A program made the position numbers and the translations under genes. The notes beneath the pieces were generated by a model. The model did not search any database. It saw nothing but the letters and a program-made list of their open reading frames with translations, and was not told the DNA's origin. 64,000 nucleotides of DNA, taken from NCBI GenBank assembly GCA_024645245.1, contig JAHEBN010000004.1:5184-69183 (forward strand). The letters are read 5' to 3'. Of this stretch, positions 1-64,000 are shown in pieces; positions within the stretch are counted from its first letter, which is position 1, and each line of letters begins with the position of its first letter. This stretch comes from Jiulongibacter sp. (lineage in GTDB: Bacteria; Bacteroidota; Bacteroidia; Cytophagales; Spirosomataceae).

Positions 1-1
1 T

Positions 2-1639
2 GTCAGAGTGTACAATGGTGCCTCTTGCTACAGAGACGACACAATTAACTTATCCCATATCTATTTTGCCAAAGATCGTGATGAAATGGCCCTTAGTGTG
101 GTACAAGGTGCCGATATTGCATCTCCTCAATTAAACGATGTTGTTACGCTCACTACTTTGGTACAAAATAAAAGTACTCAGGATATCGAAAACCTGGAAC
201 TAAAACAGATTATTTCCAAGAGTTTAGATATTATATATTTTTATGCCGATCGCGGTACTTATGAATCATCTGCCCGCAGTTGGATTATTGGTAAACTTAA
301 AGGTGGCGAGGTATTGAAGTTAGTTATTCGTGTAAAAGTGACTCAGGTTGGACTTTCCTATATGACGAGTTATGTTTCCAGATTGAACGACATGTCATTG
401 GTTTATGGTCAAACTATCCCCAACCAGGATCCCTATTATAAATCTATGGCGACTACCTGCGTATCGGTACCAATACAAATCAAAAACAATCAGATTTATA
501 CGATAAGTTTGAAAAATTACGAGGGAATTACCTGGTATTATAAGGATGCCGCAGGTAATTTTTCTGAAATTACGGAATATACAAATCCAGCGGTTGCAGA
601 AATAAATTTAGACAGTTCGCTGAGTATAAAGCAAGGAGGTGAATATACTTTTACCCGAAGAGTGGGCGAATGTAGTTTTAGTTCGTGTTGCCCTGTCATA
701 GTTGAAAGCTGTTCCGGACCTCCCATCATTGTGGATTCCGTGTATTGTAATAAAAATGTGGATAGTTACAATATAGCGGTTCATTTGCAAAATGATAACT
801 GGAGCATCGTAGAAAAAGTTTATTATGCCATAGCAAATATGAGTTTTCCGGTATTGACAAATATGCTACGCCGCATGAATGCACTCCCGCTTACTGCAAG
901 TTCGGGTTTTGTGACTTCAAAGGGTAATGCACATTATCTGGTGGAAAATGTACCTGCCTTTATGCCTAATGTTACTTTGGTATCGACTGATATTTCCGGA
1001 CAGTGCCGCACAGTGAAAGTGGTGAATGCCCCAAATTGCGAGCAAGCTCTTATTCCCGAACCTATGCTGGTTGAAAATGTGCAGTTTTATGTGCCCGGGC
1101 AGGATATGCCTAATCTGAGAGTGGCAAATCCACAAAAAGGGTTAAAAACCATGTGGTTCAGAGACGAGGTGGGAATTAACCGAATTTCAAAAGGAAATAC
1201 TTTAGTACCCGATGCACCAGGTAAATATTATGTGGCTTTTTTTGATAAAAAAACTAAATCGATGAGTACGTTGACAGAAGCTACCATTAAAGATATTACA
1301 GAAAGCCAGCCAGGTCAATTTGTTGACGTCGCTGTATGCGACTGCGAAAATCCGAGTATGTTACCATCAGGCAAAATTGGTGAAATTGCTGTTATTAAAA
1401 CCTATCCAAACCCGGTAGACGATATGCTCTCTGTTCAATACCGGGTACCTTCTAAGTCAACCAAAACCGAACTTTATTTTTTTAATATTAATGGCCGTAG
1501 AATAGCTTCTTTTGATCTCAGTAAAGACCGTAGTGAATACAAGGTGGATGTGATGAAATGGGTTGATGGTACCTACGTTTACAATCTGGTAGTTGACGGT
1601 GAAAAAAAAGCTTCATCTAAATTTATAGTACGTCATTAA
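2..1639 (+). CDS. secreted/cell-surface protein with DUF11-like repeat and type A T9SS C-terminal sorting domain (5' partial, continues upstream of window)
   Basis: The frame is open from nt 2 with no stop. The last ~80 aa (YPNPVDDMLSVQY..LYFFNINGRRIASFDL..GTYVYNLVVDGEKKASSKFIV) fit the Por/T9SS CTD pattern. A DUF11-like segment lies near the N-terminal end (VVTLTTLVQNKSTQDIENLELKQII..WIIGKLKGGEVLKLVIRVKV). Confidence 0.75.
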   Translation, partial: VRVYNGASCYRDDTINLSHIYFAKDRDEMALSVVQGADIASPQLNDVVTLTTLVQNKSTQDIENLELKQIISKSLDIIYFYADRGTYESSARSWIIGKLKGGEVLKLVIRVKVTQVGLSYMTSYVSRLNDMSLVYGQTIPNQDPYYKSMATTCVSVPIQIKNNQIYTISLKNYEGITWYYKDAAGNFSEITEYTNPAVAEINLDSSLSIKQGGEYTFTRRVGECSFSSCCPVIVESCSGPPIIVDSVYCNKNVDSYNIAVHLQNDNWSIVEKVYYAIANMSFPVLTNMLRRMNALPLTASSGFVTSKGNAHYLVENVPAFMPNVTLVSTDISGQCRTVKVVNAPNCEQALIPEPMLVENVQFYVPGQDMPNLRVANPQKGLKTMWFRDEVGINRISKGNTLVPDAPGKYYVAFFDKKTKSMSTLTEATIKDITESQPGQFVDVAVCDCENPSMLPSGKIGEIAVIKTYPNPVDDMLSVQYRVPSKSTKTELYFFNINGRRIASFDLSKDRSEYKVDVMKWVDGTYVYNLVVDGEKKASSKFIVRH

Positions 1640-1741
1640 TAATATTTGAATTACGATCTCAACTTTTCGGCCCTTCTTATTGTTATCCCACTAATCCCTG
1701 CTTTTTTTGCGGGGATTTTTATTTCAATGAAATTATTAGAA

Positions 1742-3129
1742 ATGGCAAAAAATATTGAAAATCTTACTCCAAGACAGATCGTATCAGAATTAGATAAATA
1801 CATTATTGGTCAGAATGACGCAAAAAAAATGTTGCTATAGCCCTTAGAAACCGATGGCGTAGAATGAATGCTAAAGACGATATGAAAACGGAAATCACGC
1901 CAAACAATATCCTTATGATTGGTTCCACAGGAGTGGGTAAAACAGAAATAGCACGAAGACTGGCCAAAGTGGCTGATGCCCCATTTACAAAAGTAGAAGC
2001 TAGTAAATTTACGGAAGTAGGTTATGTGGGCCGTGACGTAGAAAGTATGGTTCGAGATCTGGTGGAACAATCCGTAAATATGGTAAAAACCGCTAAAAAA
2101 GAGGAGGTTAAGCAAAAAGCGGCAGAGGCTGTTGAGGAGCAAATTTTAAATATTTTGATTCCACCAATTTCAAGAAAAGACAAGCGGTCACTGGTAGGAA
2201 TTCCCGAGGAAGTTGGTCAGTCGAGAGATGAGGAATTGAATGAAAAGACCCGGGAATCTTTTCGTGAAAAACTAAAAAGAGGAGAACTCGATGATAGAAA
2301 AATAGAAATCGATATTCAAGGTAGTAATTTTCCTTCGGTAGGTGTAATGGGCGGCCCGGTTGATGATGTTTCCATGATGAATATTCAGGAAATGATCGGT
2401 GGAATGATGCCTAAAAAGCACAAAAAACGCAAGGTAAGTATAGATGAGGCGAGAAAGATTTTATTCGAGGAGGAGTCGGCCAAACTCATTGATATGGATG
2501 AGGTGAAAGAAGAAGCCATTTGGAAAGCAGAAAATCTGGGGATAATTTTCATTGATGAAATAGACAAGATTGCCTCAGGCTCAAGTGGTAAAGGAGGGCC
2601 TGATATAAGTAGGGAAGGTGTGCAGCGTGATTTACTTCCTATAGTGGAAGGTTCAACGGTGAATACTAAACACGGAAGTATAAAAACCGATCATATTCTT
2701 TTTATTGCCGCAGGAGCTTTTCATGTGGCAAAACCATCAGACCTGATACCCGAATTGCAAGGTCGTTTCCCTATTCGTGTAGAATTGGAATCTCTTACCG
2801 AGCAGGATTTTTACCATATTTTAAAACAGCCTAAAAATGCTTTAACCAAGCAATATATAGCTATGCTTGAGGCTGAGGATGTGGAACTGAGTTTTAATGA
2901 TGATGCCTTATTGGCTTTGGCCAAAATAGCCTTTGAGGCCAATGCGGAGGTTGAAAATATTGGGGCAAGAAGATTACAAACCGTTATGAGTCATTTGCTT
3001 AATGATGTTCTATTTGATGTACCCGATCTAATTGGAGCCAATGCAAAAATCCTTGTTGATGCCCAAATGGTAGGCGATCGTTTAAACGGTTTAGTTCAGA
3101 ACAAAGATTTGAATCAGTATATTTTATAG
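1742..3129 (+). pseudogene. hslU: ATP-dependent protease ATPase subunit HslU, reading frame interrupted by a 1-nt (-1) shift in the A8 run at 1822-1829
   Basis: The N-terminal piece MAKNIENLTPRQIVSELDKYIIGQNDAKK stops at 1838-1840. The -1 frame continues NVAIALRNRWRRMNAKDDMKTEITPNNILMIGSTGVGKTEIARRLAKVADAPFTKVEASKFTEVGYVGRDVES and runs on to GARRLQTVM. This is near-colinear with E. coli HslU as I remember it. Walker A and B (IIFIDEIDKI) are present. Confidence 0.85.
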
Positions 3130-3155
3130 AAGGATTTAAATTATATTTCAGAGCC

Positions 3156-3923
3156 CTAATTAACTGGAAGAGCAAGATTCTCAGCTAAAATTCGGATATC
3201 AGATTCTTTTCTTAAATCCAGTTTTTTAGCGGATGATATTTCTTTGGCTTTTGAGGCATAAGGCCCCAAATCTTTAAAAAATGCACGGTTGTTTTTTACA
3301 AGCACCATGTTTTTCTGAATCACAAAATAGTATTTATTGAATTTTTGAAACTCACCCGCGTATTCTTCAGGGCGGCTCACATCATATCCGTTTTGCTGAT
3401 CAACACTGTGTTTTACATATCGTGCCAGATGTTCCTTAAGTAAAACCGGCTCTCCGTCATTTACCACTTCGTAATAAGAATCGCTGGCGTTTAAGTATTC
3501 ATTTCCGAAGTTATAAAATCGGGTACCTTCTATTTCAAAAGTTTTGGGATTAGTAGCCACGGCAGGTGTGTTTGGACTGATTGAAAAATAAGGCTTTCCA
3601 TCCACCAGATTATAAGCCATGGTACCTGTCACCGGCTCCGACCCCTGAAAAGTTAAATTACCCTTATACCAACCATTTTTGAAAAAGGGTGTTCCCAGGT
3701 TTATTTTTTCAATTTCGGTGCGAACCTGCTGATTTAGGTTATTACTTTGGAAACTGGAAACAAGAACAGTGTCACCTTTGCTGTTTACTTTAATAACGTC
3801 GCTATTCGAATGTATTTTTTGTTCGTTTAAATTAAAAGTTCGTTGTCCGCGGTCTGCAATACCAACTTGTGCGGTGGCATAAAAAGAAACAGTGACTAAT
3901 AGAATTGTTGTTAAGGCTTTCAT
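3156..3923 (-). CDS. hypothetical secreted protein
   Basis: Long ORF. The ATG at 3923 gives the signal-peptide-like N-terminus MKALTTILLVTVSFYATAQ. I recognise no family motif. Confidence 0.55.
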   Translation of the reverse strand: MKALTTILLVTVSFYATAQVGIADRGQRTFNLNEQKIHSNSDVIKVNSKGDTVLVSSFQSNNLNQQVRTEIEKINLGTPFFKNGWYKGNLTFQGSEPVTGTMAYNLVDGKPYFSISPNTPAVATNPKTFEIEGTRFYNFGNEYLNASDSYYEVVNDGEPVLLKEHLARYVKHSVDQQNGYDVSRPEEYAGEFQKFNKYYFVIQKNMVLVKNNRAFFKDLGPYASKAKEISSAKKLDLRKESDIRILAENLALPVN

Positions 3924-4024
3924 TTCTAATACTTTGTTTAAGTTAAAGTTAATCAAAAAAGTATCAGATTTTATAAGATATAGTCAGAAAAATAATTCCG
4001 CTTGAAAAATCATTATTATTATAT

Positions 4025-5164
4025 TTATAATTTCTCTTTGAAAACCTCATAGCCAAAGCTTTTATGTAATTCAAAAGTTTGATCAGTCTTCCAGACACCT
4101 ATCGATGGCAATCCAACCCCGTTGAAAGTGGTGGTTTTTACCATGGTATAATGTATCATATCATCAAAAACCAATGTATCGCCTATCTTCAAAGCTTCGT
4201 CAAAGGCATAATCACCAATAAAGTCACCGGCTAAGCAGGTCATTCCACCCATGCGGTAATTGTGTTTACCGGGAATATCAGTTTGATAAGCACCCAAAAT
4301 TCTGGGTTTATAGGGCATCTCCAGGGTATCCGGCATGTGTGCGGCAAAACTTACGTCTAATATGGCCACGTTTATCCCTTGGGCATCCACTATGTCTAAA
4401 ACCTTCGACGTTAAAACACCGGTTTCCCAGGCTATGGCAGATCCCGGTTCAAGTATTACTTCGAGGTTATATGTATTTCTCAGGCGTTCAATTTGTTTTA
4501 TCAGATGCAGGTGATTGTATCCCGAGCGTGTCATTAAATGCCCACCGCCCATATTAAGCCACTTGACCTGATGCAATAAATCACCAAATTTTTCCTCCAC
4601 ATGTACGAGAGTTCTTTCTAATACATAAGAATCATTTTCACACATAGTATGAAAATGCAGTCCTTCGATTCCTTCCGGAAGCTGATCACCCAGAGCTTCG
4701 CGGGTAATCCCCAATCGTGAGCCCACTATACAAGGATTGTACATATCTGTGGCTACCTCGGCATACTGCGGGTTTATTCGCAAACCTCTGGATATTTTTC
4801 TCTCATAGCCATCCACCTGATCTTTAAATTGGTGGAATTGATTCAGAGAATTAAAAGTGATGTGCGAACTGTAACTCATCAATTCAGCAAATTCTTCCGG
4901 TTTATACGCCGGAGCATAAGTATGTGCCAGACAATGCATTTCTTCAAAAATCAACCTTGCCTCATTCAGCGAACTTGCCGTAGCCCCAGACAGATATTGC
5001 CTTACCAATGGAAACTCCCTGTACATAGAGAAACCTTTTAACGCCAAAATGATATGTCCGCCACTTTGCTGCTGTACTTCATTTATCAATTTCAGGTTAG
5101 AAATCAGTTTTTCTTCTTCTAATACATAACAAGGTGAAGGAATTTGTGAATAATCAATGGGCAT
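4025..5164 (-). CDS. nspC: carboxynorspermidine/carboxyspermidine decarboxylase
   Basis: 379 aa. The N-terminus IPSPCYVLEEEKLISNLKLI..HIILALKGFSMY..SGATASSLNEARL and the size are typical of NspC (alanine-racemase-fold PLP decarboxylase). The pathway partner gene lies 1.2 kb away. Confidence 0.88.
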   Translation of the reverse strand: MPIDYSQIPSPCYVLEEEKLISNLKLINEVQQQSGGHIILALKGFSMYREFPLVRQYLSGATASSLNEARLIFEEMHCLAHTYAPAYKPEEFAELMSYSSHITFNSLNQFHQFKDQVDGYERKISRGLRINPQYAEVATDMYNPCIVGSRLGITREALGDQLPEGIEGLHFHTMCENDSYVLERTLVHVEEKFGDLLHQVKWLNMGGGHLMTRSGYNHLHLIKQIERLRNTYNLEVILEPGSAIAWETGVLTSKVLDIVDAQGINVAILDVSFAAHMPDTLEMPYKPRILGAYQTDIPGKHNYRMGGMTCLAGDFIGDYAFDEALKIGDTLVFDDMIHYTMVKTTTFNGVGLPSIGVWKTDQTFELHKSFGYEVFKEKL

Positions 5165-5297
5165 TGCTTAAATTTTAAAAGTTGTGCGAATTTAGCAATA
5201 GAGCCTTAATATCCCCTAGTTCTTAGTTGGTAATCTGAAAATTAAGTGGAATTGTATACCGAACTCTTACGGTTCGCCCATTTTGAGTGCCAGGAGT

Positions 5298-6041
5298 TCA
5301 TTTGGGCATTTTGCCAATTACCCTTTTGGCTTCGTCGTCACATCCAAAACCAATCCCCTTCAATATTTCGATTCCACTTATACCACCATCACCTTCTACT
5401 ATAAAATTCACAATTACTCTTCCGCTAATACCGTTTTTTTGAGCCATAGCGGGGTAATTCAGGTTTTTGCCTAACCATTTATACATTTTTTCTATTCCGC
5501 CTTTAAACTCCGGGTGCACTTCGGCTTTTACAAAAACCTTTGTTGACTCATCCACTTTTGGTGCTTCAACTATAGGTGTCATAAGTTCACCTGCCTGATC
5601 TACATTTCCAAAATTATTGAAAGCACCAACATCTTCAGGGTCATCTTCATTTTTGGTGCCTATGATACCAGTTTCGAGTTGATGAATGGTGGGTGGCTCG
5701 TAGGGTGTCTCTTTTGTGTCATTGACGGTGATTGGCGGTACATACTGGTTAACTTTTAATTTCCGTTTTTCTGTAATTTGATTTTCTCTTTTTTCTTCTT
5801 TTACCAATGGAATCAGAAGTTCATTTTCCGGTATTTTTTTCCAAATACGATCCTGTGTTATTGGCATTACGCTAATGATATTTCTGGGAACCAGGTAAAA
5901 ACTGCTCTTCATAATTACACCAAAAGCCAGCACCGAAGTAATAAAGGCTTTACTCAGGTAGTCGGAATAATGAGTTCGTAAATAAAATGTTCCGTAATTT
6001 TTGTTACGGTTTTCAAAAATAATCTCATCAAGGGTTTGCAA
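5298..6041 (-). CDS. energy transducer TonB-family protein, as read truncated by an in-frame TGA; the homologous frame continues to 5223
   Basis: It has IFENRNKNYGTFYLR plus a TM segment, a Pro/Glu-rich linker, and a TonB_C motif (HPEFKGGIEKMYKWLGKNLNYPAMAQKNGISGRVIVNFIVEGDGGISGIEILKGIGFGCDDEAKRVIGKMPK). The start is TTG at 6041. See the finding on the stop codon. Confidence 0.75.
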   Translation of the reverse strand: MQTLDEIIFENRNKNYGTFYLRTHYSDYLSKAFITSVLAFGVIMKSSFYLVPRNIISVMPITQDRIWKKIPENELLIPLVKEEKRENQITEKRKLKVNQYVPPITVNDTKETPYEPPTIHQLETGIIGTKNEDDPEDVGAFNNFGNVDQAGELMTPIVEAPKVDESTKVFVKAEVHPEFKGGIEKMYKWLGKNLNYPAMAQKNGISGRVIVNFIVEGDGGISGIEILKGIGFGCDDEAKRVIGKMPK

Positions 6042-6291
6042 AAGATTTGATTTTCCATTTTTAATAAGTTTTGTGCCCTTATAATGTCTTTTTTCTTCCG
6101 GAAAAATAAAGACAATTTAAGATAGCGGTTTAAGGAAAAAATAGAATTTCAGCTGAATCCGATGAAAAGGTAAAAGTAAAATAGGAAGAATGTAAGCATT
6201 TAACTAAATATTTAGTTATTGTAAATTTAACACTTAATTTGAATGATATTTTTTTGTAATTAATTGTATTTATGACATTTATGAATTAAAA

Positions 6292-6316
6292 AAGGCACCT
6301 GTTTTGCAGGTGCCTT
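6292..6316 (-). terminator. rho-independent terminator downstream of the carboxynorspermidine dehydrogenase gene
   Basis: A 10-bp perfect stem (aaggcacctg / caggtgcctt) has a 5-nt loop. An A6 run at 6288-6293 gives a U-tract on the minus-strand transcript. Confidence 0.7.
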
Positions 6317-6339
6317 AAATTTCAATAAATTGTATTTAA

Positions 6340-7551
6340 TTAATATTCGTGAGGAAGCTCTATATCTACTCTTTCATTCCATGGCAATCCATGAATATTC
6401 AATTTTTCCATAAATGGATCCGGATTGAGCTCTTCGCAATTGTATACACCGGGTTTCATCCAGTCGGCATTGGTGAGCATAAGCATGGCACCAATCATTG
6501 CCGGCACACCGGTTGTATAAGAAACAGCTTGTGATTTCACCTCCTTATATGCCTCAGAGTGGCTACAATTATTCCATACATAATAGGTACGATCTTTTCC
6601 ATCTTTTATGCCTTTTATCTGACAGCCTATGGAAGTTTGTCCGGTATAATTTACTCCCAAAGATTCCGGCGGAGGTAAAACAGCTTTTAGAAATTCCAAA
6701 GGCACCACATCCATTCCTTGAAACTTAATCGGCTTTATACTGGTCATTCCTACATTTTCCAAAACCTGCAAATGGGTAATGTACTGTTGTCCAAAGGTCA
6801 TCCAGAATCGGGCTCTTTTCAAGGTCGGGAAGTTTCTTACCAATGATTCCAGCTCCTCGTGATACAGCACATAAGACTCCTTAGGTCCAATATTCGGGTA
6901 ATCAATGGCTTTGTGAATGCTCATTGCAGGAATTTCTTTCCACTCGCCATTTTCCCAGTATCTACCTGGTTGCGTGATTTCCCGAATATTTATTTCTGGA
7001 TTAAAATTGGTGGCAAATGCTTTTCCGTGATCACCTGCATTACAATCGATGATATCCAAATAATGCATCTCATCAAAATAATGCTTATTGGCATAAGATG
7101 TGAAAACCTGTGTAACTCCAGGATCAAATCCGCAGCCCAATAGTGCCATCAATCCGGCTTCTTTAAACTTTTCCTGATAAGCCCATTGCCAGCTATATTC
7201 AAATTTGGCCACATCTTTTGGCTCGTAATTAGCAGTATCCATATAATGCACACCAGTTGCCAGGCAAGCATCCATTATGGTGAGATCCTGGTAAGGTAGT
7301 GCCACATTTATAACTAATACAGGATTAAAAGTTTTAATCAAACTTACCAATTGCGGTACCACGTCGGCATCTACAGTTGCTGTTTGAATTTTTACTCCGT
7401 GCATTTCCGCAATATCGGAAGCAATTTTATCACACTTTGATTTGGTACGGCTGGCAAGCATGATTTCGGTGAAAACATCACTATTCAGGGCACATTTATG
7501 AGCAACAACTGTTCCCACACCACCGGCACCAATAATCAGGACTTTCGACAT
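6340..7551 (-). CDS. carboxynorspermidine/carboxyspermidine dehydrogenase (saccharopine dehydrogenase family)
   Basis: 403 aa. It has the Rossmann N-terminus MSKVLIIGAGGVGTVVAHK and internal LLGCGFDPGVTQVF and GLPWNER-type segments characteristic of CANSDH. It is paired with nspC. Confidence 0.88.
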   Translation of the reverse strand: MSKVLIIGAGGVGTVVAHKCALNSDVFTEIMLASRTKSKCDKIASDIAEMHGVKIQTATVDADVVPQLVSLIKTFNPVLVINVALPYQDLTIMDACLATGVHYMDTANYEPKDVAKFEYSWQWAYQEKFKEAGLMALLGCGFDPGVTQVFTSYANKHYFDEMHYLDIIDCNAGDHGKAFATNFNPEINIREITQPGRYWENGEWKEIPAMSIHKAIDYPNIGPKESYVLYHEELESLVRNFPTLKRARFWMTFGQQYITHLQVLENVGMTSIKPIKFQGMDVVPLEFLKAVLPPPESLGVNYTGQTSIGCQIKGIKDGKDRTYYVWNNCSHSEAYKEVKSQAVSYTTGVPAMIGAMLMLTNADWMKPGVYNCEELNPDPFMEKLNIHGLPWNERVDIELPHEY

Positions 7552-7892
7552 TTTTAATTTTTATAAGTTAATGAAATAGATTTGGAAGATAGTTCTTCGA
7601 TTATTATGGCAAAGATGGGACTTTATTTTTAAGGATAAATGCCACTCAAAAGACATTTTTTTTCAATATAGATTTAAATATTTAGAGCCTAAATTATTAA
7701 GCGGATTCGAAACATCACTTTTTCCGGAAAAACTTATTAAATGGCACAGCTATTGATTTAATTTATTCAAATAAAACCAAAAAGTGCCATGCCTAAGTCA
7801 ATTAAAAGTATTCTTCAAAACCTGGAAAAAGTATTCTTTTTCCTGATCGCAATTATCATTTTAATAAGTCTATATTTTTCGGGAAAATAAAC

Positions 7893-10055
7893 TCAGGAGT
7901 TTAAATCCATAGGTAAAGTTCGTACTCTTTTTCCGGTTAATTTGAAATATGCATTACCCAATGCAGGTGCAATAGGTGGTAGACCCGGCTCGCCAACGCC
8001 ACCCGGTGCCTCGTCATTTTGCACAATTACGCAATTTACCTCCGGCATTTCCTGCATTCGGAGGAAATGATAAGTGTCGAAGTTTTTCTGATCACTCTCA
8101 CCATTGCTAAATGTTATTCCACCCTTGATAGCAGCCGAAAGTCCCATCACAATATTTCCTTCCGTTTGTGCTTTAACGTGATCCGGGTTTACGTATTGGC
8201 CACAGTCTAAAACAGTGGTAACTTTTTTAATTTTTACACCTTCATTTGATTTAACCAAGTGCACGCAAGATGCACTCATTGATTCAAAAGAACGGAACAT
8301 GGCAATTCCTTTCGCTTCATTTTCAGGTAGCTTTTCAGCCCATTGGCATTCGTTTTGGAGGGTTTCCAGTACCAATTGATCTCTTTTCGATTTTTTAAGT
8401 AGCTCCATTCTCCCTTCCAACGGATCTTTTCCGGCCTCTGTAAAAAGTTCATCCAGAAAGCACTCCTGACCCCAACCAAAATTACTTGCATAAACCGATC
8501 GCCACCAAACCACCGGAATGTCGGTTTTTACACGGGAGTAAGATAATTTATGCACAGGGAAATTGTATTTGTGATTTTCTTCGCTTAATTCGCCAGAAAG
8601 CCACCCATCTGCCTCATATTCCGGCATATATTGAAAAACCTGCCCCTGAATGGATTCTCCGATTGCGTGATGATGGACTGCCTGAATGTTGTTTTTTTGA
8701 TCAATTACTGCACTCATTTGGCTCATCATGGCGGGTCTGTAAGGTCCTTGACTCATGTCGTCTTCTCTTGGCCAGATCAATTTTACGGGTGCTTTCATTT
8801 CTTTTGAAATAGCACAGGCCTCCATTAGAAAATCCATGTAGGCTTTTCTTCCAAACGAACCGCCTAAAAGAGTAGTATTAATTTTTACTTTTGCCTGATC
8901 AATTCCCAAATAAGCCGAGACTTCTTGTAAAGCACCATCAGGACCTTGAATTGGTGCCCATACTTCTGCACTGCCGTCAGCTTTAACATGAGCTGTAGCA
9001 TTTACCGGTTCAATAGCGGCATGAGATAGAAAAGGAGTTACATAAATAGCATCCAATTTCTTCGCTCCAAATTTGTAAACCGCATCGAAGTCGCCTTTTT
9101 CCTCGGCATTTACCCCTTTGTTTGCATCAGCAGAAAGCTGCATTTCTTTAAAGTATTTATCGGAACTCATTCTATCTGCTAAATCAGAATTGTCCCAGTT
9201 CACCTTAAGCAATTTACTCGCTTTCAGTGCCGACCAATAATTATCTGCCACTACAGCTACTGATTCCGAAGTGGTATGCGGCATTTTTCTTTCAGATTTG
9301 AAAATTGCCTTTACACCTTTTACGGATTTTGCCGCTGTATCATCAAAATTTATAATTTTGGAATGAATCATTGGGGAATGTACCATTACTGCATACTGCA
9401 TTCCGGGTACTTCTACATCGATGCCAAAAACCGCCTGACCGGTTACCCGACTAGGCACATCCAGTCTTTTGTGGTATTTTCCTAAATACCTGAACTCCGA
9501 TTTATCCTTTAATTTGGGATTCTGAGGAATCGGTAATTTGGATGCTTCTTCTGAAAGTTCGCCGTAAGAAAAGCTATCTTCCGATCCTTTCTTATAAACC
9601 CGGGCATCTTTGGCATAACAATTAGAAATGGAGGTATTCCAGCGTTTAGCAGCTGTTTCTATCAACATTTCTTTGGCCGCTGCACCTGCTTTTCGGAGTG
9701 GCAACCACAATCCTCTTACAGTGCTGCTACCGCCGGATTGCTGGCTTCCGTATTTAGTTTGCCCGTCTGATTGTACAATTTTAACCTGCTTGAGATCTAC
9801 CTCCAGCTCTTCGGCCAATAAAGATGGCACCGCCTGGGTAGAACCTTGTCCCATATCCGGGCGGCTATTTACTAAAGTAATGTTTCCGGCTGTATCAATA
9901 ATGATAAAGGGATTAATCTCCAAAATCATCACATTGGCGGGAATCTTTTTTAATTCGGCCGCTTTGGTCAGATTGCTCAATCCGAGCATAAGACCCAAAG
10001 TTCCTGTTCCCGATATTTTAAGAAAATCTCTTCTGTTTTGTATATTTTGTGACAT
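7893..10055 (-). CDS. molybdopterin-binding (beta) subunit of an IorAB / aldehyde-oxidase-family oxidoreductase, Tat-exported
   Basis: 720 aa. It has a twin-arginine signal (NRRDFLKISGTGTLGLMLG) and xanthine dehydrogenase family Mo-binding domain architecture. It lies directly downstream of the 2Fe-2S subunit gene. Confidence 0.88.
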   Translation of the reverse strand: MSQNIQNRRDFLKISGTGTLGLMLGLSNLTKAAELKKIPANVMILEINPFIIIDTAGNITLVNSRPDMGQGSTQAVPSLLAEELEVDLKQVKIVQSDGQTKYGSQQSGGSSTVRGLWLPLRKAGAAAKEMLIETAAKRWNTSISNCYAKDARVYKKGSEDSFSYGELSEEASKLPIPQNPKLKDKSEFRYLGKYHKRLDVPSRVTGQAVFGIDVEVPGMQYAVMVHSPMIHSKIINFDDTAAKSVKGVKAIFKSERKMPHTTSESVAVVADNYWSALKASKLLKVNWDNSDLADRMSSDKYFKEMQLSADANKGVNAEEKGDFDAVYKFGAKKLDAIYVTPFLSHAAIEPVNATAHVKADGSAEVWAPIQGPDGALQEVSAYLGIDQAKVKINTTLLGGSFGRKAYMDFLMEACAISKEMKAPVKLIWPREDDMSQGPYRPAMMSQMSAVIDQKNNIQAVHHHAIGESIQGQVFQYMPEYEADGWLSGELSEENHKYNFPVHKLSYSRVKTDIPVVWWRSVYASNFGWGQECFLDELFTEAGKDPLEGRMELLKKSKRDQLVLETLQNECQWAEKLPENEAKGIAMFRSFESMSASCVHLVKSNEGVKIKKVTTVLDCGQYVNPDHVKAQTEGNIVMGLSAAIKGGITFSNGESDQKNFDTYHFLRMQEMPEVNCVIVQNDEAPGGVGEPGLPPIAPALGNAYFKLTGKRVRTLPMDLNS

Positions 10056-10066
10056 GTGCTTTTTCG

Positions 10067-10558
10067 TTATCTGTTGCCTAATGATGATGATTCCTGCGTA
10101 TGGCTGGCAGCTCTGTGAATTGCCTTTTTAATGCGATCATATGTGCCACATCTGCAAAGGTTGCCATTCATGTAATTGGTGATATCCTCATCTGATGGAT
10201 TTGGATTATCGCGTAACAAGGCTACCGCAGACATTATTTGACCGGATTGGCAATAGCCACACTGAGGCACTTGTTCTTCTACCCAGGCTTCTTGAACTGC
10301 CGATAGCATTTCAGGAGTACCGATTCCTTCGATGGTGGTTATTTTACTCTTTTTCCCGAGACTACTAACAGGAATCTGACAAGATCGAACCGGTGTACCA
10401 TCAACATGAACAGTACAAGCACCACATTGGGCAATTCCGCAGCCATATTTGGTACCTTTAAGACCGACTGCATCGCGAATTGCCCAAAGCAATGGCATAT
10501 CCGCTTCCACGTCAATCTTGTATTTTTGATTATTTACAGTCAAAGCAAATACAGACAT
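10067..10558 (-). CDS. (2Fe-2S)-binding small (alpha) subunit of IorAB-type oxidoreductase
   Basis: 163 aa. Two [2Fe-2S] cysteine clusters are present: [12 protein letters not shown] and [14 protein letters not shown]. Confidence 0.9.
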
Positions 10559-10639
10559 AATTTGAGTTTTTTGATATTTCCTATAAAAATAACTGATTTA
10601 CTCATTGAGTTCTTATTTTTGAGCCAAATAATAATTTTA

Positions 10640-11665
10640 ATGATAGCTGATTTTAGAAGTGATACCATTACAAAACCCACTCCTGGTATGCTGAATGCCA
10701 TGATCGAGGCAAAAGTGGGTGATGATGTTTTTGGAGATGATCCTACAGTAAATGAGTTGGAAAGCAAACTTGCAGGCTTGTTTCAAATGGAAGCCGCCAT
10801 GTTTTGTGCATCGGGTACCATGGCCAATCAGATTGCCATCCGTTGTCATACGCAACCGGGCTCGGAGGTGATTTGCCACAAAAACAGCCATATTTATCTT
10901 TATGAAGGTGGGGGAGTTTCCCTCAATTCTCTGGCATCTGTTAGATTATTAGATGGGGATCGGGGAATGATTACAGCTAATCAAGTTGCTGAAAATATCA
11001 ATAACAAGAATGATGTTCATGCCGCTATTACCTCGTTGGTGAGCTTAGAAAATACCATGAATAAAGGTGGTGGAGCTTGTTATGAACTAGATGAAATACG
11101 CGAAATAAACAAGGTCTGTAAGGAAAACGATTTGAAATTTCATCTTGATGGAGCCCGCTTGTTTAATGCTTTGGTTGCTAAAAAACAAAGTCCGGAAGAT
11201 TTTGGAAAGGAGTTTGATACCATTTCTGTGTGCCTTTCCAAAGGTTTGGGATGCCCGGTGGGCTCTGTTTTGTTGGGTTCAAAAGAAACCATGAACAAAG
11301 CCAGACGATTTAGGAAAGTAATGGGTGGAGGATGGCGTCAGGCTGGTTTTTTGGCCGCGGCAGGTATTTATGCCTTGGATAATCAGGTCGAAAGAATACA
11401 AGACGATCATGACAAAGCCAAAGTTCTTGCGGCTGTACTAAAAAGCCTGGGCTTTGTACAAAAAGTAATGGAATGCGAAACCAATATTGTAATATTTGAA
11501 CTAATAGATAGCATTTCTCCCCAACATTTCGTTAGTAGCTTATCTGAAAAAGGCGTGGCTTGTGTTACCTTTGGCAAAAAATTGGTCAGGTTTGTCACTC
11601 ACCTGGATATAACAGACAGTCAACTGGATCAAACCATCGATATTCTGAAATCATTTAAATTCTAA
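10640..11665 (+). CDS. ltaE: low-specificity L-threonine aldolase
   Basis: From the ATG at 10640: MIADFRSDTITKPTPGMLNAMIEAKVGDDVFGDDPTVNELE..ASGTMANQIA..SVCLSKGLG (PLP-Lys context). The ORF-track start at 10406 would overlap the convergent-orientation iorA gene and adds non-homologous residues. Confidence 0.9.
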   Translation: MIADFRSDTITKPTPGMLNAMIEAKVGDDVFGDDPTVNELESKLAGLFQMEAAMFCASGTMANQIAIRCHTQPGSEVICHKNSHIYLYEGGGVSLNSLASVRLLDGDRGMITANQVAENINNKNDVHAAITSLVSLENTMNKGGGACYELDEIREINKVCKENDLKFHLDGARLFNALVAKKQSPEDFGKEFDTISVCLSKGLGCPVGSVLLGSKETMNKARRFRKVMGGGWRQAGFLAAAGIYALDNQVERIQDDHDKAKVLAAVLKSLGFVQKVMECETNIVIFELIDSISPQHFVSSLSEKGVACVTFGKKLVRFVTHLDITDSQLDQTIDILKSFKF

Positions 11666-11668
11666 ATT

Positions 11669-12439
11669 TTGCGTAAATTATTCATCTTTTTCCTGTTTCT
11701 ACCTCACATCGGTTATTCTCAAGATTTTAAAAATGCATTTAAAGTTAGCGTATCGGCAGCAGCGACTAAAATCTACGCAGTACAGCATGAATACCGTTTC
11801 ACAGATCACCTTAGCTTTAATCATACTCTGTTTTACAGACCCAAATCAGGTATTCCATTTGGAACTCAATTAGATAAATTGGCCAAATCGAGGGGATTAG
11901 GAATTACCGGTGTTGATTTTAAATACATTTATGTAAATGAAGCCAAAATAGGTGTAAAAGGCTATTCACCCGAATTGAGGTATTATTTTGGCAAAAAAAG
12001 GAGTAAAGCTTTTTTAGGTGGCTTTGCCCAATTCGAAAGGTATGATACCGATTTGCCGGCACAACTTTCAGTTCAGTATCAATCTAATATTGTAGAAATA
12101 AAGGCTCCTGTAAACTTTGATATTCGTACATTTTCCGGCGGAATTCTAATAGGTAAACAATTTTGGTTTGGCAATAAAGTAAGTTTGGATTTTGTACTTT
12201 TTGGTCCACATTTTGGCAAGGCTTCTAAGGTTTATGCCAAAGTGCAGGATTCCTTATTAGAACGATTAAATTCCATGGACCAGGACTATCTAAAAAATAA
12301 AGTTATTGAACGATTCAGGTTAAGTGAAACTTATTACGATGTAAGTGTTGCGGGCGATAAGGCTGAAATCATCAATAAACAAAGGGTTCCGTATCTCGGA
12401 ATTCGAGGAGGTGGGCTTAATTTGGGTATTAATTTTTAA
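11669..12439 (+). CDS. hypothetical outer-membrane beta-barrel-like protein
   Basis: A TTG start lies 3 nt after the ltaE stop. The signal peptide is MRKLFIFFLFLPHIGYSQ. Amphipathic strand segments alternate through the sequence, and it ends LNLGINF (aromatic C-terminus). Confidence 0.5.
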   Translation: MRKLFIFFLFLPHIGYSQDFKNAFKVSVSAAATKIYAVQHEYRFTDHLSFNHTLFYRPKSGIPFGTQLDKLAKSRGLGITGVDFKYIYVNEAKIGVKGYSPELRYYFGKKRSKAFLGGFAQFERYDTDLPAQLSVQYQSNIVEIKAPVNFDIRTFSGGILIGKQFWFGNKVSLDFVLFGPHFGKASKVYAKVQDSLLERLNSMDQDYLKNKVIERFRLSETYYDVSVAGDKAEIINKQRVPYLGIRGGGLNLGINF

Positions 12440-12569
12440 GTTTTGGTCCCATTTTAAGTTCAGTTATTGGGTTGAAAATATGAATTTGTAATTGGCAACT
12501 GGGTTAATACTCTGTAGTATTTCCCAAATTTTAGTAGCTAATTATAAGAAAAATGCTTTTATACCTCTT

Positions 12570-13289
12570 TCAAACTTCAAAAACCACTTCATCATAATCC
12601 AGTCTTTCCCGATCACCAATTATTCCCTCGGGAAGCCCTTTTCCGCAACCAATAACAATTGCAGGATCGGCAGAAGCAGGTAAATTCAGAATTTTTCTTA
12701 CTAAATCAGCATTAAAACCCTCCATCGGACAGGTATTGTAACCTTCGGCTTGCATAGCTAGCATAAAGGTTTGAGCCGCTATTCCTAAAGATTTATTGCT
12801 CACCACTCTTACATCACTTTTGGTAGTCCATTTCATCAAGGCTTTTCCTTGCCGACTTTTAATATTTATGATAATTTTTCGAAACCAGGTTTTAAACGGG
12901 GCTGGGGAATGGTTGTAAAAAAACGGCATTTGCTTGCCGTAGTATTCCAAAGTACGTTTTTCCCTTTTACTTAATTCTTTCCCGGGCTCGGTATTGTTTT
13001 TTTTCAAATGCCACTTAATTCTATTTTTCCAAAGATCTATCCGGCTAACAAACACTACCAATTCGGAGGCTGTACGAGCGGCACCCTGATTCATACAGGC
13101 CTCGGCCATTTCTTTTTTCTTTTCTGTCGAAATTACCCGGTAGAATTCCCAGGTTTGCAGATTGGATGAGTTGGGTGAAAGTATGGCTATTTCCAGGCTT
13201 CTTTTTACAGCTTCCTGATCAAAATTATGCTGGGTGTCAAACTTACGTACAGACCTCCTTTCTCGTACAATCCTTTCAAATTCAGTCAT
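12570..13289 (-). CDS. nitroreductase family protein
   Basis: RRSVRKFD near the N-terminus, SPNSSNLQTWEF, and a C-terminal GIIGDRE-like region are typical of the NADH oxidase/FMN nitroreductase fold. Confidence 0.82.
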   Translation of the reverse strand: MTEFERIVRERRSVRKFDTQHNFDQEAVKRSLEIAILSPNSSNLQTWEFYRVISTEKKKEMAEACMNQGAARTASELVVFVSRIDLWKNRIKWHLKKNNTEPGKELSKREKRTLEYYGKQMPFFYNHSPAPFKTWFRKIIINIKSRQGKALMKWTTKSDVRVVSNKSLGIAAQTFMLAMQAEGYNTCPMEGFNADLVRKILNLPASADPAIVIGCGKGLPEGIIGDRERLDYDEVVFEV

Positions 13290-14129
13290 TTATTTGAGAT
13301 TTTTTTTAATAAACTGATCAACTTTGGTCATAAAATTTTGTTCAGAGAACATCGGGCCACCATGTCCTTGCTCCTGAATTACCTCCATTTTAGTGCTTAT
13401 ATTCGCATTTTTTAATTTGGCGAAGAGTTCCAGGCTTTGGTTAATGGGCACCTGATTGTCCTGATTACCGTGTGCAATAAATACAGGAGGGTCATTTTTA
13501 TCTACATAAAATACCGGACTGGCTAATTTGGTTTCTTCAGATGCCGGATCGAATGGTTTACCAAAAAACAGAGCCAATGCAGGAGCACGAACGCTTATAC
13601 CATGCGGAGTAGACTGATAAAGAATGGTTTGGAAATTACTTGGTCCGAAAAAATCAATTACCAAATTTACATCAGAACTTTCCGCTTTATAATCTCCCAA
13701 TGTTCCTTCCAAATAAGAATCGCCATTACTTAAGCCGGCTAAAGCTACCAAATGACCACCTGCTGAAGAGCCCCAAAGTATAATTTTATCTTTATTAAAA
13801 TGGTACTTTTCCGCATTCCTACGAAGAAACCGAACAGCGGCCTTAATGTCGTGAATCATGGCTGGGAAAACAGCTTCCGTACTCAGCCTGTAATCTATAC
13901 TAGCTAAAGCATAGCCCAATTTGACTAATTCCATAGGTGGGTTTTCTTTACTACCCGAATGCCAGGCACCTCCATGCACCCACACAATAAGAATCGGATT
14001 TTGGGTGTTTTCTGGTAAATAAAGGTCTAATAAAAGTTTTTTTTGTTCCGTTTGGGCATATTCCAGATTTTTTAAATTTTGCCCGAAACTTGAAATGGAT
14101 AGGATTAAGAGGATTGAAATTTTATTCAA
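13290..14129 (-). CDS. secreted alpha/beta hydrolase (esterase/lipase, HGG-type)
   Basis: It has a signal peptide, the oxyanion motif VHGGAWHSG, the nucleophile elbow GSSAGGH, and a C-terminal GHGG. Its TAA stop abuts the ATG of the next gene. Confidence 0.85.
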   Translation of the reverse strand: MNKISILLILSISSFGQNLKNLEYAQTEQKKLLLDLYLPENTQNPILIVWVHGGAWHSGSKENPPMELVKLGYALASIDYRLSTEAVFPAMIHDIKAAVRFLRRNAEKYHFNKDKIILWGSSAGGHLVALAGLSNGDSYLEGTLGDYKAESSDVNLVIDFFGPSNFQTILYQSTPHGISVRAPALALFFGKPFDPASEETKLASPVFYVDKNDPPVFIAHGNQDNQVPINQSLELFAKLKNANISTKMEVIQEQGHGGPMFSEQNFMTKVDQFIKKNLK

Positions 14130-14161
14130 TGGGTTTCGCTTTAATAGTTCAAATTAAGTAT

Positions 14162-15046
14162 TCAGGAGGAAATTTCTTCGATTTCTATACATTTTTCATT
14201 TTCTTCTTCCATTTCAATAGTTACATGGCTAATGTGTTCTTTTCGGAGACTGTTTTTCAATAACTTTTTCAGATCTGAACTTTCGGAATCTGTAGTTTTT
14301 ACCACATGCAAAGTCATAATGCAGTAGTGCCCATCCAGACTCCAGATTCGTAGATCGTGTATTTCTTTAATACCAGCGTGCGATATAATAAGTTCTTTTA
14401 TTTCTTTCACATCTACTTCCTCTGGTATTCCCTGAAGTATTACGCGGAAAACAGATTTCAGGTTTTTGAATACATTCCATAGTACAAATGCCGAAATTCC
14501 AAGAGAGAGTAAAGGATCTATCCAGTTCCAATGAAAGAAATAAATCAAAGTGCTACCAATTAACACGGCCACCCAACCTAAAACATCTTCCAGCAAATGC
14601 CACATGACTACTTTTTCATTCAGACTAGAACCGGATTTAAGTCGCAAAATGGCCATTCCATTGATTATGATTCCCAAAATCGCCAGGAAAAACATGATCT
14701 TTCCATCACTTGGTTCTGGATTAATCAAACGATATACACTTTCGTACAAAATATAAATGGATCCAGTAACCAGAATTATGGCATTTATCAAAGCTCCTAC
14801 CACGGAAAATCTACCATAGCCGTAGTTGTACGTTTTGTCTTCTTTTAAATTAGATTTTTTTTGAAAATACCAGGCTATACCTAGTGATAGACTATCTCCA
14901 AAATCATGAAGTGAGTCGGCCAGAATGGAAACAGAATTGCTTAAAATGCCACCTGCAAACTCAATAATACAAAATCCAAGATTAAGCCAGAATGCCGTTT
15001 TTATATTTTCGGTGCCGTGATGATGATGCTCGTGACTATGCCCCAT
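14162..15046 (-). CDS. cation diffusion facilitator (CDF) family metal efflux transporter
   Basis: It has a His-rich N-terminus (MGHSHEHHHHG), six TM segments, LADSLHDFGD and HLLEDVLGW motifs, and a cytoplasmic C-terminal domain. Confidence 0.9.
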   Translation of the reverse strand: MGHSHEHHHHGTENIKTAFWLNLGFCIIEFAGGILSNSVSILADSLHDFGDSLSLGIAWYFQKKSNLKEDKTYNYGYGRFSVVGALINAIILVTGSIYILYESVYRLINPEPSDGKIMFFLAILGIIINGMAILRLKSGSSLNEKVVMWHLLEDVLGWVAVLIGSTLIYFFHWNWIDPLLSLGISAFVLWNVFKNLKSVFRVILQGIPEEVDVKEIKELIISHAGIKEIHDLRIWSLDGHYCIMTLHVVKTTDSESSDLKKLLKNSLRKEHISHVTIEMEEENEKCIEIEEISS

Positions 15047-15263
15047 GTCTGCTTTCTTTTTTCAAATCTAAAAAAGGATTTTACGCAACAGGGCTGCAAA
15101 AGGATAAAAAATTAGATTGAAATAGTTTATTAAGACAGGAAAATAAATATTTTGGACTTATTTATTAGAATATTGGAATGTTTTTTGCGTTTTTTCATTT
15201 TAAGAAGTATCTAAGCCGAACTTTTTACTTTTATAAAGCGGTTTAATATAAAAAATAATAACA

Positions 15264-15818
15264 ATGCGTAAATTTTTGATTTTACCTTTTGCTGCTTTCC
15301 TGATAATGTCATTTGCTGTTAAACCAGAAGTTGAACCACAGGAAGGAATTAAATGGATGTCGCTGGAAGAGGCTTATGCTAAATCTCAACAAGCTCCTAA
15401 GAAAATATTGATAGATGTATACACGGGCTGGTGTGGCTGGTGCAAAGTAATGGATAAGAAAACATTCACAAATACGGAAGTTATCAAATTTGTAAATCAA
15501 AACTATTACGCTGTAAAGCTGGATGCTGAGTCTACCAAAGATATTAAGATTGGAGAGAAAGTATATAAATACGATGCCAATAGCCGTGCCAATGAAGCAG
15601 CAGTGGCTTTGCTTCAAGGCAAAATGAGCTACCCGAGTATTGTATATTTAGACGAATCTTTCAATATGATTCAGCCTATTCCCGGATACATGGAAGCGAG
15701 GCAATTTCATGAAGTTATTACTTTCTTAGGTGGTAATTATTATAAAACCGAGGCTTTTGAAGCCTACAAAGAGGGTACTTACAAGACCAAATTTAAAAGT
15801 GCTTTGGTTTCGCTTTAA
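15264..15818 (+). CDS. thioredoxin-fold protein (DUF255/thioredoxin-like), secreted
   Basis: It has a signal peptide and the CxxC motif YTGWCGWCKVMD. Confidence 0.78.
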   Translation: MRKFLILPFAAFLIMSFAVKPEVEPQEGIKWMSLEEAYAKSQQAPKKILIDVYTGWCGWCKVMDKKTFTNTEVIKFVNQNYYAVKLDAESTKDIKIGEKVYKYDANSRANEAAVALLQGKMSYPSIVYLDESFNMIQPIPGYMEARQFHEVITFLGGNYYKTEAFEAYKEGTYKTKFKSALVSL

Positions 15819-15826
15819 TTTGAAAA

Positions 15827-16765
15827 TTAAACAGCTATCAGGTTTACAAGTAGGGCAATAACTACCGAAACCGTCATGCCAATAATTAATTTTGCAAAAT
15901 CTTTTCTCAAAATAGGGAAAAGATTTTTCATTTTACGGTGTTGCGAAAGTGTAGTTATAGCCATTTCTCTACCTGAAAGAAGTCCTATAAAAACCCATGT
16001 GGTAGACATAGGCACTGAATTCCATTCCTTAAAAACCAGTAATATTAAAGCATATACAAAATCTATAATGGTAGCGGAGCGTACGTATTTAGTGTTCGTT
16101 TTATTCAATACTATCTTTTGAATAGATCCACCACCTTCTTTGAAAATAATGAAAATGGTAGCAGTAAAAAATACCAAAATAAGTATAAACATCTGAAAAG
16201 AAACCTGACGAGGCAAATAAACCGAAATATTTGCAACATCATGCGTTAACCAGCTCCACCACAAAAATCCCGTGGATAGCCATTGAAGTCTTACCCAAAA
16301 TTGCCTGTTTGTATTTCGTGGACTTTTCTTTTCATCCAATACTTTGGAAATGGCAATCCAGAAAATATAGGCTGTTACGGCTGCAACTCCGTAACCAATC
16401 ATGGTTTTAACTAACATTTCTTTAAAAACATCCATACTGGTGAATGTTGCCAAAATAAGAAAAGAAGTAGAAACAGGAATACTTAAGCGGGTTAGAATAA
16501 TTAGTACTAGCGGAGCAATTCCATGATACCATTTTATTTCCTGATACGGAATTTTACTGAGTCTTTGGTAGGAGATATCTCCATCATAAGCATACCAACT
16601 GTAAGAAACAGCAATTATTAAGCCGAGTGAAGCAAAGAATGCAAGGTAATACCATGATGTTTTTCTATTGGATGACATCCAGGTACCCAGAGTCTGAATA
16701 GAGTCATTTGCAATTACCGAATAGGAGGCGAGCAGAAAAAAAATAATAGAATAAAATTGTTCCAT
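15827..16765 (-). CDS. divergent short PiT/PHO4-superfamily membrane protein
   Basis: An ATG at 16765 (MEQFYSIIFF..) avoids overlap with the upstream gene. PiT-like signature pairs are present: ANDSIQTLGT / IPVSTSFLILATF and THDVANISV / VPMSTTWVFIGLLSG. Confidence 0.55.
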   Translation of the reverse strand: MEQFYSIIFFLLASYSVIANDSIQTLGTWMSSNRKTSWYYLAFFASLGLIIAVSYSWYAYDGDISYQRLSKIPYQEIKWYHGIAPLVLIILTRLSIPVSTSFLILATFTSMDVFKEMLVKTMIGYGVAAVTAYIFWIAISKVLDEKKSPRNTNRQFWVRLQWLSTGFLWWSWLTHDVANISVYLPRQVSFQMFILILVFFTATIFIIFKEGGGSIQKIVLNKTNTKYVRSATIIDFVYALILLVFKEWNSVPMSTTWVFIGLLSGREMAITTLSQHRKMKNLFPILRKDFAKLIIGMTVSVVIALLVNLIAV

Positions 16766-16784
16766 AATATCTAAATTACAAAAA

Positions 16785-18203
16785 TCAATTGGCCATCCAA
16801 CGGAATAAAAGGAACAGGCCACATGATAATGTAATGCTAACTGGCAAAGTTAAGAGCCATGCCAAAGCTATATTTTTTATAGTTCCGGATTGTAAATTTT
16901 TGACACCTTTGCTGGCCACCATACTTCCGGCAATTCCCGAACTTAAGGTATGGGTAGTACTCACAGGCATTCCAAAACCCGAGGCAAGTCCGATTGTGGC
17001 TGCTGCTACAAGCTCTGCTGAAGCCCCCTGAGCATAAGTAAGATGTGTTTTTCCGATTTTTTCGCCAATGGTTACCACAATTCGTTTCCAACCAATCATA
17101 GTGCCAAATCCAAGCGAAAGTGAAATCATCAATACTACCCAAAATGGTGCATAATCAGTTGCTTTTCTAAGGCCTTTTTCTTCTTTGGTAGCCAAATTGG
17201 CCAAATCAACTTTTTGCTTGCTACTTAAATTGATATTTTCAGAATTTAGGAGACTTTTTACGTCCTTTGAAATCTTTATTAATGTACCACGTACCACAAG
17301 TTTAGAGGTAGTATCCTTTTCTGGATTGGCAACTATCGGTTGAAGGAAATGTATATTTTCATGTAATTTACTAACCAAAATTTTATCACCAACTCCTAAT
17401 CCCGAGGTGTCTATCTTACTTACAATTCCATCAATTTGTCTGATTTCACCATCCAGTTTTCTGAATTCACTATCCGAGGTAATGGCAAAATAGGAGGGCA
17501 GAACACCTATTAAAATAAGCATAACCAAGCCAATTCCTTTTTGGCCATCGTTTCTTCCGTGAAAAAAGCTTACCAAAGTGCAAGTACTAATCAAAACCCA
17601 ACGAATCCACGTTGGCGGAACAGCATCTTTTTTAGGTTCGGAGAATATTGCCTTACGTAAGTCTCGTCGTAGGGCATTTCGGGTTACAAACATCAACAAA
17701 ATAGCTAAGGTAAAACCAATTAATGGGGCGAGTAGTAAGCCCGTAAAAACATCTTTGGCTTTGTCCCAATTTACTGCAGCAATACCCAACTCATTATCCG
17801 GTAACAAAGCATAACCCAAACCAACCCCTAAAATTGCTCCAATCAGTGTGTGAGAACTGGAAGAAGGAAGACCAAAATACCAGGTTCCAAAATTCCAGAT
17901 AATGGCAGAAATCAACATAGCCATTACCATAGCAATAGAATTGTAGGCGTTTTGCTCTATTAATAATTCCACTGGCAATAGATTAACAATGCTCATGCCA
18001 ACTCCTACTCCACCCGTTAATACACCAATGAAATTCATAAAACCAGACCAAACTACAGCTTGAGTTGGTTTTAAAGATTTGGTATAAATAACGGTAGCTA
18101 CTGCATTGGCGGTGTCATGGAATCCATTGATGAATTCAAAGAAACAGGCAGCTAATAATGCAATAAATAATAGAATGAAAATTCCGGATTCTAATCCAAA
18201 CAT
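16785..18203 (-). CDS. pit: inorganic phosphate transporter, PiT family
   Basis: Motifs: FEFINGFHDTANAVATVIYT, FHGRNDGQKGIG, MPVSTTHTLSSGIAGSM. A long central hydrophilic loop is present. Confidence 0.9.
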   Translation of the reverse strand: MFGLESGIFILLFIALLAACFFEFINGFHDTANAVATVIYTKSLKPTQAVVWSGFMNFIGVLTGGVGVGMSIVNLLPVELLIEQNAYNSIAMVMAMLISAIIWNFGTWYFGLPSSSSHTLIGAILGVGLGYALLPDNELGIAAVNWDKAKDVFTGLLLAPLIGFTLAILLMFVTRNALRRDLRKAIFSEPKKDAVPPTWIRWVLISTCTLVSFFHGRNDGQKGIGLVMLILIGVLPSYFAITSDSEFRKLDGEIRQIDGIVSKIDTSGLGVGDKILVSKLHENIHFLQPIVANPEKDTTSKLVVRGTLIKISKDVKSLLNSENINLSSKQKVDLANLATKEEKGLRKATDYAPFWVVLMISLSLGFGTMIGWKRIVVTIGEKIGKTHLTYAQGASAELVAAATIGLASGFGMPVSTTHTLSSGIAGSMVASKGVKNLQSGTIKNIALAWLLTLPVSITLSCGLFLLFRWMAN

Positions 18204-18320
18204 AGATTATACATTTAATATTGCCTTATATCAGCTGCGAAATTCTGTTTTACTATCATCAATAACTAAGTTGTAATGTTAAGAAATTGTTAAGTTTTCG
18301 GAATGGGATATTCATTTTAA

Positions 18321-19856
18321 TTATAATAACACATTTCCACTCATATCTGCAGGAATATCAATACCCATTATTTGCAAAATAGTTGGAGCCACATCACCTA
18401 GTTTGCCGGATTTAGGTTGGTCTTTATATTCGGGGTCAATAATAATAAATGGCACCAGATTAAGTGAGTGAGCTGTATTTACAGTTTTATCATCATTTAT
18501 CATGTAGTCTGCATTACCATGATCGGCAATAACTATGGAGCTGTAACCATTTGCCAATCCCGTCTCAACCACATCTTTCAGGCAGGCATCTACTGTTTCA
18601 ACCGCGGTTTTTACGGCCTCAAATACTCCGGTATGGCCTACCATATCCGGATTGGCAAAATTAACGACCATAAAATCAGCATCTCCCTTTTTTAAAGCTG
18701 CCACCACACCATCCCGAATGTCTCTCGCGGCCATTTCAGGTTTCAAATCGTAGGTTGCCACATCTTTTGGCGAAGGTGCCAAAATTCTGCTTTCGCCTTT
18801 AAATTCTTTTTCACGACCACCAGAAAAGAAAAACGTTACATGCGGATATTTCTCAGTTTCTGCGGCACGAATTTGTTCTTTTCCTGCATTTTCTAAAACT
18901 TCGCCGAGGGTATTTTCCAGGTTATCTTTATCGTAAATTACGTGAACATTTTTGTAGGTACTGTCATAATTAGTCATGGTTAAATAATAAAGTTCCAGGG
19001 CTTTCATTTCTTGCTCCGGATGATCCTTTTGGGTGAGCACTTCCGTAATTTCCCGACCACGATCTGTACGGAAATTAAAACACATCACCACGTCACCTTC
19101 TTCAATCAGTGCAACCGGCTTATCATTATTCTGTACGATGATGGGTTTCATGAATTCGTCCGTAACACCATCATTATAAGCATCTTGTATAGCAGATAAA
19201 ATGCCGCCATTCGAAACATATTTCTCCCCGACACCTTTTACCATGGCATCGTAAGCCAATTTTACCCGATCCCACCTTTTATCGCGATCCATGGCGAAGT
19301 AACGACCAGTTATTGAAGCCAGACCGGCTCCTGTTGTTGCCATATGCAATTGTAAATCTGCTATGAAGTCTTTCCCAGATTTAGGGTCTGTATCCCGTCC
19401 ATCCAGAAAAGCATGCACATATACATCCTTACAGCCCGCTTCGGAAGCAATTGAGCACAAGCCTTTCACGTGATCAATGTGTGAGTGTACGCCTCCATCG
19501 GAAACGAGCCCAATAAAATGTACTTTTTTGTTATTGCTTTTGGCATAGGCCAAGGCCTTCTGTAAAACCAGCTCTTTTGCCAGACTTCCGTCTTCCAATT
19601 TTACGTTAATTTTCTCCAATTCCTGGTAAACTATCCGACCTGCTCCCAGATTCATGTGGCCAACTTCAGAGTTACCCATTTGTCCATTAGGCAAACCAAC
19701 AGCCCTTCCACTGGCTTCAAGCGTACTGTTTGGATAGCTTGCCATTAAGTGCCTGAAATAGGGCACATTTGACGCTTCTATCGCTGATCTCCATTCTTCA
19801 CCATGTTTGGGTATTCCCCAGCCATCCAGAATTACTAATATTACTTTCTTATTCAA
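18321..19856 (-). CDS. gpmI: 2,3-bisphosphoglycerate-independent phosphoglycerate mutase
   Basis: 511 aa. Motifs: VILVILDGWG, GNSEVGHMNLGAGR, SDGGVHSH, ADHGNAD. Confidence 0.95.
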   Translation of the reverse strand: MNKKVILVILDGWGIPKHGEEWRSAIEASNVPYFRHLMASYPNSTLEASGRAVGLPNGQMGNSEVGHMNLGAGRIVYQELEKINVKLEDGSLAKELVLQKALAYAKSNNKKVHFIGLVSDGGVHSHIDHVKGLCSIASEAGCKDVYVHAFLDGRDTDPKSGKDFIADLQLHMATTGAGLASITGRYFAMDRDKRWDRVKLAYDAMVKGVGEKYVSNGGILSAIQDAYNDGVTDEFMKPIIVQNNDKPVALIEEGDVVMCFNFRTDRGREITEVLTQKDHPEQEMKALELYYLTMTNYDSTYKNVHVIYDKDNLENTLGEVLENAGKEQIRAAETEKYPHVTFFFSGGREKEFKGESRILAPSPKDVATYDLKPEMAARDIRDGVVAALKKGDADFMVVNFANPDMVGHTGVFEAVKTAVETVDACLKDVVETGLANGYSSIVIADHGNADYMINDDKTVNTAHSLNLVPFIIIDPEYKDQPKSGKLGDVAPTILQIMGIDIPADMSGNVLL

Positions 19857-19887
19857 TTTTTCAAATGTTTAAAATTCTTAACCTTAT

Positions 19888-21126
19888 TTAGTTTTGCGAA
19901 TAATATTTCAAAGTATTCGAATTTTCCTTTTTCAATATTTTACCCGCCTCTTCCATTAAACCTTCCTTATTTATGGATTCTATCAATTGGGCATCGCGAT
20001 TGCAGTAATCAGGATCGCCAGCATTAGAGGCAAACGCAAGATTCATTGCCCTGTTTAAAAGTTCAACCTCTCCAAATAACATAGACGATTCTGATTGATT
20101 TTTTACTTTTTCCAATTCCTGTTCTGAAATGCCTTCTTTGCAAAAATCATCTAATACTTCATCCAAAGCTTCGATTCCTTCTTTCATATCTACACCTTGA
20201 TTTAAATTTCCCTGAATTACCAGTAATCCGGGATCAAGAGTAGCTGTAATATAAGCATTTATATTGTTAAAGAGTTGCTTTTCCTTTACCAGTTTTTCAT
20301 TTAGCCGGGCGGATTTACTACGTCCCAAAATATCACTTACTAAATCAGCTTCGTGAAACTTATTCTGATATCGCCCTTGCATATGATAAGTGCGATAAAC
20401 AGCATTCAGAGGTACTTTTGAACTGGTTTCATGTTCTCTGAAGTTCATTTGAGCTGGTTCGACAGGTAAATTGCGGCTTTTTACTTTGCCGGAAGGAATA
20501 TCACCAAACCATTTTTTAGCTAACCTTTCCACTTCTTTTAATTCCACATTTCCGGCTATAACCAAATTGGCATTATTCGGTAAATAATGGCTGAAAAAAA
20601 AGTCTTTCACGTCAGTCATAGTTGCTTCCTCAATATGCCTGATCTCTTTACCAATTGTAGCCCAACGATAGGGGTGAACCTGATAAGAAAGGGGTAATAA
20701 TTTTAGCCATACATCACCATAAGGTTGATTGAGGTAACGCTGTTTGAATTCTTCGATTACTACTTTTTGTTGAACCTCCAGCACTTTTGGGTCGAAAGAT
20801 AGACTTAACATCCTATCTGATTCCAGCCAAAAAGCTGTTTCCAGATTTTCTACCGGAAGGGTAATGTAGTAATTGGTGATGTCGGAAGAAGTAAAGGCAT
20901 TGTTTTGCCCACCCACCTTTTGTAAAGGTTCATCGTAACTCGGGATGTTTACTGAGCCGCCAAACATAAGGTGTTCAAATAAATGAGCAAAACCGGTTTT
21001 GTTTTCATCCTCATCTTTCGAACCCACATTATAGATCAGATTAAAAACTGCCATGGGTGTAGTTTTATCCTCATGCAGGTACACATTCAGGCCATTAGAA
21101 AGTTGAAAATGTTCGTATGAAATCAT
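19888..21126 (-). CDS. M16 family (pitrilysin/insulinase-like) zinc peptidase
   Basis: It has the inverted zinc motif HLFEHLMFGGS (HxxEH) and is 412 aa. Confidence 0.88.
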   Translation of the reverse strand: MISYEHFQLSNGLNVYLHEDKTTPMAVFNLIYNVGSKDEDENKTGFAHLFEHLMFGGSVNIPSYDEPLQKVGGQNNAFTSSDITNYYITLPVENLETAFWLESDRMLSLSFDPKVLEVQQKVVIEEFKQRYLNQPYGDVWLKLLPLSYQVHPYRWATIGKEIRHIEEATMTDVKDFFFSHYLPNNANLVIAGNVELKEVERLAKKWFGDIPSGKVKSRNLPVEPAQMNFREHETSSKVPLNAVYRTYHMQGRYQNKFHEADLVSDILGRSKSARLNEKLVKEKQLFNNINAYITATLDPGLLVIQGNLNQGVDMKEGIEALDEVLDDFCKEGISEQELEKVKNQSESSMLFGEVELLNRAMNLAFASNAGDPDYCNRDAQLIESINKEGLMEEAGKILKKENSNTLKYYSQN

Positions 21127-21225
21127 TCATGGGTAATTGAGATGCAAAATTAACAAGGTCTTTTGTTATTTCACCACAGAATCCAGATTTGTAATACTTT
21201 TCTTTTTGAGGTATACAATTTATTA

Positions 21226-22506
21226 TCAGGGTCGAAGCATTTTTTTAATTTTTTTTATAGACTTTTGAATGGCATCTGCCTCAACGTAACCTGTATGACG
21301 TGCCGAGTCTATCAATTTTAGTTTTCCGTGTATATCAAATTTTTCGGTTTCGATTATATTTCGCACAGTTTTCGCCTTTTCCGGGTTATCATATTGCAAT
21401 ACGATATAGTCAGCAATTAAGCCAGACAATTGATCAATCAGGGTATAAGCGGCAGAATTGGTTTCCAACAAGCCAAGGGTAAAGATATTATCGGTCTTTG
21501 GGTTAAAAACGTTAAGATTGGTCACTGGCCGTTCATTTAACCAATCAAAATATTGACTTGCATAGGGTATGTGAAAATGATAACCGGTAGCCAGGATAAT
21601 TTCATCAAATTCATGCCTTTTGCCATCGTTGAAAAAGACGGTATAATTTTCTATATTCTGTAAATCTCCCACAACTTTTAAATTGCCGTGTGTAACATGA
21701 TGAATCACCTGGGAGTTTAACAGCGGGTGGCTTTCAAAAAGCTTGTGGTCGGGTTTTGGAAGTCCGTATTTAGTTTGATCCCCCACAATTAGTTTCAATA
21801 ACCAGCCAAATACTTTTTGTTGAATAAACATGGGGATTTTTGGGCCTTCATGAGCAAATACATCAGCCGGTTGGCCAAAAATATGTTTGGGTAAAAAATG
21901 ATATCCACGTCGCATACTTAACCAGACTTCATCGGCATAAACTGCTGCTTCACAGGCAATGTCAACAGCCGAGTTACCGCCGCCAACTATTAAGACTTTC
22001 TTATTTTTAAATTCTTCTGATTTCTTAAAAGTTTGAGAATGTCTGATAGTTCCAGAAAATGATCCGGGCAATTTTGGAATATTCGCATGCCATTGACCGC
22101 CTGTAGCACATATGACCGAATCAGCTAAATAGACATTTTTGTTAGTCTTAATTTGCCAAAATCCATCTTTAGTCTTTTCTACAAATTTTACCTCTTCATT
22201 AAATTTGATGTTTGGGTAAAGGTTTTCCTTTTGTGCAAAAGACCGTATGTAATCAAGGATTTGTTTTTGATTGGGGTAGTCAGGGTATTCGTCAGGCATT
22301 GGAAAACCCGGAAATCCACTTAAAGTTTTAGAAGATATAAAATGTGCTGCTTCATACATGGGTGTTCCGGGATTTTTCATATCCCATATCCCGCCTGTGT
22401 CGCTGTATTTCTCCAAAATAAAAAAATCCAGGTCATGTTTTCGAAGATTTTTGGCCATGGTAAGTCCTGCAGGACCAGCTCCTACAATGCATATTGGGTA
22501 TTTCAT
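21226..22506 (-). CDS. class B flavin-containing monooxygenase
   Basis: It has the FAD site GAGPAGL, the FMO-identifying motif FSGTIRHSQTF (FxGxxxHxxxF) and the NADPH site GGGNSAVD. Confidence 0.85.
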   Translation of the reverse strand: MKYPICIVGAGPAGLTMAKNLRKHDLDFFILEKYSDTGGIWDMKNPGTPMYEAAHFISSKTLSGFPGFPMPDEYPDYPNQKQILDYIRSFAQKENLYPNIKFNEEVKFVEKTKDGFWQIKTNKNVYLADSVICATGGQWHANIPKLPGSFSGTIRHSQTFKKSEEFKNKKVLIVGGGNSAVDIACEAAVYADEVWLSMRRGYHFLPKHIFGQPADVFAHEGPKIPMFIQQKVFGWLLKLIVGDQTKYGLPKPDHKLFESHPLLNSQVIHHVTHGNLKVVGDLQNIENYTVFFNDGKRHEFDEIILATGYHFHIPYASQYFDWLNERPVTNLNVFNPKTDNIFTLGLLETNSAAYTLIDQLSGLIADYIVLQYDNPEKAKTVRNIIETEKFDIHGKLKLIDSARHTGYVEADAIQKSIKKIKKMLRP

Positions 22507-22652
22507 GGGTCAGGTGTTTTAGATTCAATTTCATTCTAAAATAAATGATATCCAAATAAATATTGTTGTTGGTTTTTCTCGGTATTATTTTAATGAAATA
22601 TTCGATCGGAAATGCTTAATTTGCTTGGAATAAACCTTAAATCTAATAAATT

Positions 22653-23444
22653 ATGGCCTTTGTAAAATTAAATAATTGCAACCTTTATTATGAACGACAT
22701 GGTAACGGAAAGGAAATAGTGTTGTTGCTTCACGGTTTACTTTGGAGTGGGAAAATGTTTCAAAAACAGGTGGAATTTTTATCTGAAAAATACACGGTTT
22801 ATACGTATGATCACCGTGGTCAAGGTGGATCCGAAGTAACAAATAGTGGGTACGATATGGATAGCTTATTTCTGGACGCTGTAGCATTTATTGAAACAAT
22901 TTGTAAAGAAGCTGTTCATTTTGGTGGTTTATCCATGGGTGGTTTTGTGGGCATGAGATTGGCCGCTCGCCGACCAGAACTTTTAAAATCGCTGATTTTA
23001 ATGGAAACATCTGCATTACCTGAGCCTTTTAAATTTAAGTATAATTTGTTAAACACAATTGTGAAAATTGCCGGTGTTGGTATGGTGAAAAAGCCGGTTA
23101 TGAAAATCATGTTTGGCGATACTTTTTTGAATGACAGCTCACGTAAAGAGGAAAGGATTTTCTGGGAAAATGAATTATTGAACAACAAAAAATCGATTAT
23201 AAAGGCTGTTCAGGGTGTAATTGATAGAAATGGCGTCGAAGATGAATTAGAAAAAATAAAATGCCCGACTTTAATTATAGTTGGTAATGAAGATAAAGCA
23301 ACAGTACCTGCGAAATCAGAATTTATACACGCTAAAATACCACACAGCGAATTGAAATACATTAAATACGGAGGGCATTCGGCTTGTTTAGAAGAGCCAT
23401 TGGCATATAACCAAGCTATTTCCGAATTTCTGGCTAAACTCTAA
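22653..23444 (+). CDS. alpha/beta hydrolase
   Basis: Motifs: HGLLWSG, nucleophile elbow GLSMGG, C-terminal GGHSACLEEP. Confidence 0.85.
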   Translation: MAFVKLNNCNLYYERHGNGKEIVLLLHGLLWSGKMFQKQVEFLSEKYTVYTYDHRGQGGSEVTNSGYDMDSLFLDAVAFIETICKEAVHFGGLSMGGFVGMRLAARRPELLKSLILMETSALPEPFKFKYNLLNTIVKIAGVGMVKKPVMKIMFGDTFLNDSSRKEERIFWENELLNNKKSIIKAVQGVIDRNGVEDELEKIKCPTLIIVGNEDKATVPAKSEFIHAKIPHSELKYIKYGGHSACLEEPLAYNQAISEFLAKL

Positions 23445-23475
23445 ACTCCTCTGGAAAATTCAGACTAAGTTCTAT

Positions 23476-23985
23476 TTACCTTCCGTAAGGAGGTGGACTC
23501 ATAAGCCCGCCCTGAGGTGGAGGTCCTGATTCACCTCTTGCCGGCGGAGGTCCATCTCTAAGAATTTCTTTAATTACTTTATCAAATAATTTTTGTTGCT
23601 CCGGTGTACAGAGTTCCCTCACTTTTCTGAAGTGCGAGTAAGTCAAACTATCTGTTGAAGCAACAAGTTTGCCTATTTCATGCAAAACCAGTTTCTTTTC
23701 TACAACCGATATATTTTCAGAAAGGCCGGCAAAAAGTTCATCTTTCAAAAGACGTATTGAATCATTATTCATTCTCATTTGGGTATGATGTTCCTCTCTT
23801 AATTCCCGAAACTTTTCCGTTTGTTCAGGACTAAATTTCAAAACTTTTTCTAAATCATTTCCTCCCGGATTTCTTTTTATCGGACCCAAATAAAGTTTGA
23901 TAAGCATTAAGCTGTTCATTAGAAGAAGGGCTCCCAAAATCCATAGCCATATATTATTTCTTGTTTTCATTACATTGAATGGCAA
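23476..23985 (-). CDS. periplasmic Spy/CpxP-like (LTxxQ-type) protein with Pro-rich tail
   Basis: It has an N-terminal TM/signal segment, FSPEQTEKFRELREEH and CTPEQQKLFDKV repeats, and the C-terminus GPPPARGESGPPPQGGLMSPPPYGR. It is the last gene of the ECF sigma operon. Confidence 0.5.
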   Translation of the reverse strand: MPFNVMKTRNNIWLWILGALLLMNSLMLIKLYLGPIKRNPGGNDLEKVLKFSPEQTEKFRELREEHHTQMRMNNDSIRLLKDELFAGLSENISVVEKKLVLHEIGKLVASTDSLTYSHFRKVRELCTPEQQKLFDKVIKEILRDGPPPARGESGPPPQGGLMSPPPYGR

Positions 23986-23994
23986 AATGCCGGT

Positions 23995-24303
23995 TTAGTA
24001 AAGTTCAATACCATATGAATTAGTTAAATTGTAATCATTTTTTATATTCTCGATCGGATTTGAATTGCTATTCTTACTTTTTATTAATTTATTAAAAGTC
24101 AGTATATTAAGCAAAATAATGACGCTAAAAGCAGGATATAAAATAGCAGGTCTAAGCATGGGTTTGATATATTTTTCCACATTACTTTCTCTTTGCATTC
24201 GGGCCCGAAGCCGGGTATAAAAGAAATCGGGAGAATCCGCCTTTTTTAAACCTGATATGGACTCCAGGGTTCTGTTTACTTCATTTTCAATTCTATCTGT
24301 CAT
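23995..24303 (-). CDS. small single-pass membrane protein, putative anti-sigma factor
   Basis: It overlaps the sigma gene stop by 11 nt. It has one TM segment (AILYPAFSVIILLNILTF). The call rests on position only. Confidence 0.4.
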   Translation of the reverse strand: MTDRIENEVNRTLESISGLKKADSPDFFYTRLRARMQRESNVEKYIKPMLRPAILYPAFSVIILLNILTFNKLIKSKNSNSNPIENIKNDYNLTNSYGIELY

Positions 24304-24871
24304 ATTCGTTTTTATAAAAGTGTTCCAATGATTTTCTTAAGTTCTGTTTTGCACGGAAAATTAAAGACTCCACCGAAGATTTAGATAGCTTCATCACCCC
24401 GGCAATTTCTTCGTAACTAAGCCCTTCCAAATTATGCAAACAATAGGCAACTTTTTGATTTTCAGCCAATTGTTCTATTTTGGAGAAAAGTACTTTTGCC
24501 CTTTCTTTATTTTCCAGAAGTATGCCCGGATGTTCGAAATCAATACTTTGGTGTACAATTTCATCGTTTTGGCCGAACAGACTCTTTACAAATGCAAATC
24601 GTTTTTGAGCCTTCTTTTTACGGATAAACTCTAAAGCTTTATTTGTGGCTATGCGGTAAATCCAGGTCGATAAGGAGGATTCACCGCGGTATTTATGTAT
24701 GGACTCAAAAATTTCCATAAACACTTCCTGTGCCAGATCTTCGGCCTCTTCGGTTTGTTGACTGATAGAAAGCACCGTATTGTAAACCCTACGCTGATAT
24801 TGCAATACCAGTGCACTGAAAGATTCCTCTTTACGCTCAACCAAGCCTTCTATGAGTAGTTTATCTTCCAA
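24293..24871 (-). CDS. RNA polymerase ECF-type sigma-70 factor
   Basis: It has a region 2 (DLAQEVFMEIF..STWIYRIATNKALEF) and a region 4 HTH (LSYEEIAGVMKLSKSSVESLIFRAKQNL). Confidence 0.9.
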   Translation of the reverse strand: MEDKLLIEGLVERKEESFSALVLQYQRRVYNTVLSISQQTEEAEDLAQEVFMEIFESIHKYRGESSLSTWIYRIATNKALEFIRKKKAQKRFAFVKSLFGQNDEIVHQSIDFEHPGILLENKERAKVLFSKIEQLAENQKVAYCLHNLEGLSYEEIAGVMKLSKSSVESLIFRAKQNLRKSLEHFYKNEYDR

Positions 24872-25020
24872 ATAGCTATTTTACTGATTATTTAGATGTA
24901 AAGTATTTATGAAACTTGCGGCTGTATTTAAATATTTTTTGGCCGGATTCATGCCCATTATCCGAACTATTCAGCTAATAAATCTATTTTTGAATTAATA
25001 TTTGAAAAAAAAAGAAATTT

Positions 25021-25506
25021 ATGGACATAAAAATAGGGCATGGATACGATGTGCATCAACTTGCCGAAGGTTATAAATTAACTTTGGGCGGTGTTGAAAT
25101 ACAACATTCAGTGGGTTCTATGGGACATTCAGATGCCGACGTATTATTACATGCTATTTGTGACGCTCTACTTGGAGCTTTGTCTTTAGGAGATATTGGC
25201 TTACATTTCAAAAATACCGACCCCCAATGGCGGGGGGCAGATAGCAAGATTTTTCTGAAAGAGGTAAATCGTATGATAAATGATAAGGGCTGGGAGGTAG
25301 GCAACATCGACTCAACCTTAATTCTTCAAGAACCAAAAATTGGAAAGTATGTTCCGGAAATGAAAAATGCAATTGCCAAATGCCTTGATATTGAACCTGA
25401 TTGCGTAAGTATTAAAGCTACAACCGCCGAAACCATGGGATTTGTAGGTCGAAAAGAGGGTTTGGAAGCACATGCCGTTTGCTTGCTTTTCCGAAAAATA
25501 GCCTGA
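25021..25506 (+). CDS. ispF: 2-C-methyl-D-erythritol 2,4-cyclodiphosphate synthase
   Basis: 161 aa. Motifs: IGHGYDVHQL, GHSDADVLLHAICDALLGA, DSTLILQEPKI. Confidence 0.95.
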   Translation: MDIKIGHGYDVHQLAEGYKLTLGGVEIQHSVGSMGHSDADVLLHAICDALLGALSLGDIGLHFKNTDPQWRGADSKIFLKEVNRMINDKGWEVGNIDSTLILQEPKIGKYVPEMKNAIAKCLDIEPDCVSIKATTAETMGFVGRKEGLEAHAVCLLFRKIA

Positions 25507-25599
25507 TTTTTCGATGTTATCAGGCAATTGGTCTATCCGTATCTGCTTTTGTGCAATCTCTGTGATCAAATTCGTTACTTTTGATAAAACCTTTTAAAT

Positions 25600-26742
25600 A
25601 TGCTGAAAAAAATATTTTTACTTTCTTTTTTGCTATCTACACAAGTTGTAATGGCTCAACAAATAGCCATAGGTGATAATAACGGTGAGGTTTCTTTTGA
25701 AGAATATACCCCCAAATCAACCTTAATTGTTGATTCGCATGTTCCGGCTCGTGCTAAATATCCTTTTATTGATGTTCATAATCATCAGTTTGGTATGAGT
25801 ACTAAGGCAAAACTGGATGAACTTACTACAAACATGGACAGCCTGAATATGGCTGTTATGGTCAATCTTAGTGGAAGAGGCTGGACCCGCGATTTCGAAG
25901 AGTCTAATAGAACTTTGGAAAGTTACGTAAATGCGGTTAAGGATAATTACCCCAATCGTTTTGTAATATTTACTAACATCGATTTTAATGGAATTAATGA
26001 TCCGGGATGGACCGAGAAAGCGGTAAAAATGTTGGAAGAAGATGTGAAAGTAAGGGGAGCTAAAGGCTTGAAAATCTATAAAAGCTTAGGCTTTAGTGTA
26101 AAAAATTCGGATGGGACCCCAACTGCAGTGGATGATGCAAGGATTGATCCTGTTTGGGCAAAAGCAGGCGAATTGGGCATTCCAGTTTTGATTCATACCG
26201 CCGATCCGGCACCTTTCTGGGATCCTTTAAATCGTTTTAATGAAAGATGGCTGGAACTTAAGACTCATCCCGGAAGAAAAAGAGAAACGGCCAATGGGGA
26301 TTATTCCTGGGAAGATTTACTTGATCAGCAGCATAATGTGTTTGCCAAGCACCCAAAAACTACTTTCATTGCTGCTCACATGGGCTGGTATCCCAATAAT
26401 TTGGGAAAACTGGACAGTCTGATGACTGCATTGCCCAATATCTACGTAGAAATCGGTGCTGTAATTGCTGAATTAGGCCGACAGCCAAGAACCGCCAATA
26501 AGTTTTTTACCAAATGGCAGGATCGCGTACTTTTTGGTAAAGACAGTTGGGTGCCTTCGGAATACGAAACCTATTTCCATGTTTTGGAAACGGAGGACGA
26601 GTATTTCCAATACCACAAAAAATACCACGCTTTCTGGCCAATGTACGGAATCGGTTTATCCGATGAGGTATTGAAAAAGCTGTATTATAAAAATGCTTTG
26701 AACATTATACCGGGTTTAGACAGGTCACTTTTCCCGAATTAA
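25600..26742 (+). CDS. secreted amidohydrolase-family metal-dependent hydrolase
   Basis: It has a signal peptide, an HxH motif (FIDVHNHQ), and later IHTAD and AAHMG motifs. Confidence 0.78.
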   Translation: MLKKIFLLSFLLSTQVVMAQQIAIGDNNGEVSFEEYTPKSTLIVDSHVPARAKYPFIDVHNHQFGMSTKAKLDELTTNMDSLNMAVMVNLSGRGWTRDFEESNRTLESYVNAVKDNYPNRFVIFTNIDFNGINDPGWTEKAVKMLEEDVKVRGAKGLKIYKSLGFSVKNSDGTPTAVDDARIDPVWAKAGELGIPVLIHTADPAPFWDPLNRFNERWLELKTHPGRKRETANGDYSWEDLLDQQHNVFAKHPKTTFIAAHMGWYPNNLGKLDSLMTALPNIYVEIGAVIAELGRQPRTANKFFTKWQDRVLFGKDSWVPSEYETYFHVLETEDEYFQYHKKYHAFWPMYGIGLSDEVLKKLYYKNALNIIPGLDRSLFPN

Positions 26743-26821
26743 ATGGAGGTAAATTAATAGTTTCTTAGGATTTAGAATTTATTTAGGTGCATATTCGTAT
26801 CAAATTCAATCCTAAAAAAAG

Positions 26822-28129
26822 ATGCTTAATAAAAACTCATTCAGGCTGATTGGATTTTCCATCAGCCTTTTTATTTGCCTTATATTTAATCAGCAAATTT
26901 TTGCACAGTCAGAACCCGAATTTCTTAATGGTGATTTATTACCAAATGCACCGGAGCTTTCAGCACGGGGTAATCATAAAGTCGGAGTAAGAACACTGGA
27001 ATTTATTCATGGCAATCAGCCCGATATATTGCATTCCAAAGGAGGAGTGGCTCCACTTTACGATCGAAACCTAAAAGTGGAAGTATGGTACCCGGCACAA
27101 ATTCCGAATGATAAAGAGGAATTGGTTACCTATAATTCAGTTTTAGGCGTGTTTTCAGATCCCGGACGGCCATTAACTCCATTTGAGTTTAAGGGAAGGG
27201 CACTGAGAGATGCAAATCCGGAAAAATCAGAACAGAAATTTCCATTGGTGCTGGTCTCTCATGGCTATCTGGGCTCTCGGTTATTACTTACTTATCTTAC
27301 TGAGAATTTGGCTTCAAAAGGCTATGTGGTGGTGGCTATTGATCACAAGGAATCCACGTATAGCGACGCCGGAGGTTTTCAAAGTACTTTATTAAACCGG
27401 GCAAAAGATATTCTTTTTATCCTGGATGAAATAAGTAAATCTTCGGTCGAGAATTCGGGAAGTTTTCTATCCGGCCTGGCCGATGCAAACAATACGGGTA
27501 TCATCGGTTATTCTATGGGCGGATATGGGGTTTTGAATGTAGCCGGAGTGGGTTACAGTCAAAAAGCCGCAGGTCTTTTTGCTTCCATGACCGAAGGAAG
27601 CAAAGAATTTGAAGTACTTACCACCGGTAATGCTGACTACGATAAAATGCGTGATTCCAGAATAAAAGCCGTGGTGGCATTTGCACCCTGGGGCATGCAA
27701 AGAGGCGTATGGGATAATGAAGGGCTAAAAGGATTAAAATTACCTACCTTATTTATTGCCGGTGATCAGGATGATATTTCCGGTTATGAAGACGGGATAA
27801 AAGCGATATATAATGGAGCCATTAATTCGGATCGTTTTTTACTAACCTATAAAAATGCCCGTCATAATATCGCTCCAAATCCTCCTCCAGCACTTACCTA
27901 TTTACCCGGAAAAGAAAAGGATTATGCCCATTATGCCGAACCCGCCTGGAACGAACGCCGCATCAATAATATCAACCAGCACTTTGTAACTGCATTTTTG
28001 GGAATCCATTTAAAGGAACTGGAATATCAAAAATTCCTGGATGTGCAGGCAAATTCCAACGAAAAGAACTGGGTAGGTTTTCCGCCCCGGTATTCTGTGG
28101 GTCTGGAGTTATTGCATGAAAAACCTTGA
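26822..28129 (+). CDS. secreted alpha/beta hydrolase (dienelactone hydrolase / PAF-acetylhydrolase-like)
   Basis: It has a signal peptide, FPLVLVSHGYLGSR, the nucleophile elbow GYSMGGYG, and a late ARHN motif. Confidence 0.72.
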   Translation: MLNKNSFRLIGFSISLFICLIFNQQIFAQSEPEFLNGDLLPNAPELSARGNHKVGVRTLEFIHGNQPDILHSKGGVAPLYDRNLKVEVWYPAQIPNDKEELVTYNSVLGVFSDPGRPLTPFEFKGRALRDANPEKSEQKFPLVLVSHGYLGSRLLLTYLTENLASKGYVVVAIDHKESTYSDAGGFQSTLLNRAKDILFILDEISKSSVENSGSFLSGLADANNTGIIGYSMGGYGVLNVAGVGYSQKAAGLFASMTEGSKEFEVLTTGNADYDKMRDSRIKAVVAFAPWGMQRGVWDNEGLKGLKLPTLFIAGDQDDISGYEDGIKAIYNGAINSDRFLLTYKNARHNIAPNPPPALTYLPGKEKDYAHYAEPAWNERRINNINQHFVTAFLGIHLKELEYQKFLDVQANSNEKNWVGFPPRYSVGLELLHEKP

Positions 28130-28238
28130 TTTTGGATTAGGAAAATAGTTTTAAGTGTAACAATGACATTTATTTATTTTACTTTTTGAGATTACGCTAT
28201 TTATCAACAATTTTACAATTCAATAAAAAATACAAACC

Positions 28239-29723
28239 ATGCTGTTATTAGGCTTAGACATCGGAACATCCTCCATCAAAGCAACTGTAGTAGATTCGAA
28301 TACAAAAAAAGTAGTTGTTTCGGCACAATACCCCGATAAAGAGTCGCCCATATCTGCTCCAAAGCCGGGTTGGGCCGAGCAGGATCCCGAAATGTGGTGG
28401 GAAAACACCAAAATGGCTTTGAAGAAAATTATTCAGGGTGGGGAAGTGGCAGCAAAAGACATCAAGTCAATTGGTATTTCGTATCAAATGCATGGCTTGG
28501 TGATGGTGGATAAAAATAAAAAAGTTTTAAGGCCATCAATTATTTGGTGCGACAGCCGTGCAGTGGAAATAGGGGATAAAGCATTTAAGGCAATCGGCGA
28601 GGAAAAAGCCCTAAGTCACTTATTGAACTCACCGGGCAATTTTACTGCTTCTAAATTAGCATGGGTAAAAGAAAATCAACCCGAAATTTTTGAGCAATGT
28701 TTTAAAATAATGCTTCCGGGTGATTTTATTGCCATGAAGTTAACCGGCGAAATATCAACTTCTAATTCCGGCCTTTCCGAAGGTATTTTCTGGGATTTTT
28801 GTGATAATCAGGTTTCAGATGATGTGATGAATTATTACGGTTTCAGTAAGGCCTTAATACCCGAAATAAAACCTGTTTTTGCCAATCACGGCGAAGTGAC
28901 GAGGGCCATTATGGGTGAAATCGGTATTCCATCTGGTATTCCGGTTAGTTATAAAGCGGGCGATCAACCCAATAATGCACTTTCTTTAAATGTATTGAAT
29001 CCCGGTGAAATAGCAGCTACTGCCGGCACTTCTGGTGTGGTTTATGCGGTTTCCGATCAGGTTTCTTACGACCCTAAATCGCGAATTAATTCTTTCGCTC
29101 ACGTAAATCATCAATTGGATAATCAGACCCGTATCGGGATACTTCTATGCATCAATGGTACCGGAATCATGAATAGCTGGGTGAAACACCAGATTGCCAA
29201 AGGAGCCGATTACCCCGAAATGAACGCCGCTGCGGCAAAAGTAAAAGTGGGTAGTGATGGACTTAGTATTCTGCCATTTGGAAACGGTGCGGAGCGAATG
29301 CTCGAAAACAAACTTATAGGTGCCCAGATTTGTAACCTCGATTTGAATCAACATACTTCTTGGCATATTTACCGGGCTTCTCAAGAAGGTATTGCCTTTT
29401 CCTTAAAGTATGGTTTTGATATGATGCAGGCCAATGGAGTTGATCCTAAAGTAATTCGAGCAGGTAAAGCCAATATGTTTTTATCTGATGTTTTTGCTAC
29501 AACTTTGGTGAATGTCACTCAAACGCCCGTAGAATTATACGATACCGATGGAGCCAAAGGTGCGGCATTAGGTGGTGGATTTGGTGCGGGTATTTATGAT
29601 TCTTTGGCTCAAGCTATGAATGGACTGACTCTATTGAAAACCATCGAGCCCGATACTAATTCTATAGATCAATATCAAAATGCCTATCAAAATTGGACTA
29701 AAATTTTAGAAAAGTTTAAGTAA
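28239..29723 (+). CDS. xylB: FGGY-family carbohydrate kinase, xylulokinase-like
   Basis: LLGLDIGTSSIKATVVD, GWAEQDPEMWW, QMHGLV and the C-terminal GAALGGG fit the FGGY fold and xylulokinase pattern. No xylA is adjacent. Confidence 0.8.
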   Translation: MLLLGLDIGTSSIKATVVDSNTKKVVVSAQYPDKESPISAPKPGWAEQDPEMWWENTKMALKKIIQGGEVAAKDIKSIGISYQMHGLVMVDKNKKVLRPSIIWCDSRAVEIGDKAFKAIGEEKALSHLLNSPGNFTASKLAWVKENQPEIFEQCFKIMLPGDFIAMKLTGEISTSNSGLSEGIFWDFCDNQVSDDVMNYYGFSKALIPEIKPVFANHGEVTRAIMGEIGIPSGIPVSYKAGDQPNNALSLNVLNPGEIAATAGTSGVVYAVSDQVSYDPKSRINSFAHVNHQLDNQTRIGILLCINGTGIMNSWVKHQIAKGADYPEMNAAAAKVKVGSDGLSILPFGNGAERMLENKLIGAQICNLDLNQHTSWHIYRASQEGIAFSLKYGFDMMQANGVDPKVIRAGKANMFLSDVFATTLVNVTQTPVELYDTDGAKGAALGGGFGAGIYDSLAQAMNGLTLLKTIEPDTNSIDQYQNAYQNWTKILEKFK

Positions 29724-29872
29724 GATATAAATCAGTTTTAGGTGTTATTGAGGTAAATACTTTGCTATTTTCCTGAAGACTGCCCCCTGAAATAAGTAAA
29801 ATCTTAATGCACCATCGTAATAAATTCTGATTACGATCAATAAACCTTACTTTTGCAGGGTAAAACAACAAT

Positions 29873-30286
29873 ATGGATATTTTTGTAAGTAGTATTCCTT
29901 TTAAATTAAAGGACAATGGCCTTAAAGAACTTTTTGAGCCATATGGTAAGGTAAATGAAGCTAAAGTAATTATTGATAAAAGAACCCGATTAAGTAAAGG
30001 TTTTGGTTTTGTATCGATGCCAGATGAAACGGAGGCAAAAGCGGCGATAAAGAAATTGAATGGTTCGGTATTTATGGAAAGAACTTTGGTGGTAAGTGAA
30101 TCCGAGAAAAAAGAAATTTCAAAAACAGTTCGAACAAATTACAATCCGTTTTTGGCCAAAAAGAAACAAAAGACCCCCTGGTTGGCCGGTGCAAATGCCA
30201 AATTATTTATAGATGAGGTAAACTCTGATAAACCGGGAAAAACCCGTAAAAAGAGAAGAGGTACGGGTAGGGGCACCACATACTAG
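29873..30286 (+). CDS. RRM-domain RNA-binding protein with basic C-terminal tail
   Basis: It has RNP-2 IFVSSIP, RNP-1 KGFGFVSM, and the tail KPGKTRKKRRGTGRGTTY. Confidence 0.85.
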   Translation: MDIFVSSIPFKLKDNGLKELFEPYGKVNEAKVIIDKRTRLSKGFGFVSMPDETEAKAAIKKLNGSVFMERTLVVSESEKKEISKTVRTNYNPFLAKKKQKTPWLAGANAKLFIDEVNSDKPGKTRKKRRGTGRGTTY

Positions 30287-30298
30287 CAGGTAGTTTAT

Positions 30299-31543
30299 AT
30301 GAAATTTGAAGATTACCACATTTCCGCAGAAATAAAGAAAAGTCTGGCCAAACTGGATTTTAAAAAGCCGACTGATATCCAATACAAGGCCATTCCACCT
30401 ATTTTAAAGGGCGAAGATGTGCTTGCAATTGCTCAAACAGGCACCGGAAAGACAGCAGCGTTTGTCATTCCTATTCTTCATCTCTTAAATGAACAGAAAA
30501 AAAACAGAAAAAGACCCGGTATAAAATGTGTGGTGATGGCACCTACACACGAGTTGGCTATTCAGATTAACGGGGTATTTCAGGAAATCGGGAAATTTTC
30601 TAGAATTAAGACACTTGCACTTTTTGGAGGAACAGATCAGGCACCACAAATCGAAAAGCTTTCAGCGGGTATTGATGTATTGGTAGCAACTCCCGGCCGA
30701 CTTTTCGACTTGAGAAGTCAGGGGCATATAGATTTACATGCTGTCGAAATTTTGGTGCTCGATGAAGCAGATCACATGCTCGATTTGGGCTTTATTAAAG
30801 ATATCGAAGACCTGATACGGTATTTACCCAGAAAAAGGCAAACCCTCTTTTTCTCTGCAACACTCAACGAGAAAATTAAAAAGCTGGCTTATTCGCTGGT
30901 TCACAATGCCATTCGAATTCAGGTTTCGCCCAAAGACCCGGTTTCTAAAAATATTCTTCATTCCCTGCTTTTTGTAGAAATGGACGATAAACGATTTTTT
31001 CTGGAAAGAATAATAGGAGAGAATGCAGATAAGAAAATGATTGTTTTTGTGCGAACTAAAGTGCGTGCAGAACGTGTGATGGCAGCCATGCAACGGGTTA
31101 ATATTAAAACAGTTACCATTCACAGTGGGAAAGATCACCAGGAAAGAGCCGCGGTAATGAAGAAATTCAGAGCAGGTGAAGAAATGATATTGATCGCTAC
31201 AGATGTAAGTGCAAGAGGGATTGATTTGCCTGATGTGGATCTGGTTATAAATTATGATTTACCGGATGTTGCCGAAAACTATGTTCACCGAATCGGTAGA
31301 ACTGGGCGGGGAATGTCTAAAGGCCAGGCACTTTCTTTTTGCAGTACCGAGGAGAAAGGCATGTTGACTGAAATCGAAAACTATATGGGTAAAACTATTG
31401 AAGTAATAGAGCTTGGTAGAGAACTGTATCAGGAAACACTCGATTTTACCAAAAATGAAAACAATACTACCTGGCGTGATATACAAAAGGAGCTGGATAT
31501 GGCCGAAGCAGAATTGAAAAAGAAAAGAAAGAAGAAGAAATAG
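30299..31543 (+). CDS. DEAD-box ATP-dependent RNA helicase (RhlE-like)
   Basis: It has a Q-motif, AQTGTGKT, PTHELA, VLDEADHMLD, SAT, HRIGRTGR and a Lys-rich C-terminus. Confidence 0.95.
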   Translation: MKFEDYHISAEIKKSLAKLDFKKPTDIQYKAIPPILKGEDVLAIAQTGTGKTAAFVIPILHLLNEQKKNRKRPGIKCVVMAPTHELAIQINGVFQEIGKFSRIKTLALFGGTDQAPQIEKLSAGIDVLVATPGRLFDLRSQGHIDLHAVEILVLDEADHMLDLGFIKDIEDLIRYLPRKRQTLFFSATLNEKIKKLAYSLVHNAIRIQVSPKDPVSKNILHSLLFVEMDDKRFFLERIIGENADKKMIVFVRTKVRAERVMAAMQRVNIKTVTIHSGKDHQERAAVMKKFRAGEEMILIATDVSARGIDLPDVDLVINYDLPDVAENYVHRIGRTGRGMSKGQALSFCSTEEKGMLTEIENYMGKTIEVIELGRELYQETLDFTKNENNTTWRDIQKELDMAEAELKKKRKKKK

Positions 31544-31611
31544 ATTTTTGTTTTTACATATGAACAAATTAAGATTACAACTGGTTAAATAGAAATAATA
31601 ATAAAAAATAT

Positions 31612-32112
31612 ATGGCACAAATAAAACTCAAAGGAAACCCCATTCATACAATTGGTGAATTACCCGAAATCGGTTCTGAAGCAGCTGATTTTGAATTAGT
31701 TAGAAATAACTTTTCGAAAGCTACATTGGCAGATTTTAAAGGTTCCCGGATAATTCTTAACATCTTCCCAAGTTTGGATACAAGTACCTGTGCTAATTCA
31801 GTGCGTCAATTTAATAAAATGGCTTCGAATCTTGAAAATACTAAGGTATTATGTATTTCACGTGATTTGCCCTTTGCTCAATCACGCTTTTGCGGAGCCG
31901 AAGGTATTTCAAATGTGGAAACCTTATCAGATTTTAAAACCGGTAATTTTGGTATAAATTATGGTTTGCAATTAGTCGATGGTCCTCTGAGCGGCCTTAA
32001 CTCCCGTTCCGTTATCATAATTGATGAAAATGGAATTGTGACTTATACCCAACAAGTGGAAGAGACCAGTGAAGAACCTAATTACGATGAAGTATTGGCA
32101 AATTTAGATTAG
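31612..32112 (+). CDS. tpx: thiol peroxidase (atypical 2-Cys peroxiredoxin)
   Basis: 166 aa. Motifs: FPSLDTSTCANS, DLPFAQSRFCGAEGI. Confidence 0.9.
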   Translation: MAQIKLKGNPIHTIGELPEIGSEAADFELVRNNFSKATLADFKGSRIILNIFPSLDTSTCANSVRQFNKMASNLENTKVLCISRDLPFAQSRFCGAEGISNVETLSDFKTGNFGINYGLQLVDGPLSGLNSRSVIIIDENGIVTYTQQVEETSEEPNYDEVLANLD

Positions 32113-32135
32113 TCATTGCGAATTTTACCGTATTA

Positions 32136-32170
32136 AAAGCAGGCAAAATATAGCCTGCTTTATTTATTTG
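32136..32170 (+). terminator. rho-independent terminator after tpx
   Basis: A 9-bp stem (aaagcaggc / gcctgcttt) with an 8-nt loop is followed by the T-rich sequence atttatttg. Confidence 0.6.
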
Positions 32171-32271
32171 GTTAGAAGTTAAATTTGATTGCTATAAATC
32201 CGTTTTTTCAATCATTTTATTCTTGACAAAATAAAAAAGTTATCTTTGCCACGCTATTAACCAAAGAAAAA

Positions 32272-32616
32272 ATGAAACTGCCCGATTTTTTAGCAAAACT
32301 GGAAGAAAACCCAATGGAAATTGCCTTCTTCGAAACCATTGATACCATAGATACTTATTATAAGTTTGAGCCAATCACTTTCAAGAATGGTGATATGGAA
32401 AATGAGGCAGGACAGAATAATGGATCTTGCAAAATAATTGCTTTTGCTAAAATGCACGATTTATCTAAAGAGGCAACATTGGCTTGTTTCGGAACATACT
32501 ACCGCAACGATGTTCTTAAAAATCCGGATGGCGACGATCACCAGAATATCCGCAATTTTATGAAATACGGATGGGAAGGAATTGAATTTGAAGCTAAAGC
32601 CCTTTCTCCCAAATAA
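32272..32616 (+). CDS. HopJ type III effector family protein homolog
   Basis: 114 aa. F..TIDTIDTYY.F.PI.F.NG...N.AGQNNGSCKI..FA and ..YGWEGIEF match my memory of the HopJ family. Confidence 0.7.
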   Translation: MKLPDFLAKLEENPMEIAFFETIDTIDTYYKFEPITFKNGDMENEAGQNNGSCKIIAFAKMHDLSKEATLACFGTYYRNDVLKNPDGDDHQNIRNFMKYGWEGIEFEAKALSPK

Positions 32617-32623
32617 ACATACC

Positions 32624-34804
32624 TTAGTCTGCTTTTATTATTTTTACCAGGGTATTTTTAAAAGCCGGAGTTTTACTTCGGGGATCTAAATCTGAATTCA
32701 CCAACACGTTTGTTTCAGGATAATAGCCCAAAACGCAGCCTCGTGCAATATTGAAAGGGTAAACCTCGTAATTATTCAGCTTCCCGGAATAACTACTTAT
32801 GCTTATTTTCTGACCAGGAGAAAGCTTATTTTCCTGCATATCGTGTTCATTCATTAAGATAACTTCTCTGTGTTTTACACCTCTCCAGGCATCGTCTTCG
32901 TCGTAAACTATGGAATTGAACTGTCCTTCACTGCGAACCGACATCAGCTTAAAACTGCCTTTTTCCGGTTTACCTACAGCGTTAATTTTGTGAAATTTGA
33001 AAATGCCTTTACCTGAAGGAGTTGGGAAAAAAGGAGTATGAAATGTGCGACCTTTAATTTGAAACTCTTCTTCAGTTGAATTTATTTCGGCCAGTTTTTC
33101 AAAACCGGGAATTACCTGGGATATGGCTTTTCGTATGGAATCGTGATTTTTAAACGTTTTAAAGTCAAGTATTTGCTTGTCAACAACCTGACCCGCTATT
33201 TCTGCAATTATTTCGACTTCTCCTTTCGCATTCGCTAATCGATTTATTCCTCCATCACTCAATCTTACAAAATTGAACATGGACTCCTGAGTAGTTCTTT
33301 GTTTTTCCTCATCTCTTACCAATACCGGAAGAATCAGGCATTCCTGATCCACACCTTTCAAATGACCTTCATTTAATGTGGTACTTAAAAAAACTTTAAA
33401 AGGGATATTATTCAGAGCTTTTTCTGCAAAATTCAGGTTTGGATTGGAGCCATACAGATTCCCACCCAGGATAAAAGCTAAATCTACTTTGTCATCGTAT
33501 GCCATACGCATGCATTCCATGGTATCCCATCCGGGTTTTTCCGGCAACATTATTTTCAGTTCTTTTTGAATATTATCAAAAATTTGCTGTTTAAGAACCG
33601 GTGTAACGCCCACAGAGCCAATTCCTTGTACATTTGAATGTCCCCGGAGTGGCAATAATCCGGCATTCTTTCTTCCAATCATTCCTCTCAACATTGCCAA
33701 AGCTACAATGGCCTCTACATTTTCTACGCCATGCTTATGGTGTGTAATACCCATTGCCCAGGTAAATACTACATTTTGTGCTTTATAATAAGTTTTTGCA
33801 GCAATCTCAATTTCAGCCTTTTCAACACCAGATGCCTCAACGACCAATTCCCAGCTCAGGTTTCCTATTTTTTCGAAAAATTCATTCTGGTTTTGACAAT
33901 GATTTTGAATAAATACCTGATCGGTTAAATTATTTTCAATCAGGTATTTAGCGATTCCATAGATTAAAGCTATGTCGCCTCCAATTGTAGGTTGTAAATA
34001 TTGGGATGCAATTTCGGAACCCGAACTCAGGAAAGAACGGACATCAGAAGGAATAGCAAATTTCACCAGCCCTGGCTCTTTAGCCGGGTTGATAACGATT
34101 ACTTTTCCGCCCCTTCGCCTGCACTGCAATAGTTCGGTAACAAATCTGGGGTGATTAGAAGCGGGATTTGCACCTATGACAAAAATTAAATCCGTTTGTT
34201 TTAAATCTTCTAACTGAATAGTAGCCGTACCTGTACCCAAAGTCGCTCCCATGCCTACTCCACTTGCCTGATGGCAATAATAGGAGCAGTTGTTTACATT
34301 ATTGGTGCCGTATATTCGGGCGAACAGGTGTAATAAAAATGCTGCCTCGTTACTACTTCTGCCGGAGCTATAGAAAAATGCCCTCTCCGGATCTGTTTCC
34401 TTAAAACGCTTGCTAATTTTGAAGAACGCTTCTTCCCAACTTATTACTTTATATTTCGTTTCGTTTTTTTCTTTAAATACAGGATCAGCTAATCTACCTG
34501 CCCGCTCCAATTCCCGGGGTCTCCATTTCAGTAGATCGGGAATAGAATTAAGTTTCCAAAAATCACTTGCAATAGGCTCTTGTAAATCAGTTAATTGTGC
34601 CTGTAAACTTTTTTTGCAAATTTCAATTTTATCGCCAGCCTCATTTACCATTCCCCCTTTTTGCCCGCCCATTCCATAAGCACAGGTTTTACAGGTGTTT
34701 TTCGAAGTCAATGTACGAGTGAAATTACCCAAACCTACCTCCTTCATAACATGAAGTGAGTAAAAGACGGATTTCCAGCCACCGATATATGTTGGTGTTT
34801 TCAT
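32624..34804 (-). CDS. FdhF/YdeP-family molybdopterin oxidoreductase
   Basis: 726 aa. The N-terminal Cys cluster context (NTCKTCAYGMGGQKGG..ICKKS) and the MopB-type domain order fit the family. Confidence 0.82.
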   Translation of the reverse strand: MKTPTYIGGWKSVFYSLHVMKEVGLGNFTRTLTSKNTCKTCAYGMGGQKGGMVNEAGDKIEICKKSLQAQLTDLQEPIASDFWKLNSIPDLLKWRPRELERAGRLADPVFKEKNETKYKVISWEEAFFKISKRFKETDPERAFFYSSGRSSNEAAFLLHLFARIYGTNNVNNCSYYCHQASGVGMGATLGTGTATIQLEDLKQTDLIFVIGANPASNHPRFVTELLQCRRRGGKVIVINPAKEPGLVKFAIPSDVRSFLSSGSEIASQYLQPTIGGDIALIYGIAKYLIENNLTDQVFIQNHCQNQNEFFEKIGNLSWELVVEASGVEKAEIEIAAKTYYKAQNVVFTWAMGITHHKHGVENVEAIVALAMLRGMIGRKNAGLLPLRGHSNVQGIGSVGVTPVLKQQIFDNIQKELKIMLPEKPGWDTMECMRMAYDDKVDLAFILGGNLYGSNPNLNFAEKALNNIPFKVFLSTTLNEGHLKGVDQECLILPVLVRDEEKQRTTQESMFNFVRLSDGGINRLANAKGEVEIIAEIAGQVVDKQILDFKTFKNHDSIRKAISQVIPGFEKLAEINSTEEEFQIKGRTFHTPFFPTPSGKGIFKFHKINAVGKPEKGSFKLMSVRSEGQFNSIVYDEDDAWRGVKHREVILMNEHDMQENKLSPGQKISISSYSGKLNNYEVYPFNIARGCVLGYYPETNVLVNSDLDPRSKTPAFKNTLVKIIKAD

Positions 34805-34878
34805 TATTTACAGCTTTGCAGCCTACAATTTAGTTAAAAATAAGAATTTATGTAGCTTTAGGAAAAAAGGAAATTTCT

Positions 34879-35688
34879 ATGTGTTATGATGTTCAGGCAC
34901 TTACCAAGAAAATTGTAAAATACGCGGAAAGTAGGGGAGCAACTGCCGAAGATTTAGCCATTTTATTGGAGGAGTTAGAAAAGCTAAAAGACAAGAAACC
35001 GATTTTTCACACCAATGGTTACGATCATGCAGAGCTTCCTGTTTTTACTCAGGCCCATCCTTTGCAAATTAATTTTTTTAAATGGGGGCTTATTCCCAAT
35101 ACTTACCGGGATGTACCATCTGCCAATCAAATCAGAGATAAAACACTGAATGCCAGGTCTGAAACAATATTTGAGTTACCTTCATTCAAAGAGTCCATAA
35201 CTTGTAGACGTTGTTTAATAATGGTGGATGGATTTTACGAACATCATCATAAGAACGGCAAAACCTATCCATTTTTTATTCGCAAAAAAGATGGCGACCC
35301 TCTATTTTTGGCTGGCATTTACGATCAGGCCAACATAGATGGTAAAATGGTAAATAGCTTTTCGATAGTCACAACCGCCGGAAATGAGCTAATGTCAAAA
35401 ATCCATAATAATCCGAACATGGCTGGGCCACGAATGCCTGTAATTTTGGATAAAGCAGATTTTGACCAATGGTTTAATGGAAAAGTAAATTCAAAACAAG
35501 ACAATGAAATCGCTGACTTGTTCCGATCTTATAACGATAAAAACCTGGAAGCATTTACTGTAAATAAAATCAGGGGTAAAGGGATTGACTCCAATTCTCT
35601 CCAAGCTTCCGAACCTTTTATATACAAAGAGTTGAAAAACGGAGTGGAATCGATAGGGCCAGAGCCCGAGCAATTAACGTTATTTTAG
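34879..35688 (+). CDS. SOS response-associated peptidase (SRAP/YedK family)
   Basis: It starts MCYDV (catalytic Cys2). Motifs: NARSETI, GFYEH, PRMPVIL. Confidence 0.82.
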   Translation: MCYDVQALTKKIVKYAESRGATAEDLAILLEELEKLKDKKPIFHTNGYDHAELPVFTQAHPLQINFFKWGLIPNTYRDVPSANQIRDKTLNARSETIFELPSFKESITCRRCLIMVDGFYEHHHKNGKTYPFFIRKKDGDPLFLAGIYDQANIDGKMVNSFSIVTTAGNELMSKIHNNPNMAGPRMPVILDKADFDQWFNGKVNSKQDNEIADLFRSYNDKNLEAFTVNKIRGKGIDSNSLQASEPFIYKELKNGVESIGPEPEQLTLF

Positions 35689-35689
35689 C

Positions 35690-37567
35690 CTATTCCCAAA
35701 TCGTATGATGAGAAGGCCCTTCCGGATCGTTCAAAAGCTTGTAAGTATGAGCACCAAAGAAATCCCGTTGAGCCTGAATGATATTTGCAGTGGGGAAATT
35801 ATAAATATGTGCGTTCAAATAATCTACAGCTGAAAGTAAACATGGCATACTAATTCCGGCCAAAATCCCTTCCGAACATACTTTTTGTAGATATTTCAGA
35901 TTTTCATCCATCTCTTCCTGGGGAATGTTTAGTAGGAAATTGATTCCATTTCTAAGTTGTACGGTAAGTGTTTCCATTAATTCCGAACGAATAATACAGC
36001 CATTTGTCCAGATTCTGGCCAGCTCGGATAGGTTGATTTCCCATTTATTTTCCTTTGAAAACTCATTTATCAGTTCAAATCCTTGCTGATGGTTCACTAA
36101 TCGAGCCAATCGGTAAGCTTCTCGGATTTGCTGGATAACAATACTTATTTTGGAAGTTTTTAAATTAAATTTTGTCTGATATTCCTTTCTTTTGGAATAA
36201 AACGACGAAATAAAACGGGCAAATAAAGCGGTAGAAATCAAAGTTGCCGGTATACCTATGGCAGCCATTGTTTCAGTCGTCCAACTTCCGGTTCCTTTGT
36301 TTCCGGCGGAATCAAGTATCTGGTCTATAAACCAAGTATTGTTTTCTTTTCTAAGGAGTAGTTTGTGAGTTATTTCTAAAAGGTAGCTGCTTAAACCCAT
36401 ATTTTCCCAAGAAACTAATTCTTCTGAAATTTCTTCGGGCGTATAATTTAATCCAAACCGCATCAATGCATAGACTTCTGCCAGTAATTGCATTTCGGCA
36501 TATTCTATACCATTATGTACCATTTTGACAAAATGCCCGGCACCTTCTTGTCCAATAAAAGTACAGCAAGGATTGCCATCTTTATCTTTTGCAGCAATGG
36601 CATTTAAGTAAGGTGAAATTAATGAATAGGCCAGTTTATCACCTCCCGGCATAATAGATGGGCCGTTTAGTGCACCCAACTCACCTCCAGAAACACCTGT
36701 ACCAATGAAATGAAGTCCTTTTGATTTTAAGTAATTGATACGCCTTGTTGTGTCGGAATAGTGGGAATTTCCACCATCAATAATAATATCTTCCTGAGCA
36801 AGCAATGGAATTAGCTCTTCAATAACCAGATCCACTGTTTTGCCGGCATTTACCATGAGGAATACCTTGCGTGGTTGATCCAGCATTTGCACAAAATCCG
36901 AAAGATTTTCATGGGCAGATGCATTCTCAAAAACTTCGAATTCATTTTTAAATTTTTGGGCTATAGCTTCTTCTTTTCCAGCCACAAATCGATTAAAAAG
37001 GGCTAATTTAAATCCTTTTCCGGCCAGGTTACGGGCCAGGCTTTTGCCCATTACACCTAAACCTATTAATCCAAATTCTTTCTTAAATTCCATATTTAAT
37101 AGTATAAAATCAATTATTTCTTCGGGAGTAAGATTGATATCAACCTGCAAACCGTAATTTGGAGCTTCCAATGATTCAAATTGACTATTTAAAAGGCCAG
37201 GAGGCATAAAATGATCAGTCCTTAATTCCATTCTATGCTCAATAGTATTGTAATTGCCATTAAGGAAAATCCAGGATGTTTCTTTAAGTCCATCAGAAAG
37301 GAGTGCACGGTATTTTTCTTTTAGTGCAGAGCAGCCTATAAGAATGGATTTATTTTTAGATTGGTTTTCCTTTGCCAATTGATTTAGATTACTGAGCCAT
37401 CTTTCCCGATCTTTGTCGTTTAATGGAATACCCATTGACATTTTTTCGATATTGGCTTTTGGATGAAAATCATCACCATCATAGAAAGGAAGAGTACAAA
37501 TATCGGAAAGTCTGCGACCCATGGTAGTTTTCCCACTACCCGAAACGCCCATTATAAAATAGATCAT
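35690..37567 (-). CDS. gnd: bifunctional gluconokinase / 6-phosphogluconate dehydrogenase (decarboxylating) fusion protein
   Basis: The start is the ATG at 37567. The N-terminal ~165 aa are colinear with E. coli GntK (IMGVSGSGKTT..YDGDDFHPKANIEKMSMGIPLNDKDRERWL..CSALKEKYR). The rest is 6PGDH (FGLIGLGVMGKSLARNL..IIDGGNSHY..GTGVSGGE..GAGHFVKMVHNGIEYAEMQ). Confidence 0.85.
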   Translation of the reverse strand: MIYFIMGVSGSGKTTMGRRLSDICTLPFYDGDDFHPKANIEKMSMGIPLNDKDRERWLSNLNQLAKENQSKNKSILIGCSALKEKYRALLSDGLKETSWIFLNGNYNTIEHRMELRTDHFMPPGLLNSQFESLEAPNYGLQVDINLTPEEIIDFILLNMEFKKEFGLIGLGVMGKSLARNLAGKGFKLALFNRFVAGKEEAIAQKFKNEFEVFENASAHENLSDFVQMLDQPRKVFLMVNAGKTVDLVIEELIPLLAQEDIIIDGGNSHYSDTTRRINYLKSKGLHFIGTGVSGGELGALNGPSIMPGGDKLAYSLISPYLNAIAAKDKDGNPCCTFIGQEGAGHFVKMVHNGIEYAEMQLLAEVYALMRFGLNYTPEEISEELVSWENMGLSSYLLEITHKLLLRKENNTWFIDQILDSAGNKGTGSWTTETMAAIGIPATLISTALFARFISSFYSKRKEYQTKFNLKTSKISIVIQQIREAYRLARLVNHQQGFELINEFSKENKWEINLSELARIWTNGCIIRSELMETLTVQLRNGINFLLNIPQEEMDENLKYLQKVCSEGILAGISMPCLLSAVDYLNAHIYNFPTANIIQAQRDFFGAHTYKLLNDPEGPSHHTIWE

Positions 37568-37691
37568 TGGTTGAAATTTGCCACAAAATAACAAAACATT
37601 AAGTATAGAGTTACGAAATATTTTAATTCACTTCATCAAATAGGATAAAAGAGCCTCGAAGTGTAATTTTGTAATCCAAATTGAGACTAAA

Positions 37692-38882
37692 ATGCAATTA
37701 ATAGATAAAATAAAAGCATTATCCACAGCATATAAAAAAGAATTCATTGATATCAGAAGGCACTTACATGCTCACCCGGAGTTATCTTTTCATGAAGAGA
37801 AAACTTCAGCTTTTGTAGCTGGCAAGTTAACCGAATATGGACTTCAGCCCAAAAGAGGTATTGCAGGAAATGGGTTGGTGGCATTGATTGAAGGGAAAAA
37901 TCCTGCTAATAAAGTGGTGGCTTTACGTGCTGATATGGATGCTTTACCGATAATTGAGGCCAATCAAGTACCTTATAAATCTCAAAATCCGGGCGTGATG
38001 CATGCTTGCGGACATGATGTTCATACTACTTCATTATTGGGTGTTTCCCGTATTTTAAGTCAATTGAAAAATGAATTTGAAGGAACCATAAAGTTGGTTT
38101 TTCAACCGGCAGAAGAAAAAGCTCCGGGTGGTGCCTCCATCATGATAAAAGAGGGAGTTTTGGAAAATCCGAAAGTTATTTCCATGCTTGGTCAACATGT
38201 TGCACCTAATTTGCCAGTAGGAAAAATTGGGTTTAGAGAAGGTATGTATATGGCCAGTACCGATGAAATTTACATGACTATTGTGGGCAAAGGAGGTCAC
38301 GGGGCCGCTCCTGACCAACTAATTGATCCCGTATTGATTGCTTCGCATATCATTGTGGCATTGCAACAAATTATTTCCAGAAACCGCAAACCTTACAATC
38401 CTTCTGTACTTTCTTTTGGAAGATTTATTGCAGATGGCGTAACCAATGTAATACCCAATGAGGTGAAAATTGAGGGGACTTTCCGGAATATGGACGAAGA
38501 GTGGCGGGAAGATGGATTGAAAAAAATGCAGAAAATGGCAGAGGGTATGGCTGAAGCTATGGGAGCGAAATGCATATTTGAAGTGGTACGAGGTTATCCA
38601 TTCTTAAAAAATCACCCGGAATTAACACGAAGAACCCGAAATTTTACAGAACAATATATCGGGAAAGAAAATGTGATTGATCTGGACCTATGGATGGCCG
38701 GCGAAGATTTCGCTTTCTATTCTCAGGTGGTAGATTCCTGTTTTTATCGATTGGGAACGCGGAACGAATCAAAAGGTATCGTTTCGGGAGTTCATACTCC
38801 AACATTCGATATTGATGAAGATGCTATAGAGATCGGTATGGGTTTAATGGCCTGGAATGCCATGAATGAATTATCTTCTTAA
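37692..38882 (+). CDS. M20D-family amidohydrolase (N-acyl-L-amino acid amidohydrolase / hippurate hydrolase-like)
   Basis: Motifs: RRHLHAHPELSFHE, ALRADMDALP, HACGHDVHT, QPAEE, GGHGAAP. Confidence 0.88.
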   Translation: MQLIDKIKALSTAYKKEFIDIRRHLHAHPELSFHEEKTSAFVAGKLTEYGLQPKRGIAGNGLVALIEGKNPANKVVALRADMDALPIIEANQVPYKSQNPGVMHACGHDVHTTSLLGVSRILSQLKNEFEGTIKLVFQPAEEKAPGGASIMIKEGVLENPKVISMLGQHVAPNLPVGKIGFREGMYMASTDEIYMTIVGKGGHGAAPDQLIDPVLIASHIIVALQQIISRNRKPYNPSVLSFGRFIADGVTNVIPNEVKIEGTFRNMDEEWREDGLKKMQKMAEGMAEAMGAKCIFEVVRGYPFLKNHPELTRRTRNFTEQYIGKENVIDLDLWMAGEDFAFYSQVVDSCFYRLGTRNESKGIVSGVHTPTFDIDEDAIEIGMGLMAWNAMNELSS

Positions 38883-39070
38883 TCCCGTTTATTCTACATA
38901 CAAGTCCACTTATCGACTGGTGCATTACCAACGACCCGATGGCATGTTTTTTGTAAAGAGATATCTGATGATATTTAAAATAAGTCAGATGAGATAATTC
39001 CTGATAATTATACAGGTCCTTTCGGTCATTACTCTTTTTCCTTGGGTTCAACTCCTAGGGAATTGCATTA

Positions 39071-39301
39071 ATGGCTTCCATTAAAAATAAACAAAAAAAC
39101 AAAGGTGTAATGCTTTTCCTTACTGCGGGTGTTTTGTATCCTATAAGTATGGCAATTTCTTTTTACAATACCTGGAAATATTTTGATTTTGGTCAATTTT
39201 ATTTTGCCTTATTTTTGTCCTTAACCCCTCTCATACTATTTCTTATAGGTTTGGCAATTATTAAAAATAATAGCAGCTTAAAAAGCTATTTTAAGAGGTA
39301 A
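39071..39301 (+). CDS. small hypothetical membrane protein
   Basis: A 76-aa ORF with two predicted TM segments. There is no homology support. Confidence 0.3.
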   Translation: MASIKNKQKNKGVMLFLTAGVLYPISMAISFYNTWKYFDFGQFYFALFLSLTPLILFLIGLAIIKNNSSLKSYFKR

Positions 39302-39341
39302 TCAATCTCTTTTTCAATTCCGTCTTTATCCAATACCAGCT

Positions 39342-39896
39342 TTATTTAATAATATTTAGCCGTATTCCACCATTTACCTGAGGATGAATAAAAAATGGGG
39401 TGGGTAAAGCTTCTACATAAAGGCCTCCATCCAGAAATACTGCTAAATCATTATTAGGCAAATCAAACTCTATTCCTGCATTACCTGCTGGTCCGAGGGA
39501 TAACTTTCTTTCTTTATCGTCTCGCTGTCCAACCCGATCATCCGGATAATGATTTCTGGAATTTATCTGCCCTCCAAATCCATAATATACGTGTGTTGAC
39601 TCTTTTTTAAATAAGGTACGATGCCAAGAATATAAGGTTTGAAACATAATACCTGCACCCTTATAATTACCTTTATTACTGCCAATTCCATAGCTTCTAT
39701 TGCCGCCATATATGAAGCCATATGTCCCGATATTGAAATCCATGACTTTATTTCCATAATCCATGTACTTCCTGATATTAATTCCTAATGGCTCTCCAAC
39801 TTTAAGGCCGATCGCAAAATTATTTAAATTCTGAGCTTTGGCTTGAGCTAAGCAAATTGTTAAAAGAATTACAAAAAGTGAAATTTTCTTTAGCAT
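39342..39896 (-). CDS. small hypothetical outer-membrane beta-barrel protein
   Basis: It has the signal peptide MLKKISLFVILLTICLAQAKAQ and about 8 alternating amphipathic strands rich in Gly/aromatics. It is the last gene of the ABC operon. Confidence 0.45.
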   Translation of the reverse strand: MLKKISLFVILLTICLAQAKAQNLNNFAIGLKVGEPLGINIRKYMDYGNKVMDFNIGTYGFIYGGNRSYGIGSNKGNYKGAGIMFQTLYSWHRTLFKKESTHVYYGFGGQINSRNHYPDDRVGQRDDKERKLSLGPAGNAGIEFDLPNNDLAVFLDGGLYVEALPTPFFIHPQVNGGIRLNIIK

Positions 39897-39907
39897 TGGT
39901 TAAATGG

Positions 39908-40363
39908 TTATTGTATTAAAGCTGCGTTTGAAAGAATATAATTTAATTCGTTAATATCGTCTTTATTCAGATTCAAAATTCCTTTAACAGTCACCCTGTC
40001 ATCAGTATTTAGTCTTTTGCCAAGTTTTTTAAATTTTACTGACATAACTGATTCAGGTCCGGCTTGTCCACAGAAAAAACAAGAGGAGTACGGATTTGCC
40101 GAAAGTACATAATAGCTGGATTCCACATCCACAGGAATCATATATCCGGTGATTTCAACTTCTTTATTATTTAGTAAAGATACTTTATTACCAAAATTAG
40201 GTACCAAAATAAACATAGCTTCTTCTTTATTCCACTTTTTGTCAAAACTGACGTCTTTTAACGTTTCCCAGGTGATTTTTCTTGTGTCTTGCTGGGCAAA
40301 AATTGGATTATTAAGGCTAAAAAATCCTATGGTCAATAGTAATGGTTTTAAGAGATTCATCAT
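39908..40363 (-). CDS. secreted DUF3299-like protein with CxxC motif
   Basis: The start is the ATG at 40363, and the protein has a signal peptide. GYMIPVDVESSYYVLSANPYSSCFFCGQAGPESV resembles the DUF3299 core as I remember it. It follows the FtsX permease gene. Confidence 0.45.
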   Translation of the reverse strand: MMNLLKPLLLTIGFFSLNNPIFAQQDTRKITWETLKDVSFDKKWNKEEAMFILVPNFGNKVSLLNNKEVEITGYMIPVDVESSYYVLSANPYSSCFFCGQAGPESVMSVKFKKLGKRLNTDDRVTVKGILNLNKDDINELNYILSNAALIQ

Positions 40364-40373
40364 ATTTAGAAGT

Positions 40374-41552
40374 CTATTCTTCCGCAAGAGTTTTTGAAAT
40401 ATTCAATTTATATAAATTTATAGATGGAATTGCAGCAGCCACAATTCCAGTAATTAACGCTAAGATTAATAAATAAATTTCATCCCGGCCTATCTCTATC
40501 CAATTGATGATGAGATTGTAATTTCCGGCAAGGTGATTATTCAGGTAGAATAGAATAGATTTTGATAAAAGAATTCCAAAAACATAACCCAAGCCGGTTA
40601 AAATGCATCCTTCTAATACTGCCTGCAGGTACAATTGAGATCGGGATGCACCCAGGGTAAGCATTAAAGCTGCCTCATCCCGGTTGTCTTTGAGTGAATT
40701 GTAAAGTGATATAAATACACTTATTCCACTAAGAATTACAATTAAGATGGCCAGAATACGTGCCATGGCAATACCCGAACCGAAGTTTTTAAGCAGACGG
40801 TTTGTTTCTATTCCCGGTAAAGCCGCCTGCATATTCGTTTGCTCGTTTATTAATCTGGGTAATGTCATTAATCCCATAGGATTCCGGAAAAAGAGTAAGG
40901 CGGCTGTTATTTCGTCATCCTGGTCATGAATTTCATTTTTATGATTATGAACTTCCCAAATACTTTCTAATGGAGTGATCAATAAATTATCCATTACTGT
41001 GCCTGATCTTTCTAAAATGCCAACTACCCGGTATTTATCGTCCTCGTGTTTTTCGCCTTCTTTATCTGCTCCATGGGAGCTTAAAAAACTATCGCCCAAT
41101 TTAAGCCCTGATTTCCTGGCAGCCAATGCTCCGCATGTTACTTCCAATGCCGAAGTTGCAATCCTCCCGGTAGAAATTTTTAATTTATATTGATCATAAA
41201 GCAAATTGGTGCTTCCAAGTATGCGTGTACCCTGATAATTATCTCCATAGGCAAGTGGAATTATTTTTTTTACCAGAGGATTGCTTTTTAGCTTATTAAC
41301 TTCAGCTAGTTTTATATTCCCGGTAGGGTCATCCGCATGATAAACCGCCGATAGTATAATTTGCAAGGGACTACCTTTAGCTCCAACTACCAAATCTATG
41401 CCGGCAATATTTTTCAACAGTGAGGATTCAGCTTCTTTACCGATTCTTAAAACCAACGAGATTATCCCAATTCCAAATACCATCAAAAGAATAGAAAGTA
41501 AACTATTCAGTTTTTTATGAAGAACCTTACTCCAAACTATTTTAAAAAGCAT
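40374..41552 (-). CDS. ABC transporter permease, FtsX/MacB (type VII) family
   Basis: 392 aa. It has TM1, a ~230-aa periplasmic domain, then three C-terminal TMs. It overlaps the ATPase gene by 11 nt. Confidence 0.82.
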   Translation of the reverse strand: MLFKIVWSKVLHKKLNSLLSILLMVFGIGIISLVLRIGKEAESSLLKNIAGIDLVVGAKGSPLQIILSAVYHADDPTGNIKLAEVNKLKSNPLVKKIIPLAYGDNYQGTRILGSTNLLYDQYKLKISTGRIATSALEVTCGALAARKSGLKLGDSFLSSHGADKEGEKHEDDKYRVVGILERSGTVMDNLLITPLESIWEVHNHKNEIHDQDDEITAALLFFRNPMGLMTLPRLINEQTNMQAALPGIETNRLLKNFGSGIAMARILAILIVILSGISVFISLYNSLKDNRDEAALMLTLGASRSQLYLQAVLEGCILTGLGYVFGILLSKSILFYLNNHLAGNYNLIINWIEIGRDEIYLLILALITGIVAAAIPSINLYKLNISKTLAEE

Positions 41553-42180
41553 TTTCTAAATGGATTTGATTAGGAAAAATAGTTTTTAATCGTTGATCAT
41601 GCGTAACAATTATCAATGCAGAATTGGCTTCTTTCGCCGTTTTTTGAATTAATTGAACCACATGTTCGCAGTTTTCATCGTCCAGATTCGATGTGGGTTC
41701 ATCTGCAAGAATTAAGGAAGGCTTATTCATTATGGTACGTAATATTGAGACACGCTGGAGTTCGCCACCACTTAATTCATAGGTTTTTTTTTGTAAAAGA
41801 TGATTAATTCTTAGTTCAGTTGCTTTATGCTTAATTAATTCTAAATCTGCTTTTTTCTTAAGAAAGTAAGGGCTAATCAGTAAATTATCCATGACATTTA
41901 ATGATTTCACGAAATAGTTTTTTTGAAAAACCAATCCGATTTTTTCAGCACGAAACTTATTCAGTTCGGGTTTAGATAATAATTCTACGTTTGTATTATC
42001 GAGGAAAATTTTTCCCGAAGCCGGTTTTTGCAACAGGGCGAGCAGATGAAGTAAAGTGGTTTTTCCACTTCCTGATTTACCTGATATCAAAAGATTCTCA
42101 CCTTGATTTACTTTGACATCGGGAAAATTAAAAGTAAGATGGGGGTTATAAGAAAATTTCAAAGACTGAGTTTCAATCAT
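41542..42180 (-). CDS. ABC transporter ATP-binding protein (MacB/LolD-like)
   Basis: The start is the ATG at 42180. It has Walker A GKSGSGKTT, signature LSGGELQR and Walker B LILADEPTSNLD. Confidence 0.9.
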   Translation of the reverse strand: MIETQSLKFSYNPHLTFNFPDVKVNQGENLLISGKSGSGKTTLLHLLALLQKPASGKIFLDNTNVELLSKPELNKFRAEKIGLVFQKNYFVKSLNVMDNLLISPYFLKKKADLELIKHKATELRINHLLQKKTYELSGGELQRVSILRTIMNKPSLILADEPTSNLDDENCEHVVQLIQKTAKEANSALIIVTHDQRLKTIFPNQIHLENAF

Positions 42181-42371
42181 CCGGTAAATTTCGATAGGCA
42201 AAAATATACAATTCTAAAGTAGATATTTGATTTCTTTAAAATTTAAGGTTTAAGAATTGAAAATTGTTCATACGTAATTTTTATACTTTATAGATTTTTT
42301 AAAAGATACACTTGAAAGGTAACTGAAACTAATTAAGTTAAATTTTTGCATATTTTTTGCACCATGATTCT

Positions 42372-42379
42372 TAAATTTG
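42372..42379 (+). promoter_or_regulatory. candidate Bacteroidota -7 promoter box (TAAATTTG) for the peroxiredoxin gene
   Basis: It matches TAnnTTTG exactly and lies 45 nt upstream of the ATG at 42424. A 14-bp palindrome follows it. Confidence 0.35.
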
Positions 42380-42423
42380 TGTTCTATTGATATCAATAAT
42401 TTAACTATTTAAATTTTCTTATT

Positions 42424-43059
42424 ATGGGACTCAGATTAGGAGATATAGCTCCGGACTTTACAGCAGAAACAACTCAGGGGAAAATTAATTTTCACGAATG
42501 GCTGGGTAATAATTGGGGGATGTTATTTTCTCACCCTGCAGATTTTACGCCTGTATGCACTACAGAATTAGGTAAAACAGCATTATTGAAAGGAGAATTT
42601 GAAAAGAAAGGGGTAAAAGTTATTGCAGTTTCTGTTGATGATTTGAACTCTCATAATAAGTGGATTCCAGATATTGAGGAAATAAATGGAGTAAAAATGA
42701 ACTTCCCGATAATTGCAGATGAAAACAGGGTCGTAGCCGAACTATATGATATGATACATCCAAATGCTTCAGAAAAAGCGACGGTACGTTCTGTGTTTAT
42801 TATCGGACCGGATAAGAAGATCAAATTAATGCTTACCTATCCTGCATCTACAGGCCGTAATTTTACGGAATTGCTTCGCGTAATAGATAGTTTGCAATTA
42901 ACTTCGGAATATTCTGTGGCTACACCTGCAGATTGGAAAGATGGAGACGATGCTATTGTGGTTCCATCGATATCCACTGCTGACGCAATAGTCAAATTCC
43001 CTAAAGGTGTGAAGGAAGTCAGACCATATTTAAGATATACTCCTCAGCCTAACAAGTAA
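42424..43059 (+). CDS. 1-Cys peroxiredoxin (Prx6 subfamily)
   Basis: 211 aa. Motifs: FSHPADFTPVCTTEL, WIPDI, RNFTELLRVIDSLQL. Confidence 0.9.
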   Translation: MGLRLGDIAPDFTAETTQGKINFHEWLGNNWGMLFSHPADFTPVCTTELGKTALLKGEFEKKGVKVIAVSVDDLNSHNKWIPDIEEINGVKMNFPIIADENRVVAELYDMIHPNASEKATVRSVFIIGPDKKIKLMLTYPASTGRNFTELLRVIDSLQLTSEYSVATPADWKDGDDAIVVPSISTADAIVKFPKGVKEVRPYLRYTPQPNK

Positions 43060-43080
43060 TTTTGTTTTGAGAAACCGAAG

Positions 43081-43109
43081 AAGCCGGAATTAAACTTTCC
43101 GGCTTTTTT
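43081..43109 (+). terminator. rho-independent terminator after the peroxiredoxin gene
   Basis: A 9-bp perfect stem (aagccggaa / ttccggctt) with a 7-nt loop is followed by a T6 run. Confidence 0.72.
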
Positions 43110-43168
43110 ATTTTTCATATTTTAAGAATATAGAAGAAAGCTGATTATTTTTGCGTTACTACAATATT

Positions 43169-43981
43169 ATGGTAAAAAAGAGGAATCAATATACCTTAAC
43201 AGATAGGATTCTGAATGCTGCATTTTCGTCAAAGACTATTTACGGAATGTTGGTGATTACTCTTATATTGCTTTATCCTGTCGCTGTAATAGATGGTCAA
43301 AGGTGGACATTTGTTGAAGAAGTAGGAGTGAGGTTACCTTTAAAATACAAAACACATGGTATCGACATTTCACATCATAATGGTAAAGTAAATTGGGAGA
43401 AAGTTTCTTCCTTCTCCGAACACCATTCTGCTGTCAGGTTTTGTTTTCTCAAGGCCACAGAGGGCACCGATCTTATCGATCAGGAGTTCGACTATAATTG
43501 GAATAAACTGGGCGAAACTAATATTCTCCGGGGAGCCTATCATTATTTCAATCCAACTTCGGATCCCCGTTTACAAGCCTTAAATTTTATACTAAATGTA
43601 AATCTGGAAGAAGGAGATATTGTACCCGTTCTTGATTTCGAAGATAACGCCAAAACTAATGCCGGGCGTAAAAAGCTTGCCGAAAATGTTAAAGTATGGC
43701 TGGATACCATAGAAAAGCATTATGGGGTGAAACCAATCATTTATACCAATAAATACATTTATAATACATATGTTAAAGAGTATTTTAAAGGTTACCCATT
43801 GTGGATCTCACAATATGAGGCAAAAGAACTGGAGGGTTATGAAATGGACGATGTATATTTCTGGCAACATACCATGCATGGCAGGGTAGAAGGGATTTCT
43901 TCAGCAGTAGATTTTAATGCATTTGTAGGAGATGATTACGACATTGAAAAGCTCCTTATCAGATCCCGTTTAAAAGAATAA
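43169..43981 (+). CDS. membrane-anchored GH25 family lysozyme (muramidase)
   Basis: The start is the ATG at 43169. It has an N-terminal TM. Motifs: HGIDISHHNGKVNWEKV, FLKATEG, GAYHYF, PVLDFE, LWISQY. Confidence 0.82.
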   Translation: MVKKRNQYTLTDRILNAAFSSKTIYGMLVITLILLYPVAVIDGQRWTFVEEVGVRLPLKYKTHGIDISHHNGKVNWEKVSSFSEHHSAVRFCFLKATEGTDLIDQEFDYNWNKLGETNILRGAYHYFNPTSDPRLQALNFILNVNLEEGDIVPVLDFEDNAKTNAGRKKLAENVKVWLDTIEKHYGVKPIIYTNKYIYNTYVKEYFKGYPLWISQYEAKELEGYEMDDVYFWQHTMHGRVEGISSAVDFNAFVGDDYDIEKLLIRSRLKE

Positions 43982-43992
43982 ACCAAAGATAA

Positions 43993-45648
<1,656 letters not shown>

Positions 45649-45662
45649 GATAATATTGACCG

Positions 45663-45689
45663 ATACCCCTTGTAATAGGGGTGTTTTTT
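45663..45689 (+). terminator. rho-independent terminator after pgi
   Basis: The stem acccct / aggggt can be extended by A-T and a G-U pair. It has a 6-nt loop and is followed by a T6 run. Confidence 0.62.
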
Positions 45690-45833
45690 GTCTAAAACTT
45701 TCAATAATTACTGAAATATTAAAATTTATGAAATTTATAAATGTTTTATTTGGAAATATAAATTCAATAAATTAAGTTTGATTCATCAAAGCGGAAATCG
45801 GATAAATGAAACCCGAAATTAGTGTTTTGGTGA

Positions 45834-47660
45834 GTGAATAACTTTAGAACTTACGTGCTTTCTTTAAAAAAATATAAAACCAAAATAACCCGTTGCTATG
45901 TAATAATTTTCATGGTTCTGTTCTTTTTTTCTGGCGGTGATTCCGGCTTACGTGCTTCCGAAATTATAAATGTGCCTTATGAAATTAAATTTGCCGATAT
46001 AAGCTTTCAATTGAATGATGCTACCCGGCTACTATTGCAGCAAGAAATTGCCGTACTGGAAAAGAATGATGCAGAGCTAAAAAAAAACCTTCAATTAGCA
46101 AGTATTTATTTACCTGAAACGGAGCAGATTCTTAGAGATGCTTCGGTGCCTGATGATTTTAAGTATTTAGCGATATACAACAAGTTTCAAAGAACGGTTG
46201 AGTATAGTGAACTATTAGAATCAGGTGTTTATTGGTGTATGGATTACGGTAAATCTATTGATGTTGACTTGCGAATTAATGAGTTTATTGATGAAAGGAA
46301 ACATTTTTTTCTTAGTAGTGATGCAGCGATAATTAGCCTGAAAAGGAATAAAGTTCTTTACAATAATTGGGGTACAGTACTTTTTGCTCATTTGGCAAGC
46401 CGGGAAGTAATTAACTTGCTGGAAATAAATAGAAAATGGTCAGGAAAACAATTCATTCTTTTGGATAGTCCGGCCTATAGTTCACTTATTCAATACCTCG
46501 CATTTAAATATGCGATAGAGAAATCTTTTCCAGGTTACCGGGCAGAAGTTCAGGAAATAATCTATAAGTACCCATATGGTGATCAAAAGTCATTGAATGT
46601 AATTGCAGCCGACTTACGTGTTAATCCTTTAGAATTGAAATCAACCAATCAATGGCTTAAATCGGAAAGGTTATTAAATAGCGACATTCCCGTGGTGGTA
46701 ATTGTGCCTGCTTCCAGATATCATGATATCCGGATACTGGCTGAGATGTCCCGCAATTCCACCTCTTCTCAGACTGAATTAGGTTTTCCGGTACTAATAA
46801 ATGCCCCTTCATTATCCAAAGGGAAAGGTGGTGTTTTTTATCAGATTAATGGGAAAGAGGGTATAAAGGCAGATATGTGCGATAATGCTGTAATGCTTTC
46901 CTATAAAACGGGCGTTCCATTAAAATCTTTCCTGAAATACAATAATCTGACTGAAAAAGATGTATTGTCAATTGGTATGATTTATTACCTGCAAGCTAAA
47001 GATTCCAAAGGGCCAATAGCCTTGCATGTGGTTCGGGAAGGTGAAACTTTATGGGATATTTCGCAATTGTACGGAGTCGATTTAAATCAACTATTAAAGT
47101 TTAACCGACTGAAATCTGTTCAAAGATTGCAAAGAGGAAGAATAGTTTATTTGCAAAAGAAGAGACCTAAAAAGCAAGCAATAGAATACATTGAGTCTCC
47201 TATTCAAAATCCGGAAAATGAAATATTGAATAACGATCCTATTTTAAGTGAGCGTAGTTCTTTTGGTCAGGAAAAAGTAGTTAAAACGGAAGCGGGTAAG
47301 AAGGAAGTTGACATAGTTACTATAACCCCAAAACAAATTCAGGATACCACCATTTTGATTTCAAATAATCCAGATAAGGGAAAGAAAGAAGAAAATAAAC
47401 TGGTAACAAAAGAAATAAAAGTATCGAAAATAAACCCTGAGAACTCTTACACAGATGAAATCAGAGAAGTAGTTTTAAATGAAAAGAAGCCTGAGCAAAA
47501 GCCAGAAAAGTCTTTCATAGTACACACGGTCAAAAAAGGAGAAACACTTTACCGGATTTCGGTTAATTATAAAGTCAGTCTGGATCAATTATATAAATTG
47601 AATAAACTATCCAGTAACATAATTGAAATTGGAGATCAGATAAAAGTAAAAGCATTATAA
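45834..47660 (+). CDS. MltD-like LysM-domain protein (SLT-like domain with non-canonical catalytic position)
   Basis: The start is GTG at 45834 and is uncertain. There are two canonical C-terminal LysM repeats (HVVREGETLWDISQLYGVDLNQLLKFNRL and HTVKKGETLYRISVNYKVSLDQLYKLNKL). The N-terminal region is colinear with the MltD transglycosylase domain. Confidence 0.75.
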   Translation: MNNFRTYVLSLKKYKTKITRCYVIIFMVLFFFSGGDSGLRASEIINVPYEIKFADISFQLNDATRLLLQQEIAVLEKNDAELKKNLQLASIYLPETEQILRDASVPDDFKYLAIYNKFQRTVEYSELLESGVYWCMDYGKSIDVDLRINEFIDERKHFFLSSDAAIISLKRNKVLYNNWGTVLFAHLASREVINLLEINRKWSGKQFILLDSPAYSSLIQYLAFKYAIEKSFPGYRAEVQEIIYKYPYGDQKSLNVIAADLRVNPLELKSTNQWLKSERLLNSDIPVVVIVPASRYHDIRILAEMSRNSTSSQTELGFPVLINAPSLSKGKGGVFYQINGKEGIKADMCDNAVMLSYKTGVPLKSFLKYNNLTEKDVLSIGMIYYLQAKDSKGPIALHVVREGETLWDISQLYGVDLNQLLKFNRLKSVQRLQRGRIVYLQKKRPKKQAIEYIESPIQNPENEILNNDPILSERSSFGQEKVVKTEAGKKEVDIVTITPKQIQDTTILISNNPDKGKKEENKLVTKEIKVSKINPENSYTDEIREVVLNEKKPEQKPEKSFIVHTVKKGETLYRISVNYKVSLDQLYKLNKLSSNIIEIGDQIKVKAL

Positions 47661-47697
47661 GATTGTAATAAGTAGTATAGATTCACTCAAGAGCCAG

Positions 47698-47732
47698 ATT
47701 AGCCTCGATCATTGATTGAGGCTAATTTTTTT
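47698..47732 (+). terminator. rho-independent terminator after the LysM gene
   Basis: A 13-bp stem (attagcctcgatc / gattgaggctaat, one G-U pair) with a 3-nt loop is followed by a T7 run. It overlaps the stop of the convergent gene. Confidence 0.7.
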
Positions 47733-50691
47733 ATTGATTCCCACATCCATCAATATAAGCTTTAAATGTTGCTCCTGGTTCTGTGGCAAACCCTGGATTT
47801 ATTGTTACAGAATGCCCTGCATCAAATTTAATATTAGTGCCACTTTTAATTACTTTATCTGCTTGAATGGTATTCCCGGCCTCGAATTTGAAATCTAATG
47901 GCGGATTTAAATCATAATTAATACTTAATGTGGAGTTGCTAGCACAATTTGGTACGACCCGCACATGAAAAGTATCGGTAATGCAACCATAAGAATCTGA
48001 AACCGTGTAAGTGGTATATTGCCCTGCAGGGGGTGTCGGACTTAAGGTTCTTTCATCACCACCAACAGACCACACATAATTACCAAGTGTCCAGGATGCA
48101 GTTAAATTCAAAGGAGAATTTTCTTGAATTAGTGTGTCTTTAGTTAGGCCAATGTCTTTCATAATTGTGAATTTATCACGTATTAAACCGTCATCTGTAA
48201 TCCATTTAGCATTAAGTTGATTTCCTTCAATTTCTATTAGCATAGCCCCTATGGAATCCCGGTTATGGTAAGGCATAGCCGGATGTGGCCAGTTTGACAT
48301 TTCCGCAGCCAGATCGTCTTCATATCCGGTTCCGATTACAGCATATACAATTCCTTTATTAGAATTAAGTTTATTTTTTATGTATGGACAACTTGAACCG
48401 GAATCAAATTTCCCCGAACTCTGATTAACAACACTACCAGCCGGGTAATCAAGAGCTGAATACGTGGTGGAGTCTCCATAAGAACCTTTTATTAATTTTG
48501 ATCTTTCGTAGACGTGGCTATGGCCGGATAATACCAAATCCACATCGTATTCTTCAAATATTGGTAATAAACCCTGACGTATTAATTTTAAATTCCATTC
48601 AGCATCAGAATTATGATGCCCTCCGGAATAAATAGGAGCGTGAATTCCAATTATAGTCCATTTTTGGTTATTTGCGGCTAAATCATTTATAAGCCATTGT
48701 TTTTGAATATTATTATTTTCCCAAATATAGGCATGATAAGGAGGTGTGGATGCATGAGGTGGTGAAGTAAAGGGTAAGTTATAGTAGTGATAATTGGTAT
48801 CAAGCGGACTTCCTGTTGGATAAGAGTCCCAGCCATAAGCATCCAAAACTATGAAATGAATATTTGCTTTATTAAAAGAATAGTACCTCTCTGTTCCTGA
48901 CAGGATACCGCCCTCTTCACCTGAAGTCGGCATGTTAAATACTTCAAAATAGGGTCTGTTAAAATTTGTGAAATCAATACTGTCATTTTTGTAATTATAA
49001 AATTCATGATTACCGACTACTGGATATATCGGCGATTGCTTCATGATTCTGTCTTGCTGATACATTTGGAAAAAGTTATTCTGGAAGTTGCTCATAGTGC
49101 CGCCATCAGTTCTAACATCATTAGGTTCATGATAGGCAATGTCACCTAAAGGCATGAAAACGTGGATGTATTTATCCTGAATAAAAGTTTGAAAGGCTTC
49201 CATGACCTTTCTTTGGTTTTTATCCCCGCTACCCATATCGCCCATAGTTAAAATATTAACTTTTGTATTTTCGCCTGTAGTGGAAGTGGTAATAAAATAG
49301 TTATCCGATGAATTTTCTAAAATCTGAGTTGAACTGCCAACGGAATAAAAGTATTTGGTGTTAGGTTGGAGTCCGCTGATGTCTATAAGGTGGTCTTTTG
49401 TAACTGAAGCATTATTAAAAGAGGTAGTCAGATTTAGCGGATCTAAACCTATTTTAACCTGACTGTTTCCTGCAATATTAGTTTGCCATCTGATTTGAAT
49501 TCCGGTGGTAGAGCCTTTCATTAAATACGGTCCTCGATCCACATAAACCGGTGAATTGTTTATACCAATAAGTTCGAGATTAAAGCTTAAGTCACTGCTT
49601 GTGTTGCTTTGCTGATGTACTTCAGCGGCAATCGAATGACTGCCTGGGGGCATCAGGCTTCCATTAACAAGAATTACTTTCCATTCTTCGCCGTCGTCAT
49701 TTGCATTAAGAGTAGTCCGATTATATGTTATTTTATCACCACTTATGAATAAATCTCTAAAAATTTCGGTGCTATCCATATAAATAATAACACCATCGTC
49801 TCTTTTTACTCTAAATTTTAAGAAATCAAAATTTTCTATGGAAGTAAAAGATTTTCTGAAGTAGGTAGTAATGTATTTATTCGATGGATTTCCACCAAAG
49901 CTTAAAACTGAAGTTTCATCCCCGTCTCCGTAACCTAATTCTGCATTGCCGGTACTCCATGTGGCATCATTAAAGCCAACTTTTCGCCAAAGTGTATCCT
50001 GATTCGAGCCATTATCCAGATATTTCCATTCCGCATTGGCGGCTACTATTTCTTTTTCAGACAGTGGCCCTGCCTTATATGCTGTTAATTCCAAATCCAG
50101 ATACAAATCACGACTACCAATTGAGGATTGATGCAATTCTACAGCTAATGTATTATTGCCGCTTATTAAAATGTGACCGTCGATGAAAATTTCGTGCCAG
50201 GTATTCCAATTATCCGGCGAAGATATATTTGCCAAAGAATTATAGTTAAGATAATATTTGCCCACATTATTCCGAAATACTTCCTGTCCGTTTAGATAAA
50301 CAACCATTCCATCATCTCTTTTAACTCTTAATTTTATATAGTCATAAACCGGATTTATGTCGGGAATTACCATATTTTTTCTGTAGTAACTCGTTACATA
50401 TCTATCATCCGGATTTGATCCCCAGGAAACGCAGGTGTAAAGCGGGTCACATCCGGGGCTAATTTGATCTTCATATACAAAGGGCATTTTTCCGGTTTTC
50501 CATTCGGGAGTGATGTCATTGTATGATGGATACATCCAAATATTTTCTTCTAAAATAGTAGATGAAGGAAAATCATAAGGATCCGTGCCGGTATCCCGGT
50601 ATTTCCAACCGCTACTCCCGGCTGAAATTAAGTTCACCTGGCCAAATAGTATTTGTGGAATCAGGAATAAAAGTGAGCCGATTTTTTTCAT
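47731..50691 (-). CDS. large secreted purple-acid-phosphatase-type metallophosphoesterase with duplicated N-terminal module
   Basis: It has a signal peptide. PAP metal motifs are present: GDMG, GDIAYHE, GNHEF, GIHAPIY, GHSHVYER. Two about 170-aa homologous modules lie N-terminal to these, and the C-terminus is Cys-containing and PGF-type. Confidence 0.82.
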   Translation of the reverse strand: MKKIGSLLFLIPQILFGQVNLISAGSSGWKYRDTGTDPYDFPSSTILEENIWMYPSYNDITPEWKTGKMPFVYEDQISPGCDPLYTCVSWGSNPDDRYVTSYYRKNMVIPDINPVYDYIKLRVKRDDGMVVYLNGQEVFRNNVGKYYLNYNSLANISSPDNWNTWHEIFIDGHILISGNNTLAVELHQSSIGSRDLYLDLELTAYKAGPLSEKEIVAANAEWKYLDNGSNQDTLWRKVGFNDATWSTGNAELGYGDGDETSVLSFGGNPSNKYITTYFRKSFTSIENFDFLKFRVKRDDGVIIYMDSTEIFRDLFISGDKITYNRTTLNANDDGEEWKVILVNGSLMPPGSHSIAAEVHQQSNTSSDLSFNLELIGINNSPVYVDRGPYLMKGSTTGIQIRWQTNIAGNSQVKIGLDPLNLTTSFNNASVTKDHLIDISGLQPNTKYFYSVGSSTQILENSSDNYFITTSTTGENTKVNILTMGDMGSGDKNQRKVMEAFQTFIQDKYIHVFMPLGDIAYHEPNDVRTDGGTMSNFQNNFFQMYQQDRIMKQSPIYPVVGNHEFYNYKNDSIDFTNFNRPYFEVFNMPTSGEEGGILSGTERYYSFNKANIHFIVLDAYGWDSYPTGSPLDTNYHYYNLPFTSPPHASTPPYHAYIWENNNIQKQWLINDLAANNQKWTIIGIHAPIYSGGHHNSDAEWNLKLIRQGLLPIFEEYDVDLVLSGHSHVYERSKLIKGSYGDSTTYSALDYPAGSVVNQSSGKFDSGSSCPYIKNKLNSNKGIVYAVIGTGYEDDLAAEMSNWPHPAMPYHNRDSIGAMLIEIEGNQLNAKWITDDGLIRDKFTIMKDIGLTKDTLIQENSPLNLTASWTLGNYVWSVGGDERTLSPTPPAGQYTTYTVSDSYGCITDTFHVRVVPNCASNSTLSINYDLNPPLDFKFEAGNTIQADKVIKSGTNIKFDAGHSVTINPGFATEPGATFKAYIDGCGNQ

Positions 50692-50874
50692 TATCGCGGA
50701 AGTTTTGGGGGATTAATTGAACTTACCAAAACTAAAATTTCAACTTCAAAAAGGCTATGAGAATAATCATTCAGAGGTATGATAATCTCTCCAATCCTAA
50801 AATATTAATGGAAAAATAGAGATCTCAGGAAGGGGATAATCCAGGTTTTCAGAGCTTAAACTGTTTCCTGATTT

Positions 50875-51345
50875 TTACATTATTTCTTTGACTGCCCAAA
50901 AAAGCATCAAAGAACATAAAATTAATTTTGCCATTATTCCGGCCACAAATCCAATAAAGCTGCCGAAACCTGCCTTAATGGCTTGGTTCACTTTTGTGCC
51001 ATGAAGAATTTCTCCTACCAAGGCACCTAAAAAAGCACCAATGAAAATGCCAAAAGGGCCGGTAAAAAGACCCAGAAACATACCAAGTGAAGATCCTCTG
51101 ATGCCAGCTTTGGTTCCGCCAAATTGTTTGGTGCCCCAAATGGGGACATAATAGTCCAGAACAGCTAAAATACCTGTTGCAAATCCAAGGGAAATAAGGA
51201 ATTCAGAAGTAAAATGGGCGTAATTAGTGTAATTGAGGATCAAAATCCCGATGAAACTCAAAGGAGGCCCCGGTAATGGGAGTACCGAACCGGCTAAACC
51301 GATAATAATCAAGAGAAAACCAATTATTGCCAGTATTATATCCAT
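50875..51345 (-). CDS. DUF456-family membrane protein
   Basis: 156 aa, four TMs, Gly-rich helices (GPFGIFIGAFLGALVGE). Its ATG overlaps the upstream TGA (TGATG). Confidence 0.7.
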   Translation of the reverse strand: MDIILAIIGFLLIIIGLAGSVLPLPGPPLSFIGILILNYTNYAHFTSEFLISLGFATGILAVLDYYVPIWGTKQFGGTKAGIRGSSLGMFLGLFTGPFGIFIGAFLGALVGEILHGTKVNQAIKAGFGSFIGFVAGIMAKLILCSLMLFWAVKEIM

Positions 51346-52589
51346 CAGACAATGATAGTCTCTTGTTCCGCTACAATTCTTTTTTCATTTAAAAATTCAG
51401 AGATTCCATCCATTGCCAGGTTCAATGTGTCGCTGTCGGGTAAAAAGACCACCCGGAAATGTTGATTATCCATACAATTGAATCCGGTACCCGAAACAAC
51501 CAAAATTTTATGATCTGTTAATAATTGTAAAGTAAAGTCTTCATCCGATTCCAGATCGAATTTTTTCAAATCAATCTTTGGAAACACATAAAGGGCACCT
51601 TTTGGCTTTACACAGGTAATTCCAGGAATATCGGTTAAACGATAGTGAATGAGGTCTCTTTGTTTACGTAAACGCCCTTCTGATGCCACCAAATCATTTA
51701 TACTTTGGTAACCTCCGAGTGCGGTTTGTATCGCATATTGCGTGGGAACATTGGCACAAAGTCGCATACTTGCCAATAAATTAAAGCCTTCAAGATAACT
51801 TTTCGCTTTGTGTTTGGCACCACTGGCAATTACCCATCCTCCCCGGAAACCTGTTGCCCGGTAATTTTTTGATAAACCACCGAAAGTCATAAAGAAAACA
51901 TCTTCACTAAGTGAAGCCGTTGGAATGTGCTTAATTCCATCGTAAAGTATCTTATCGTAGATTTCATCAGAAAAAACTATTAATTGATGCCTTTCTGCAA
52001 TTTTTACAATTCCCTCCAAAATATCCTTTTCATAAACTGCTCCGGTTGGATTATTGGGATTGATTAGTACAATAGCCTTTGTTTTAGAGGTAATTTTACT
52101 TTCTATATCTTTCAGGTCCGGATTCCAATCTGCCTCTTCATCACAAACATAATGAACGGGTTTTCCGCCGGATAACCCAACGGCCGTGGTCCAAAGTGGA
52201 TAATCAGGCGAAGGTATCAGAATTTCATCATTTGGATTAATAAGGGCCTGCATTGCCATAACGATTAACTCGCTCACCCCGTTGCCGATAAAAATGTCTT
52301 CAATGGTCACATCTTTAATCCCAATTTGCTGGGTATAATGCATTACAGCTTTTCTTGCCGGAAAAATTCCTAAATGATGACAATATCCCTGAGCATTACG
52401 CAGATTAAGAATCATGTCCTGCATAATTTCATCCGGCACGTCGAAGCCGAACGGGGCAGGATTGCCAATGTTCAAATTTATTATTTTCTGTCCCTGAGCC
52501 ATAAGCTGTTGGGCTTTGTCAAATATTGGACCGCGAATAGCATAACTGAGGTTGTTTAGCCTTTCACTTTTTAAATATTCCTTAGACAT
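51345..52589 (-). CDS. class I/II PLP-dependent aminotransferase, AlaA-like
   Basis: Colinear with E. coli AlaA as I remember it: YAIRGPI..INLNIGNPAPFGFDVPDEI, NPNNPTG, SKNYRATGFRGGW. Confidence 0.88.
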   Translation of the reverse strand: MSKEYLKSERLNNLSYAIRGPIFDKAQQLMAQGQKIINLNIGNPAPFGFDVPDEIMQDMILNLRNAQGYCHHLGIFPARKAVMHYTQQIGIKDVTIEDIFIGNGVSELIVMAMQALINPNDEILIPSPDYPLWTTAVGLSGGKPVHYVCDEEADWNPDLKDIESKITSKTKAIVLINPNNPTGAVYEKDILEGIVKIAERHQLIVFSDEIYDKILYDGIKHIPTASLSEDVFFMTFGGLSKNYRATGFRGGWVIASGAKHKAKSYLEGFNLLASMRLCANVPTQYAIQTALGGYQSINDLVASEGRLRKQRDLIHYRLTDIPGITCVKPKGALYVFPKIDLKKFDLESDEDFTLQLLTDHKILVVSGTGFNCMDNQHFRVVFLPDSDTLNLAMDGISEFLNEKRIVAEQETIIV

Positions 52590-52600
52590 AATTATCCTGT

Positions 52601-53539
52601 TTAATTGGATAGAAAAGCATTCACATTTTTTTCTATTCTTTCACAAATATCACCATTATTGGCCGGAACAAAGTTTTCTCCGGTAACTTTTTGATATAAT
52701 TCAATATACCGATCACTGATTTCGTTTACCTTTTCATCAGTCATCAGGGGTATTTTCTGCCCGTCTTTACCTTGAAAACCATTTTCTATCAGCCACTCTC
52801 TTACAAATTCTTTAGATAATTGCTTTTGGGGCAAATCATTATTCAGATTTTCTTCATAAGAATCAACATAAAAATACCTGGAAGAGTCCGGCGTATGAAT
52901 TTCATCAATTAAATAAATTACTCCATGCTTTTTTCCAAATTCATATTTAGTATCCACAAGAATCAGGCCTTCTTTGGCGGCTATTTCTGTACCTCTTTGA
53001 AACAAGGCATAGGTATATTTTTCAAGTTCCTGGTATTCTGCTTCATCCACAATTCCCTGAAGTAATATTTCTTCCCGCGAAATGTCTATATCATGGCCTT
53101 CTTTTGCCTTGGTAGTAGGCGTGATTATCGGGTTTGGTAGTTTTTGATTTTCCTTAAGTCCATCCGGAAGGCTTACACCGCAAACTTCTCTTTTGCCAGA
53201 TTTATATTCCCTCCAGGCGTGACCAGCCAAATATCCGCGTATCACCATTTCAACGGGATAGGTCTCACATTTTATGCCAAATGAAGCATTTGGATCGGGT
53301 GTGGCAAGCAACCAGTTTGGAACAATATCCTGAGTTGCTTTTAGGTATTTGGCTGCAATTTGATTTAATACCTGGCCTTTGCAAGGTATAGCACGGGGAA
53401 GTATGACGTCAAAGGCAGAAATCCGATCCGACGCAATCATCAAAACATTTTCGCCAAAATCAAAAACATCCCGAACTTTTCCGTGATAAACATTTTTTAC
53501 TCCCTCAAAATTAAAATTTGCTTCTTTTAATACGTTCAT
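52601..53539 (-). CDS. purC: phosphoribosylaminoimidazole-succinocarboxamide (SAICAR) synthase
   Basis: 312 aa. Motifs: [37 protein letters not shown]. Confidence 0.93.
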
Positions 53540-53540
53540 T

Positions 53541-54203
53541 TTACCATTCGCCGAAGTTTTCTGCTTCGTCCTTATTTTTCAATTTAAACACAAATCTTTT
53601 TTCGGTCGATTTCATTGATTCCAAAATTCTCAGGGCTTGATCCTGACTTATTTCTGGTGGATTAATTGTTTTCAATTCATCTGTTTTTTCTTCAGATTTT
53701 TCCACTCTTCCTCCTGCATTCGGGTTACTACCGCCTGAATTATCTGAATTGGCCCGGGGAGGCGATTTTTTATTTGAGAATTTCTTTTTAAGGAATTCAT
53801 AATTATAAAGTGCAAAGATATTATCATTTTTTAGCTCAATTGCTGTTTTAAGTTGCTTTATTGCCGCAATGGTATCTTTTTTGGAAACTGAAATTAAAGC
53901 CAGTTGATTAAGACGAAGTGCTTCATTATTCGAATCCTGCATATGATTACATTTTTTCAGGACTTCTTCGGCTTTTGCACTTTCATTATTAGCTAAATAT
54001 AAACCAGCAGCGTTTAAAGTCATTTCTTCATCGCATCCAGCATTTATTTTCTCAAAAAGCTCAAATTTAGCCATGGCTATTTTCCAGTCCTTTGCTCTAT
54101 ATGCGGTTTCAAAGTCAGATTTTAATTGATTCTTCGTTTCAATTTTTTCCAGACTCTGAAGCTCTATAAGGATTTGGATGATATAAAAAATGAAATAGTA
54201 CAA
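53541..54203 (-). CDS. TPR-repeat protein (Bat-operon-like)
   Basis: A TTG start lies 1 nt after the VWA gene stop. It has an N-terminal hydrophobic segment, TPR-like helices, and an acidic/basic tail. Confidence 0.55.
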
Positions 54204-54204
54204 T

Positions 54205-55164
54205 TTATATTTTTAAAAGTTTTACTGTAATCACTACATCTAAAGAAACAAGTATTAAGGCTCCAATTAGAAAATACAGGTATTTATTATTTTGAATAAT
54301 AATTTTACGGTTATCTACCAGGTTATTTTCAACATTGTTAATCGCATTAATTAATGCATTCAGTTCATTATTTTGATTATCTAAAAAAAAAGGAACTGTA
54401 CCGGACCATTTTGCCAATTGATCAATCATACTTTTGTTTAAAGCGGTATATATTTCCAATCCATCCTTATCAGTAAGTAGTTTTCCCTCTTTTATTATAT
54501 TTCCACCTTGTTCTGTGCCAACTCCGGTAAAAAATGATTTAAGTCCATTTTGCTGTAAATCAGTAATATCTTTTTTTGCAATATTACCAAAATCCTCGCC
54601 ATCTGTAAAAAACAACAAAATCTGCCCTCTGTCGTCTTTTACATTTTCCGTCTGTCTATTTTTAATTAACTCGATAGGTGCTGAAAAATTGGTTCCATTG
54701 CTTTCCAACAAATCTGTATCAAGTTGGGAGATATAGTTTTGAACGATGTCAAGATCAAATGTAAGTGGTGTGAGCCAGTAGGCATCAGATGAAAAAAGAA
54801 TGATGCCTATCCTATTATTATTTAACTGATTTACAAGCTGTATTAAATCCAGTTTTAATTTTTCTAATCTTGAAGGGCTTACATCATTGGCATTCATAGA
54901 TTCTGATAAATCGATTGCCATAAAAATATCTTTCCCGGCAGTTTTAGCTTCTGCTTCAGTGATGCCAAAACTTGGCCCCAGAAGTGCGGTTATCATTAAT
55001 CCTAAATACAGGCTCCTAAGGAAAAATTTTACCATTACAGACCTGGAACTGGAATTCAAAATCGCAGATGCCCTTTTTAACCTGAAGAAAAAGAACAGAT
55101 AAGCTAAAAAAAATATAGCTATAAATACCAGTTCTGTGGGTCCTATGGATTTAATCCAGTTCAT
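54205..55164 (-). CDS. von Willebrand factor A domain membrane protein (BatA/BatB-like)
   Basis: It has N- and C-terminal TMs, the MIDAS motif DLSESM, and ILFFTDGED. Confidence 0.8.
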   Translation of the reverse strand: MNWIKSIGPTELVFIAIFFLAYLFFFFRLKRASAILNSSSRSVMVKFFLRSLYLGLMITALLGPSFGITEAEAKTAGKDIFMAIDLSESMNANDVSPSRLEKLKLDLIQLVNQLNNNRIGIILFSSDAYWLTPLTFDLDIVQNYISQLDTDLLESNGTNFSAPIELIKNRQTENVKDDRGQILLFFTDGEDFGNIAKKDITDLQQNGLKSFFTGVGTEQGGNIIKEGKLLTDKDGLEIYTALNKSMIDQLAKWSGTVPFFLDNQNNELNALINAINNVENNLVDNRKIIIQNNKYLYFLIGALILVSLDVVITVKLLKI

Positions 55165-57650
55165 TTATGTGTTGCTGAAATCATATTTGCAAAAAGCTTA
55201 TACGCTCCGGTGATGCCGGCTGGTAATTCACGAAAAAACGAAATTCCGGTATACACATAGTTTCCTTTGCCATAGGGAGTATAAAGCACACTGCTTAATT
55301 TTTCGCTTTCATTTTTATCGTGCATGGAGAATATTGTTTCGTATTTGTCCGACCAGGTTTGTGGATAATACAAACCTCTTTCCTGAATCCATCCGTCGAA
55401 ATCAGATGGTAGGATCTTGTTGGGTTTATTTAATAATACATGTGCAGGTTTAAGAATTTTTATTTCGGCATCTTCTTCACTCACGCGGTCTCTGCCCAGT
55501 TTAATCTCATATGGACCCATTAAGTTTTCAAATTTTGCATTGGAGCTACTCGTATTGTATTGAGTAATCAAATTGCCACCTGCTTTAACATAGTTCATTA
55601 ATTTTTCGTGATAAAACGGCAACCAATCGAGCGTATTATACGCCCTAATTCCAACTATTATCGCCTGATATGCACTTAATGAGCTGCTTAAATCTTTTTC
55701 GCTGAGCAATGTAACGGTATATCCTAAATCTTCTATTGCTTTTGGCATTTCGTCTCCGGCCCCCATGATATAGCCCACTAGTTTTCCGTTTATTTTTATA
55801 TCCAGGTTGCTCACTTTTACTTTAGACTCCGGAAATAACGTAATAAGTGGAATATGCGGATATTCAATTTTTTTAAGACCGCGATCGTAGTTTATGCCGT
55901 TAACCTCCGCCGCAAAGCTTATAAAACCGTTTGATTCGGTTGCGGGAGAAGTTACATTAAAGATAAAGGTCCTTTCGTCGTATTTATTTTTCAATTCAAA
56001 AGGAATCTGCATCGACGAGGATTTCCAGCCAGCTGGTAAAATAATTCTTAACATACCGGAAATGTTATCTGCCGCCGATTTTAAGGTAAGTTTTATTTCC
56101 TTCGTGGTATTGGTATTAAAAACAATCAAATCTTTATCCGGAGTTAAACTTACGGCAGGCCTTACTTCCAGGTTTTGATACACTTCGCCCAAGGAGGGCT
56201 CTACTTTTTTATATCTCACCGGATTGGTAAATTCAATTTCTGTACCTTCCATATTGATTTTAGTTTTTAAAATAAAAGTCTGTGGAGCCATAGGAAGGTT
56301 TCTGTATTTTTCCTCAATCTCATAATGTCCACCTTGATTTTCTTTCCAAAGCCAATAAGGTTGAGTAATAGGGGTGTTCAAAGACACAAAATAACTGATT
56401 GAATTACGAGCCATTTTATTTTCCTCCAAACCGGTATTACTTAAACGGGGAATGGATTCATCATTTATGCTTACCGATTTAACATTCATTTTTAAATTCG
56501 ACCGGTTTACTATCTGAAGTTCCAGTTTCAGACTATCGCCTGAACTTACCGCTTCTGATTTTGCTAAGGCATCAAAGTATAAGCCGCTGCAGGATTGAAT
56601 CAAGGCTAGTATTTCTGTTTTTTTCCTCTCAGTCCAGATATTTTTCGGTAGTGATTCGGTGAATTTTAATAACTGAATTAAACCCGGAATACTTGCAGAA
56701 GGATTTTGGGCATTGAAGTTTGTAATGATTTCATTAATCAGCGGAATTGCAGCTGTACCTCCATTTATCCTATTCCAGGTAAGGTCTACATCATCAAATA
56801 AATCATTTTTTGCTGCTTTCCCTTTTGTATGCAAAACTGTTTCTATTCGTTCATTTCTTACTTTTTCACTTCCAAAACCCTGACTTCGGTGTTGGCTTCT
56901 GGCTTCTGCCGCTATTTCGGTGTATGATTTACCCAAAACCGGATTGTAGTTCCCAATCGATACCTGCAGGTAATCAGATTCGCCTTCAGGTGGAATATTG
57001 GTAAATCCACGGTTATAAAAATTCCATACTAAACGTTTGGCTTGCCATATTTCCGTTTCTTTTAATTGTTCAGGAAATATTTTTGGGTCGGCAGCCGCAT
57101 CGAATGCCTCCGCGGCTAATTGTGCTGAAGCTGAGTGATGCCCATGTCCAGCTCTTTCATCCGGCGGAAAACGGGTTATTATCACATCGGGTTTAAATTT
57201 TCGGATTCGATACACTAAATCCGCCAGAATTAATTCTTTTCCCCAGGTATTTAATGCTTCTTCCGTGGTTTTGGTATAGCCGAAATCAATAGCTCTGGTA
57301 AAAAACTGCTCCCCACCATCAATACTTCTGGCCCCCAGAAGTTCATGAGTTCGCAAAAGGCCGGCAAGAGCTCCTTGTTCTGTACCTATTAAATTTTGTC
57401 CACCATCACCTCTTGTCATCGATATGTAGGCAGTACTTACTTTTTTCTCTTTACTTAACCAGGTAATAAACAGGGTGTTTTCGTCATCCGGGTGTGCGGC
57501 TACATAAAGTGCCGAGCCTACCACTTTCAATTTTTCCAAACCTTCCATTATTTCGGAAGTGCCTGTTGGAATGGATTGAGCTTGGCTCAAAATGGAGTAA
57601 AATAAAAAACTTAAACCAAAGAGAAGTTTTTTCATAAATTTGCTTTTCAT
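55161..57650 (-). CDS. secreted PIG-L/LmbE-family deacetylase with large C-terminal extension
   Basis: It has a signal peptide and the motifs VAAHPDDE and GHGHH. 829 aa. Its stop overlaps the VWA gene start (ATGA). Confidence 0.78.
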   Translation of the reverse strand: MKSKFMKKLLFGLSFLFYSILSQAQSIPTGTSEIMEGLEKLKVVGSALYVAAHPDDENTLFITWLSKEKKVSTAYISMTRGDGGQNLIGTEQGALAGLLRTHELLGARSIDGGEQFFTRAIDFGYTKTTEEALNTWGKELILADLVYRIRKFKPDVIITRFPPDERAGHGHHSASAQLAAEAFDAAADPKIFPEQLKETEIWQAKRLVWNFYNRGFTNIPPEGESDYLQVSIGNYNPVLGKSYTEIAAEARSQHRSQGFGSEKVRNERIETVLHTKGKAAKNDLFDDVDLTWNRINGGTAAIPLINEIITNFNAQNPSASIPGLIQLLKFTESLPKNIWTERKKTEILALIQSCSGLYFDALAKSEAVSSGDSLKLELQIVNRSNLKMNVKSVSINDESIPRLSNTGLEENKMARNSISYFVSLNTPITQPYWLWKENQGGHYEIEEKYRNLPMAPQTFILKTKINMEGTEIEFTNPVRYKKVEPSLGEVYQNLEVRPAVSLTPDKDLIVFNTNTTKEIKLTLKSAADNISGMLRIILPAGWKSSSMQIPFELKNKYDERTFIFNVTSPATESNGFISFAAEVNGINYDRGLKKIEYPHIPLITLFPESKVKVSNLDIKINGKLVGYIMGAGDEMPKAIEDLGYTVTLLSEKDLSSSLSAYQAIIVGIRAYNTLDWLPFYHEKLMNYVKAGGNLITQYNTSSSNAKFENLMGPYEIKLGRDRVSEEDAEIKILKPAHVLLNKPNKILPSDFDGWIQERGLYYPQTWSDKYETIFSMHDKNESEKLSSVLYTPYGKGNYVYTGISFFRELPAGITGAYKLFANMISATHK

Positions 57651-57653
57651 AAA

Positions 57654-60506
57654 ATGCAGGAAGTGATAAGAAAAATTCTGATTTATTTAATGTTGTTGAT
57701 TCCTGCTATTGGAATCAGTCAGCAAATTAATAAGGATTTTGTGGATGGGGAAATATATGTACAGCTCAAACCTGCCTATTTGATAAAAACCGATAAAAAG
57801 AACAAAGAGGTAGATATATCTAAAGAGTTGGTTCAGGTTAATCGCTCGATAAATAAGCTTGATAATAAAATAGAGAAAGCACAATCTCCATTTTATAAAT
57901 TGAAATCTGACAAACTTAAAGGAGTTTACCGGATAAAAATCGAAAATGATCAGGACATAGATGAAGTAATAAAGGTTTTGAAATCTGATCCATCTGTTAG
58001 TCGTGTTGAAAAAGTTGCTCTACGCAGGATCATAAGCTTTCCTACCGACACCAGCTATACTAATCAATGGAATTTAAAGAAAATCAAAGCATCTGAAGCT
58101 TGGGATGTAAACCCCGGTGGGGCCATAGTAAAAGTTGGAATAGTGGATAATGCATTTGAAATCAATCATCCGGATTTAAGTGCCAATATGCTACCCGGAT
58201 ATGATTTGGGTGACGACGATACCAATCCTTCTCCGCCGAATGTAAATTTCAGTCATGGCACTCACGTAGCCGGCATTGTAAGTGCAGTTACCAATAATGT
58301 GCGTGGCATAGCTGCCGCTGCCAATAATAAAGTTAAAATTGTGCCTTTCAAAGCTACTCCAAATTTGGGGAGTTATAATTCCATTTATTATGGGTTTGAA
58401 GGGATAATAGCTGCTGCGGATAGTGGGGTTCAGATAATCAGCCTTTCCTGGGGAGGTCCTGGTTTTTCCCAAACCGAGCAGGATGTAATTGATTATGCCT
58501 ATCAGAATGGGGTTATGGTAATCGCCGCTGCAGGAAATGAAGATTCGGATGTACCTCAATACCCGGCTTCTTACAACCATGTCATTTCGGTTGCCGCCCT
58601 AGATTCAACCGATATAAGAAGTTATTTCAGCAGCTATGGAAGTCTGGTGGATATTGCTGCACCGGGCAGGGGAATATTAAGTACCATACCCTTTAATTCT
58701 TATGCTTCTTACAGCGGTACATCCATGGCTACTCCACTTGTGGCTTCGTGTGCCGGGTACCTGATGTCTTGCTTCCCGGGTATAAGTATTGATTCGGTTG
58801 AGATAATTTTAAAAAATACCGCTGATAATATTGATGCTCAAAACCCGGATTTTATTAACCAATTAGGTGCCGGCAGAATCAATTTATATAAAGCCGTAGC
58901 CTGTCAGCAATCTGGATTATTTAATGAAAAAGTAAGCATTAGCGGCGGAAATTACATTTGTCAGGGTGATACTACAGTACTTACCATAAATGCAGTAGCT
59001 TCCGAAACTTTCGAATGGTTTTTAAATAATCAATCGGTAGGAACCGGAAATGATTTAACTGTTACAGAATCAGGATCTTATGTTTTGAAACGAACCTTGG
59101 GAGCCTGTCTTTTGGAAGAAGAAGCAATAAACATATTTGAAAACAAAATCAAAACGCCGACACCACAGGTTTCGGGTAATTTAGATTTGTTTTATTGTTC
59201 AAATCCTGAATATCTGGTTGCTACAGAAGCCGATTGCAATGTATTTGGACCACTGACTTACACCTATTCGGGTGGTACGGTAGGCTTTGATGGTTATGAG
59301 AAAAGCGGACCTTTTCTGCAAATAGACGTTCAAGGTATTGGAGGTCTTATTGAATCCGTTGAAGTGAGTATCAGCTGGCAGAAAAAAGACGGCGGCGATG
59401 AAACAGCCTGCGGGATTCCGGATGGAGGAGCCACGCCATTCAATGAAGAGGTATTTTTTGCATTTATTTCGCCACAAGGCACGCAGATTGACCTTATTCA
59501 GGAAGGTACCTATTCCAAAGGGAATGTGAGCTCGGGAGTGGTAACCACTACATTTAAAGTGGGTGCTCCGGCTATTGTACAAAGTTCATTACCTACCACA
59601 GGCACTTATAGTCCGTCTGGTAATTTAGACCTGTTACAGGGAGAGATTCCGGTAGGAAACTGGACATTAATCGCTTCGGATAATGCCACACTTGATCCAC
59701 TATGTGTAAGTGGGTTCAGTGTAAAAATAAAAACAATTGCTCCACAGTCTCCGCCGGTATTTACCTGGTATAACATGGCTAATGGAGGCTTAAAACTGGT
59801 GGAAAATGATTCTTTATCCGTTAATCCTAACACTGTTGGCAAACAAAATTATTTTGTAACTCAGCGATGCGGTGGTTTATGCGAAAGTTACCGGATTCCG
59901 GCAAGCGTGAAGGTTAAGCCTATTCCTACCTTATTAGCATTTCCGGAATCGGAATCCATTTTAAGTGAAAGTCAAAAAGACGAGATATTAAATGCACTAA
60001 CGATAAGTCATTATATCAATGCCCAAAACCTTTATTTTGTTTCCGGAATAAATCAAAGCAATCAGGCTTTTGATTACCAGATTTCAAATCAGGCACCTTC
60101 GGTTTCACCTGTTACTTTATGTGTCGATACTTCCTATGTGGTATTTGGCTTGGGATGTAACGGTACCATAAGCTGGAGTAATGGATCGACGGGTATGTTT
60201 GTTTATCTGGAGAAAGTGGTGGATCCAGTCTTGATTACGGCTACTTGCAATCAAAACTGGAATTGCACACCATTGGCCAATATCCCATTTGAATTCAAAT
60301 CCAATCAGACGCTTTTATCTTTAAGTGGGAATACAGAAGTAAGTGGATTGCAAAATTTTTACGGCAGCCCGATAGAATCAGATCAGGAAATTGCCGAATC
60401 TGCACGTATTGAATATTTATCGCCCACATCCATTCTTCTAAAACCCGGCTTCAGCACTTCCAATCAAAGTATTTTTAAGGCAGAAACAGGCAATTGCGTC
60501 AATTAG
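57654..60506 (+). CDS. secreted S8 (subtilisin) family serine peptidase with proprotein-convertase P-domain and C-terminal PGF-type module
   Basis: It has a signal peptide and an I9-like propeptide. The catalytic triad contexts are VGIVDNAF, HGTHVAGIV and SGTSMATPLVA. The P-domain-like segment is GNWTLIASDNATLDPLCVSGFSVKI. Confidence 0.88.
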   Translation: MQEVIRKILIYLMLLIPAIGISQQINKDFVDGEIYVQLKPAYLIKTDKKNKEVDISKELVQVNRSINKLDNKIEKAQSPFYKLKSDKLKGVYRIKIENDQDIDEVIKVLKSDPSVSRVEKVALRRIISFPTDTSYTNQWNLKKIKASEAWDVNPGGAIVKVGIVDNAFEINHPDLSANMLPGYDLGDDDTNPSPPNVNFSHGTHVAGIVSAVTNNVRGIAAAANNKVKIVPFKATPNLGSYNSIYYGFEGIIAAADSGVQIISLSWGGPGFSQTEQDVIDYAYQNGVMVIAAAGNEDSDVPQYPASYNHVISVAALDSTDIRSYFSSYGSLVDIAAPGRGILSTIPFNSYASYSGTSMATPLVASCAGYLMSCFPGISIDSVEIILKNTADNIDAQNPDFINQLGAGRINLYKAVACQQSGLFNEKVSISGGNYICQGDTTVLTINAVASETFEWFLNNQSVGTGNDLTVTESGSYVLKRTLGACLLEEEAINIFENKIKTPTPQVSGNLDLFYCSNPEYLVATEADCNVFGPLTYTYSGGTVGFDGYEKSGPFLQIDVQGIGGLIESVEVSISWQKKDGGDETACGIPDGGATPFNEEVFFAFISPQGTQIDLIQEGTYSKGNVSSGVVTTTFKVGAPAIVQSSLPTTGTYSPSGNLDLLQGEIPVGNWTLIASDNATLDPLCVSGFSVKIKTIAPQSPPVFTWYNMANGGLKLVENDSLSVNPNTVGKQNYFVTQRCGGLCESYRIPASVKVKPIPTLLAFPESESILSESQKDEILNALTISHYINAQNLYFVSGINQSNQAFDYQISNQAPSVSPVTLCVDTSYVVFGLGCNGTISWSNGSTGMFVYLEKVVDPVLITATCNQNWNCTPLANIPFEFKSNQTLLSLSGNTEVSGLQNFYGSPIESDQEIAESARIEYLSPTSILLKPGFSTSNQSIFKAETGNCVN

Positions 60507-60559
60507 AGAAGCATTTTTCCAATTTCTTTAATTTGTTTTTTATTCTCTTTGTTAAATCC

Positions 60560-60567
60560 TAAATTTG
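60560..60567 (+). promoter_or_regulatory. candidate -7 promoter box (TAAATTTG) for the pyrophosphatase gene
   Basis: It matches TAnnTTTG exactly, 58 nt upstream of the ATG at 60625. A TTTG lies about 25 nt further upstream (60532-60535). Confidence 0.3.
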
Positions 60568-60624
60568 CGGAACTTTTTGTAAAAATTATCAAAAAACTAA
60601 ACTAAGATAAATCAAAAAAACCTT

Positions 60625-63243
60625 ATGGATTCATTATTTTACGTGGTTCCTGTATTGGGATTTGTTGGGCTCGTTTTCATGTTTGTGAAAGCCAGTTGGG
60701 TAACAAAACAAGATGCAGGAAATGGAAAAATGCAAGAAATAGCAAGTGCAATTGCAGATGGGGCATTGGCATTCTTAAAAGCTGAATGGAAAGTTCTCGG
60801 AATTTTTGGAGCCGCTGTTTCTATACTTCTGGCCTGGTCGGGTACCTTGGTAGAAAGTTCTAACTGGCTTATTGGTGTTGCTTTTTTAATCGGAGCCTTT
60901 GTTTCCGCTTTTGCAGGATATATAGGAATGAATATAGCCACCAAGGCGAATGTTCGTACCACACAGGCTGCCCGTACCAGTCTTAAGCAAGCACTTAAGG
61001 TTTCATTTACCGGTGGTTCGGTAATGGGACTTGGGGTTGCTGGTTTGGCGGTTCTGTTTATGAGTTTATTATTTATCTGGTTCTACCATGCTTTTGTTAC
61101 CGGTTCTGGTGATACACACGGCATGGAAAAAGCATTGGAAGTACTTGCCGGTTTCTCTTTGGGTGCCGAATCAATCGCCTTGTTTGCTCGTGTAGGCGGC
61201 GGTATTTATACCAAAGCTGCCGATGTGGGAGCCGACCTGGTAGGTAAAGTAGAAGCGGGTATTCCGGAAGATGATCCCAGAAACCCGGCAACTATTGCCG
61301 ATAACGTAGGTGATAACGTTGGTGATGTTGCAGGTATGGGAGCCGATTTATTTGGTTCATACGTTGCTACTATTTTAGCCACTATGGTTTTGGGTCGTGA
61401 AATAGTTTCTGATGATAATGTGGGCGGCTGGGCTCCAATTTTGTTGCCTATGTTGATCGCAGGAGTTGGTCTGGTATTTTCGGCGATCAGTACATTTTTT
61501 GTAACGGTAAAAGACGACAATGGAAATGTACAAAATGCCTTGAATATCGGTAACTGGGGTGCCATAGCCATGACAGCTATAGCAGCTTATCCGATGGTAA
61601 TGAACTTAATGCCTGCCGAGATGAATATCCGCGGTGTGGACTTTACCAATATGGATGTATTCCTGGCCATCATTTTAGGATTGGTAGTGGGAGCGATCAT
61701 GTCGTGGATCACCGAGATTTATACCGCTATGGGTAAAAGACCTGTAAACACCATTGTTCAACAGTCATCAACGGGTCATGCCACCAATATTATCGGTGGT
61801 TTGTCTATTGGTATGGAAAGCACGGTGGTTCCTATTTTAACTTTGGCAGCCGGTATATTTTTATCATTTAAATTGGCCGGTTTATACGGTGTGGCGATTG
61901 CTGCCGCAGGTATGATGGCTACCACTGCCATGCAGTTGGCCATTGATGCATTTGGACCTATTGCTGATAATGCCGGTGGAATTGCCGAAATGAGCGAATT
62001 GCCAAAAGAAGTAAGAGAAAGAACAGATATTTTAGATGCCGTAGGAAATACCACAGCTGCATCGGGTAAAGGATTTGCCATCGCTTCAGCAGCTTTAACC
62101 GCACTTGCTTTATTTGCGGCGTTTGTTGGTTTATCGGGCATTTCTTCGATAGATATCTATAAGGCGGATGTGCTCGCAGGCCTTTTTGTGGGTGGTATGA
62201 TTCCTTTTATATTTTCGTCATTGGCTATTGCCGCAGTAGGTAGAGCAGCCATGAAAATGGTGGAAGAAGTAAGACGCCAGTTCCGCGAAATACCTGGAAT
62301 TATGGAAGGTACAGGAAAGCCTGAATACGACAAATGTGTGGCTATCTCAACTCAGGCTTCGATCCGCGAAATGATTGCTCCGGGTCTTATTGCCCTATTG
62401 GTACCTGTGATTGTTGGTTTCAGTTTTGGGCCGGAGGTGCTTGGTGGTTTGTTGGCCGGTGTTACCGTTTCAGGTGTATTGATGGGTATATTCATGAATA
62501 ACGCCGGTGGTGCCTGGGATAATGCTAAAAAATCATTCGAGAAAGGCGTGGAGATTAATGGCGAAATGTATTACAAAGGTTCAGATCCACACAAGGCAGC
62601 CGTAACCGGCGATACCGTGGGTGATCCATTCAAAGATACTTCAGGGCCATCGATGAATATTTTGATCAAATTGATGTCGATCGTTTCTTTGGTAATTGCT
62701 CCACATATTGCTCAGAACGACGCCTCTGCCATGCATGCAGGTGACGATATGGTAACTGAAATTACGGAAGTGGTAGAAGTTGCAACAGACAATTTATCAA
62801 AAACCTTGAGCAATGGTATCTCTCTGAACTTTTCCAAAGATGGTATTGAAGATCAGGTAATAGCATTTATTGAAAATCCGGATGCAGAATTATCGAAAGA
62901 TCTTTGGTTTAATTTCAAAGACCTGAATTTTGCCAGCGGAAGCGATCAATTGGATGCCAGTTCATTAAAAGAGGTTGATAATATTGCTGAAATCTTAAAG
63001 GCCTATCCGGCAGTAAACCTTAAAATTGGCGGATACACAGATAATACCGGCACAGCAGATGCTAATCTTACCTTATCTACCAAACGAGCCGCTTCTGTAA
63101 AGGCGGCCATAGTAGCCAAAGGAATTGACGCCACCAGACTGGAATCGGAAGGCTATGGCCAGGAGCAGCCTGCAGCCAGCAACGATACCGAAGAAGGCCG
63201 TGCACAAAACAGAAGAATAGCTGTAAGCGTACGAGCTAAATAA
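60625..63243 (+). CDS. hppA: membrane-integral (K+-dependent type) ion-translocating pyrophosphatase fused to a C-terminal OmpA-like domain
   Basis: M-PPase motifs: [78 protein letters not shown]. An OmpA_C-type domain follows from nt 62716 onward in the same ORF: [33 protein letters not shown]. Confidence 0.9.
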
Positions 63244-63264
63244 GTAACAAATTAATAAGTATAG

Positions 63265-63296
63265 AAAAATCCCGGAGGCGACTTCGGGATTTTTTG
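63265..63296 (+). terminator. rho-independent terminator after hppA
   Basis: The stem aaaaatcccgga / ttcgggattttt (one G-U pair) has a 6-nt loop and is followed by TTTTTGTTTT. Confidence 0.72.
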
Positions 63297-63699
63297 TTTT
63301 GGGTATGAATGGTGTTCTGGAATGCAAATGATGTTTTTGATACTTGTAGGATCAAAATCGGCTTTTAAAAATGAAATAAAAAGAGATTTAAATTAAAGTT
63401 TGATTATTAACTCGGAAATACTTGAATTTTAATTCGAACTCACGATATAGATACCTACATGACCTAAGTTCATGGATACAAAAAAGCAAATATTTGAATG
63501 AGATTTATGTCGCCTTAAAAAGTACTTTGATGTAAAAAAATAAAAATAAATTAAACTCATTTTCAACCCATTTAGACCAGGAATACGGTATAAAATACTC
63601 TGAATACGGGAAACTTATCAACAAGATTTTGAGGCTTTCAAACTTAGAGTGACGTTTACAGAGCCAGGTAAAAAAGGCCTGACAGAAATACTAACCAAC

Positions 63700-63736
63700 A
63701 AAAAAAAGTCTTTCCACTTGTGAAAAGACTTTTTTT
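63700..63736. terminator. bidirectional rho-independent terminator downstream of rplY
   Basis: 13-nt complementary arms (aaaaaaagtcttt / aaagacttttttt) flank a 10-nt loop. The A8 run on the left and T7 run on the right give a U-tract on either strand. Confidence 0.7.
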
Positions 63737-63757
63737 AGATCGAATAAACAAAAGATT

Positions 63758-64000
63758 TTATTCTGCAGCTTCAGCTGGTGTGCCTGAATCATCTGAATCG
63801 TCATCGTCGTCGGCAGAGGCTGCACCCATGGCAGTTCTTGCAGAACGAGGGATAGTTACAGAAGCAACCGGATTAGCGGCACTTTCCAGGATAGTAACAC
63901 CCTCCAGGGCAATAACTTCAACCTTTACCGACTGACCCAATTTCAAGGCTGTTACATCCACATCCACGTATTCAGGAATGTTTTTTACAGGACCTTGTAA
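63758..64000 (-). CDS. rplY: 50S ribosomal protein L25/general stress protein Ctc (3' part only; continues beyond window)
   Basis: The frame is open to nt 64000. The sequence ..LQGPVKNIPEYVDVDVTALKLGQSVKVEVIALEGVTILESAANPVASV is followed by the acidic tail SADDDDDSDDSG typical of the long Ctc form. Confidence 0.8.
   Translation of the reverse strand, partial: LQGPVKNIPEYVDVDVTALKLGQSVKVEVIALEGVTILESAANPVASVTIPRSARTAMGAASADDDDDSDDSGTPAEAAE

Follow-up and report, generated by a model that had tools for sequence, protein, structure and literature searches.

A membrane pyrophosphatase with a C-terminal OmpA-like module in Cytophagales: a candidate peptidoglycan-tethered ion pump

The gene and its surroundings

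The window analysed here is a stretch of 64,000 nucleotides from Jiulongibacter sp. (assembly GCA_024645245.1, contig JAHEBN010000004.1, positions 5,184 to 69,183), and positions below are counted from its first letter. Towards its end, on the plus strand, a single gene encodes a membrane pyrophosphatase (M-PPase) that continues through an acidic linker into an OmpA-like module. An earlier note on this DNA had described one uninterrupted open reading frame of 872 aa, and the frame does run from its ATG to its stop codon with zero internal stops. The features discussed in the following sections are these:

60560..60567, plus strand: putative promoter element, TAAATTTG, 57 nt 5' of the ATG, read from the sequence
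60625..63243, plus strand: complete coding sequence for M-PPase, linker and OmpA-like module, 872 aa plus stop, ATG start
60625..62715, plus strand: M-PPase domain, residues 1-697, 16 transmembrane (TM) helices, from Pfam H_PPase, alignment to VrPPase and TmPPase and an AF2 model
61168..61170, plus strand: codon for E182 (position 5.43), the semi-conserved gate Glu of F. johnsoniae-type H+-PPases, aligned to VrPPase S235
62056..62058, plus strand: codon for A478 (position 12.46), the marker of K+-dependent M-PPases, aligned to VrPPase A537, invariant
62584..62715, plus strand: TM helix 16, residues 654-697, with gate residues N678 (16.46) and K682 (16.50), ending on the periplasmic side
62716..62814, plus strand: acidic disordered linker, residues 698-730, net charge -6, pLDDT <50 in both models
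62815..62928, plus strand: N-terminal extension of the module, residues 731-768, a conserved helix and a WFxF segment, from conservation, the tail model and alignment with DUF937 tails
62929..63240, plus strand: OmpA-like core, residues 769-872, beta-alpha-beta-alpha-beta-beta fold, from Pfam, PDB matches and Foldseek
63040..63042, plus strand: codon for D806, equivalent of AbOmpA Asp271 (diaminopimelate contact), from the TDNTG motif compared with 3TD3
63085..63087, plus strand: codon for R821, equivalent of AbOmpA Arg286 (diaminopimelate contact), in the LSxxRA motif
63264..63295, plus strand: intrinsic terminator of the gene itself, a stem-loop with a trailing T-run, 21 nt past the stop codon

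The element TAAATTTG lies in an AT-rich region upstream of the gene and matches TAnnTTTG, the Bacteroidota -7 promoter consensus. A scan for sigma-70 promoters found 9 sites where 9.4 were expected, an absence of enrichment that is uninformative for Bacteroidota, and a scan of 60000-64000 against Rfam returned zero matches. The gene is monocistronic. Genes for a PIG-L protein and an S8 peptidase lie upstream of it in the group of the window only, the fusion locus of Spirosoma has different neighbours, and neighbours in general vary between genera. No partner genes were found near the fusion loci across the compared genera, nor was a MotA-like gene found adjacent to them. The suggestion that the protein might be linked to gliding or T9SS machinery thus gains no support: the gene stands alone in its transcription unit and its neighbours are not conserved, which leaves an operon partner equally unsupported.

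The pump domain and its predicted specificity

Residues 1 to about 697 had been read as a complete M-PPase, and profile searches bear this out. Pfam H_PPase (PF03030) matches residues 14-691 over nearly the whole profile (2-645 of 645; E 2.6e-269; 895.7 bits against a cut-off of 29.7). The protein also exceeds the thresholds of TIGR01104 (908.6 against 651.9 bits) and of NCBIfam NF001955 (1245.6 against 1059 bits, residues 4-715), and it aligns with VrPPase (4A01; E 5.5e-176) and TmPPase (4AV3; E 1.9e-161). The cytoplasmic acidic motifs are identical to those of VrPPase and invariant in 47 homologues; all the motifs quoted in the earlier note were found, including the acidic linker, LSTKRA and NRRIAV. 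An AF2 model of the full-length protein displays 16 long helices at a moderate mean pLDDT of 67. By its sequence the pump part is a catalytically complete membrane pyrophosphatase, and activity is predicted.

M-PPases with Ala at position 12.46 are K+-dependent and those with Lys are K+-insensitive (PMC5150537). The assignment of the window enzyme to the K+-dependent subfamily, predicted from A478 at this position, holds up. The gate residues that distinguish the ion specificities of the subfamilies have been tabulated (PMC6882861, Table 1), the F. johnsoniae-type H+-PPases being characterized by Glu at 5.43. In the numbering anchored on VrPPase R242 as 5.50, E182 occupies this position and is invariant in 47 homologues; G244, which does not vary within the family, stands at 6.53 and A248 at 6.57. 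G244 speaks against a Na+-PPase or Na+,H+-PPase, there being no gate Glu at 6.53. With Glu at 5.43 and no acidic residue at either 6.53 or 6.57, the gate predicts H+ export of the F. johnsoniae type, so that the choice between Na+ and H+, earlier held to be undecidable by eye, can be made at the level of prediction. The automatic name "sodium-translocating" disagrees with these residues, which predict proton pumping. The closest known pump is the F. johnsoniae-type H+-PPase (Luoto et al. 2011, tabulated in PMC6882861), with which the window protein shares a complete M-PPase of 16 helices, Ala at 12.46, the Glu at 5.43 and a host in Bacteroidota; published accounts of that enzyme mention no periplasmic domain, whereas the window protein adds 175 aa of linker and OmpA-like module.

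Even-numbered M-PPase helices start in the cytoplasm and run to the periplasm (PMC8657866), which places the end of helix 16 on the periplasmic side. Beyond residue 698 a 19-residue Kyte-Doolittle scan found no hydrophobic segment, the maximum being 0.66 where TM helices exceed 1.5. Since helix 16 ends in the periplasm and no hydrophobic segment follows, the OmpA-like tail is periplasmic by homology-based topology, in agreement with the placement proposed earlier. The same module sits after an N-in/C-out TM helix in the DUF937-TM-OmpA proteins described below. The tail may be docked on the periplasmic face of the pump, a detail for which the full-length model (pLDDT 67) is only moderate.

The linker and the OmpA-like module

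The linker is about 33 aa long in this protein and ranges from 25 to 56 aa, with variable sequence, across 119 homologues; its dN/dS reaches 0.9. In the models the strands of a predicted beta-hairpin fall at about residues 723-737, so that the hairpin starts within the linker part. The extension that follows is modelled with confidence (pLDDT 91-95 in the tail model, 85 for this model as a whole, <50 for its linker) and contains the conserved residues G731, L734, G740, E742, L745, F748, I749, K758, W761, F762, F764 and L767. Pfam OmpA (PF00691) covers residues 769-863 at 75 bits, well past the gathering score of 27.2. The earlier note had recognized an OmpA_C/MotB-like region here, rightly, and had put it at about 110 aa, which is too short: with hairpin and helix the structured tail measures about 145 aa.

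Sequence searches of the PDB matched the tail to YiaD, PA0833, C. gingivalis OmpA and AbOmpA. Foldseek superposed the tail model on 5WTP with an rmsd of 1.0 Å over 105 columns and on 3TD3/3TD5 with TM-scores (by target length) of 0.81-0.82 and a probability of 1.00; its best matches are peptidoglycan-binding domains, among them AbOmpA with a peptidoglycan peptide (3TD5). In AbOmpA, Asp271, with Arg286, contacts diaminopimelate (PMC12108004). The equivalent D806 is conserved in at least 99% of the homologues, and R821, placed 15 residues further on with the spacing of AbOmpA, in 100%. The tail thus models as a canonical predicted peptidoglycan-binding fold that keeps the Asp/Arg pair. OmpA-like domains are versatile, and PA0833-PD, the best Foldseek match, is described with an enlarged binding pocket, so that some other polymer of the envelope, or a partner protein, might be imagined as the ligand; but the diaminopimelate pair and its motif are conserved at 99-100% and the closest solved relatives, one of them the C-domain of a Bacteroidota OmpA with 40% identity, are peptidoglycan binders, which makes this reading very unlikely.

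The arrangement recalls MotB/PomB and TagL/TssL, in which a membrane part is joined by a flexible periplasmic linker to an OmpA-like anchor, and PDB sequence and fold matches reflect this likeness. Those proteins, however, belong to force-generating or envelope-spanning machines and possess a single TM helix and partner subunits, whereas the protein described here is a self-contained primary pump of 16 helices to which no mechanical output has been ascribed. A stator subunit of the MotB/PomB kind was rejected on the grounds of the 16-helix PPase, the lack of a MotA-like neighbour and a score of 82.6 bits with NCBIfam MotD, below its cut-off of 283.

Distribution and origin of the fusion

Both Pfam domains occur in 119 of the 120 best database clusters, with lengths of 864-900 aa, and the fusion is shared by more than 100 Cytophagales protein clusters, including those from complete genomes of Spirosoma, Dyadobacter and Arcticibacterium. 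In species-representative genomes 36 fusion loci were collected, from Emticicia, Leadbetterella, Lacihabitans, Jiulongibacter, Arcicella, Pseudarcicella, Larkinella, Spirosoma, Dyadobacter and MAGs. Within two families the fusion is almost always present. Among named relatives, the closest to the pump are those of Jiulongibacter and Arcticibacterium (81%), and the closest to the tail is that of Emticicia (67%). The dN/dS of the module (0.04-0.14, against 0.01-0.085 for the pump) indicates that the tail is under purifying selection.

These data bear on the possibility that a missed stop, a frameshift or a chimera has joined a PPase gene to a gene of the OmpA family downstream of it. Beyond the general caution due to any single contig, nothing speaks for it. 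Against it stand the in-frame fusion in those 119 clusters and at 36 independent loci, finished chromosomes included, the tail dN/dS of about 0.1, a GC content that is continuous over the junction between pump and tail, and a junction that shows neither a signal peptide nor the context of a start codon nor any trace of an intergenic region. [quoted passage not shown]

In our scan the PPase-OmpA fusion was found in Bacteroidota only. A representative search with residues 620-872 surfaced only fragments and OmpA-only proteins, including the DUF937 family and alternative tails, and is no census, full-length fusions being contained inside 50%-identity PPase clusters. Another search, seeded with a BON+OmpA fragment (P0132), revealed no full-length fusion outside Bacteroidota and returned mostly short metagenomic fragments, among them further PPase+OmpA and PPase+YceI fragments. 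One lineage, Marinilongibacter (P0086), is nested in the fusion clade and syntenic with it and has cleanly lost the OmpA module. The tail is dispensable for the pump, because this lineage kept the pump intact.

The PPase tail is homologous, judging from sequence, to the periplasmic part of DUF937-TM-OmpA proteins (PF06078 + PF00691). Their whole periplasmic part, made up of the linker, the hairpin and helix extension and the OmpA core, is 54-62% identical to the PPase tail, and they often co-occur with the fusion in the same genomes. They differ in their anchor, a cytoplasmic DUF937 domain with one TM helix in place of the 16-helix pump, and in being spread over many phyla, unlike the PPase fusion. 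A Pfam search found no PF06078 in the window ORF; only the periplasmic module is shared. We found no papers treating DUF937 together with OmpA. In many phyla this family probably acts as a general tether between inner membrane and peptidoglycan. Recent gene conversion between PPase and DUF937 tails in one genome was rejected, identity within the same MAGs being 54%. The module appears to have been gained or exchanged more than once. Its position after a single TM helix in the DUF937 proteins implies that an existing inner-membrane-to-peptidoglycan tether was transplanted onto the pump, probably more than one time.

A tethered pump and other readings

The best explanation for these observations, and in our judgement a fairly probable one, is that the pump dimer is tethered non-covalently to peptidoglycan by its OmpA-like tails. 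The homodimeric pump would display two peptidoglycan-binding domains on flexible leashes, both of which would attach non-covalently to the sacculus, and the pump would thereby be fixed or positioned beneath the wall. As an abundant dimer it might also act as a staple between inner membrane and peptidoglycan, and the tail would be needless for catalysis and pumping. The same genomes often carry DUF937-TM-OmpA proteins, which would make the fusion superfluous if it were a staple and nothing more. Tethering a pump also has no known rationale, be it mechanical or one of localisation.

The module might instead serve the envelope and not the pump, which would then be a stable and abundant dimeric scaffold. 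Related PPases bear YceI-like, FKBP_N+FKBP_C, BON+OmpA and Cys-rich tails at their C-termini, and the presence of YceI and FKBP modules in this position implies that the pump may be merely a convenient anchor. The module is also usually found on an unrelated anchor, DUF937 and its TM helix, and its fusion to the pump apparently arose, or was renewed, on several occasions. Most of the alternative tails, however, are known only from metagenomic fragments, in which read-through or chimeric gene calls are possible, and the near-universal retention of the fusion on this very protein in two families suggests an advantage specific to the pump. This reading overlaps with the tethered dimer, the mechanism being equal and the beneficiary different; we consider it possible but unlikely.

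Another proposal, drawn from the way plug and activation work in MotB/PomB, would have the pump respond to the state of the envelope: engagement or loss of peptidoglycan would be passed through the linker to helix 16, or the domain would cap the exit channel. Helix 16 is one of the inner-ring helices and bears N16.46 and K16.50, ligands bound at the periplasmic face can act as allosteric inhibitors of TmPPase (PMC8657866), and YfiB and PA0833 have N-terminal segments similar to the conserved hairpin and helix extension (Foldseek, 131-141 columns). Yet a disordered linker so variable in length and so poorly conserved would be a bad transmitter, the module is swappable with that of pumpless DUF937 proteins, and the nested lineage that lost its tail has an intact pump. 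Regulatory coupling of this kind appears improbable to us. We give little credence to a broader conjecture built upon it, in which engagement of the sacculus would tug helix 16 or uncap the exit channel of a wall-state-sensing pump, tuning PPi-driven H+ export to envelope geometry or fixing a local proton source for peptidoglycan-anchored consumers of pmf, and in which OmpA, YceI, FKBP and Cys-rich modules would, in Bacteroidota, have docked time and again onto the C-terminus of M-PPases.

Returning to the tethered dimer, the combination of an M-PPase and an OmpA-like tail is noticed in the literature only in passing. The M-PPase of Paucibacter sp. KCTC 42545 (A0A0U2VTE8) was reported to carry a weak or partial OmpA-like C-terminal domain of about 110 aa, detected with HMMER, whose function was stated to be unknown (review PMC11210485, PeerJ 2024). 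Compared by its published description only, that protein shares with ours an architecture and nothing else, an M-PPase followed by a C-terminal OmpA-like domain: it is betaproteobacterial, predicted to be K+-insensitive and 810 aa long, whereas the window protein is of Cytophagales and predicted to be K+-dependent, a class set apart by A478 at 12.46, with E at 5.43, an OmpA match of 75 bits and a DUF937-type extension. The PsaB subunit of Gloeobacter violaceus (7F4V chain aB) is likewise a bioenergetic polytopic protein, situated in the cytoplasmic membrane, with a C-terminal OmpA-like domain, and by coincidence also counts 872 aa. It differs in being a photosystem subunit restricted to Gloeobacter, and its extension, absent from the solved structure, was hypothesised to anchor the complex to peptidoglycan. 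With these two precedents, to call such an architecture undescribed, as the earlier note came near to doing, is too strong.

The usual picture of M-PPases is that of the simplest primary pumps, made of one polypeptide with 16 helices and no accessory domains. For their annotation, the residues described here correct a systematic assignment, as proteins named "sodium-translocating" possess gate residues that predict H+ transport. For their biology, a branch of Cytophagales keeps a predicted peptidoglycan-binding module on its pump under purifying selection, which raises the question of why a cell would fix a proton pump to its wall.

The gene, its pump and the predicted ion

The M-PPase and the OmpA-like domain are encoded, as the earlier note had claimed, by one uninterrupted frame of 872 codons, which the ORF itself and the Pfam and NCBIfam profiles confirm. 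The features of the locus are as follows.

Features of the locus (window positions, strand, description)
55161-57650, -, ORF in the position of the relatives' PIG-L-domain gene, 829 aa (assigned from orthologous loci L001 and L003)
57654-60506, +, subtilisin-like (Peptidase_S8) protein, 950 aa (assigned from the same loci)
60560-60567, putative promoter element TAAATTTG within AT-rich DNA 5' of the gene
60625-63243, +, fusion gene, ATG start, no internal stop
63264-63295, +, strong intrinsic terminator 3' of the gene
63300-63720, AT-rich interval (~420 nt, 28-31% GC) between this terminator and the next feature
63736-63701, -, terminator-like hairpin of the convergent gene

No break in GC content marks the pump/tail junction. 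The upstream gene pair is syntenic with Arcticibacterium and Marinilongibacter, not with Spirosoma, whose neighbouring genes are unlike those of Arcticibacterium and the window. The suggested link to gliding or T9SS is not borne out: comparison of the neighbourhoods in the window, Arcticibacterium and Spirosoma found nothing that ties the gene to such genes, and the neighbours differ. The interval 63300-63720 contains none of the listed ORFs of at least 60 aa and no Rfam match at the gathering threshold.

Pfam H_PPase covers residues 14-691 and spans its entire 645-position profile (E 2.6e-269), and OmpA covers residues 769-863 with 75 bits; the gathering score is 27.2, so that the tail passes the family threshold proposed earlier as a check. 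The top NCBIfam model, NF001955 (1245.6 bits, cut-off 1059), aligns residues 4-715 with positions 5-718 of 736 and therefore reaches only ~18 positions beyond the equivalent of residue 715. All the motifs quoted previously are present. The pump aligns with VrPPase (4A01, E 5.5e-176) and TmPPase (4AV3, E 1.9e-161), and residue positions were obtained by combining these alignments with the published numbering (VrPPase R242 = 5.50, D294 = 6.50, K541 = 12.50, K742 = 16.50; Supplementary Table 1, PMC5150537).

Diagnostic pump residues (residue, position, meaning); none varies among 47 aligned sequences
A478, 12.46, K+-dependent class
E182, 5.43, gate Glu of the Flavobacterium johnsoniae type
G244, 6.53, position without Glu
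A248, 6.57, position without Glu
N678, 16.46, gate residue
K682, 16.50, gate residue

A478 upholds the assignment to the K+-dependent subfamily. A gate Glu at 5.43 is the signature of the F. johnsoniae-type K+-dependent H+-PPases, whereas in Na+ and Na+/H+ pumps it sits at 6.53 (reviews including PMC6882861). Since the window pump has Glu at 5.43 and none at 6.53, we predict that it is a proton pump. In public annotation the protein and its named homologues go by 'sodium-translocating pyrophosphatase' or 'K(+)-stimulated pyrophosphate-energized sodium pump'. The single testable sequence criterion for the 'sodium-translocating' name, Glu at 6.53, fails here (G244), and the gate residues of the named homologues (E 5.43, G 6.53, A 6.57) are those of the F. 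johnsoniae type, which pumps H+.

A predicted periplasmic peptidoglycan-binding tail

By its conservation over 119 homologues the tail falls into three parts. The linker (residues 698-730) is acidic, gappy and variable; across the family it is 25-56 aa long, with a median net charge of -4. It is followed by an extension that is conserved (731-768) and by the OmpA core. AF2 modelled the tail by itself with a mean pLDDT of 85; the initial 21 residues fall below 50, and 10-residue blocks of the hairpin-helix extension and the core average 77-98. The full-length model, of moderate confidence (mean pLDDT 67), contains 16 long helices, the last at residues 654-697. Even-numbered helices of M-PPase structures start at the cytoplasm (PMC8657866), hence helix 16 exits on the periplasmic side, and a hydropathy scan found no candidate TM segment beyond residue 698. 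Helix 16 is one of the inner-ring helices, which build the gate and exit channel (PMC10897367), so the tail would emerge beside the ion exit. The periplasmic location proposed in the earlier note is thus also what we predict, with independent support from the occurrence of the same module, in DUF937 proteins, on an N-in/C-out helix.

When the tail model was compared with the PDB by Foldseek, the matches of probability 1.00 were exclusively peptidoglycan-binding OmpA-like domains: PA0833-PD, the Capnocytophaga gingivalis OmpA C-domain (rmsd 1.0 Å over 105 columns, 40% identity), OprF, Acinetobacter baumannii OmpA, including its complex with a peptidoglycan pentapeptide (3TD5), YiaD, YfiB, TagL, Pal, MotB and PorE. 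AbOmpA binds diaminopimelate via Asp271 and Arg286 (PMC12108004); the equivalents, D806 and R821 in TDNTG...LSxxRA, have the identical 15-residue spacing and are 99-100% conserved among the homologues. The module is accordingly predicted to be competent for peptidoglycan binding.

In the nearest homologue (P0002, 83% identity), a Cys/His-rich segment, ESEAMACCEGAAKCEMHAGKEACTCDKGECKAHPDH..., stands in place of the linker and of the extension's hairpin; it may be a linker that binds metal or is rich in disulfides, and it recalls the Cys-rich tails of the fragments P0128 and P0182.

Conservation, loss and origin of the fusion

A search of ~5.8 billion proteins found both Pfam domains, at 864-900 aa, in 119 of the best 120 clusters, which include finished genomes (Spirosoma linguale, Arcticibacterium luteifluviistationis, Dyadobacter and Fibrella). 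When species-representative genomes were scanned with the tail alignment, PPase and tail were joined in frame at 36 independent loci (Emticicia, Leadbetterella, Lacihabitans, Jiulongibacter, Arcicella, Pseudarcicella, Larkinella, Spirosoma, Dyadobacter and several Bacteroidota MAGs), and a Ferruginibacter (Chitinophagaceae) fragment is built in the same way, its linker being longer. Nei-Gojobori dN/dS was 0.04-0.14 for the structured tail (six informative pairs), 0.01-0.085 for the pump and 0.03-0.93 for the linker. The clusters, the in-frame loci and the low tail ratio rule out an assembly or gene-call artefact, and these ratios indicate that the module is under selection.

The syntenic orthologue of Marinilongibacter aquaticus (CP083757.1, L001 5001-7220) is a 739-aa PPase, 83-84% identical, preceded as in the window by genes for a PIG-L-domain protein and an S8 peptidase. 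It ends in a 42-aa acidic tail devoid of the OmpA module, and no OmpA remnant was found downstream. Its position inside the fusion clade of the pump-domain tree points to secondary loss, which implies that the tail is dispensable for the pump. This natural tail-deletion variant provides a usable comparison strain.

An exhaustive search of protein representatives found many proteins of 400-450 aa whose C-termini match residues ~720-872 at 50-58% identity. They begin with DUF937 (PF06078), which is followed by a region rich in Gly and Ser, a single TM helix, a linker, the hairpin-helix extension and the OmpA core. Such loci account for 32 of the 80 in the species-representative scan (L007, L013, L015-L018, L021, L023, L033, L034, L036, L038, L039, L042, L043, L048, L049, L053, L057, L059, L061, L064, L066-L068, L072, L075-L080; see also proteins P0133, P0142 and P0148) and occur in Bacteroidota, Pseudomonadota, Acidobacteriota, Gemmatimonadota, Armatimonadota and others, sometimes in a genome that also encodes a PPase fusion. 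Their layout indicates that the module is a pre-existing periplasmic unit, normally hung from an N-in/C-out helix. This widespread family, to all appearance uncharacterised, is likely a generic inner-membrane-to-peptidoglycan tether; we found no paper mentioning DUF937 and OmpA together.

In a distance-based, bootstrapped NJ tree of a short tail alignment (148 columns, 200 replicates), the window group (Emticicia, Leadbetterella, Jiulongibacter, Arcticibacterium) joins DUF937 tails of Siphonobacter, Lacihabitans and Leadbetterella in 86% of replicates, and the Cytophagales PPase tails are monophyletic in 0%. Pairwise identities are in line with the tree: the window tail shares 60-62% with the closest of these DUF937 tails (54-62% over all compared) and 51-57% with the PPase tails of Spirosoma and Dyadobacter. 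This pattern argues for repeated fusion or tail exchange with a paralogue, and multiple origins of the tail are likely, if not proven. Recent gene conversion between PPase and DUF937 tails was rejected, identity within a genome being merely 54%.

Known relatives and a proposed role

A 2024 review describes, on a Paucibacter M-PPase predicted to be K+-insensitive and on related Burkholderiales sequences, a ~110-residue domain that weakly resembles OmpA, its role 'to be elucidated' (PMC11210485); we found no further literature linking M-PPases to OmpA-like domains. The window family differs in four respects: the subfamily of its pump, its phylum, how strongly it matches OmpA, and its DUF937-type extension. 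A PDB search also aligned Gloeobacter violaceus PsaB (7F4V chain aB) to residues 769-870 (E 8.3e-10). This polytopic bioenergetic protein of the cytoplasmic membrane, also of 872 aa, bears a C-terminal OmpA-like extension, for which a role in anchoring photosystem I to peptidoglycan has been hypothesised. In design logic the window protein resembles MotB/PomB and TagL, but its membrane part is different. The novelty asserted earlier is softened by Paucibacter and PsaB; the fusion family is present in databases and, in the literature found, unremarked for Bacteroidota. The feature is real and conserved, yet visible in domain databases and partially preceded, and it resolves no long-standing question. 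Added here are the predicted H+ specificity, the transplanted DUF937-type module and its probably recurrent origin.

Metagenomic fragments whose pump part ends in the same Bacteroidota-type M-PPase helix 16 carry other, presumably periplasmic, tails.

Alternative tails (type, fragments)
YceI-like: P0232, P0267, P0319, P0320
FKBP_N+FKBP_C (Mip-like FKBP): P0223
Cys/His/Met-rich: P0182, P0128
BON+OmpA: P0132, P0294
Other, ~100 aa: P0245, P0270, P0210, P0260, P0239

The M-PPase C-terminus may thus serve generally as a site where periplasmic domains are attached, as judged from fragments in which chimeric or read-through gene calls are possible. The YceI-like, FKBP, BON+OmpA and Cys-rich tails lend some weight to a 'piggy-back' arrangement, in which the pump merely anchors the module. 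Regulation of the pump by peptidoglycan via helix 16 is disfavoured by the sloppy linker and the interchangeable module.

The inner membrane and the peptidoglycan are usually quoted as ~100 Å apart, a gap that a leash of 25-56 residues and a domain of ~40 Å would, on general grounds, plausibly bridge. Of the anchoring scheme that we propose, sequence and models support the complete pump and the flexible, acidic leash, which is predicted to be periplasmic. The homodimer would display a pair of OmpA-like domains; through their non-covalent binding to the sacculus the pump would be immobilised or positioned and the inner membrane stapled to the wall.
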